The notes under the pieces: model-generated
What the model was told of the DNA's origin: nothing
Database searches by the model: none
Seen by the model: the letters and a program-made list of their open reading frames with translations, nothing else
Part shown: in pieces, positions 1 to 64,000 of the stretch
Position numbering within the stretch: the stretch's first letter is position 1
Layout: every line of letters starts with the position of its first letter
Origin: Zootoca vivipara
Taxonomy: Eukaryota
Length of the DNA: 64,000 nt
Reading direction: 5' to 3'
Assembly (NCBI RefSeq): GCF_963506605.1
Contig: NC_083294.1
Span: 35,960,001-36,024,000 of the forward strand
Translations under genes and position numbers: made by a program

Positions 1-11119: not shown

Positions 11120-12320
11120 AGAAGATGCTGTGTTTGATGCTGCTGGGTGCTGCTTTGTCAACAGGCTCCGAATAATGAACATGCTGGTCCTGCAGAACAC
11201 TGCAAAGATCAGGATTCAACCTTCCACTCACCACTGTGGAGCAGAGAGCTTAATCCTGTTGGGCACTGCTTTACTAGCACATTTCCTGCAAGGAACATGC
11301 TGGCAAAACAGACATGGCAGGGGCTGACTTCCTCCCCCACCTGCTGCTGCCTAACTACCCTGCCTTTTGACAGCCCCAGATTGTTCCATGTGGACCAAGC
11401 TGGCCCAGGATGATCCAGAGATGTTATAACCCATCCTGCTGAATCCCAGGGTAATCTGAATTGACGCAATTCAGTTTGTTACCTGGGATTTGGCCAGATC
11501 TGGTGCGCAGTGCTATCAAAAACACCCAGCAAATAGAATAGCAGCATAGTAGGAACCAGGTTAGTCTAGGCTTTTCATGGGAGTGGTTCTTTTGAGTTCT
11601 TCATTTGGGGAATTCCTCACCTGCAGTCTAAAATGGCAGAAACCACATTATGGCTTTAGAGATCTGCCATCTTGTTCAGCTGTATGTGCAGTCTGGGCTC
11701 CATTCCCATACCATTTTGTTATTTGCTATGACCAAGGAACTAAAGCTGAGACGGGACTAAGCAGACAGGACCAGACTTGATTCTCAATGACTGGTATCAC
11801 CAGGGGCAGACAGAACCTATTTAACCCTCCAGTTTCTCAAGGGCATGATTGCCAGAGCTGGCCAAAACATTTTTCTCGTTGAGATGATGGCCAATATGAC
11901 ACTTCTTCCCCATTCCATGCATGGAAGCTGACTGGACTGACATCTGGATCTTACTTCAGTCCTGACAGTGGGATAATGCCACACCTGAGGCAGTTGGCTA
12001 GTTAAGGGGGAGGGCCAAGACCAGCCATGTGGCATTCAGAGTTCTGCCCTCCAACAGAAGTGCACATCACTGCTACCTGCCCTCCAGCATCTGTGGCCTG
12101 AGGCCATTGCTTCACACTATCATAATAGTAGGGTCATGCCTGATGATTGTCATTCACACCTAAGAATGAAAGCAAAACACTGCATTTGGGAACAGCAGGT
12201 CAGTGAGAGCATTAATTACCTTGCATCCTGACCACAGAGATACATAACACCTTCTAAGGGGCCTTACATATACAAAAGCTCCCTTTTCAAAATACCCCCA
12301 CCTAACACCAAGAGAGTTAT

Positions 12321-13144
12321 CTGAGATAACCAAGAGAATTTGCTGCCTGGGCAAGATTCCTTATATTCTGGCTAAAAATCTGCCTCGACTCTGACAGAGA
12401 TCCCTTCTTTCAGGCAATGCTTTTGGACACCTTCCGCCCCCCAGGGCTGCAACACTTCAACAGGAAGGTACAGCAACTGGGGCTTTCAGTAGAACTCCTC
12501 CGCTCAATGTCCTTACAATCTGCCAAAGTCACAGTCATAACTAGGTTGTGGGACATTGAGAGGCAGGATCTTATAGCAGCAGCAGGCACAACATGTTCCC
12601 CCCTTCTTTTCCACCTCCCGTGGGCTCATGAAACAAAACCTAATTATCTTGACTTCCTACTGAACCCACAAGAAAGAAGGGCATTTTCGTTGGCCAGATT
12701 CAACGCAAATCCATCGAACCTCCTGTGGGGAAGATTCTTGGGCAGGGCGAAGGATGAGAGGATCTGTCTCTGTCATGATGCTCAGGTGGAAAGCCTTCTA
12801 CATATGGTTTTTCTTTGTAATCTTTACGTCGACCTTCGCCAACAATTCCTGGACCGGCTCTGCATCCCCAGAAGGAGACCAGAGCGGGAAATCTTACAAT
12901 TCCTTTTGCTGGGGAAGGACCAGGTCCTCACCAAGATGGTGGCTCAATAACTTAATTTACTACTTTCCCGTCGTTATACTCTGCAGTCATCTGAATTATT
13001 TGAAGCCCCATTGTCATGAAAGCGGATAGCGGATTATTCCCTTCTCTCTCTTAACACAGCGTTTGCCACAGTGACATTTTTAATCTGTTATTATTTTGTC
13101 TGGGAGTTTGTTTGATGCCAATAAAGGTTTTACTTACTTGAAAA
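12321..13144 (+). mobile_element. 5'-truncated non-LTR retrotransposon (RTE-X-like): ORF2 C-terminus plus 3' UTR
   Basis: ORF 12417..12950 contains RRAFSLARFN...GR...ERICLC...VESLLHMVFLCNLY..LR, a C-terminal CCHC zinc-finger region typical of LINE ORF2. AATAAA and a short TACT repeat at the 3' end. 11-bp TSD AAGAGAGTTAT (12310-12320, 13145-13155). Confidence 0.75.
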
Positions 13145-14119
13145 AAGAGAGTTATATTGCTAGGAAGATAACCACTGTGGTTCCCTTCCCTTACCAAGTC
13201 AAATTTTCTCTCCTTAGATCTTCCTGCCTTCCTATATTGCCAATAACATTTGCCAAGAAACAATCAGGAGTGCACTTGAAGCTTCCAGATGTTTCTTTCC
13301 TGCCTCATATTTACATGCCCCACATATGACATCAATTGTGAGGCAGGTAGGTGTGCTTTGAGAGAAATGGTTGCACGCTGGAGATTCCCCACTGCTGCTA
13401 CTGCCTTTCAGAGGAATATTCTAGAAATGGAAACCAATGAATAAATAAAATTAATGTTGATGTTTGGTGTAAGGCACCTGCACAGACTATCTTGGAACAG
13501 TCCTGAAAATCTTCCGTCTCTCTCTCCCCAGTGCTCTCCAAGCATAGTAAATATTTAGCTGGTGATGAAAGCCAGAGTACAATTTAAGCAAAAGTGTTGT
13601 CCCAAATATATGCAAATGCCCAGGCGAACAACTCTGTTGGCTCATCTTGTGGCATGGTTGTATCCAGAAGTCAAATGCCTGCCACTAGCCAGGTCCCCGG
13701 TGAGCCGCTTTATACACTTCTAATTAAAAATAATCCCACCCTCCCCAAAATGTTGTCCCCAGCCCCATTTCAATGCCTTTTCATGCCAGCTGAGTCCAGC
13801 TATCAAGAGAGTTTTGAGAGCAGATGATGGCAATGAGATCTTGTTCTCTCTCAGACAGCAAAGCCCACACCTAAGTCTAATTAACCACTTACAATCATGG
13901 CTTTATGGAGCACATATCTGTAGTTTACATGCATAGAAGAATTCCCACCCTTCGTTGAAGGTTAAGTCATCAGAACCTCCCAGGGGTCTTGTCTCGCCTA
14001 CTTTTAATTGCTAAATATACTCTGGGTACAGTGCAGAGCTGACAAAGAAAAGTTTTGTTTTTTGTTATACTTGGTACCGACTCCAGTTTTGCTTTTTTTA
14101 GTTTGCATTTAGGTAGGGA

Positions 14120-15125
14120 CAGAGGAAACTACCTTATACTGAGTCAGAACTTTGGTCCATCCAGCTCAGTTTTGTGTTGTTGTTGTTGTTTAGTCGTTCA
14201 GTTGTGCCCAACTCTTCGTGACCCCATGGACCGTAGCACGCCAGGCACTCCTGTCTTCCACTGCCTCCCGCAGTTTGGTCAAACTCATGTTCATAGCTTC
14301 GAGAACACTGTCCAACCATCTCATCCTCTGTCTTCCCCTTCTCCTAGTGCCCTCAATCTTTCCCAACATCAGGGTCTTTTCCAGGGAGTCTTCTCTTCTC
14401 ATGAGGTGGCCAAAGTATTGGAGCCTCAGCTTCACGATCTGTCCTTCCAGTGAGCACTCAGGGCTGATTTCCTTAAGAATGGATAGGTTTGATCTTCTTG
14501 CAGTCCATGGGACTCTCAAGAGTCTCCTTCAGCACCATAGTTCAGAAGCATCAATTCTTTGGCGATCAGCCTTCATTATGGTCCAGCTCTCACTTCCATG
14601 CATCACTACTGGGAAAACCATAGCTTTAACTATACGGACCTTTGTCGGCAAGGTGATGTCTCTGCTTTTTAAGATGCTGTCTAGGTTTGTCATTGCTTTT
14701 CTCCCAAGAAGCAGACGTCTTTTAATTTTGTGACTGCTGTCACCATCTGCAATGATCAAGGAGCCCAAGAAAGTAAAATCTCTCACTGCCTTCATGGATC
14801 AATGCCTTGTCGTGGCGAAGGGGCTTGAATAACTCAGAGAAGCTATGAGCTATGCCATGCAGGGCCACCCAAGATGGACAGGTCATAGTGGAGAGTTTTG
14901 ACTAAACGTGATCCACCTGGAGAAGGAGCTGGCAAGCCACTCCAGTATCCCTGCCAAGAAAACTCCATGGACAAAGACAACAGTTTTGTGTATACTGACT
15001 GATAGTGCCTTTTCAAGATTTCAGAAAGAGAAATCTCCAAACCATTCCTGGAGATGCCAGGGATTGAAGCTAGGGTCTTCTGAATGGAACACTATGTCTG
15101 CTAGATTAGCTGAACTATGGCTCCC
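14120..15125 (-). mobile_element. Squam2-like tRNA-derived SINE split by a Bov-B insertion (pieces ~14120-14177 and 14992-15125)
   Basis: The 3' part CCTTATACTGAGTCAG...GGTCCATCCAGCTCAGT lies left of Bov-B. The body and head CTGGAGATGCCAGGGATTGAAGC...GCTGAACTATGGCTCCCC lie to the right. The pieces are collinear across the TSD. Confidence 0.75.
14178..14980 (-). mobile_element. Bov-B (RTE) LINE, internally deleted, with an inverted 5' segment
   Basis: 14795->14178 encodes the Bov-B RT C-terminus (ORFs 14529..14795 and 14190..14519: RRLLLGRKAMTNLDSILKSRDITLPTKV; LRLQYFGHLMRREDSLEKTLMLGKIEG) and ends in a (CAA)n tail. 14796-14980 is Bov-B 5'-region sequence on the opposite strand. 11-bp TSD CAGTTTTGTGT (14167-14177, 14981-14991). 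Confidence 0.92.
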
Positions 15126-16802
15126 CCCCCCATTTCCCCTTCCATCCTGATGAAAAGGGCAAGGAAGCTCTGGCACGTTCTTATTCTTTCTTTTGTTCAC
15201 AGTCTCCCTTAGAGCTAAAGCAGGAGGGGAGACTAATGGGTAGTAGTGGCAAAGGGGGCATCAGCAAGGCCAGGTAGCCACCATGATCTGCAGAAGATCT
15301 TCTACCTAGATGTGAGCTAATACAGTTCACATATTTCAGAAAGTTCAAATTAGGGAGGTTTTATCTCCCAGAATAATTTCTTTGAAATTTCCCCAGAATT
15401 GAAACGGAACAGAAATGTAGGAAGTAGGAAGACATGGTGTATTATTCACAAGAATATACCTAGCTGGTATATTTTGAACCAGTAAGCCTTTGTAGAAATT
15501 GAACACTAGCAGAGCCATAGTAAGTATCATGTTTGCAATAAGATTCTGATGGGAGTTGTTGCATCCTACAAAGGCAATACTGGGATGAAAGAGTTGTAGG
15601 TCCTTAAGGTACAAGAGGGGGTTGGCTGAGGGCAGATGGAGGCTGGTGCAGCAGGGTACCATTCAGGCTAAAGGACCAACCCCCCCCCCCAGTGGCTGGG
15701 AGCTGGGCATGCAAAGCTTGAGTACTGCAACAAATCAAACCATTTGGGGAGTGGGGTGGGTGAGAAAACGTGACAATCGACAACATCAGATTGCCAGAAT
15801 GTAGGTGAGCTTTCATAGTTTTTTTCCATCAGCTTGGCCAGGCCAGAACCTGAGCTTGTTCTACAAGGTGAGGCCACCCTCTTTGACTATGGAGAAGGTG
15901 TTGCCTTTTGCCTTATTTCATTTTGAGTGTCACAGTTTTCTAATTTGAGATGCCCACCAGTCAAACAGAACTAAATCAAAAGATGCCAGATTCATTTTAA
16001 TGAGTTCACCGAAAGCCTGCAGGTGAAAAAAAATTCTCAGGAAATGTTAACAAGAATATGCTCAGACCAAAAGAGAGAGAGAAAAAAACTTGTGTAACTT
16101 CAATAAAGAAATGTTAGCAACATGCCCTCAGAGGAGCCACAGCAGCTTCTCATAAGATTTATGCTATCACACTGCCAGAGTGTGAACATGGTGCACTAGA
16201 TTTTTGTGGCTGTTGACAGTTTAAACGGCACTTTCAGGTGAAAATATCTACCTGTGTGAATGATATGGCCTTAGGACTCTAATGAGGAATGCCACCAGCA
16301 CCTGTAAGAGCTTAAGGGTTGGGAGGATGGGGAGCTGTTCCGAATGTGTTGAGTTGTGGTCGCTTGTTTGATTTTGTGCCCAACGTTCAGCATGTTTATG
16401 AAGCAACTGAGGTCTGGCATGCATTACTGTCAGCCTTCCGAAGTGCAGAAACATGTGGTCTGATGTCTGGGTTGTGATCACAAGGAGGAAAACAGCAATC
16501 CATATGCTGCAGGGCAATGTCGGAACCATGTTGAAGTGAACAAAATGAGAGAGAATGCTAGACACTGGGAGTCTGAAGGATTTTAGGCTGGTGTGGGAAG
16601 GTTTCATCATCAAAATATGCAGCCAGTTGGTCACAGTGGGTCTTTGCTCCAGAGGCCCCTGCACCACAGTGGAAGTCAATAACCTGTGGACAGTATGGAA
16701 CACAGGAATCTTCCCACTTACACAGCGGTTACTTTCTGGATACTATGTGTATACGTGAAATCATGTATCTTGGGGAACACCATCTGAAAAGCCTGTTAAC
16801 AG

Positions 16803-16897
16803 AGTTTTTAATATTCGATTGGGAGCCGCCCAGAGTGGCTGGGGAAACCCAGCCAGATGGGTGGAGTATAAATATTATTATTATTAATAATAATATT
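16803..16897 (+). mobile_element. L2 LINE extreme 3' tail
   Basis: GCCGCCCAGAGTGGCTGGGGAAACCCAGCCAGATGGG...TATAAATA(TTA)n, near-identical to the tail that follows the L2 ORF2 at 58630-58762. Confidence 0.8.
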
Positions 16898-17502
16898 TAA
16901 CACCTTCTAAACCTCTGGGAAACCCTTGAAAAGCACTGGCATGAATGGTGGCAATGGTCTCTCTCTCAGTGTTTCCTCATTGCTGTGAAAACAGTGACAA
17001 GGGGGGGGTAGACTTCTACCCCAAGGTACCTGGCTGTGTTTCAGTGGAAGACTGATACCCTGACGTTCTTGGCTGTGGGTCAGATTCACTTGCTGCTATT
17101 GCTGGTGACTTGTAGAGGAAGCTGGCAATGTTCTCTCTTCAGTTGTCCAAACATCTTCTACGGCTGCACACTGTCTGCAATATCACATTTAATCTTCAGG
17201 TTATGTTCCATGGAGGGGTCATAGTACACACTGTTTGTGTGTGTCAAAGAGTTCAGAAGAGCTCTTCAGGATCCAGGTGGGTCAGTCATCCTGCTCACCA
17301 TCATATTTTCTTCCCTGATTTCAGAGCTGGAACTTGATCTCACCAGTTCCTCCAGCTCTTCCAGACCCAAGGCCCATTGCCTGTTAATAAGTTATTCTAC
17401 CTCCTACTGGATAAGGTCAACAAAGCCATCACCATCAACTTGCCTCACCATCTGCACAAAGTTCTCCGCCCCAGTGGCAATGCCTGGAAATTCCTTGAAA
17501 TT

Positions 17503-17977
17503 AAAATGAAGCTGCATTTTAATTTTAATTTTAATGTTTATTTAATTCTGTTCTTACGTTGTACAGTGGAACCTCGGTTTATGAACACCTCGGTTTACGA
17601 ATTTTCGGTTTACGAACGCCGCAGACCGATCTGGAACGGATTAATTCACTTTCCATTACTTTCAATGGGAAAGTTCACTTCAGTTTATGAACACTTCAGT
17701 TTATGAACAGACTTCCGGAACCAATTACACCCATGCTTCGGGTTAAGTACGCTTCAGGTTGAGTACTCCGCGGACCCGTCTGGAACGGATTAATCTACTT
17801 TCCATTACTTTCAATGGGAAAGTTCGCTTCAGTTTATGAACACTTCAGTTTATGAACAGACTTCCGGAACCAATTGTGTTCATAAACCGAGGTACCACTG
17901 TAATTCAATCAGCTGTTTTATATCCAGTGTTAGCCGCCCTAAGCCCGGCCTTGTCTGGGGAGGGCAGGGTATAAATA

Positions 17978-18009
<32 letters not shown>
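17503..18009 (+). mobile_element. L2-type LINE 3' UTR/tail inserted in the Tigger fossil, itself interrupted by a MITE
   Basis: AT-rich UTR followed by GTTAGCCGCCCTAAGCCCGG...GGGAGGGCAGGGTATAAATA(TTA)n. Flanked by TTGAAATT at 17495-17502 and 18010-18017. Confidence 0.7.
17564..17900. mobile_element. Tc1/mariner (Tigger-like) MITE
   Basis: 25-bp TIR CAGTGG(A/T)ACCTCGGTTTATGAACAC, matching 24/25. TA TSD at 17562-17563 and 17901-17902. Internal ~105-bp direct duplication. Confidence 0.92.
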
Positions 18010-18011
<2 letters not shown>

Positions 18012-18718
18012 GAAATTGTGAGTGCATACCTTCCAAAGGCTGCACTAGCATGCATTCAGAATTTCAGGCTTGATTGAATCCACTGCCTGCTTGACATAAT
18101 TGATGCAGTTGGCAATGTTGAAGGACTTCAAGAATGCCATGCGGTCAAGATTCAGATCAGCATCCATAGCATCGATCAGTGAGGCAAAGATGAGCTTGGT
18201 GTAATGAGCCTTGAAGCAGCAAATCACCCTGGATTTGCTGGATGAGTAAGGTGGTATGAAGTAGGAGGGGAAAAAAGGCAACCATGACATCATTGTGTGC
18301 AACTTGCAGTCCCTGCGGATAACATTGTCCACCACTAGCAGCAGTTTGAACTCCAGCCCCTTCTTCTGCAGGTAAGTGCATCACCACCAAAATGAAGCAC
18401 TTGTGGAACCAGTCCAGAAAGGTTGCCGCAGTCACCCATGTCCTCTTGTTGGATTGCCAAAAGACAAGCAGCAGGTTCTTGTTTTTTGCCTTTGAGGGGG
18501 TTTTCAGAGCTGTATGCCTGGTTTGATCAAATGCCCAGTCACATTACCACAGAGCTGCACAGTCACCCAATCCTTTGCAGCTTTAAATCCAGGAGTGCTT
18601 TAGTCTTTTTCTGGCTTGTTTCATAGTCTGGAGCTCTTCCGAATACTAAAGGAGCCACTGGAGAGATGCTTAGGAGTGATCATGTCAACTGCCTGTTTGA
18701 TTTCACTGTTCCATACTG

Positions 18719-19047
18719 CATACCCTCCAACATTTCTCCGATGAAAAGAGGGATGTCCCACTCCATAATGATGAATTTACTATTTGTACCTCAGACACCT
18801 GACTGGGTTGCCCCAGTCACTCTGGACAGATTCCAGCATGTCATAAGAAAACATTAAACATTAAAACAAAAACCTTCCCTATACAGGATTGCATTTAGAC
18901 AGCTCAGGGGTCAGATAACTCCATACCTTCCAACACTTCTCCAATGAAAATAAGGAAAAGCGGGACATTCCAGGATCAAATGAGAAACCAGGACGGCTTC
19001 TCCAAATCAGGGACGTCCCTGGAAAATAGGAACATTTGGAGGGTCTG
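18719..19047. mobile_element. Composite hAT-like MITE with a duplicated left end and an enclosed L2 tail
   Basis: CATACCCTCCAACATTTCTCCGATGAAAA at 18719 is repeated imperfectly at 18922. The right end TTTGGAGGGTCTG is the inverted terminus. An antisense L2 tail lies between the two left ends. TSD not convincing. Confidence 0.65.
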
Positions 19048-20049
19048 CATATTATATCTTAAAATAAAATAAAATAAGCCCACTCCCCTTTCTCCGCTGT
19101 CAGAGTTTTGAAAGGGGCCGTGGCAAAAGAGGGCATGTCTTAATTGTGGGGTTATAGCCAGCCTAAAATGCTTTGATCAGCTCTCTCTAAATGAAAATTC
19201 TGAATCTTCATTTTTGCCTCTATCTGGGGAAGGGGAGGAATGAGGAAGGCAGCCCAGCCCTCTATGCCATTCAGACTCTCTGCATATCAAATGCATTTTC
19301 TCCCATATAAAGATAAAATGAAATGTTGGTTTATGAAGCTGTGAATGTCTGCCCATTTCTGGCACTTAAAATGCTTCATGCACGCACATATAATCAGGCA
19401 AGCACTGAAATTATAAACAGATTGCAAGCCTCCCCTATGCTTATGTGTTATCATAGATATATTTTAAAAATCCTACTTTCTCTTTAGTTTGGACTTTTTT
19501 CTTTCTTTCTTTTGCTACATTCCCTTACTTAATAAAATTAAGTGTCCTAAAAGTGACAATAATAAGATGATAAATTTATGGCATTCTTCCACACCCTCCT
19601 CAATAATACTCAGCACTGATTCTTGCTTGTTTGGTGCATTTTTGTTTCGACACTTTCAAGACATAATAATTATGACAACGAACATGGCTGAACTAGAATT
19701 AAATCCATTACCCTCCAAAAATTCATTTTCCCCTTGAAGCCCGTGCTTGAATCTCCCTCCCCAGTCTGAAACTGCATTTTCTCACCTTCATATTTGGTTC
19801 TCTTCATTAGAACCTCTAGCTGAACCTCTTTTGGTAGGGAGTTTCACAGGGCAGGTCCTGCCATACTAAAGATAGTCCCTGGTATAAAGGTCAACTGAAA
19901 CTGCCATGGTCCATGAACTATTTCAGCTGGTGTACCAGCCAGAGGTGGTAGAAAGCACTCCTGGACCAAATGCAACTCCATCCCATTCCCACTTCCTTCA
20001 AAAGTGAGAGGAATGAGTGTTATGCAGTGCCTGTACCTGAATAATGTAT

Positions 20050-20150
20050 AATAAAAAAAATTCCTTCAGTAGCACCTTAAAGACCAACTAAGTTTATATT
20101 TTGGTATGAGCTTTCGTGTGCATGCACACTTCTTCAGATACACAGAATAA
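20050..20150. mobile_element. Penelope-like element (PLE) pseudo-LTR fragment
   Basis: GTAGCACCTTAAAGACCAACTAAG...GGTATGAGCTTTCGTGTGCATGCACACTTCTTCAGATAC is typical of reptile PLE termini. 12-bp flanking duplication TGAATAATGTAT (20038-20049, 20151-20162). Confidence 0.75.
20104..20141 (-). ncRNA. Minimal type I hammerhead ribozyme motif (PLE-associated)
   Basis: The minus strand reads GUAU-CUGAAGA-A-GUGUGCAUGCACAC-GAAA-GC-UC-AUAC. It has stem I GUAU/AUAC, a CUGANGA core, a palindromic stem II, GAAA, a palindromic AGCU stem III and a UC cleavage site. Confidence 0.8.
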
Positions 20151-20984
20151 TGAATAATGTATGTTTCTGTAGCCTCTCCTGTTCCTAACTTCATGGAGAG
20201 ACTATTTCTGCCCCAAGTTGTACCCAAGTGATATGGATAGAGAGCCCATAACGCAAGGAACTCAGCAAATACTACGGCAATCCCTCTCTCTGTGTGTTCA
20301 TCCTATAATCAAGTGAAGAGGGCACTAATAGCTCGTCCTTTAATGACTACCAGATCCAACTAATCAACATTCCCTAGTTTTCTTCTTTTAATAGAAAAAG
20401 TTGGACCTTTAAAATTTTATAAGGCCATCATTCTTTATAGTGCCGTTGCAGTTTGTGCTAATTACCCCGAGCTTGATATTATACTATTTGCATCCTGAAT
20501 ATAAGTCCAAACACAGTTTGAGACCCTACTAATGACTTTTTGCAGATTAACAATTGATAGCTAAGTAATTTATTAGAGGGTTCATACGGTGTATCTTTCT
20601 AGTATGCTATGAAATATGTAAATAGGGTGAAAATGATGAGATAAGTGACCATTTTAGCACTCAAAGATAAATGCCAATGCAAGCCACGCACAGAACACCA
20701 CCAGAAGCACAAAGCCACCAAATGAAAGTCAACAATTATCATCTTCAGAATCGTCGTTTGGCAGGAACCTTTGGGAACAAAACAGCCCATGATTATGAAT
20801 ACTGTGTGCGTACAGGGCAACCAACATATTGCAATGGGAAATGATGTTGATTAAATCCATTTCAGTACTTTCTCTCCTTTTGGGGAGGATATATAAAATA
20901 ATGTCCCAGGTGGTGCCACTTGCCTTATCCAAATCTGACCACCCATAACGCTGGTAATATCTAGACAAGTCTTCCTGAGGTGGT

Positions 20985-21085
20985 GACCTACCGAGCTAGA
21001 TGTTTTGGACTACAACTTCCATCAGTCCTGACCATTGGCCATGCTGGTTAGGGCTGGTGGGAGCTGGAGTGCAACAGCAACTGCA
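20985..21085. mobile_element. Hairpin hAT-like MITE (URR1/MER5-like lizard family)
   Basis: GATGTTTTGGACTACAACTTCCATCA...TGGTGGGAGCTGGAGTGCAACAGCA has self-complementary arms. Confidence 0.6.
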
Positions 21086-21299
21086 GTAATCAGTGCATGC
21101 ACTAGGGCCAGGACGGTGTCAGCCAAATGAGGAAACAGGGACTAGTGACACCTGTTATTTCCTACTGGTAGTTATTCCCACAAGGCAAGGGTTACTTGTA
21201 GGTTCATGCTCATTGCTGATCCATGTTTACATTAATAAAGCTGTGATCATTATGCTCTAAGCTGTGGTCTGGGTTTTGTTCCCTTTGCAGGGCAACGTC

Positions 21300-21422
21300 T
21301 GCACTGACTGGTGGCAGCTCTCCAGTGTTTCAGACAGGGAGTCCTGCCACCCTACTTGGGATTGAACCTGAAACCTTTTTCATGCACGGCCGATGCACTA
21401 CCTCTGAGTTGTGACCCTTCCT
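21300..21422 (-). mobile_element. Squam2-like tRNA-derived SINE, degraded
   Basis: CACTGACTGGTGGCAGCTCTCCAG...GGGATTGAACCTG...ATGCACTACCTCTGAG carries reverse A and B boxes. Confidence 0.65.
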
Positions 21423-21917
21423 CTGAGACATCGCACTGTTTGTTTGCTTATTGATTTTCCTACCACAGACTAAACCGAACCTGAAAGGGGGGAAAAGAGT
21501 GAGGGAAATGTAAAGGTTGGTAAACGTTATGGCATGCTCTCTTTTATTAAACTTCCACTAGATTGAATTCATGTTTTGACAGTGAAGTGACATGGGTGAG
21601 ATCTCTGTGATGTTCTATGTGGCTTGTGGCTGTAAATAAATTCCTTTGGCAGGTTTATATCTTCATTAAATATTCATGTGAGAAGCTCCCGCCTGCTATT
21701 CCCTGCCTGCTTTTGCATGACATTGATGTAGGTTGGAATTTTTTGCCAGTTAGGGTACATTGTACTGATTTCAAGAATCCTGTTATGTTAAAAGTTAAAG
21801 CCACTGGTGGGTGTGCATGTGGTGATGGAGATGGAGATGAGCATGTTTGAGTTTAGCAACTTGTACACATCCCTAAATGAATGATTAAAAATGCTGTTGA
21901 TGCAGAAGCTCTCACTG

Positions 21918-22001
21918 AGAACCAGTGTGGTGTAGTGGTTAGAACAGTGGACTCATAATCTGGTGAACTGGGTTCAATTCCCCGCTCCTCCACATGCAGC
22001 T
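21918..22001 (+). mobile_element. Squam3-like CORE SINE, tRNA-like head only
   Basis: GAGAACCAGTGTGGTGTAGTGGTTAGA...GGGTTCAATTCCCCGCTCCTCCACATGCAGCT matches the head of the full copy at 47720-47977. Confidence 0.75.
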
Positions 22002-24401
22002 AATAATAATCCCCACATCATCTCTAGCTATGCCATGAACCTCAGTCATTGAGCAATGCCTACAGGTGTGCAAGTGAACCTGTCCTTGGAAGACAGAAAT
22101 TTTCTTATTCATACAATGTTCTTATTCTTGCCACATGTGCTCTGGCTGGTAATATATTATCCCTATGGTGTCATTTCCCACAGGGTTTTCTCTATAGTAA
22201 GCACCTATAAGGTGTTTCAACTGAACATCCTTCACGGTGATGGCATTATATATGCTCAATAGGGCAACATCCACAGGGCTTTATCCCACAGCAGGGAACA
22301 TGGGGAATGGTAGATTCTTGATCACACAAGGGATGGTCAGATAACCTTCCCAGAATGGAAGGGGGATGCTACCATACACACCATACTTACTACCACTTCC
22401 CACTATCATTGTGCTTGAAAGAGGAGCTACCCATCTGTTTTATGTCACATTTGAAAGGGAAGCCTATAAACATGCAGGTGTATGGGCATTGTCTCTGCAC
22501 CTAACTGAGAAATCTGAGCCAGTGTTTCCTTCTCTCCCTTCTATACATTGAGTAGCATGTACAGTCTGAGTTATTTAATCTCCTCTATGGAAGAAAAGAA
22601 AAAAAGGACCCCAACTTCATTGCAAATGCCAGAAGAGCATTGCACAGGGCAAGTCCTGCCTACACATTTCTGCTTCCTCTCCTACACATATTCAGGCAAC
22701 ATCAATGTCTCTGAACAGGGCCAAAGTAACACCCCATCAGCTTGTTCAGCTTGGAGCAACTCGGCTGAGTAAGCCACTGGGAATTGCAGTAAGGTGTAAC
22801 AAGATCTTCAGCGGAAGACGAATTGATTAAAACTACTACTGCAGTCCATTACCTTCCTATTGAGTCTTAGTGCAAAGCACTGATTAAATGAGACAGTGTG
22901 AATTTAACTCCAGTCACAGATAAGCAGAGGGTTTTTTCCCCTCCTCCCTTCATAAAATTGCAAGGTTTTTGTTGTTGTTTTTCACATAGGGACTGATTAA
23001 AATAATTGACCAATTAGATCATTTGTTTACTTCTGCAGCTGCATGAGCAAACACCTGACTGAGAGATGATTGGCACAGATCCAGGTTCAAACACTTGATG
23101 AGGCACAGAATTCCCTGGCTGCCCCTTGCACCAGTTGCTACCGCTGAGCATGACCTACCTCACAAGGTTGCTGTGAAGGTAACATGATAGCCCATGCAAA
23201 CCCTTTGATAGTAACATGCAAAGGGGACATACAGATAAAGAAGCAGTGCAGAGTATTGTAAAGTGACCCTTCATTTTTGTTTTCTTACATGCCCAAGGCA
23301 TATTAATCAAGTCTCTTTATTCTCAGAAGTGTGAATTCAGGGCAGCAGTCTCTGCATTATACAGAACACCCTCCCAGGGGCAGTGAGGGAACGTGCCTGC
23401 ATTTAGGTATGGATTTTGGCATGCTATGAACACTTAAAAAAAACTAAAAATCAACAAAAACCCCACTATGTTTCAGGAAGCGTTTCCAGCATTTTAATTT
23501 TATCTGGTCATTTTTAATACTGTTTATTACATATGCTATTCTGTATCTTGTTTTGCTAGGATTGCTTAGAGATCTATTATAATAAATAACCATTTTTAAT
23601 AAAACAAATAAATACTTCTTTGTCTATCCTGGTTCACACAAGATATAAGTTGGGGAGGGGGAATGGCTTCCTCAAATTCTCCATACTTTTGGGTGGGGGA
23701 GCAAAACTGGGAGCAGGTGGGGTGAATGAGACAAATTATCTGAAAGCCCCGCTCAGCCAAGTCAATACAGAATGAAACAATATTGTCAGTTCAAAGTGGA
23801 TAGCAACATGCTATGAAGAGAGAAATTGAAGTAAGGAGCAGTGCACATTCCACCTCTCTATACCCATTGCTGGAATTCACAAGTGGGGAGACAACTGTGG
23901 TGCTCATTTTCTGTTTGTAGGCTTTCATGTGGTGTCTTGTTGACTAGTGAACAGGATGTGGATTTTTGCTGCTTCTGCTATCTCATGTTATATTTCATTG
24001 CACTGCAATTTGAACTCTATGCAATTACAACTGCTACAACAGCCAGAAAATAGTTCTGGGGACCACTGCCCTGCTTTATTAAATCTCAGGTGACAAATGA
24101 GAACTTGTTTATTCCAACCAAGTTTTAAGTGAATAATATTTTAAATCCTGTTTTAGTTTTGTTGCTGGTTTTCCTGTAGATTGATTATTTTATTGTATAT
24201 CTCTTTTTTAAACCTCTTTCTTAGTCTTTCATTGTTGTGTATATTTAATAGTTGGCATTTAACTAATTCAAGTTCAGAGCAGATTCACTGACATTAATAA
24301 ACCTAAGTTGTGTCCATTGACTTGAATATCACCCAGGATTTTAATTCCTGTTGTTAATCATGCTGGAAGAGTTTTTAGTGGGGAAAATAGTTCTCAGTGA
24401 C

Positions 24402-24522
24402 TAATAATAATAATAATAATAATATATTATTTATACCCCGCCCATCTGGCTGGGTTTCCCCAGCCACTCTGGGTGGCTTCCAACTAAATATTAAAAACAA
24501 TACAGCATTAAACATTAAAAAC
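24402..24522 (-). mobile_element. L2 LINE 3' tail
   Basis: (TAA)n followed by TTTATACCCCGCCCATCTGGCTGGGTTTCCCCAGCCACTCTGGG, the reverse complement of the L2 tail. Confidence 0.82.
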
Positions 24523-24527
24523 ATAGA

Positions 24528-24660
24528 ATAGGGAAACATGTCCCTTCATATGTTGTTAGCCTACAAATCACAACTTCCCTAACCACTGGTCATGCTGGCT
24601 GCAGTTTGATTGGTGATGGAGTTCAATAGCATCTGGAGGACCATATGTTTCACACTCCTG
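24528..24660. mobile_element. Hairpin hAT-like MITE, degraded
   Basis: Same family as 20985-21085. Confidence 0.5.
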
Positions 24661-27600
24661 TGTGGCAAAGTGTGCGACCCTGAAACAATCACTCACAGGT
24701 GTATAACCTCCTCTTTAGAGACACTGCATGCAGACTTGCCCTCTATCCTCCTGTACAACTGAATTCACATTTCACTTGCTTTAGAATGACATCAGAACCA
24801 AAAAAAAGTTTTTTGCTTCATGAAACCCACCTTCTTCTTTTTAACTGTCTTTTGAGGGGTTTTTTTCTTCATAAACTGGGGAAATGTTCTATTTCTGAGG
24901 ACAGAGAAAACAGTCAAAGTATATATGACGTCCCAGTGGTTTCTTCATTTCAAGAGACTCATTTCTGTGATATCATCATAAATAAACCTGAGTACCTTTA
25001 TGAGGCAGAAAATTGGAAGGCAGATACTCAAAAAGGTTAAATACAATACAGTGTGGCCATCCGTTAAATACTTTAGAATATAATGAGCAAAACCCATTCA
25101 TTTATTACCAATTGGTCTGATGATGCCGGTGAATCAGCAAAGGCTGTTTTCAAGCTCATTGGGAATTAGCTATGAAATTAAGAACAGAGCCACTCATAAA
25201 AGCACTACAGGAGAGGAATTTCAAGCAGAAGATGGTTTGCATTAATATTTTCTACAGTATCTCTGTAGAAAGGAGTCAAATGGAAGTTGATATGGCAAAA
25301 AGTAGACAAATGATGGAACAGGATCCAGATCTCGCCCTTTGATCTTATGATCTACATATCCTCACGGGACAAAAGACCTCTAGATGATGGAGCTGGAGGT
25401 TGTAATGATTAATGGAAGAAGCGAGTCAGAATATGATAGTGGAGAGGTAAGGGGCACAAGGCTATTGAGAGGTCTGACCCTCCACAAAACAAACATTGTG
25501 AATCTTAACTAAAATTGCCTCAAAAAATTCTTACAGGTGTTTCAACTGAGTGCAGTTGATGGAGAAGGGAGAAGCTTTTTTCCTTTTTAGCTCAAAGGCT
25601 ACATTCCCTACTGGGCAGACTTTCAGGGGCTACTTGCCAGTGTTGGTCAGAGGCAAAAGTGGGCAGATAAACTTTTGAAGATTTTACCTTTGTGAAGAGT
25701 GGTAGCTTCTGTACATCCCTCCATTCAGACAAGCAGAAATAATTAGTAGAATTCAAGAATTCAATCCATCCAGGCAAAAATACTCAAAGGGTGAGGGCTG
25801 TTCCCAAGAGAGAGTCCCAGGGGTCTGGATGGCCACATTTGATTCTCAGGTCAGAGGCTCCCCATTCCTGACTTAGTGGAACACTCCAAATTCTCCCCAT
25901 AGTTTTGCTTTTAGCAAAATATGTTCTTAATTTAGTTTAATTCTCCCCTCTGAGATACGCTTTTAATGACTTGAAATCCATACAGGCTATTTCATCCTGT
26001 CCGGATGCTCCAAATTTGGGACCAAATGCAGAAAAGGGCCGCTGACTTCTCCTCCACTGGTGTGCTTCTGGAATCTTGATCTGGTTGGGCAATGTATGTT
26101 GACTAGATTGAACATTGGTTTATGCCAGCAGAGCTCTTACTGAGTTCTTAGTAGGGCTGTGCTCAGTTTCCCCTCTAATTCAGGGTCCAGGGTGGCACTT
26201 TAGAGTAGCCCCAATCCAACTTTGAGGGCCTTGAAAAGTCATGTGGTGTGCATGGGGGGGGGGAGAGAAGGGAGCATGCATCTTCTCCTCTGCATCCATG
26301 TGTTTAATCAGAGTTTCAAACCCTAATTGAACTTGCAGTGGACCTTCTTCCCCCTCTCCTAGCTAGCAGATTGTTAAAGCCACAGATCTTTCTCTGTGGA
26401 CCCAATCCAACCTGGGGTGATCTGAGAGTGCCTCAACTTGATGCAGCCAAATTTTGAGTAATCTTGAATCATCCCAATATGGTTCAGGATCTAAGATTTT
26501 GCACAGCCGTAGTTCTTACTACTTCTTTATAAATGTCCCTTATACTCCAAAAAAAATTAAGCAGTGACTGTGACTTCTGCATAGAAATAGATGGATTACA
26601 TCTGGTGACCTATTCCTTGCAATCTAGTGTCACCAGCTTTTATGGCTGAATCTGTGGAACTGTAAATTTAGTGTTCGTCTTCCTCTCCTTCCTACCCCTT
26701 TTAGTAACTATGCCACTATTACTGCCTTCCATATGTTCTTGAAATGTGGAGGTGAAGAAAATATCTAATGGACCCATTACTCACACCCTCTCACTATATT
26801 CAGGATTGTGAAATGCATAGAGCAGCTCTTTGCTTAAGGTATGGTATTATATGATAAACATTCTTAGTCATGTATTTTCAGGACTAATATCCAGAGAGAA
26901 AATGGCAAAGGTAATAACAGGCCACTAAAAGTCCGTGCAGAAGGGTCTAGCACAGAGAGTGAAAAATGAAGTTTCAGGCAGACAGAAGGTACAGCATAAG
27001 GTCATCATAAAGGATCAAAAAGAAAAGTAGAAGAAGTTGTGTAATATCCTCTCAAAATGAATATGACAAAGGTTGTAGGTTACCTTAAAGGGAGGGGAAA
27101 AGTCCCAAGCCCATTATGAGTTTTACATCCCATATGAGAAACAGCAACAGGGGAGGAATGTAAAAGAAACAAAAAGTAAGTAGAAAATATGAACTTAATA
27201 GTTCTGCTCCATGACAAGTCTTTAAAATACTGAAACAGAGTGTTGTGGTAGTGGGTGAATTATGGAGCCCTACTCAGGAGGAGGACCAAGGAGGCAAAGT
27301 GTTTATTAGAGCAGTGTCCCTCTGACAAAGGGATAGGAACCTCCAGATGTTGCTGGACTCCAAATATCCAAAGGAGCTCAACATTCCCCATCCCTGTTTT
27401 AATGTTCCATCAGGGGCAGCTATGGAACCCTGCACAACTTCTAGTTCTTTCTATTCTTTGCAAGTCTCCTCTCCACTCATTTTACATTTTAACTTGCATA
27501 TTAACCAAACATTGCAAGAAAATGACTGATGTGATTGCACATAATTGCATTAAGGTTATCTTTGTGTCGTGATTTTTTCTAAGGCATACATAGAATTTTG

Positions 27601-29095
27601 AGTTTGTGGTAAAACAGTATAAAAAAGAATTTTGGTAAAAATTAAAAAATTAAGGCTGTTGCCATGCTGCAGTTTGCATGACTCACACAAAAGAAACCAA
27701 GATCACGTATAAATGTACTCAACCACAAAACAGACGTGACCAGCTGATAATTATCTCAAAATTTTATAATTATTATATATAAACTAAACCAAAACTAAGA
27801 CGTCAATATTTCTAAATTCAATTCAAGTCCTTTGCTCCCATAGAATACTGTAGGAAGTTCAAAGGTATGCAAGAGTTCATTTCAACGATAATGCTTGTAG
27901 TATTGCTAGACTAGTGGTATACAGTGATTTGCTATGCATGCTGGAAAGAGGTTAAGAAATGGTGGTAGTCCTTTAGGGGTGGTACTCGGTCCACATGGAC
28001 TCTCCATTATTTGAATATCCTCCATGTTGGATCCCCATAATGGCTTCATTTCATTAACAGAAGAATGAAACCCACTTAAATGTCCAAGCCTTCAGAGACC
28101 ATGTTTAGTTTAATTTTAATTCTTTCCCAGCCTTCTCCTTTTGGTTTTTAATTGTGCTTCTTAAATATTTCCTCTACATTTCATTGATTTTATTTTATTT
28201 GACGCAAACCCCTTTTGAGATCATTGCTGACAAACACCCACCCACATACCCCTGCATACAAGATCACCAGATAATAAATAAATAAAAGCCTTTGGAGACA
28301 TAGGGATCTGTGCTGTTTCTTCTGTTTCTGAAAAGGAAGGAACCTGTCATTTGAAGAACACCACAGGTCTAAAGCTTTCGCTGACCAGCATTCGGCAATG
28401 GGGAAGAAAACAACTTAGCAACTGACTCTGATGGCGTCATGTCATGTTTAATCAGCGAAGACTGAGCTAGTCACCTTGAGATTCTGAAAGCCTTGTTCGA
28501 TACCATTTAAAAGATTGATTTTCTGTAACTATGAATCCTCTCAAGTAGTCATTAGACAGGAAGGAAGTTACCTGGGGCTTGTTTTTTTAAAAAAAAATAC
28601 AGGGGGGGGGAATGAAATATAGAAGTCTAGCCTAGAGGAGGCAAGCTGAAAACTGAGGAGCTGTTTGTCAGACCAGAAACAAAGGTATACCTTGGAGGGC
28701 TGGCAGGGGTGATGTTATTCAAGTTGTTCCTTCGTAACAGTGAGAACTCCTCCTTGACCTTCCCTCTCACTGACAACAGAGCTGGCTAGATAAATAAGTG
28801 GAGAAGGAAAATAGCAAGACAGTTTCTGAAGGAAATAAAGGAGAGAGATAACACTTAGATCTCTCTTTCTACAGAACCAGCATAAGTCATGGATGTTTAC
28901 TGCCAACAGATGTTTGGGTGTAAAGGCAATTACTTAAGAACACTGCTGAGAAAACCATGTGTGCTCTTCATTCTGTAGACAGTTATTTTCTGCCAAACAG
29001 GAGAATATCTCTTGCAGTCCTAAAAACGTCCAGCCAGAATATGTGTTGTTAATTGAAGTGTTAACTCTTGCTTTGTTGGTATTTTGTTACAAGCA

Positions 29096-29199
29096 TTGTT
29101 TAGGGAAGCTTTTAATATTTAATAGATTATTTTAATATTCTGTTGGAAGCCGCCCAGAGTGGCTGGGGAAACCCAGCCAGATGGGTGGGGTATAAATAA

Positions 29200-29250
<51 letters not shown>
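29096..29250 (+). mobile_element. L2 LINE 3' end with a (TTG)n tail
   Basis: TGTTTAGGGAAGCTTTTAAT (the end of ORF2, as at ~58607), then the stem-loop tail, then (TTG)n at 29201-29250. Confidence 0.85.
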
Positions 29251-31129
29251 AATCAGACAAATAACTGGGTATCTATGTGATAGTTAACTCCCTTAAAAAA
29301 AGAAGAGGTGAAGTGGAATAGTAACTGCAAAGCAAGCTAGCAGCAATGAAAAGATTTACAGCTATAAAAAGTTTGCCTTGATTTTCCATTATATTTCTTT
29401 TCCATTTTCACCAAGGGTGGGTAGATAGGCTTGAGTGAGACTTTAAATGACTGGCAGGGCCAACCAGATCATGAACGTTTGAGCAGGTTCTTTCAAGGTG
29501 TGTAATTTTGGAGTGACATATCTGCCCATTGTAAGTAGGGAAGCAGGGGATCACAGCATTAGCACCCCAAAGGGGTCTTGCTTTCCCCATAGCCACAGCC
29601 TTGGGTCTGAGCATAAATCAGCCTTGTCTCTTCCTCACATGTTTCTGCTTGCTTCTTCCACCAGCTTTTATTTTACACATACCCAACTCAGTTCTGGCAG
29701 TGAGCTGAAGGAGGGGGGGCCCCACCGATTTGCTTTCTGGCACAAAGCTACTTCCTTTGTTACCTTAACAACCCATATTTAGAGGGCTTCTCTGGCTACT
29801 GCAACAATTTCACAAGAACCTTGCCTGGCTATTCCAGCAATTTGAATCATTACTTAGATTTTTAACACTTGCCGGATCTTGGAATTATAAGGGTCTCGGC
29901 ATACAGCCCGCTTCCCCCTTACCAAAAACACAAAACCCTCATAAAAATATATAACAGTCAGTTCCACTGCCAGTTGATTACTTTTAGTGATTCTTAATCC
30001 CCTAGCTCCTCAGTCCTTCACATCAGCCAATTTGACATGGGAAACATATGTGCTGTTCTGGAGATTTGTCTAGCAGAAACCATGAACTGGATACTATGTT
30101 GTGAAAGCTAACTTTCTGGGGAGCCAACATTTATAATTATTTATTCTGTTTCTAAGAACTCATGTTAAAAACAAGAACAAAATAAAGCAACCCAAGGATT
30201 CTTGTCTGTAATAAATAACGTAATACTGGCCTGGGTCCATCTGCTCAAAGCTTTGAAGAAGCTGGAAGGTAGCACTGCATGTATAATTGAGATACTATTT
30301 TTTAATAATAAAAAAGTGCTGAAAAGGATCAACCCAACCCAGAGATCAGTGCGTTTTTTTCCCAGTGTGTGGCTAGAATCTTCCAGAAGAGAAGTTCCAT
30401 TCCCCCCCCCCCCAATGGAAGAAGCAGTTCTGCAGAGAGAGAGGAACCCCTCTCTATTGAAATTCATGGTGAGGCTTGCATATCATCAGAACTTATGTAA
30501 TACCACTCCTGCAAGGAATGCACTGGCTGTCAATATGCCACCTCAGGCTTTTATGTCCCTTGAGTTAACAATTAAACACCTAAACATCTTGAGACTGAAG
30601 ACAAATCTTCCAGGCCTACCCTGGGTTTTAGTGCCAATTATTTTAAATTTGCCTCAGTTTGGATTTTTAAGGTTGACTCCGTACACCATCCTGAGAGTTT
30701 ATGAAAAGCATTGCATAAATAGTTTAAAGTAAGCAAACAAACAATTTAAAATCATACTCTGTTGCATCTGTCTTGGGAGCCACCATGTCAGTTTCAGTAG
30801 GGGCTAGATTTTTCTACAGTGCATTAATTTGTTATTCACTCCACCCTGTATTCTGTATTTTTTTGTTTTAATAAGATAGCTTTGTTGTGTTCTTTTTTGA
30901 AAAGGAAGGAAAAGAACTGCAGATCTGGATCACCAACCACTGCTTACTGATATTTTGCCTCTACATATTTTAATTTATTTATGCAGAATTGTTCCCTTCC
31001 CATACGCTTCTGCCCTAAGGAGATCAAAGTTGAGTACACTACATTACATATGTCCACAGGCAAACTGATAAATAAAACACTGTCAAAACAACAACCCCAA
31101 ATCCCTGAACCAACAACGATCTAAACAGG

Positions 31130-31225
31130 CTTGATCCAGACTAAATCATGCCTAGAGTAGGTCCATTGAAATCGGGGCACTGACTTGATTTCAGTGGTTC
31201 TATCTGACTAAGTTTGGATCCAACA
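31130..31225. mobile_element. Short palindromic MITE-like repeat
   Basis: TTGATCCAGACT...CCATTGAAATC...GATTTCAGTGG...AGTTTGGATCCAA forms an imperfect hairpin. Confidence 0.5.
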
Positions 31226-32208
31226 CAATGCATGATTGCCCACTGGTTTCTGCTCATATAGTAGTTCTGATCTACTGATATGCACTTGAACATATCATAC
31301 AAAAATATTAACATAATTGTGCATCATATACATGCTTCATCTTTAGTAGTGTTTAATCATTCTATAAATGCACATTTGTCATGTAAAAGTGTGGGGAGGA
31401 GATAATAATGAACAAAAGGCTGTAGAAAATGATAACATTCAGAAATTAAAATTGAGGCATAGGATATTCGAAAAATCATACAGCTGGGAGCCTGGGCTTC
31501 CTTAAATAGAACTTTAAAACCCAGGGAGAAAGATGAGGGAGTATCATAAGAAGCACTCCTAGTTAGATCTAGCTTCACCCTGGCTCTTGGTTTCAACCTC
31601 CCATAACTTTCAAAAGGAACTCAAAAGAGCCTGAAGTTAGGTTGGTCAGTTTTCTCTCTTGCCTGTCTTGCTCATTTGGCATGGGTCTTGCTAACATTGG
31701 ACTAAAGTTCGATTGTAAGCAGCTTTAAGGATTCATCCTCATGAAAAAGATCTGAGGAATTCAGAGAAGTCGAAAGAGTTTCATTCAGATTGGCCATATT
31801 TCTCAGTGGGTTTTCTTACATCCCCCAAGTCAGCCTAAAATAAAATTTGAAGCATATTTAACATGCTTCTCTGCAGGCAACATGTCTGGGAAAATAGTGG
31901 GGTGGGATTCCTGCTTGCATAGATTTTGCCCAGGGCTGAGCCAAAAGACAAGATTATGAAAAATCTACATCAAATCATATTCCACAGAAGGGGAAAATAG
32001 TTTCTGATCAGAAAACCATTGGTTGTGCTGGGGAAGACTTCCATGATTCCTTTCCCATAATTCCTTGGAAAAGTGGTATAAATTTTACTGAGGGAAACAA
32101 CTTATTGAAGCAACACTATAGCCCTCCTGCTAACATAGTAGCAGAAGAGGAAACCAGGGGCTTCCTGAACAGCAATGAAAAAGATAGGATTAACCTATCT
32201 ACAGTACT

Positions 32209-32211
<3 letters not shown>

Positions 32212-32254
<43 letters not shown>
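32212..32254. repeat. (CA)n microsatellite
   Basis: Directly visible. Confidence 0.98.
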
Positions 32255-32255
<1 letters not shown>

Positions 32256-32257
32256 AC

Positions 32258-32454
32258 CAGTGGCGGAGCTTCATGCTCTGCAACCGGGGGCAGAGAGCAG
32301 ATGCGCTGCCCCCAGGGGCAAAGCGTGTATTCTGGGGGCGTGTCGTGCGTAGGGGCAGGGTGTGCGTTTTGGGGGCGGGGCACGCGTTTTGGGGGCCGCG
32401 ATGGCGCCCCTGGGATCACGCCGCTCGGGGCACCCCTATCTTCCTACGCCTCTG
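32258..32454. mobile_element. GC/CpG-rich hAT-type MITE
   Basis: TIRs CAGTGGCGGAG / CTACGCCTCTG (9/11). 8-bp TSD CACACCAC (32250-32257) / CACCCCAC (32455-32462). Confidence 0.8.
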
Positions 32455-32669
32455 CACCCCACCATTGCTCCTTACCCCTCAACTGGTCCAGTTTAATCAG
32501 GACATCCTGTTTTAGGGTGCTGTGCTCTTGAACAAGATCGTGGCTCCAAAAGAATGCCAGGTCTGGATCTGGATCACATTACTCATGCAAGAGCCCAGCC
32601 CTGAAAGACACGCATCCTGGTTTTCCGCTGGCCCATGTTGGAAGGTATGCTGCTCTCAGTGCTTTTTAA

Positions 32670-32749
32670 AAGAAGAAGAAGAAGAAGAAGAAGAAGAAGA
32701 AGAAGAAGAAGAAGAAGAAGAAGAAGAAGAAGAAGAAGAAGAGGAGGAA
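32670..32749. repeat. (GAA)n microsatellite
   Basis: Directly visible. Explains the poly-E ORF. Confidence 0.98.
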
Positions 32750-33063
32750 TTGATTTAATTAATTAATTAGGAGGGAAATAGATAAAACTGCTGCTCTTGA
32801 TTTTTTGTGTGTGTGTTAGATGTTTGACACTACTTTGATATGTTACATGAAAGGTGGTATTAAAATACCTAAATACGCAACTAAGCCCAATCTCTTGGAT
32901 TCTGAGGCCTCAGAGGAAAGCCTCAACTCAGCCACTGGCTTGTGCTGGATTTCTGAGAGATGTTGGCCCCATGAATATACACATATAAAGGCCCTATATT
33001 TGTTTACTGTTGTACTGGAATAGCAGGTACTTCTGAAAGCTTTGAGTGTCAAAAAGTACAAGT

Positions 33064-33376
33064 TTACATTCACACCAAACATTTAAAGTGTTATACTACT
33101 TTAAACTTCAACCTCTCTCCCCTCCCCCACCCCTACCCCCAAGAATCCTGGGAGCTGTGGTTTGTTAAGAGTCCTGAGAATTATTTGGAGACTCATGTTC
33201 CCTTAACAATCCCCTACCCAACCGCTGAAGAAGGATTATTGTGAAAATACTCAGAGAATTGTAGCTCTGTCAGTGGAATAGGGGTGTCAACAAACTACAG
33301 CTCCCATGATTCTTTGGGGTAAACCATGGCAGTTTAAAGTGGTATAATGCTTTGAAAGGTTTGCTGTGAATATGAC
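33064..33376. mobile_element. Non-autonomous DNA transposon (MITE) with ~40-bp imperfect TIRs
   Basis: ATTCACACCAAACATTTAAAGTGTTATACTACTTTAAAC pairs with GTTTAAAGTGGTATAATGCTTTGAAAGGTTTGCTGTGAAT. Inner inverted CCCAAGAATCCTGGGAGCTGT / ACAGCTCCCATGATTCTTTGGG. A partial related copy lies at ~60340-60545. Confidence 0.7.
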
Positions 33377-33899
33377 CACGTACTATTATGGTGGCGTTCC
33401 AGCCTCTCAAAAGCACCTGCTACCTACTACAAATCTCATCATCCTTGAGCATTGGCCATGCTGGCTGTGGATATGTTAGTCAGAGTCCAACAATATCTAG
33501 AGGGCACCATGTTGACTGCCCCTGCTATGATCTTTCCCCCTTTCCCTGTTCCTTCCCCCCACTTCTGTACGCTGTGTTCTATATAGACAATTTGTTTTCT
33601 TTCTAGCCAGTAAAATAATAGTAACAAATATGCCTTCATTGGTAAATCTAACTTGCTGTTTATTCACAATCTTCATAATAAAAAGGGACTCATATATTAA
33701 CATAACCAGCAACTCTACCCATGATTAATAGCTTTGAATATTTAATATGAAATAAAACATTTATGGGAAACCAAATAGGCTCAGACGAAAGGTGAGATTA
33801 CTGTACTCTCGCAGACTTCACACACAACCTATTGTAAACTAAACCATCTGCAGCACGTCTCCTCAACAAATGTAGATATTTTTGCCCACTGTTTTGTCA

Positions 33900-34050
33900 C
33901 GGCTCAGTTTTAGAGCACCTGTCTTGTATGTAGTTCAGTCCCCAGCATCTCCAGTTAGGGCTGATCCAGGAGAGCTGCTGCTGGTCAGTGTGAACAATTC
34001 TGAATTAGATTGACCCATAGTCTGATTCAGGATAAGGCTGCTTTGGATGT
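33900..34050 (+). mobile_element. Squam2-like tRNA-derived SINE, degraded
   Basis: GGCTCAGTTTTAGAGCAC...GTTCAGTCCCCAGCATCTCCAG...GATAAGGCTGCTT. Confidence 0.65.
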
Positions 34051-34685
34051 GGATCCTATCATTCAGCTGAATGTGCAGTAGTGCAACTGCAGCAGGCCCA
34101 ACAGACCTGTATCATTAGAAGGAGGGGGTGTTTGTGAAAGAGGGAGATGAACCAGCCTCCTTTCTTTGGCATTTATGGGTACAAACTTCAATGGTGAGGG
34201 ATAGTGCTGCACCATATTTACTTCCCAGGATCATACATGGCCCTAGTCATACATTACTCATGTGTGGACTTTGTGGGCTTTCCAGAAGTGCAGATTTTTC
34301 CAATCATGAATGCAGTTTGTCACATTTCTGCAACAGCCGCCATGACTGAATATGCATTTCCAATTGTGTGTGTGTGTGGTTGTAATTTTACCCCTTATCC
34401 ATGTTTTTCAATCAAAAATTTGTTTAATGATAGTGAATATATACATTATTTTTTTTGCACAGACTTTCCACTAATATGCACATTTTTGACACTTTGTTTG
34501 GTATGCTGCTTCACAAAACTTGGAGGTGTGAATTTCAATGGATAGATGCCTTTTGGTTTGCATATGGTTTTGAGAAATGTGAATATGTTAGGTTCACATT
34601 AAAATGCAAACTTATACCCCATCACTAGGGCTTTCTGGGGGTATCTCATTTATCACTGTTAGAAATGAATTGCTGGATTACATGG

Positions 34686-35041
34686 TAAAAGGTAAAGGTA
34701 AAGGGACCCCTGACCATTAAGTCCAGTCGTGACCGACTCTGGGGTTGCGCGCTCATCTCGCATTATTGGCCGAGGGAGCCGGCGTATAGCTTCCAGGTCA
34801 TGTGGCCAGCATGACAAAGCCACTTTGGCAAACCAGAGCAGCACACGGAAACGCTGTTTACCTTCCCGCTGTAGCGGTTCCTATTTATCTACTTGCATTT
34901 TGACGTGCTTTCGAACTGCTAGGTTGGCAGGAGCTGGGACCAAGCAACGGGAGCTCACCCCGTCACAGGGATTCGAACTGCCAACCTTCTGATCAGCAAG
35001 CCCTAGGCTCAGTGGTTTAACCACAGCGCCACCTGGGTCCC
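34686..35041 (-). mobile_element. Full-length Sauria SINE (Squam1)
   Basis: The minus strand starts GGGACCCAGGTGGCGCTGTGGTTAAACCACTGAGCC, has the B-box GTTCGAATCCC and ends in (ACCTTT)n. TSD TGGATTACATGG (34674-34685, 35046-35057). Confidence 0.93.
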
Positions 35042-36042
35042 TACATGGATTACATGGAGCCTTGGACTAATCCAAGAAATCTCTCTTAGCATATCTACAT
35101 GTGTGTAAGGAATAAGCCAGTGAGTGTGTACTTCTTTAATGTGTTTGAGACATACTTCTACTAAGCTAGGAGATGTGATAGCATCTCAGCTTGTGGTTGG
35201 GCTGGAAGCCTTCTGCTTCTCTCCAGATAACTGTTCTGCTGCAGCTTCACACAATCTGAGGTTAGTAGTGATACTTAGTTATTATATGATTGCACATTGA
35301 ACAGATCCGTCCCTTCCTTTACCTTTGCATAGCTAGCATCAATTAATAATATTTTACAGATTACCCCAGAATGGCATTAAAAATTGATGTAAAGACAGAA
35401 AGTCTACTTGTACTCATTAAATTCCATATTCCCATCCCTGCAGGACAATAATGGTAAGTTTTATGATGGCCCTTTATGAGAGTCATGGAAGAGTGGTGGT
35501 TTACGGGCCACTTTGCAGCCATAGCAACTGCACTCTTGATGGCTAATCTGGACCATGTGTTCAGTCCCTTTAAAATGCAGCCAGGCTTGCAGAAAAAGGA
35601 TTCCAAGAATTCTTCTCTACTCATTTATTGAAACTGACTTCTAGGAAACACTCTCAAGACCTTGACACATACCAGAGTGGTTCAGCTAAAGTGTAAGGGC
35701 TGCGAAAAGGGGATCTAATGACAACAATTAAGAGGGGGGTCATTCTAGCAGAGACAAAAAAATAAATTAACGAGTTTTACCTGCAGTTCTATGCAGGAAG
35801 CAATGCATCCCCTCTTAGCATGAGATGTTTTCCTTTAAGGGTTTCCCCAGCAATATGAGAGACATGGTCCACACCTTATTCTGACAAGGAAGGGAGAAGA
35901 TTGGGTGAAGATCAATGCGTCAATACAGATATATCAGAAGGTCATGGGGAAATTATATTTCCCAGTCACTCTGGTTCCTAACTCTCAGCCACAGCATGTT
36001 CCATCTCCCTTCTTGATTGACTCGAAGCAGCAGAACTAGTAA

Positions 36043-36267
36043 GGGCTTGCCCACACTGCTCTTGCCCCATACAGTACTTAGAAAGCATGGGTCCAAGCAG
36101 TTTTCCATTTGCTCCACTGCTTTCCCTAGGAAAATCAGCTCTTTCCTGCTGAATTGGAGCAAATGGTTATCTGTGGAAAACCCGATTAGTGTTTTCTCAT
36201 ATTCAGTGGTACAAAGTGGTTTTTCCCAGGGGAAAGCAGCAGGACTAAAGGACGTGTAGATGAGCCC
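36043..36267. mobile_element. PIF/Harbinger-like MITE
   Basis: TIRs GGGCTTGCCCACAC / GTGTAGATGAGCCC. TAA TSD at 36040-36042 and 36268-36270. Confidence 0.75.
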
Positions 36268-36533
36268 TAAGCGGTGGTAATGCCACCACATATTATCCCC
36301 ACCTCCATAATTTGACTCTGCACAAGTTATCTAAAAGCAACCATGATGAAGCCATTCATTTTTTCTGGGAGATGAAATTTCAGTGCTGTAGGGCCACCAC
36401 TGAAAAGACCAACTCCTGGTAACAATCAATCTGACTTCTTTTCTTGACCTGGAGGCTGCAAAAGTAGGATTGATAATGTATTGGCAAACTATGCATACTT
36501 TTTTTTACCCATCCTTCACCACAAGATGATACA

Positions 36534-36537
<4 letters not shown>

Positions 36538-36589
<52 letters not shown>
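36538..36589. repeat. (TA)n microsatellite
   Basis: Directly visible. Confidence 0.98.
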
Positions 36590-36590
<1 letters not shown>

Positions 36591-39485
36591 CCCAGATAAA
36601 ATCATTGCAATTATGAAACGCATTCTATCCAAAATAGAACTGAGCACACCTTTTAGTATGTGGGAGCCTCTCCCTTTCACGCCCTACATTGCTCCTTGAC
36701 TTGCCACATCTCTTGCAGATTGTGGAAAATTTGAAAGACACGCCATTCAATATTTTTTCCTCTTGGCACAAAATTTAGCTTACATTTTGCTTAGATTAAA
36801 AAACCACAGGATACAAAAGGTTATGAATGTCTCTTCCAGAGGTTAGCATTAAGGTGATGGCATGGGTTACAGGTTACTTGCAATCTGGCCCAGAATGGCA
36901 CACAAAAAGTAGTTGAATATTATTTGCACATTATTTTCCTACCTGTGTAGGAATGTGTGTGATTTGCATCTGATGGGGGGTCCTGCCATTAAAACCCAGG
37001 GCATGTGAATAACTAGAGAAGAAATCAATCCATTGAATGAGTGAATGGGCAGAAGCAATATGCTGTGTTATTAAAACACTTTGTCACTGCAGTCCCTGCA
37101 TAATAAAATAAGGGCTTTTGCACTTGTAAAAATATGAGTGGACAGAGATCTCACACTTCGATGTTTTATTAATATCCATAAAATATATGGCTTCTAAGAT
37201 ATTCTAAACCCAACATTTCCAACAAATAACACGCCCATTGTGAATTAAGAAAAGAATAAATGTCACTCTTACAATATGCTTGCAGCATAATAGTCTTTTG
37301 GAATCTTAACCAGCTAGCAACTATCTGAGCTTGAATCATCTCCTCCAACACCTGAGCTTGAAACCACAGATACTCAAACCCAAATTAATGTGATCCTGAA
37401 TAAATCTCATGATTACAGCTGGCTTTGTGTGGCTGGATGTTTGACTGGTTGCCTCACTTCTGTTTCCATTGCACATCCTCTGCCCTTTTGTTTCATTCTG
37501 CCACTTCTGATAATTTTTAATAAATGGGAATTGAAACAGGATTAGAATTGGGGGGAGGGATCTGGACTTAATTTTCCTTTCATCTGATCAAATTCAAGGT
37601 CTCAGGCTCCCCAGCTATATTTAAGTTTAAAATTTGGGGGGAGGGGGACACAACTTGTCTTCTGCATCATCTACAGCTTGTCCCATTGAGACGAGCCCAA
37701 ACGAAGCATAGCAAATCACTCCTGATCTTCTTAATTCAAATGGAATTGGAAGATCACTTGTACAATTCAATGTTTGCTTCATAACTGAAAGTAAACTTTG
37801 TGATGCTGTCATCTGTATTCTGAATGAAAGGTAGACTCTGAATCAAAGAAGAAAGATCAGCCTGCAGTGCTCGAGACAAAGGAGCCACTTAAAACAAGCA
37901 CGTTTACAGGGGTAGATTCGTAGAGGACATTCACATACTTCCTCAAGGTTGCTTATGCATATGATTAGCCAGGGCGACAGAACATAGGAACAACAATCAA
38001 TTGTATTGCTCGTGAATAAAAATTACTAAACAATCAGAAACGGGTTTCCTCCTTCAGTTGGTAGATATGTTTTAAATGTAACTTATTAAATAGAACTATC
38101 TGAATCGGAATAGTATCATTTTTCTGAATAGCAAGAAAATGTTCTGAAGTGGCTTTGGACTTTTGCAGGACCCTGCTAAATTCAAGGTTGAAAAAACAAA
38201 CAAAGATGGGGAGAGGGTGAAGGCATGGTTATAGTCCCCATCTTCAGTAGTCAAAATAGTCTCATTAATCACTCCATCTCACGCTCCATTACTCTCCAGC
38301 GTTCAAGGCCACCATGATGTGAGATAAGGGAGATGAAATTCAGTCATGGGATGAAGTTATTTATGGCTCAGTTCAGACATAGGAGGAAACCCAGGTTCCC
38401 CTCTGTGTGAATGAGTTGTGACAGACCTTTATTTTTCTTTTGTGTCTATAAAGAGATCGAAAGCTTCCTCTTTTGACATCTAACCATAGTTCATTGTCAT
38501 GCTCAGATACGGGAAACATGGTTTAAACTATGGTTAATGTGAGGGGAAAGTTTCAAAAATTTGTCCTGCAATTCTTGAAACTTTTTTTCCACAGTGAAAG
38601 ATCAATTTTTTTCAGCCTCATTCTCAGGGTACTTTAGTCTTTTATTACAATTCTTTGCCATTTCAGTTGGTACCATGTTAATTTGTGAGGTGACATAGGG
38701 TGGTATATATATATATTTCAAAAGCACTCTCCAGCCTCCCTGGCTGCCCAGGCTTCCTGATTCGAAAAGGCCCTATAAGAGCAGTGACCTCACAATGTCT
38801 CCCCTGGACTTTAACTGAAGCACAGTTTGCTAGGGAGGCTGGCATTGTTCTTAAGTGAAATGCTTACTTTTGCCTGTAAAAAGTAATATAAAATATTTCT
38901 ACCCTCATTTATTTAGAAGTAAAAATATATCACTCTAAAAAACAACAACACAGAGCTATGAATAACAGTCAGGTACATGGTGGACAACTTGTCTGCCTTC
39001 CTGCATGTACAGTAAAAGACATAATGGGGTTCTCAGGAAGTATGAGCACCTAGGGAGGCTGCAGGGTGCAGACCATTGGGGAGATGATTTGAAGACTGAG
39101 AGGGGATTCACAAACACATCTTGGCTATTCCAAATTTAAGGTAAGTGGAACAAAACCTCACAGCCTACCCTTGAGAATCACAATGATTCCCCCTCTTTTG
39201 TCATTTTTGAGTGTCATTTGTTTTTTCGTTAACTGCTGGAAAATATAATATTTGGATGCATGAATTTATTAGCAGATCACTAGTTTTAATAAACCACCGC
39301 CCTCTGTGTTTTCATGTTACTGTGAACTGTGAATAGCTGAAAACTGACAGTGAAGCTTTCCATCTGTTTCTCATGGGCGGATTAGTGACCCCCCACCAAA
39401 AAGCAGTGTGTGCTAGTTAATAAGCGTGCAGGATGAGATGCCACTGAGATGATATATACAAAATATTAGATGCTAATGTTTACAA

Positions 39486-39898
39486 GAGAGCTAGACCATA
39501 AAGAAGGCTGATCGCCGAAGAATTGATGCTTTTGAATTATGGTGCTGGAGGAGACTCTTGAGAGTCCCATGGACTGCAAGAAGATCAAACCTATCCATTC
39601 TTAAGGAAATCAGCCCTGAGAGCTCCCTGGAAGGACAGATCGTGAAGCTGAGGCTCCAATACTTTGGCCACCTCATGAGAAGAGAAGAATCCTTGGAAAA
39701 GACCCTGATGTTGGGAAAGATTGAGGGCACTAGGAGAAGGGGACAACAGAGGACAAGATGGTTGGACAGTGTTCTCGAAGCTACGAACATGAGTTTGACC
39801 AAACTGCGGGAGGCAGTGGAAGACAGGAGTGCCTGGCGTGCTATGGTCCATGGGGTCACGAAGAGTCGGACACGACTAAACGACTAAACAACAACAAC
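39486..39898 (+). mobile_element. Bov-B (RTE) LINE, 5'-truncated
   Basis: ORF 39558..39887 is the Bov-B RT C-terminus, followed by a (CAA)n tail. 11-bp TSD AATGTTTACAA (39475-39485, 39899-39909). Confidence 0.95.
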
Positions 39899-41526
39899 AA
39901 TGTTTACAAAGGGTCAAAGAAATATTTTTGCTTGTGTTCAGTAACTCCTTGGGCCATGATAGGAACAACATCATGGTAGGAACATCAGCATAGGAACAAA
40001 GCCAGTCTGTTCCTGATTTTAATTAAGGCACCTAAAAAGTTATCAAAGGCGAGTGGGACTTCAGTACTTTTATTTTCATATTCTAAAATCTCAAGAAAAC
40101 TCTGCATAAATCAGCTCTGGACTAGCTTAAATGAAGATCTGTTCTGCCCCTTGTCAGACAACAAATTTCACCATGCTGGTGGTATCCCTTCGTTTTCTTC
40201 TTCTTATGAGCAGTCCGGGGGTGGCTCTGCCTGTCAATTCCCGCCCCCCAGTCTCCGTGCAAAATTCAGCAGACAGGATAATGGGGACAGAACTAGAATT
40301 AGTTGACTCTCCCTGATATTGTCACCTGCTCTACCTACTGTTTGAGTTCCCTGCATTCTGCCCAACCAGTGCCAAGGGGCACCAGCCACTACTGTCCAGT
40401 GGGCAGGGAAAACAATGTGATTAGCAGCTGCTATTATTGCCTCCTTGGCCTCTACAAACCTATCCTTTTGCATATCAAGTGGCTGGGCAGAATGCACCCC
40501 CTTGCCACTTCCCAGAGCATATCTGCTCTACCCATCTCCACTGACACTCCGGCATCTCCTGCCCAGCAATGATGGCCAGTAGCTACCCACCTTGTGGTCA
40601 TACAGAGCCCGCCTTCTGCCTAGGCAACAAGCAACTAGTATTTGGAAGGCAGATTGAGGAAGGGAAGTCGACCAACACAAAGTTTGCCATGGCTCGTTCT
40701 CACAATGGGAGCTAAACTAAGCCAATAGAAAGGAATAGTTTTAGCTGTTATGGGGTAACTCTGGGGAGAAAAATGTTAATGCTAAGAAAATATGGGGGGG
40801 GGGGAATACTACAGTAGATTTACTAAGGGTGGCTACCAGTTGCTGAAATCTAGAAGTTAAATCACCAAAGGTAGCGCTGAAGTCTCTGTTCTGATTTGAC
40901 CTGTGGGAGAAAAGAGTCGCTATAAATTTTTGTCAGATGAGTCTCTTTATTGCCTCTTTTCCAACCTGAAATGCAATAAATCAGTACTCTGTTTCTGAAA
41001 GCCAGTCTTACAGATCACAGACATGCAATCAGCAGAAAAATGTTTTCAGTGCCAAAGTCCTTCTCCTCCTAACAGGTAGGGAGGATTTCAGCAAACATGC
41101 AGGACCTCTGGGGAATGTCCATTGGCAGCTGGGAAAGAACTGGAAACCAGGTTTATAAATCCAATGGTGGAAAATATATCTTTAATTCACAGGGCTGCCA
41201 TGTTCACCATGGGGAATGGTGAAGCTCCAAAAAGGACAGAAACTGATACAGATAATGTGAAGGTTTCTAGAAAAACCCCAAAGATGTATTAACTCAACAC
41301 CACGAGGTCCCCAGGGATAATAAGAGCAGACTCATTCCCTGGGGATCTTTTAATGTGGTGCTGAAAAATGCACCATCCACAAACATATCTCAGTAGGCTT
41401 GGGGAAACTCTAAAATTCCCAGAAGTACTGTACATTAATATTTAGAAGAATAAAAAACCTTTGGGGAAAATCCCCATAGAACCTAAGGAAGACACATCAA
41501 GTTGAGTGAGCACAGAATGGTGATTG

Positions 41527-41529
<3 letters not shown>

Positions 41530-41566
<37 letters not shown>
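41530..41566. repeat. (GT)n microsatellite
   Basis: Directly visible. Confidence 0.98.
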
Positions 41567-41567
<1 letters not shown>

Positions 41568-41654
41568 GAAAAATGGGGAGCTGGTTGATTTGAGCGTTTT
41601 GAAAAGGGCATGGCTGCTTGGTCTCCATTATGAGTGTAAGGGCCGCACAGTGCC

Positions 41655-41955
41655 ACTTCTGGATACAGTATTTTTTTTTTGGGGGGGGGGGGTCTGATCA
41701 AGGCAGAATAGAGTGGTACTTTTACTTTCCTTGATCTGGAAGCTATACTTCTGTTGATGTAGTCTAGAATTGCAATGGCCTTTTTTTGCTGCTGCATCAC
41801 ACGTGTTGACTCATGTTAAGTTTGTGTCCTTTTCACATGTACTTGTGCAAGACAGGCGCTCCTCGTTCTATATTTTTGTGCATCTGATTATTCCTGCCTA
41901 AGTGTATAACCTTTTATTTGTCCCTACTGAAATTCATTTCATTAGTTTTAGTCCA
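41655..41955 (-). mobile_element. CR1 LINE ORF2 (RT) fragment
   Basis: KKAIAILDYINRSIASRSRKVKVPLYSALIRP matches the CR1 motif KKANAILGCINRSIxSRSREVIxPLYSALVRP. Confidence 0.8.
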
Positions 41956-42544
41956 GACTGAGGATTAATTTGTCCCCACTCAAGTGTGGGAACGGCGGTG
42001 TCTCAGAAACCTTGATTAGCCAACTAACTAGACTGCATTCCCTCCCCACCCCCACCCCAAAATGTTCTAGACTACTTTAGAGGTTTATATAAAATATGTG
42101 TTCTAATTCAAAGTAGGTTGCCTCTTCAAAGTATGTTCGCACTGATATCCAGAGACAAAACACTAGTTTTTCACCATCAACTGCAAATTATTATTAGACT
42201 TAATTTAAATGATGGGTTGAAATGACCTTTGACGACTTATGGACATTATGATCAAGGTCACTGCAAACCACCTTTAATATAGTCTTCAATCATCAGTATC
42301 TGAAGGGGAAAATCAGTACATTCCTGGCATTCGTGGTGGGTACTATGAATGACCCGAAAATATGCTTTTAGCAAAGAAGCTTGTAACAGGGGACTGAAGG
42401 CACTATACAATGGCAAGAATCTCTAACTGAGAGTATTCATTTCTATTACTGGAGGCTAGCTTATGCATTCAGCACCATCAAGTGGCATAGCTCTTTCCGC
42501 ACTATTCCACTGTGCAATGTGGGTGGGCTACATATTTTAATATT

Positions 42545-43110
42545 GTTCCACAACTAGTCACAGACAGCATGGTACAGCTGAGGTGGTGCTGCTTACTGGG
42601 AAGGAGAGGAAAATGGGGAGTCAATTGGTAGGTTGTCACATTACAAACACACCAGCGGAACCAATCCGGTGCTCCTGCCAATGCATTTGCACCAGGATGG
42701 CTACCCCATTATTAGCAAAAATCACTTAAATAATGCAGACTCTGAGTTCAGAGAGAAATTAAATCATGATGCTCTTCTGATGAAAACTACAAAAACCGAG
42801 AGGCAATGCATTGCTACTTCAGGCCTTGTACATAGCAAGGATACATTCAACCAAACATACAGAAGGAAACTCCCTCAGAACTACGCAGCTACTCAGATCA
42901 TGTGGTACCCCCACAAATATAGTTGCTAAGCTACACCTCCAGTTATCACTTTCTTGGCAAGCTGAGTTTAGCATTAACAGATTTAACCCTTAAGCTGCCC
43001 ACTGAATGATCACCACTGTTGCATTTACAATGCCTATTGACTCACCCTCTCCTTCCCAGTAAGCAGCAGTGATTCAGCTGCCAGGATGTCAGGTGATCAT
43101 TGCCACCACA
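42545..43110. repeat. Long-spaced inverted repeat, possibly an ancient DNA transposon
   Basis: Perfect 23-bp inverted repeat TGCTGCTTACTGGGAAGGAGAGG (42587-42609) / CCTCTCCTTCCCAGTAAGCAGCA (43046-43068), with weaker flanking complementarity. Confidence 0.7.
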
Positions 43111-44937
43111 ACAAACATTATTCTATTGTCCACAACCATTCCCTGCACTTAGAAGGGGCAGGGGGCAGACCAGGAAGAAGGCTATGATGGATGCTTCATT
43201 CTGACATGCTATTTTTCTGCATGTATGAAGCAAGTTTCCACACAATGGAGTATTCAAATACACAGCTCCCACTCACAACCAACATGAAGTGGAAGAGTCC
43301 ATGAATAGATTTACACTTTGATTCTGCTTATAAAATATATGAGATTACTGAGACAGGACCAGTACAAGTCATTGGTGCTAAGGTAGTAATGAATGCAGCC
43401 TTTGGGATGACCTCACCAATGTTCAGGATATCTGGGGCAAGTTCACATGGCATATGGTTGAGGACAGAATTGGCAAAGCTGGCTAGCACAGGTTGTCTTG
43501 CCTTCACTCCAGTGTTAGCTGGCCCTGCAGCAATGCCAAGCTTTCCATCTGGGCAATAACCTTACGGTGACATCTGCCTCCTCCAGGGGATCATGCAACA
43601 TAGTAAAAGATACAGAGAAGATAACATGTGGATATTCTGATTACTTGTTACTTGTAGTTCTTGGTCATGCTGGCTGCTTTAGAAAGTCAACCTATTATTT
43701 GTGTCATGAGCCTAAGCCTGAGCAGAAATGGACAAATCTGTCGTTTTCACTTTCTCACTGTTCCATGTTTCCAATCTTAAATTCATTTCTCTATGCTTCT
43801 ACATCAACTTGCATGTTATTGGTGGTGTTGTTGTTGTTTTTAAAAAGTCAGTATGTTAACATGTATTCCGCCTAATAAACAGATTTTTGCATGCAGATCT
43901 GACATTTTTTTCAATAAATAAATAAATCCCTAAAATAAAATGCCTTTTTGCATGTTTCTTATATGCACACTTCCTTCCAATAAATGCATTTTCATACCCA
44001 TTATTTTACTGGACAACTTCATCTCAAAAAAATACAGAAGTGTGAATTTTTAAGGATCGCTGTGCTTCATTTCATTTACTGGTTTTAGAAGGGAAAAGCA
44101 GGTGATTTTCCCCCATTGAAATGCAAACAGAATCAATTTTTTTCCCTGTCCAGAGTTGGAGCTTAACCTCAGTTCAGATAGATCCCAAGCTGGCTGTAAA
44201 TTTATAAGTAGTGGCCAATGTTAGCAGTAACTAAAATCCTTCATTTTGAAGCACTGTCTATTCCCCCACTCCTCCTCTCCACCCCCTTGCAGCCTTTCTC
44301 TCCTTTGGAAATGTGAAATCCAAAACAATTAAGTGGGACTAATTTACCATTGCCATGCACCAGCCAGGATACTTCTGATGTGTAGGCTACACAACTGAGA
44401 TGGAAGAGCTGGCAAGGAAATGCAATTTCCTTGCAAATGTGGCTTTTGGTACAGCATGAAGAAAGGTTTGCATAGAAGCGAAGATTGGGGAAGAGGAAGC
44501 GTGCCTACGAGCCATTCTTTTGCATGTTTGCATGGAGATTGGTAAAACGCATAGATGAAGGGCTGCATTGAAACTCTCAACAGTCAAACCCTTCATATTT
44601 TTTACTTGAAATAGACTGCTACCTGGATATGTTTATTTAACGACATCGTGTCATGTTGAGAAAGTTGCGCAAGGAAATATGAAATAACTTTCTAGATGTC
44701 TTGTGCTGGCCTACCCAATATCTTGTTGAATGCCATGAGATATCTAACAGCATCATTCTATGATCTGCCATGTTTGCAGCTAGAGCATCTACCATTAGGC
44801 TTATGAGCCTCCATCCCAGTCCTAAGCTTCAAATGGAATTCACTGTCTCAGTGTGCGGACCTGAGCACAGCCCAAGCAGCAGTCACCATTTACCAATGTG
44901 ATACTGTTGCATCATAAAGACCTACCAGTATTTAAAT

Positions 44938-45262
44938 GAGGGGTGGGGAACCTCAGGCCCAGAGACCAAATGCAGCCACCCAGCATCTCTCTATTTGACC
45001 CTCAGGACTCTCCTTGAACTGTGGCAATGCTCTTGCTTGCTTGTAAGGAGAATGGGGGAAAGTGTGATGCATGTGGTTGTATAATTGTAGAAACCCCTGC
45101 CTTCTGTGTGGCTGGAAAATAATCTGATGTGCAAAGCTAAGAGTCACATCCATTGTTCCATCTGCTTTTGCATTTGGCCTTGTCCAACATTCGTATGTGG
45201 CCCCTGCAAAGTTGCCCAGTAATGAATGTTGCCCTTGGACTCGAAAGGTTTTCCCACCCCAC
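44938..45262. mobile_element. hAT-Charlie-like MITE, degraded
   Basis: Termini GGGGTGGGGAACCT / AGGTTTTCCCACCCC, with GGCCC subterminal motifs. Confidence 0.6.
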
Positions 45263-46045
45263 CCATATGTGACAAAATGGATAAATTAAAAGGCATAAGA
45301 AAATCAGTAATTTAATGAAACGTTGCATTTCTTACATACACTAAAAACAACTTGGTGAGGGGGATCACCTTGAGATTTTCCACCAAAATGTTTGTGAGAG
45401 TAATCCATCTGTTAGATGGGACTAACACTAACCAACCTCAGGGGCTCTTGCAAGAATAAACAGCAATGTGATATATTTCGCAAATTTAAAATGGTGTACC
45501 TAAACTAATAACAACATTAGCAATCTGTTGGCACTAAATAAATGTGAAATAGCCAGAAATCAGGAAGTAGCTTGCCAATTAGGCTGCAGATTTTGTTTCC
45601 ACAATAAACCCTGACTCCAGACGCCTGAGTGTCAGGAGGACACCAGTTAAGACTCTAACAGGGGAGACAGAAACAGACGGTCCTATCGATCTTCATGACT
45701 CCTTATACACATGACTGCATTTCTCCCTTTCCTAAGTATAACATACAAGGTGACTAAATAATGAGTGCCATTACCCCTGAGGGATATAAATTCCCTAAAG
45801 CCAACCGCTCAGAACACCATTCGCCAATCTCCCTAGCAGATGTAAAATCTGGGAGCTGTGGCAGAGCATTGCAGAAAAGAGATGTAAGCCAAAACGAATT
45901 GCAGGCAGATGGATTACAGCAGAGAAAATATTGCTGCGCCCGAGCCCCAAATGCAGATATGTCTTTAAATGGGCTCATTTTTCTCCCCAGAACTCCATGT
46001 AGAGTTCATTGTGTAAGATCTAAAAGATAATTTCCAGAGAGAAAA

Positions 46046-46055
46046 AGAGAGAGAG

Positions 46056-46097
<42 letters not shown>
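46046..46097. repeat. (GA)n purine tract
   Basis: Directly visible. Confidence 0.95.
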
Positions 46098-46996
46098 GAA
46101 AGGAGAAAGGGAGATTTACAACAGTTGAAATCTTTAATGCTGCCGTGTTAACCCATTTCTCAGGACTGGATCACATCATTGTGTTGTTCTACATAGGAAT
46201 TTTCCTTTTCCAGTCCATAGATGGAGGTGAAATTCAATTCAGCACCCATTTAAGGGTGAACTTGCCTGATTTACACTTTCCAAAACAGTATATGAACTGA
46301 AATACAGACAGACATTAAAATTCAACCTTCTCTGAATTTTTCAGTGCATTTCTCCAGCCAATAATTTTTTTTTACACATGCTAGCATAAAGTGTGCATAT
46401 AAATGCACATGTTTGTGAAAGTAACATACAAAAAACATTTTACTAGGGGAAATTGCTTTGCAAAAAATGCGTATGTCAGTCAAGACTAGATACAAAAATG
46501 TGCTAGGAAAAATCCACATTAAAATGCTGATTATTTTCATGTTGTCATTCTTTTAAATAAATTGCTGCAGAAATGTGGGGAAGTGAATTTATGGATGAAA
46601 AAAAAAACCTCACAGATTTGTCAGTCCTTACTAGTAATTTTCCCTCTTTCATTTTCAATTTCCCTTTTGTTGAAAATGATGGAGGAGGGGAGGTACACAA
46701 ATTGCAGGATTGCCAGTTAATTCCTTGTTCTCCTGACACTCTCCCATAATTCCTTCTCTGTGCCATTTTAGACATCAGAACCAGTGTTGGAGATTAATTG
46801 GCTGCTGATCTTTCTGCAGTCTCACAGAGACCCATTCTGATGCTCCAAAACTTGTGCATCAGAATACAACTCCCAGTTGGATTGCACATTTGGTGAGAAA
46901 AAAAGTGCACATAAAAATGAGTATTTTACATAAAAATGCATTGGAAATTGACATGATTACTAGATGCATTGAAAAACCATGTGTGTGTTGTTGCAT

Positions 46997-47560
46997 ACAT
47001 AACTTCTTCTGTTCTTTTGGCAAGTCTTGACCTGTTATTTATGTATGCAACAACAGCGGCTAGGATTCTAGTAGATAACAAGACACCAACTAAAGAAGAA
47101 TGGCAAGAAAAACTGATGAAAAACACCAAACTGGCAGAGCTAACCAGAAAACAAGGACAAGGACAAGAGAGACTTTTAAAAAGACTGGGTACCGTTTATG
47201 TTATACTTACAGAAAAACTATAAAGAAATGGACTCGCTAGCAGGGTTTGACTAAGCACTTACAATTAACAACACAGAAAATGAGAGGTAAAAACTGGGAA
47301 ATAATAAAGTGTAAGAGGCAATATGAAAAGTATGGTATAAAAATGTTAAGAATACAATAATATTTAAATTATAGACTGCACTACTAAGGTAAAGGAAAAC
47401 AACGCAGGGGGAAGCAAAGATTTAAGAACCAGAAAAGGAAGTTGAGGGAAGTCCCAGGGGGTGTTGGAGGATGATACTGTATTTTGTTTTTGAAAGAAAA
47501 TTAATTGTGATTGATATAATTGTAAAATTTAATTTAATTTTTTAAAAAGAAAAAGAAAAG
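46997..47560 (+). mobile_element. L1-clade LINE 3' end (ORF2 C-terminus, 3' UTR, A-rich tail)
   Basis: LFMYATTAARIL...PTKEEWQEKLM...LAELT is typical of the squamate L1 ORF2 end. A-rich tail. ~20-bp TSD CCATGTGTGTGTT(G)TTGCAT at 46977-46996 and 47561-47579. Confidence 0.8.
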
Positions 47561-47698
47561 CCATGTGTGTGTTTTGCATTAGATTGTTTTACTTTAAAAT
47601 GTTAAATAAGTGTGCACAAAATGCATGCAATAGGAGACAAGAGAATGAAGTACTGTAGAATGTAACTGGAATGGATGCGATGCAATGGCTTGTAACAG

Positions 47699-48113
47699 CA
47701 TAGGAGCCAACTACTAGGGAGGAGGAGTTTGGAGGAGTTTGGATTTGATATCCTGCTTTATCACTACCCTAAGGAGTCTCAAAGCGGTTAACAATCTCCT
47801 TTTCCCTTCCTCCCCCCACAACAAACACTCTGTGAGGTGAGTGAGGCTGAGAGACTTCAGAGAAGCGTGACTAACCCAAGGTCACCCAACAGCTGCATGT
47901 GGAGGAGCACGGAATCGAACCCGATTCACCAGATTACAAGTCCACCACTCTTAACCACTACACCACTCTGGCTTTCCAATAATTTTTTTGAGAGGGGCTC
48001 CCCAGTTGATGGGCATTGGCATTCAAATGTTGTGTGTGCACCACATCATGTGATTGATTACGGAGAGTAGGGCCTACCTGTCCCCCAATATTTTATTCAA
48101 TTTGACACCCCTC
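47699..48113. mobile_element. hAT-type MITE interrupted by a SINE
   Basis: Termini CATAGGAGCCAACT / ATTTGACACCCCTC. 8-bp TSD TGTAACAG (47691-47698) / TATAACAG (48114-48121). Confidence 0.72.
47720..47977 (-). mobile_element. Full-length Squam3-like CORE SINE
   Basis: The minus strand has head GGAAAGCCAGAGTGGTGTAGTGGTTAAGAG, B-box GGTTCGATTCC, CORE GGTGACCTTGGGTTAGTCAC and tail ATCAAATCCAAACTCCTCC. Confidence 0.85.
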
Positions 48114-48207
48114 TATAACAGGATGGAGCAGAAATGGCCTAGGCCAACAAAATCAGAAGAGGAAGGATTTAGCAACTCTGACCGTTCCTAGATCCTTCCT
48201 AGCCCCT

Positions 48208-48380
48208 GGGTAAAAAGGTAAAGGACCACTGGGTGGTTAAGTCCAGTCAAAGGTGACTATGGGCTGCTCATCTCGCTTTCAGGCCAAAGGAGCCGGGATT
48301 TGTCCACAGACAGCTTTCTGGGTCATGTGGCCAGCAGAACTAAACCACTTCTGGCGCAACGAACCACCATGACAGAACCA
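48208..48380 (-). mobile_element. Sauria SINE 3' half (different or older subfamily)
   Basis: GGTAAAAAGGTAAAGGACC...GGTTAAGTCCAGTC...GCTCATCTCG...GGTCATGTGGCCAGCA aligns to 34686-34830. Confidence 0.8.
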
Positions 48381-48854
48381 AGGATTATCGGATTGCAGCA
48401 TACTCATTTGTTTACAATGTAAGTAATTGCTCTCCTAACTGTGGTTAGGGCAAGTCCAGAAATCTTTCCTGTGGTAATAAAATAAGATTTCAAACGCTCT
48501 CCATAAATTTATAACTTTTTTTGTAAGAGACATGATATGCATCCATCTTTATTTTTTACAAACTGTTTATCTTAAGAGCACAATAAAATTCAGACCACTG
48601 CTTACTATAAATGATGCAGAGCAATGCATGAGGTTGATGGGTGAAACGGCTTCAAAAGGATAACTAGTTACTGCTCCAGCTCTTTTCTAGTTGGCAATCT
48701 TTTTTTATCCCAAAAAAAACAGTCTTTAAAGGCAACTTTGATTTTGTTTTAGCTTTTTCTGAAGATTGCTATGTATGCTGGCATATCCCCCTCCCCATAA
48801 AAGCATATAAATATTGTAATATGTAATTTGCACAGAAAGGAACATTTCTCCGGG

Positions 48855-48857
<3 letters not shown>

Positions 48858-48902
<45 letters not shown>
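48858..48902. repeat. (TA)n microsatellite
   Basis: Directly visible. Confidence 0.98.
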
Positions 48903-48905
<3 letters not shown>

Positions 48906-49264
48906 ACTTTAAGCAACCTGAATGTTAATCACTCATCATTGGAAGAGAGGGTGCTTGTTTGTCGTTGACACAACCCACAGTATTCCTGCCAGATCCTCCT
49001 ATTATATAGCTGCTTAAAAGCAAAGACTGTGGTCATTTATTCCAGAGATATACATGGAACAAATCTTACCAAATGTTAATACATATTTTTACTAAGATTG
49101 AATACTTTTTACCTGGCAGAATATTTACCTTTCTTGTAAGGTTTAACTGTTAAAGATTTTTTTGTCAATGAGTCACAATAAATTTTATCAAGTGATGGGG
49201 GGGTGAGAGAGATTACTGGACCCTATATTTCATTTCCATGTTGAAATGCACTCAAAGATTTACA

Positions 49265-49395
49265 GTACGAGTGGGGAACCTGTGTGCCCCTCCAGATGTT
49301 CGATGGACTACAAATCCCATCATTCCTGAGCAGGGGTCATGTTGACTGGAGTTTATGAGAGAAGCTCAAGAACATCCAGAAGGTCCCAAATTTCA
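49265..49395. mobile_element. Hairpin hAT-like MITE
   Basis: GTGGGGAACCTGTG...CCCTCCAGATGTT...GGACTACAAATCCCATCAT...AACATCCAGAAGG. Confidence 0.55.
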
Positions 49396-49501
49396 CTTCA
49401 CTTATTTACATGATATTCCCTGTTTCTGTTTCTTTATCTGGGTGCTCAATAATTTCTTTAGTGTTTTACTGGGTGTCATGAAGTTGCCAAAGGTGGTACC
49501 G

Positions 49502-49504
<3 letters not shown>

Positions 49505-49576
<72 letters not shown>
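49505..49576. repeat. (CT)n microsatellite
   Basis: Directly visible. Confidence 0.98.
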
Positions 49577-49578
<2 letters not shown>

Positions 49579-51092
49579 ACCCTACCCCCCAACACATTAG
49601 TCAAAAATGGAATTATACTTCTCCTTTTGCAAGGAAGGATTCATTAGGTAAAATGAAGTCAGTATCCCAGGCAGCTGATTTTTTTGTTACCGTGAAAGCA
49701 AATTGTTGCTTACTGAATTTATCATTGCTGCATTTTATTGTCAGAGAGAAGCATTTCCATCGGGTGCCAGAATAATTTGTCCAGCCTTGGGTATTATGAA
49801 CCTTGGCTTTTGTGGAAGGGAGTGACAATTCCTAGGAGCATGCGCCAACCACAAGCTTTGGTTTAAACCCCAGTTTGGTGTTTTGGAAAATAGTCAAAAA
49901 TAGTCACAATGGAAATCCCCTGACACTCACAATGGGAATCCCAAGCTCCACCCTCTCACCACCCAAAATCCCTCTGAGGCATCCCACTTTGGTTCAGGAG
50001 TCTTTCAGATCTGTTGAACAGCCTTATCATTTGGGGATTTATCACAGGCAACAAAAGATTTTAGACTGGTCCTAATCCCACCCACCCCCCACCCTGGCTG
50101 CCCTTTCAAATACTTGTCCCATCATGACCAGCAAGACGTGCATCACGTGGGGCATCAGTTTATCAATTTTATTTCTCACTTCAGGAAAGTTAATGAGGAT
50201 TTATGGACCTAGAGCAAAGTTACCGCTCCAAATTTTGAAACTGAGCAGCATTACTGATTTAAAGAGTTGTATTCCTTCTCCCTAGCAGCTCATAATCACT
50301 TTGCATTTTTTTGTTTGTTTTGTTTGTTTTTGTAGTTAGAATATCACGCATCTTCAAAATCCCTGTGTTCTTTCAGGTCATGCCACTGCATCATTTTTTA
50401 CTATTATTGAGGAAAGACTTCTTATGCATGTCATAACTTGAAATATGTTGAAGGAGAGAGTTCTAAATCATTTCCAGTTTCCTCTTTTCCTAATTGGTGT
50501 TTTCTCTCCTTTAGAGCCAGCGTCTCACATGAATCATTTGACATGTTGAGACCTTCACCCCAAATCTATACCATTTATATATCTGCCACCTACCTAGCCC
50601 TCTTTGCTAAGTGTAATTCAAAAGAACTTTGAAATCACTCTGTTTGGGATAGGTTAGTTTTTTGGGGGAAAACTGAAAATGCAGAGCATAAAGTAAGATT
50701 TTAATTTCCCTGTTATTCATGGCCTTTTAAAAAGGAAATGTTATTACAGTGATTTGGAATGTTTCCTTTTGTTTACCCTTCTATATAACTGGGACAACAC
50801 ACATGTTCATTTTCTGTTCTCCATGGGTAAGTAAACTAAGATTTACGCAGAGCAGATCCAGTGGAATTAACTGACCTAAGTCTTCTATCACCTTAAATTC
50901 TAACCAATGTTCAGTGTGGTGAAGTATATATGCCTACTCAGAAATAAGGCTACTCTAAGCCTGGCTGTGTGGAACTCATCCATTGTATTGTTATGGAGCT
51001 AAAACTATCCATGATGCAAGCAATCTGCAAATATCATGGAAATAGTAACTGTGGGGCAAGAGGCAAATTCACTTTACCTTTAACATTAAGAC

Positions 51093-51156
51093 ACTACTAG
51101 AAGGATTTTTTTATTATTTTGTTTCGACTACAGCAGACCAACACGGCTACCTACCT
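51093..51156. mobile_element. Penelope-like terminal fragment, opposite orientation to 20050-20150
   Basis: CTACTAGAAGGATTTTTTTATTAT resembles the reverse complement of 20048-20073 and continues TTTGTTTCGACTACAGCAGACCAACACGGCTACC. Confidence 0.55.
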
Positions 51157-51159
51157 TTA

Positions 51160-51208
51160 AGGGAAAGGAAGTGGCTCAGTGGTAGAGCAATTCCTTTGCA
51201 TGCAGAAG
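51160..51208 (+). mobile_element. Squam2-like SINE head fragment
   Basis: GTGGCTCAGTGGTAGAGCAATTCCTTTGCATGCAGAAG, truncated before the B-box. Confidence 0.65.
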
Positions 51209-53364
51209 AAAAACGGCAGAAGGGGGTAATTTTATTCAAGAAAAAATTACATCCCCCTCCAACACCACAGTCCCAGCCCACCAACTCCAGCCCCCTCTGC
51301 AACTCCCATTAATAGAAAACCACATCAGATTCTGTTCACAGATCTCCCATGTCACATCCATTTGGTTCATAGATAAATATAGCATATATAATTCAAAAAA
51401 AGCATTCAGTTCCAAAAAGAGAGAAAAGAAGACTCAAGTTCTATTACAATTCTGATCTCCGTTCTCCAGATCTGTGTGTAAATGGCATGTAGTTATGAAT
51501 AAGGGATTTGTTTTTACAAAATGTGGCAAAGATGTGTTTAGCAGGAAAGCATCTATATTCATTCAGCTTTGCCCTCAAACTGCTAAATTTCTTCTGGTTT
51601 ACATTCTTCAAAGGAGATGATTGAAGCTAGATGATTAACTTCCCAACATATATGAATTAGCATATAATACATAAGCATTCTACACAAGCCTGCTAATATT
51701 TAGCAAGGTACTCACCTATGCATATCCAGGAATTACAAAGCTAATGAAAGTTGGCAGTACAATGAAACAGAATTAATTTAGTAAGATGTCAGAAATCTTA
51801 CAAACACTTGACTGGTGGAGTTTCACTTTGAAGTAGGAATGGATAGAGGATGCGAATGGAGAGGCTTCCAAATGTCCCTTCACATACTGATGAAAACATT
51901 TAGAGCTGTGTCCAGTTCTTCTTAAGTTGGGCTAACTTGATGGGGTTCCTTCCACCACCACCCTAAATTTCCTATCCTCCCTGCCAGTCTGCCCCTTCCC
52001 CAACAAAACTAATATCCTTACCACAGAGAAAGAAGATGGAGTAGCATATGGGAGGTGAATTTGCATCACACTAGGGCAGTGCAAGATACTGTCAATCATG
52101 GTGCCCTATGCCAATTACAGCCAATATGCTAGGTATGTGCGCCCCACAATAAGCTTTGGGACACCTCAAATCACACATGGTTACCTTCAGGAAAGTGGCT
52201 TCTACAAGAAATCACAGTATGACATTTGGCCCACTGCTTGGTTTTGGTACAAGCCACTGTTAATCATTGTGCCCCATTCCATTAATAGCCAGTGTATTTC
52301 AAAAAGGGAACTGGGTCTATGTACCTCACAATGACCTTTGGGCCACTGCAAATCAAATGCCCACACCTCCAGAACAGTGTCAATAATGAGAAGGCATAGA
52401 ATCTATATATAATCTAAATGATGACTGGGCTGCCATACCCCAAATTTCTCATCAGAAAGTCAGTCCTAGTTAGGGCAACACACTATTCAAAGGGGCTAAG
52501 GTGCACTGTTCATACACACATCAAAGATACTTCTTGCATAGCTTACCAAAGCTCAGTCCAAGTAGGCAGAGGAGGAACCAGGCAAAGAGTTGGCATTATA
52601 CACTGGGCCGCAGAAGACCTATAGATTTCAGCAGGGAGACAATGGCCAAAGAAAGAGAAATCTAGCCCAGCTCCTGAAAATGCTGGCATCTTGAGGCCAC
52701 CTATGGCTAATGATGGGGACATCAATGGCTTCTGCTGGGTATCTATAGCAGTTGTAGACATCAACCCAGCTGTGGCTATGCATTAAATGCTTATTTATGG
52801 AGACCCTTCAGTCTTAAATTTATGAGCAGTTCTGTTGCAGAAACATTGCTCGTTTAACTCAGTCTGCTTCCACCACTGTGTAGTATTTTAACAAGGTAAG
52901 TAAGAAAAGAAAAAGAAAGAGAAAAAATGAGACCTAGTTTATAGGGAAGATGATGATATAAACCTCCAAATAGTCTTTTACCGGGGGAGGGGGTGGATAT
53001 CCAGTTGTTAAAGGTTTGTAGAAAGGAAAGATCTGATTTATTTTCACAATAACTTTCCTAGGATGTAAGGGTCTAAGGATAAAACAGTTAAAAGATCATT
53101 CTGTAGACAACAAAGTATAAATATGGTAAAACTTTGGGCCCCAGTTGTAACTCTCATTTTTAATGAGTTTTTCACTTTGAGATGGAACTGTTGTTTTATC
53201 TCCCGCCATAAAAATGTGATAAAATATCCATCACTTCAGAAGGGATCTGTGTGAGGACTTAGTTGCACTGGATATTTCAGCAGGGCACAAGAGAACCATA
53301 TCAAACAGACAGAAATTATTGGCAACAAAAAAGAATCTCTGGGCCTAGGGTCTTGTTGATATAG

Positions 53365-53990
53365 CACATATAACAGTGGCCCTGTTAAATTAGACCAAAG
53401 ACCACAGGCAGGATCTCAGTGCAAAAAGCTCTCCCCACTTCTGATTCCTAGCAACACATATTCAGAGCCACCTTGCCTCTGACAGTGGAGGTAGAATACA
53501 TAGCTATCATAGATAGCAGCCACTGATGACCCTATACTCCTCCAACAGAAAAAGGAGAATGTAGCTATGAATTTGTCAAATCCTCTTTTAAAACCATCCA
53601 CCTTCACTGGACGGTTCTAGCATTATGAAAGAAACATCTCTCTATCCACTTTCTTCATAATATGCATAATTTTATAACAGCCATTCACATTTTCTCCTAA
53701 AGTAGAAAGCTCCAAACAGGGCTGTCTCAACTATGTCGGGCGCCCTGGCGCCGTGGTGCGGAGATTGCTCCGGCGCCCCTGCTCCGCCCCGTTTCTTGTC
53801 GCGGCTGGTGGGTGGGTGCAGGGCGCAGTATGTCTTCCGCGTGGCTCCGCTGCGTGACGCCCCCCTGCCGGGCCAGCGCCCTGGCACCCTGCACCACCCA
53901 ACCTACCCCTAGAGCCGGCCCTGGCTCCAAATGATGTCACCTTCTTTAATAGGGAAATTGATACGATCCCTTGATCATTTTGGTTGACCA
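53365..53990 (-). mobile_element. CR1 LINE 3' portion, interrupted by a MITE
   Basis: ATGAATTTGTCAAATCCTCTTTTAAAACCATCCA (minus strand: DGFKRGFDKFI, the CR1 ORF2 end), plus CR1 3' UTR motifs. Continues past the MITE TSD. Confidence 0.65.
53717..53923. mobile_element. GC/CpG-rich hAT-type MITE
   Basis: TIRs CAGGGCTGTCTC / GAGCCGGCCCTG. Perfect 8-bp TSD GCTCCAAA (53709-53716, 53924-53931). Confidence 0.9.
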
Positions 53991-54299
53991 AAACTTTTTG
54001 TTACAGCCTTTGGTTCCAAGTGGTGAAAGGATCTGCCTCTAGGCTGCCCGAAACACTGGGAAATCCCAAGAATACCAGCCATTCCACACAAAAAAGGATG
54101 GCCCCAGTGGTGTCTATCACTTCCTCTGCAGTGCCGTTCTCAGCTGTACTCCACACACCAAATGTATGAGCATGCATGAGCAAATAAGGTATTTTAAAAC
54201 TGAACAGCTCATGTGCATCTGATCACCTGGGTTCACTATCTCCTTGCTGGCTCTCTATTGGAACACTGGTTATCTGTATATATGCAGTTGGATGCAGGG

Positions 54300-54410
54300 A
54301 TCTGCCTTATACTGAGTCAGGGTTTCAGATTGGAATCTCTCTCAATCCTACCTGGAGATGCTGGGGTTTGAACCTAGGATCTTCTGCAGGCAAAGAGGGC
54401 GTTCTGCAGA
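54300..54410 (-). mobile_element. Squam2-like SINE, internally deleted
   Basis: CTGCCTTATACTGAGTCAG joined to GGTTTCAG...CCTACCTGGAGATGCTGGGGTTTGAACC. Confidence 0.65.
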
Positions 54411-54439
54411 CACCATCTCTTGAGAATGTCCATTTCATA

Positions 54440-54692
54440 TAATGTAGGAATTAGGCCTTTAACTATGGTGGCGCCTACCCTTTGGAACTCCCTCCCATTG
54501 CATATCAGGCAAAACCTGTCTCTATGGCCTTGTCAGTGGCTATTCTTCCTGTTTCATCCACCTTTTAAAGTGAAGATTGTTAATCCAGTCTGCATCTGTA
54601 TTGGTTCTGATTTTTATCTTTACAGGTGAAATGAATTATGGTTTTGTTTTTTGTTTTTGTACATATGGAATTGTGGGTGGAGTATAAATAAA

Positions 54693-54732
<40 letters not shown>
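54440..54732 (+). mobile_element. Older L2 LINE 3' end
   Basis: RPLTMVAPTLWNSLP resembles RAFSVVAPTLWNALP at ~58500. Ends GGGTGGAGTATAAATAAA(TTA)n. Confidence 0.65.
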
Positions 54733-54734
<2 letters not shown>

Positions 54735-57652
54735 CTGTGAAATTTATTGTGAAATCACAATAACAGGGGAAGCACTGCAGATTTTATGGATGTGAATGTT
54801 ACCCAGGTCACTTCCCCATTATCTGACCATGCTTGCAGGTGAGTAGAAGATCAGGGTGCTACTAGAATTGTTAATAAACAAGCATCCATACAAAGATACC
54901 ATCAGTCTCTGGTATTAACTCTGCCACAGGAAATTTGCAACACAATTTATTTCGAAAACAGCATACTGTATACTATAGGCAAATGGGCCAGAGATTGTGT
55001 AAACTGAGCCAAGTCCTGTGGGGAAACTTTGAAAGTGAGAATTAACATTTGGGAGAGAGAGAGAGAGAGAGAGAGAAATTAGCAGTACCAGAAAGTGTGC
55101 AACTGAGGAAGAATGAGCACCAGCAAGTTAGAACTTACAGCAGAAATCTCAGTCTTACTGCAATGTGTAAGCATCAGACTCTGGTTTAAAAAATCAGTCC
55201 TGCTATAAGACAACACCAATTGAAAAAGAATAAAGGCAGAGCATCTGTTAAAACAGTCTTTGAACAGACTTTAATTACTACTGGGCTCTTCTCTAGCTTT
55301 TCATTTTCAGCCAGAAAATGTCATTGGGTGGCTGGGTTGGTAGCAATAACCAAGAAGAGTGAGGTCAGAAGTCATTTATTTATAAAGTTCTTGTATGTAC
55401 TGTCTGGGGGGTAAACAGAAACCATTAGCACACCAACAGAAGAAATCCCAAGGGATCTGCAAATCAGAAAGCTCCCAAGGCATTGAAAGTTGACATCTTC
55501 GACTGAACTTTCAGTTGAAAGTTGAACTGAAAGTGATACTCATCTCTAAAAGAGCTTCCCTGGATACATTCAGCAATTTTTTAAAAAGCCATAAAAATAC
55601 CCTGAATAAACTTTGGGTTTCATGTGTTATTTTGTCTCCTCTTTTAAGTTATCATCATAAAATGATTTGCCAAATGACACAGCTATACAACTTTAAAACT
55701 TTAAAATTTACTTTTCCTGGCCCTGAAGTTAGGGTTAGGAAAGGTAGATGTGCACCATCTACAGAGAGGGGTGATAGGTCTGTTCATGATGGTTCAGACA
55801 ACATCCAGTCCTTGGTGAGTCCAACCCTCCAGCTTCCTCTCTGACACACCAGTTTAGCTGGCTCCTCTGATTGGTTTGCTGCCTCTTCAGCTACACTGTG
55901 AAAACTTGGTTGAATCTGTCTCTACCTCACCTCCAGAGGTAAAGCCTTCACAGTTCCTTCAAAGAGTCTCACTTTTAGTTCTACTTTGAACCATGTGTAC
56001 CCTACCAGTAAGGAGGTCTAAGCTGCTCCAACCTTAGACCATGTGGCTTATGTAAGCCATCCTTGTGTTTTTATACAAATAATTTAACAACATTTACCAT
56101 CTTTGGAACCTGCCTGTCTTATTCCTGTATGGAACAGCATATAAATCTGACCTTTGAAGAGTTTCTAAGTAAACCATTTTTATCTTACCAGACTTTTTCC
56201 TTTTAACCAAAAGCCAGCACTTAACTGGGTTGTCCGGGGACAGTGGGGTGGAGCCAGTGTCAGAAGTTGGTGTCTCATATTTGTCAGAACTTGATGCCAA
56301 AATCCACGCCCAGTGCCACCACACCCTCTGATGGAACCCTCTTTCCTGTCATTGCCAGAACTTTCCCCATCTGAAATCCCAGAATCCCTCTCTAACTCTA
56401 ACAGATCATTTCATCCCTGTCCAGTTCTTACTTGTGCCATGGGCCCCATAGCATTTAGGACTCTCCTCAGTCTGTAACTCTGACTCTACCATACCTTCTT
56501 CTCTCCAGGCTGCACCCCTTACCCACCCTGCTTCATACCTTCATTGAGTATTTAGGAAGCTCAACACTCAGCTGACCTATCCACCAGGCCTCATAAAGTC
56601 TTAGACTCAGAACTTAGTCCAAGTAACTTGTCTCACTATAGAGTAATTTTACATGGCAAAGCTAATTTTTGAACCTGGGACAAACACACACCTGCCTGCT
56701 TTGAACTACATTTCATTTCTGGTCCATTTGATCTTCCACAAATTGAACTGTAGCATACATCATACAACTCAACCCTTGTCCCTTGAATTGATGGTGAGTA
56801 TCCCTTGCAGATCCTAAAACCTGATTGCTTGGGTCTTGGACACCACTATGATAGGGAAACAGTTACTGTTGGACTCTGATTCTCATCTTTCCTGGGGATG
56901 ATGGGACTTGGAGTCCAACAACATCTGGAGAGCTGCAGATTTCCCATTACTGCTCTATCATGATGCTACATTCCATTTAACATGCAATTTGTCAGTATAT
57001 ACATCTTTTTTTTACAAAGACACCCTATGTCAACAGTATTTCCTCCAACAAAGAAAACTGACCACAAAAATTATTCCTTGAACTTTTCAGTGCTGTGGAA
57101 GAGGAAGTAAAGTTGTATACCACTGTATTGATTGTTCTGTATATGAGTAGGCATCAAAGCATCAGAATTATACAGAAGTACATTCAGGGTCACAAACTGC
57201 AAGTCCACTTTGAAAATTAAAAAAAGAAGAAGAAATAGCTTTTCCCCTGCTTCTTATTCTCCTTCCCTCAATATCCTTGAAGACAGCCTTGAAATGAAAA
57301 AAGAGAGAGGTATTTTCAAAGTACAGTTTGGCGTGATTCCAGTTTTAAATAATAGACTTGATTATAAGGTTCAGAACCAAGATCAATGAAGTTCCTTGAA
57401 GCTAACCTCAGCTTCAGAAATACAGTCTGGATACTGTGGCTTGATTAGATCTACATATATATATTTTCCCCAATGTAGCCACCTCTGTAGAATTTAATTT
57501 GGTAACGAAAGGTGACAAAGGGGGGGGGGAATCTTATAAAATGACATTCTGAATTGTAAAATGGCATGTTGACAAGAACCTGTTTTAAAAAGTCCATTAT
57601 CAAATATTGTTCAAGTTTTCTTGTTTTCCTTTTTCACAACAAATATGTTTTG

Positions 57653-57653
<1 letters not shown>

Positions 57654-57700
<47 letters not shown>
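57654..57700. repeat. (CA)n microsatellite
   Basis: Directly visible. Confidence 0.98.
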
Positions 57701-57702
<2 letters not shown>

Positions 57703-58047
57703 AGATTTAGTGAATCTAATAAAGACCAATTTGTTAAGTCATTCTGAGTGGCTTTGAATGTCTGTTGGGAAGATGGAAGTAGAATACAGGCATAAATCTG
57801 TGGTCCATGTCTTTGGACTTTTTCAATGCTTTTTTTTTAGACTATTATTTATACTACAGGACAATTATAGTATACATCATCTGGTGGGCAATTGGTTGGG
57901 GGAAGGGTGGTCTTAGAGATAATGACTGGCCGAAAGTTGCCCCATGAGCTTCATGGTTGTGCAGGGTTTTTAACCTTGTAATCTCTGTTCGAAAACCAGC
58001 ACCCTGTCCTCTAGATGTGCTTTATCATTTTATTTAGATCTTTTAAC

Positions 58048-58714
58048 AATGCGGCTCAAGGCAACGTGTCCAGGGCAGCTGTTTATCAGCTCCATCTGGT
58101 ACGCAGGCTGAGTCCCTACCTGCCCGCGGACTGTCTCGCCAGAGTGGTGCATGCTCTAGTTATCTCTTGCTTGGACTACTGCAATGTGCTCTACGTGGGG
58201 CTAACTTTGAAGGTGACCCGGAAACTACAACTAACCCAGAATGTGGCAGCTAGACTGGTGACTGGGAGCGGCCACCGAGACCACATAACACCGGTCCTGA
58301 AAGACCTACATTGGCTCCCAGTACGTTTCCGAGCACAATTCAAAGTGTTGGTGCTGACCTTTAAAGCCCTAAACGGCCTCGGTCCAGTATACCCGAAGGA
58401 GCGTCTCCACCCCCATCGTTCTTCGCGGACACTGAGGTCCAGTGCCGAGGGCCTTCTGGCGGTTCCCTCGCTACGAGAAGCCAAATTACAGGGAACCAGG
58501 CAGAGGGCCTTCTCGGTGGTGGCACCCACCCTGTGGAATGCCCTCCCACCAGAGGTCAAAGAAAACAACAACTACCAGACCTTTAGAAGGCATCTCAAGG
58601 CAGCCCTGTTTAGGGAAGCTTTTAATGTTTGAGTTCTGTATTTTAATGTTTTGTTGGAAGCCGCCCAGAGTGGCTGGGGGAACCCGGCCAGATGGGCGGG
58701 GTATAAATAATATA

Positions 58715-58762
<48 letters not shown>
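58048..58762 (+). mobile_element. Young 5'-truncated L2 LINE (ORF2 C-terminus, 3' UTR stem-loop, (TTA)n tail)
   Basis: ORF 58015..58632 contains VVHALVISCLDYCNVLYVGL...KLQLTQNVAARLV...HITPVLKDLHWLPVRFRAQFKVLVLTFKAL...RAFSVVAPTLWNALP, a canonical L2 ORF2. The frame is open and CpGs are retained. Confidence 0.95.
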
Positions 58763-59634
58763 TGTAGGTGAACCAGCGTTATCCCAGTCCATGTCACTTC
58801 CATGTGTTCATCCATAAGTCTGTTCCACTTTGTATACACATAAATCCTTTAAAAAAAATTACATACATGTACAGAAATATTTTAAATGCCTCTAAATATG
58901 CATTCTCTTTCAAAATAAACATATCTAAATGGACTTTCTCTTAAAATTCAAATTATTATTATTATATACATACGTAAAAGTCAGTGAATAACTGAGCTCT
59001 AATCTGTACATTACTCGAAGAGCTATAGATCAAGTCAGTTATGCAAAGAGTAATCCCTCAAGCATTTTCAACTATATGTGTAAATATTCCCTGATGTAAC
59101 TCCATCCTTTTTTTGGTTTCTGCGACTAAGGCTATACACATCTATGGTTTTCCTTTTGTCACATTGCTTCTAAGCATAGCTCTCTGGAGGGTTGTTAAAA
59201 ATAAGTATGGCCTCTTTGCTAAATGGAAGGATGCTCAGAAAGTATTTCTAAGTAATATTGAAATAAGAAAAAAAGAAGGCTCTTATTTGTAAGTAGGAGC
59301 TACAACATACATACATATGTTTAGAAGTGGAAGCTAAATTTTTATAGATCAATAACATTTGAAAGTGGAAAATGTAAACTCTGGAATGTTGGGGTTAAAC
59401 GAGAAGGTCAAGTCAGCAAACAAGCGAGCAACGAGGGAGTCAGACCTGGAGAATCTCTCATCTAGTCCATCTTATACCCCAGAAGAAAATTCCATTCATT
59501 TTCAAAATTTTAGCAGGTAGAGGTATGTAATTTGCTTAAAGCTGTTTTTAATGCTATGTTTTACATTGCTGAAATCCACCTTGGTGAAGGGCAGGAAATG
59601 ATGTTGATGATGATGATGATGATGAAGTAGTTTT

Positions 59635-59763
59635 TAGGGAGAGCCAAATTGGTGCCTTGCAGATGTTCCTGGACTCCAACTCCCACCATCCCTGACCATT
59701 GTGCCCTATTGTCTGGGAATGAGAGTTTATCACATCTGGAGAATACCACATTTGCTATCCCTG
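59635..59763. mobile_element. Hairpin hAT-like MITE
   Basis: CAGATGTTCCTGGACTCCAACTCCCACCATCCCTGACC...CACATCTGGAG...TTTGCTATCCCTG. Confidence 0.55.
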
Positions 59764-59769
59764 ATGTGT

Positions 59770-60290
59770 TTGTTGTTTCTTTTGGACGGATGTAACCTTG
59801 ACAGTCCCAAAGTTGTGATATGTTTACATATTGGAGAGGCTGTCTCTCAGATAAGCTGGTCAGGAGTTCCTTAATAGCATAATATACTAAAAGCAGTACT
59901 TTGCAGATGCCGCTGTAGCTAATAGGAATCCAATGCAGTTCCCTCAGCAGAAGTTTAATAAGTATGCAGCAGTGGATACCACTTAACGTCCTTGCTGCAA
60001 TATTCTGTACCAGTTGCAGCTTCTTGACCAGTCTCAAGGGAAATCCCACATAGAATATGTTAAAGTAGTCTAATTGTGCGCTTACAACTGCATGAATCAC
60101 AGTGCCCAAGATATTCCTGCCCAAGAAAGGGCACAGTTGGTGTACCAACTTAAGTTAATCATAAGTGCTCCTTGCCATGGAGGTTACCTAAGTCTCCAAT
60201 GACAGAGATGGATCTAAGATAGCTACAAAACTATGTACCTGTTTCATCAGAGGAAGTCCAATCCAATTAAAAACAAGTAGACTACCCACA
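59770..60290 (-). mobile_element. Older L2 LINE ORF2 fragment
   Basis: ORF 59561..60148 contains TVIHAVVSAQLDYFNIFYVGFPLRLVKKLQLVQNIAARTL...LLRELHWIPI. Confidence 0.85.
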
Positions 60291-61939
60291 CCCCAGACTT
60301 GGGAATCATTCCCCTACAAAAACCCACCAAGTGCATTTGCCAGAGTGGTATAACAGTTAATCCATCTCCCAAGGGAGCTCTAGAAATCAAAGTTCTGTGA
60401 GAGAAACAACCCTAACAACCCTAAGCATTCCTAACTATTCTTAGCACTGTTGACACACTACAGTTCCCAGAATTCTTTGGGGGGAAATCATGACTGTTAA
60501 AGAGAAATTATACTGCTTTAAATGCATAGTGCCGATGGGACTTTAGTATATTATAGTGATCCCAGAGCTACTTGATGAGCTGGATTAGATTGAATCCAGA
60601 GTTCAGGTTAAACTGGGGTAAATCGACCACTGGCTTTTGGTATTACAATACCAAATCAGATATGTATGATCCTGGCAGTTTCTGCCTAGCCAAGCAATGA
60701 AAAGATACAAAACAACATAGAGTTCCTCTAAGAGTCTGGCACATTTCTGCAACACTTTATATTAGGGTTAATCAGCTGATAAAAATCAATGCGGCTGATC
60801 ATCTGATTAGCTGAACCAAATTGTAATTAGTTTGTAATTAAGAACATTTGTAAGCATACCTCATGTGTGTAATTCCTAAATTAGTTTTATATAACACGGA
60901 GCAGATTGAAATGACTTGACTGTGCTCTCTTGTGCAAATTTTGAGTTTTGCTGCTTTTAAAAATCTGTTTCAGTGCTTTCTTCTCATTTCCAGATTATAT
61001 AATGGGCTTATCTAAGGCCCCCTCTATACTCTTAAAGCGAAGTCATCCTGCTCTTCAGCTTGGCCCAGTGGCAGCTGGAATAAAGTCAGGGAAGTTACAT
61101 AGTGTTTGTACAAACCTTAAGTGGATTTCTGGTTACCTGATTTCAGCAAACTGGACATTCTGGTCCCTATCTATGCAGGAAAAAATGTTCTGCCTCTTCA
61201 AAAAGACACTAAGGAAGTGAGATGTGATTGAAGTCAATGGGAACGGAGTCCCTTTGAAGGACATGAAACACTCTAAAACATCTCAGCCTTCAATTTAATT
61301 CCACCTGACATAAACATGATTACCTATTTTTTTAAAATTAAAGCAAATCTGTTGTTTTGTCTGTGCTCATACACTTCAATTTAAAATAATCTCTGTGGTG
61401 TTAATTCTGTTGTGTCTTGTGTTCAGTCATTATATGCTTGTAGAAAATCTCATTTAGCAGAAGGCTATCTTGTAATGATTTCAACAAGAGCTTTTGCATT
61501 ACACATTCATCAGTTCAATGAAAGCTCTTGATCCTTCTCCATAAAGCATGCAATCTTTCTTTAGGGACTACATACCTTTATGGAAAAGGCTGCTTCCAAA
61601 TGCCTCCTTTATACCTTCTGAAAGTCTGCACTTGGTTTGGGGATGTGCTGCTGACCTTTCCCCTTTGATGTGTGTGTGTTCAGAGCAACATCTGGAAAGG
61701 AGCACCTTTTTGCATACACCTGTATGTGTGCTATATGATTGGTATACACACATACAGCATCATATAGGGATCCTGGTCATATGCAACCCCTATGCATGGA
61801 TACAGTGTACCATTTATTTGCAAAGTTCACTCCAAATGTACAATCTGGCAAAGAGCTAGGCCAGCGGCACATGCACGGCCCATGCAAAGTCAAAAGGTGA
61901 GGGGTGGGACACAGTCCCAATACCCTCTTCAGCCATGCA

Positions 61940-62252
61940 GGGCTTAATCGACACTTATCTTTTGCCCTAACCGTTTGAAACACAGGTTCACTCTTAATAT
62001 CTCTGTGTCCAAGCATCCCCCCTTTTCTTTTTTGCCATGAGCTTTCCCCATGAAAACCTGTTCTTTAGCACCCATTCGAAGCAAATGCCCATTCAGGTTT
62101 TTAGCAGATTGCTGCTTGCTCTGAATGTGATTTAAAGAGAAGGTTTTTGTGGGGAAAGCTCTGGAGGAAGCATTAGGGGCACTTAGACACAGCACTTTAA
62201 AGTGTCGACCACGCCTGGAAAAAGCAGAAGAAAGGTAAATGTGGATAAGTCA
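61940..62252. mobile_element. PIF/Harbinger-like MITE, degraded
   Basis: Termini GGGCTTAATCGACACTTATCTTT / AAAGGTAAATGTGGATAAGTC. Internal similarity to 36043-36267. Confidence 0.5.
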
Positions 62253-62564
62253 TCAGTGTACATATGAGAAGTTCTGAAAAGGTTTTGACAGATTGGCATG
62301 GAAGCTTCACACATACCAGCCTGGGATTTTCAACTTTCTCCCAGATCCTTAATACTTCCACTTGTTCTCTGGTCTCTTCCTCCTCTTCCTAGACATCAAC
62401 CTTTTCTAGGCTACAATTCAAAGTCTGCTACAGTGTTCTTCCTATGCTTTCCCCTCCCTGTCTCACAAATTTCTGCCCTCTCTTTCCTCTTCACTTATGT
62501 GAAACACTTACTGGTATTTTTAAATTTGTGGTTGTGTCCCTGGTGTGACCCACATTAAGCACTT

Positions 62565-62645
62565 AAGAACATAATTTGAACCCTGTTGTATTATATCAGA
62601 AATCCATCTAGTCCAGAACTATATTTTGCACGGTGGCCAACCAGC
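62565..62645 (-). mobile_element. CR1 3' tail fragment
   Basis: TAAGAACATAA...CCATCTAGTCCAG...CACGGTGGCCAACCAG. Confidence 0.55.
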
Positions 62646-62841
62646 TCTTTGTGAGGCGATCTCACATTTGAGCTCTTTATGAGACTCAGATGGATGCCAT
62701 CTAGATCTCATGCTTTGTTTAAAAATTGTCAGTAAGATGTAGAATGTTGTCTATTGTCACCTGCCACTGCTTGGCAATTGCCCACATACAAATACATAGA
62801 GTACTAAATGTAATAGCATTGTGAGAACTTTTTTCCAGTTA

Positions 62842-63675
62842 CAGTGGTACCTTGGTTTAAGAACAGCCCTCTTTACAAAATATTCAGTACAAGAACTACA
62901 CAAAACTGGAAGTACCATATATTCTGGCATATAAGACGACTTCTGAACCCAAGAAAATCTTTTCAAAAGTTGGGGGGTCATCTTATACACCGGGTATAAG
63001 ATCTGTGGTTGCCGCATACGGTGGGGGAGCTTTCTTTCCATGCAGGAAGAGGGGGCTGCGCGGGGCTTTCCTCCCTCCTCCCTGGGGGAAAAGAAAGCAG
63101 CAGCCGCTTACTCACATGTAAGCGGCTGCCGCTTTCTTTTGTGGGGCTTTCCTCTCTCCTCCCTGCAGGGAAAGAAAGCAGCAGCCACTTACTCTCTCCC
63201 CCCCCCCGACTCGTCTCTATGCCTGGAACAATAGAGTGCAAGTGGAGCCGGCTCTGGGCTGTGCTCCCTCCCCTTCTTCTTCTCCCCTCCTCTCCCCCCT
63301 CCCTTCCCACTCCACCCCCTCCCCTTATTCTCCATGTCGTCGTCTTCTTCAAGAGCTAACTGCAGTTTTTATTTTATTTTTTGGTGTGCGTTGGAAGTTT
63401 GGGATAAACTCCTTACCGCGAGTATATCCCAAACTCTATATTTTGATTGGAAAAGTAGGGGGTCGTCTTATATGCCCAGTTGCCTTATACGCTGGAATAT
63501 ACGGTAGTGTTCTGGTTAGCGAACTTTACCTCGATCTACAAATGGAAGCCAAACGGTGGAAGGGCACCGGCGACAGGAGGCCTCATTAGGGAAAGTGTGC
63601 CTTGGTTTAAGAATGGCTTCGGTTTAAGAACAGACTTCCAGAAACGGATTAAGTTCGTAAACCAAGGGACCACTG
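62842..63675. mobile_element. Tc1/mariner (Tigger-like) MITE carrying a nested MITE
   Basis: TIRs CAGTGGTACCTTGGTTTAAGAAC / GTTCGTAAACCAAGGGACCACTG. TA TSD at 62840-62841 and 63676-63677. Confidence 0.85.
62915..63504. mobile_element. Tc1/mariner-superfamily MITE nested inside the previous element
   Basis: TIRs CCATATATTCTGGCATATAAGACGAC / GTTGCCTTATACGCTGGAATATACGG. TA TSD at 62913-62914 and 63505-63506. Internal GC-rich ~55-bp direct repeats. Confidence 0.85.
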
Positions 63676-64000
63676 TAGTTAAACATTGCTTACATCACAC
63701 ACTAGGTCCTTTTGCAGAGGGTGCTCTTTTCATATTGGCTCAAAACACTTCACTTGCATTCACCGAGTAATCCTTACAAAAATTCTGCAGACCAAGATGA
63801 TGATTATGATGGATATACTGAAGTGAACAGTTCAGACCTAGTAATGTGGCCTCATTGTGAGTTAATGACTGAACAGAAATTTGAACTCAATATTGTTTGC
63901 TCATAGCTCATTCCGGTACATAGCTTAAGTGTAACACTATACTACTGTCTATAGTATTTCCCTTGCCTAAGACTTCTGTATACCTACATACCTACATATA

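Follow-up and report, generated by a model that had tools for sequence, protein, structure and literature searches.

The hammerhead-bearing insert at positions 20050-20150 of the Zootoca vivipara window (the window being the whole stretch of 64,000 nucleotides that was analysed) is, judged from its sequence, almost certainly a piece of the pLTR of an autonomous Penelope-like element (PLE). On the minus strand, 94 of its 95 aligned bases are identical to the pLTR of an intact element, L213, and it is therefore read as a single-arm PLE stub, 101 bp long and of the 'short' (tail-less) class. This supports the PLE origin that an earlier sequence-only reading had proposed for the locus, and replaces the separate non-autonomous unit that the same reading had seen in it. 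We further consider it probable, at about 0.68 (0.65-0.7 for the transcription-start run-off reading), that the stub is a run-off copy of uncleaved PLE RNA, made from an internal start site of reverse transcription (RT) to the point where transcription begins.

The insert lies between two identical 12-bp target-site duplications (TSDs; 20038-20049 on the left, 20151-20162 on the right), which match perfectly, allow no extension and leave 101 bp between them. Twelve base pairs is also the modal TSD length of the family (37 of 100 arms), in keeping with the earlier claim that the repeats are a true TSD, and the coordinates and letters previously given for repeats and hammerhead all agreed on re-check, as did the statement that the 101 bp hold no coding sequence. 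Read on the minus strand, as are all the parts described here, the insert opens with a junction filler of 7 nt (20144-20150; sequence and alignment), six bases of which repeat part of the target duplication and four of which can alternatively be aligned to the parent with a one-base gap. The 5' end of the insert proper is ambiguous, lying 6 nt before C3 of the hammerhead if the alignment is ungapped and 11 nt before it if it is gapped.

The hammerhead itself, a minimal type I motif of 38 nt at 20104-20141 that was assigned from sequence, fold and conservation, has the architecture described in PMC4209133 (what is said here of PMC4209133, PMC8557442, PMC3846280, PMC2377424, PMC6765202, PMC7229834 and the preprint bioRxiv 10.64898/2026.07.22.740005 applies to the accessible portions of those texts). 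It consists of a 4-bp stem I, a full core, a bulged A after A9 and a 5-bp stem II, with no stem III in the monomer. The 5' strand of stem I (20141-20138) is followed by the core from C3 to A9 (20137-20131), one extra A (20130), the 14-nt stem-loop II, a perfect palindrome by sequence and fold (20116-20129), the core from G12 to A15.1 (20115-20112), a two-base spacer (20111-20110), U16.1 (20109), C17 (20108) and the 3' strand of stem I (20107-20104). By the standard hammerhead numbering, the predicted scissile bond would lie 3' of C17, between 20108 and 20107. All the core positions of the motif are present at the locus (C3 U4 G5 A6 N7 G8 A9, G12 A13 A14, A15.1-U16.1, H17), together with the helix features of PLE minimal hammerheads, that is, a short helix I, a G10.1-C11.1 pair closing helix II, an unpaired base after A9 and a palindromic, vestigial helix III. 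Sequence and fold thus uphold the minimal type I hammerhead with palindromic stem III and bulged A that had been described, and folding corrects its stem II, from 6 bp with a 2-nt loop to 5 bp with a 4-nt loop. The rest of the insert (20050-20103) is, by alignment to the parent, the 3' part of the pLTR, and it stops at the first, T-rich one of the 3' ends, roughly 38 nt before the tail would end and roughly 45 nt before the parent's ATG.

The parent monomer measures 3,002 bp, and in L213 the hammerhead is found in both pLTRs, 3,002 bp apart, where it lies roughly 163 nt past the stop codon and 133 nt ahead of the ATG. Intact frames of 925 codons (901 aa from the first ATG) are present in L209, L210, L212, L213 and L092; the first four belong to the insert's own subfamily and have frames that are 99.4-99.9% identical, with L092 at 96%. 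Pfam recognised RVT_1 (E 6.5e-12) and GIY-YIG (E 6.2e-5) in the L092 frame, and the parent has the layout of an EN+ PLE, a single ORF with RT plus a GIY-YIG domain at the C terminus. A CX4CxxC linker stands at residue 785 and GIY-YIG at residue 824 of the stop-to-stop frame, and a CX2-5CxxC linker before GIY-YIG marks the Neptune and Nematis clades (PMC8557442). The nearest named relatives of the parent protein are unlabelled turtle proteins, at 61-73% identity. On these residues the parent would be placed in Neptune or Nematis, and Neptune is the likelier label because Neptune and Poseidon are the sole PLE clades reported in vertebrates in the accessible text of bioRxiv 10.64898/2026.07.22.740005.

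A genome-wide count of copies had been suggested as a check on the insert, and it finds its boundaries common to copies in large numbers. Across the 1.44 Gb searched (the window lies on contig C19), the 29-mer just 3' of the hammerhead, which counts the family, has 18,098 exact matches and the subfamily 31-mer has 5,102; both reversed controls gave 0. The stubs share their subfamily markers with the intact elements, and longer copies of the insert's subfamily form a continuum up to full length. Neither the TATA-like box that lies upstream nor any sequence downstream of the first 3' end is contained in the insert; of the two hallmarks of a SINE-like element, a promoter and a diagnostic sequence of its own, neither was found in it, the TATA-like box lying outside and the sequence being that of the parent subfamily.

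The case for a run-off origin rests on where such copies end. The main sample comprised the first 100 subfamily places listed on contig C1, which are 100 arms of 67 insertions and not random draws, arms within one insertion not being independent; the top BLAST matches that carry the insert's 5' letters were kept out of all counts, as they had been picked by that likeness. On the 3' side, 47 arms end at the T-rich short site, where the insert also ends, 53 end about 38 nt further on and none ends between, and these two sites are the limits of the known PLE 'tail'. TSDs of at least 11 bp were found at 83 of the 100 arms, against 6 of 487 controls, and lengths of 12-15 bp account for 77 of the arms (microhomology being included here, as in the 37 at exactly 12 bp). 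On the 5' side, where ends are measured in nucleotides before C3, 33 arms end at +4 to +7, where 1.08 would be expected from the rate of upstream truncation; a P value for this pile-up is overstated, as the arms are not independent. The remaining arms are distributed with 4 at +3, 1 at +8, none at +9 to +12, 7 at 0 to +2 and 33 further upstream, the last 22 ending in or just 3' of the hammerhead (21 at -19 to -3, the majority of these where an inversion joins, with 1 more at -32 or further). Counted by insertion, 31 of the 67 have an arm at +3 to +8, and a whole-family sample that partly overlaps the first gives 21 of 100 at these positions, with 3 rows unplaced. Most of the arms of the main sample that pass +12 (27 of 33) also pass +21. 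Genome-wide, a perfect hammerhead extends to +4 in 2,806 arms and 1,103 arms reach +12, a drop that includes mutation and spacer variants.

Nearly half of the insertions (32 of 67) have two or more arms. Multi-arm insertions (L131-L208) are mostly arranged head to head, usually with one tailed and one tail-less arm inside a single TSD, and the points where their arms join are often within the stem II palindrome or make use of the 4-nt stem I complement. The family as a whole shows the layout of EN+ PLEs, with pLTRs from partial tandems, an inverted truncated arm and a tail of 30-40 nt at one end.

We propose that a TATA promoter in the pLTR would start transcription about 7 nt before C3, and that the hammerhead would in this way come to lie at the extreme 5' end of the mRNA. 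Reverse transcription would start at either of two internal sites, about 95 or 134 nt from the start of the RNA, as it does in vitro for the Poseidon element of Anolis. A start on the 5' pLTR of the transcript would give a run-off cDNA of 95 or 134 nt, and long copies would come only from the downstream pLTR; the template would nearly always be uncleaved, and the endonuclease would cut the two strands about 12 bp apart. Since run-off RNA combined with an internal RT start would produce a short unit with two fixed edges, no separate element needs to be invoked. The stub would leave the TATA box behind and would lack the sequence 3' of the RT start, because of which it would be dead on arrival, with the hammerhead as a passenger; its likely inability to move again is carried over from what holds for a Poseidon-clade element.

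The promoter part of this proposal is suggested by the longer copies. Of 46 long arms, 42 have a TATA-like octamer 25-33 nt ahead of the +7 base (28-30 nt in 40 of the 46), which is the usual distance from a TATA box to the start of transcription, and relative to the 5' pile-up the spacing is 28-31 nt. The distance is fixed although the spacer varies between subfamilies; 23 of the 46 have the spacer of a subfamily in which the third base of the TATA-like box is C, and 4 of the 46 have no match. Transcription of PLEs is known to start within the pLTR (PMC2377424; PMC8557442), and a putative TATA box and Inr have been noted in a rotifer pLTR (PMC3846280). A TATA box in the pLTR is not universal, because Penelope of D. 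virilis has a TATA-less internal promoter and a start 46 bp before its intron (PMC2377424). In three RNA runs of one study, of each of which about 6% was used, read starts and read ends piled up neither at +7 nor at the cleavage site; libraries of this kind do not map caps. A literature search, with most subscription journals outside its coverage, turned up no work in which the 5' ends of truncated PLE copies are mapped to the point where transcription starts. In L092 (1385-1395 and 4240-4250, minus strand), the 11 nt before stem I were seen by eye to be complementary to codons near the start of the ORF, codons that lie about 160 nt downstream in a tandem transcript; the observation applies to L092's subfamily.

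It is conceivable, though in our view rather unlikely, that the insert is a PLE stub whose 5' edge has a different cause, either because RT falls off after unwinding stem I or because the RNA itself ends at a splice acceptor. The pile-up does abut stem I, but a block by RNA structure should halt RT on the 3' side of the stems, at their 3' foot (about -34 or -22), and not beyond them, which makes this variant less likely. As to splicing, the insert's subfamily has a pyrimidine tract with an AG that finish exactly 5 nt ahead of C3, and in D. virilis the intron extends up to the 5' edge of helix I (PMC4209133); a spliced template should, however, leave a common upstream exon, and instead the sequences 5' of the pile-up vary by copy or are those of an inverted arm, while 23 of the 46 long arms have AC for AG at the splice position.

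If the template were cleaved by its own ribozyme, 5' ends should gather at the scissile bond, and none of 100 arms ends there in either of two samples; cleavage was therefore rejected as the main setter of 5' ends. Some positions inside the hammerhead hold 3-4 of the 100 arms. Genome-wide, 57 matches appear to start at the scissile bond, which represent 56 distinct arms, 51 of them truncated and 5 point mutants (L216-L310); the neighbouring positions hold 11 truncated among 19 (one base 5') and 12 among 24 (one base 3'). The excess is thus four- to five-fold locally and about 1% of the subfamily. In 26 of the 51 arms there are 2-4 nt of microhomology with the partner arm, which leaves their true ends uncertain; AT-rich filler is present in several others, and 3 of the 51 are one segmental duplication, namely a single insertion with the same flanks that occurs three times within 150 kb (L236-L238, G000:C5:81.10-81.24 Mb). 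We read the templates as mostly uncleaved, which agrees with PMC11167929, and a small minority of them may have been cleaved; the 1% excess is weak, and microhomology may explain it. A bolder and doubtful interpretation would treat the copies as a fossil map of PLE RNA, in which about half of the insertions are run-off copies with an end at the cap site, 7 nt ahead of the hammerhead, the ribozyme is so positioned as to decap the mRNA of its own element and not to cut monomers out of tandems, and the 51 arms are copies of cleaved RNA that record firing in vivo in about 1% of templates.

That the motif is real could not be argued from the window alone. Matches to the loose core pattern are at chance level, with 7 in the window where 6.14 would be expected, the stability of the fold is nothing unusual (z -0.08 to -1.33, not significant), and the Rfam scan that had been suggested as a check returned no hammerhead family at the gathering threshold and none at E<=10. 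The motif is taken as real because of homology, namely the 94 of 95 bases shared with the pLTR of an intact PLE and the 38-nt hammerhead itself, which is identical to that of the window in 141 of 193 arms (drawn from 186 sequences by a selection blind to hammerhead changes). In these 193 arms the only recurrent non-CpG change of the core affects N7, a free position (175 A, 12 C, 5 T, 1 G), and the stems are invariant across subfamilies, hence there are no covarying pairs. The 20 nt upstream of the hammerhead differ strongly between subfamilies. An older subfamily (75-87% identity) is represented by three arms, which retain the same motif with signs of decay. This pattern fits conservation of the hammerhead in master elements; with 141 of 193 arms identical, the intact core at 20104-20141 would reflect youth and not selection at the site. 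Elsewhere in the window there is no other hammerhead-bearing PLE copy. A second stub, of the older subfamily, is found at 51086-51160 (plus strand; 83% identity over 75 nt), with a tail and without a hammerhead, and about 18 kb before the window the older subfamily has a further copy, decayed and with two arms, whose hammerhead is degenerate (L215, 2336-2518).

RNA data bear on the possibility that the 100-bp unit propagates as an element in its own right. In the three runs of the one study (about 6% of each), depth is 500-3,700 over the unit of 95-134 nt and at most about 10 over the 5' half of the ORF. Heavy depth over exactly the unit, boundaries common to about a third of arms and TSDs of its own are what a SINE- or retrozyme-like unit would show, one that is processed as a dimer by the hammerhead and mobilised in trans, and non-LTR retrozymes have been proposed as PLE derivatives, also in reptiles (bioRxiv 10.64898/2026.07.22.740005). 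The same genome also holds a tandem derivative with a period of 598 bp in which every unit has one hammerhead (L094:826-3242, at G000:C1:2776500-2781000), an array of four hammerhead units, each an internally deleted PLE with the start of the ORF joined to its end, which fits the definition of a non-LTR retrozyme and offers a natural construct for a dimer-cleavage test. We nevertheless hold such a self-mobile unit to be improbable. The insert is a monomer whose ends do not lie at the cleavage site, as those of a processed monomer would, the junction filler differs from copy to copy, and the stubs carry the markers of intact elements of their subfamily; 64-87% of the unit's reads run on into unlike sequence, because of which we regard the stubs as transcribed as passengers in host transcripts. 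The one shared deletion junction that was tested, common to L026 and L027, is present at only 2 genome places, and a mini-element built on it was rejected as the source of the insert. In L161 and L162, which lie on different contigs (G000:C8:86487114 and C9:46566860), a common junction runs from the start of the ORF back to just before the hammerhead and is present at only 2 genome places; L161 forms a 182-bp tandem.

A host ribozyme that cleaves a transcript of the locus when paired with another copy in trans is very improbable. In its favour stand the intact core and the passive transcription, somewhere in the genome, of thousands of identical copies, but the intact core speaks of youth, the one RNA run used has no depth on the unique flanks, no host exon was found, and the dimer is not the favoured fold. 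That run gave no depth on the unique bins of window 18100-29000, and a Pfam search of all 259 frames of 62 aa or longer, which would miss short exons, returned no host exon, the hits being DDE_1 fragments and three matches below the cut-off. Nearest-neighbour folding, a model outside which tertiary energy lies, gives the monomer stems I and II only, and assigns -11.1 kcal/mol to the double-hammerhead dimer, -13.6 to two monomers and -30.6 to a 14-bp stem II duplex. The trans-dependent RNA processing that had been suggested for the locus is thus without support. Dimer cleavage by minimal hammerheads is summarised in PMC6765202; they are described as cleaving poorly even as dimers (PMC4209133), and the protein of the element was needed for cleavage of a minimal hammerhead (PMC11167929). 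Contigs of two other studies span the left and right junctions of the insert. In run X5 the contig across the right junction (window 20120-20498) has a depth of 26, against 47-56 in its neighbours, and the insertion or its haplotype may be heterozygous; an empty allele was not among the joints listed.

The DDE_1 fragments belong to a DNA-transposon relic at window 17571-18543, where they occupy 18048-18543 (E 5e-5) beside 16-bp tandem repeats at 17571-17858. Young LINE pieces, putatively of the RTE/BovB type, lie at 14180-14983 and 39486-39897, with 95-98% identity to an RT-coding stretch in L015.

A young and dead transposon stub gives this single locus little weight. The family is more useful, as it is very young (the near-identical ORFs and thousands of copies) and records both internal RT starts, the 12-bp stagger of the cut and probably the 5' end of the RNA. 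Little is understood of how PLEs replicate, and to our knowledge a single element has been reconstituted in vitro. The hammerhead is conserved, yet the RNAs that serve as templates would nearly always carry it uncleaved, and the question of its role in PLEs can be reduced to the mapping of caps and of 5'-OH ends. There is also a warning for annotation, in that PLE stubs resemble ribozyme SINEs but need not be such.

Among known systems, the closest in RNA structure are the minimal hammerheads of metazoan PLEs (PMC4209133), with which the motif shares the 4-bp helix I, the unpaired base between A9 and G10.1, the G10.1-C11.1 pair, the palindromic 15.2-16.2 and the lack of a helix III in the monomer. 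The same work ascribes thousands of single dispersed motifs to truncated PLEs, and it reports such hammerheads in turtle and snakes. Helix II differs, being fully palindromic here with its 5 bp and 4-nt loop, whereas that of Schistosoma has 7-8 bp; the motif is also nearly invariant within the present genome, and PMC4209133, in its accessible portion, maps no copy ends.

Also close is PAc, the Poseidon element of Anolis carolinensis (PMC11167929), whose pLTR likewise carries a hammerhead, which has a tail of 30-40 nt between two 3' ends and uncleaved RNA as its main template, and for which the two tail limits were shown in vitro to be internal RT start sites. PAc belongs to the Penelope/Poseidon clade, its ORF starts in stem II and RT starts 111-118 nt into the ORF; in the present family there are 104 nt from the cleavage site to the ATG on its 3' side, the ATG comes after both 3' ends, and the protein has the CX4CxxC linker. 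With the non-LTR retrozymes (PMC7229834; bioRxiv 10.64898/2026.07.22.740005) the insert has in common that it is non-coding, carries a type I hammerhead and is akin to PLE pLTRs. Those are tandem arrays with a hammerhead per unit and circular RNAs, and the insert, which is one monomer of 101 bp and does not end at cleavage sites, was rejected as a member of that class for want of tandem units.

In its coding and insertion properties the family resembles the EN+ PLEs of the Neptune and Nematis clades (PMC8557442; PMC3846280), which likewise have RT, a Zn-finger-like linker and GIY-YIG, partial tandems, an inverted 5'-truncated arm, a tail at one end, short TSDs and a putative TATA box and Inr in the pLTR. 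It differs in that its TSDs centre on 12 bp, against 8-10 bp in the rotifer examples, and in that about half of its insertions are shorter than 150 bp per arm and share a common 5' edge.
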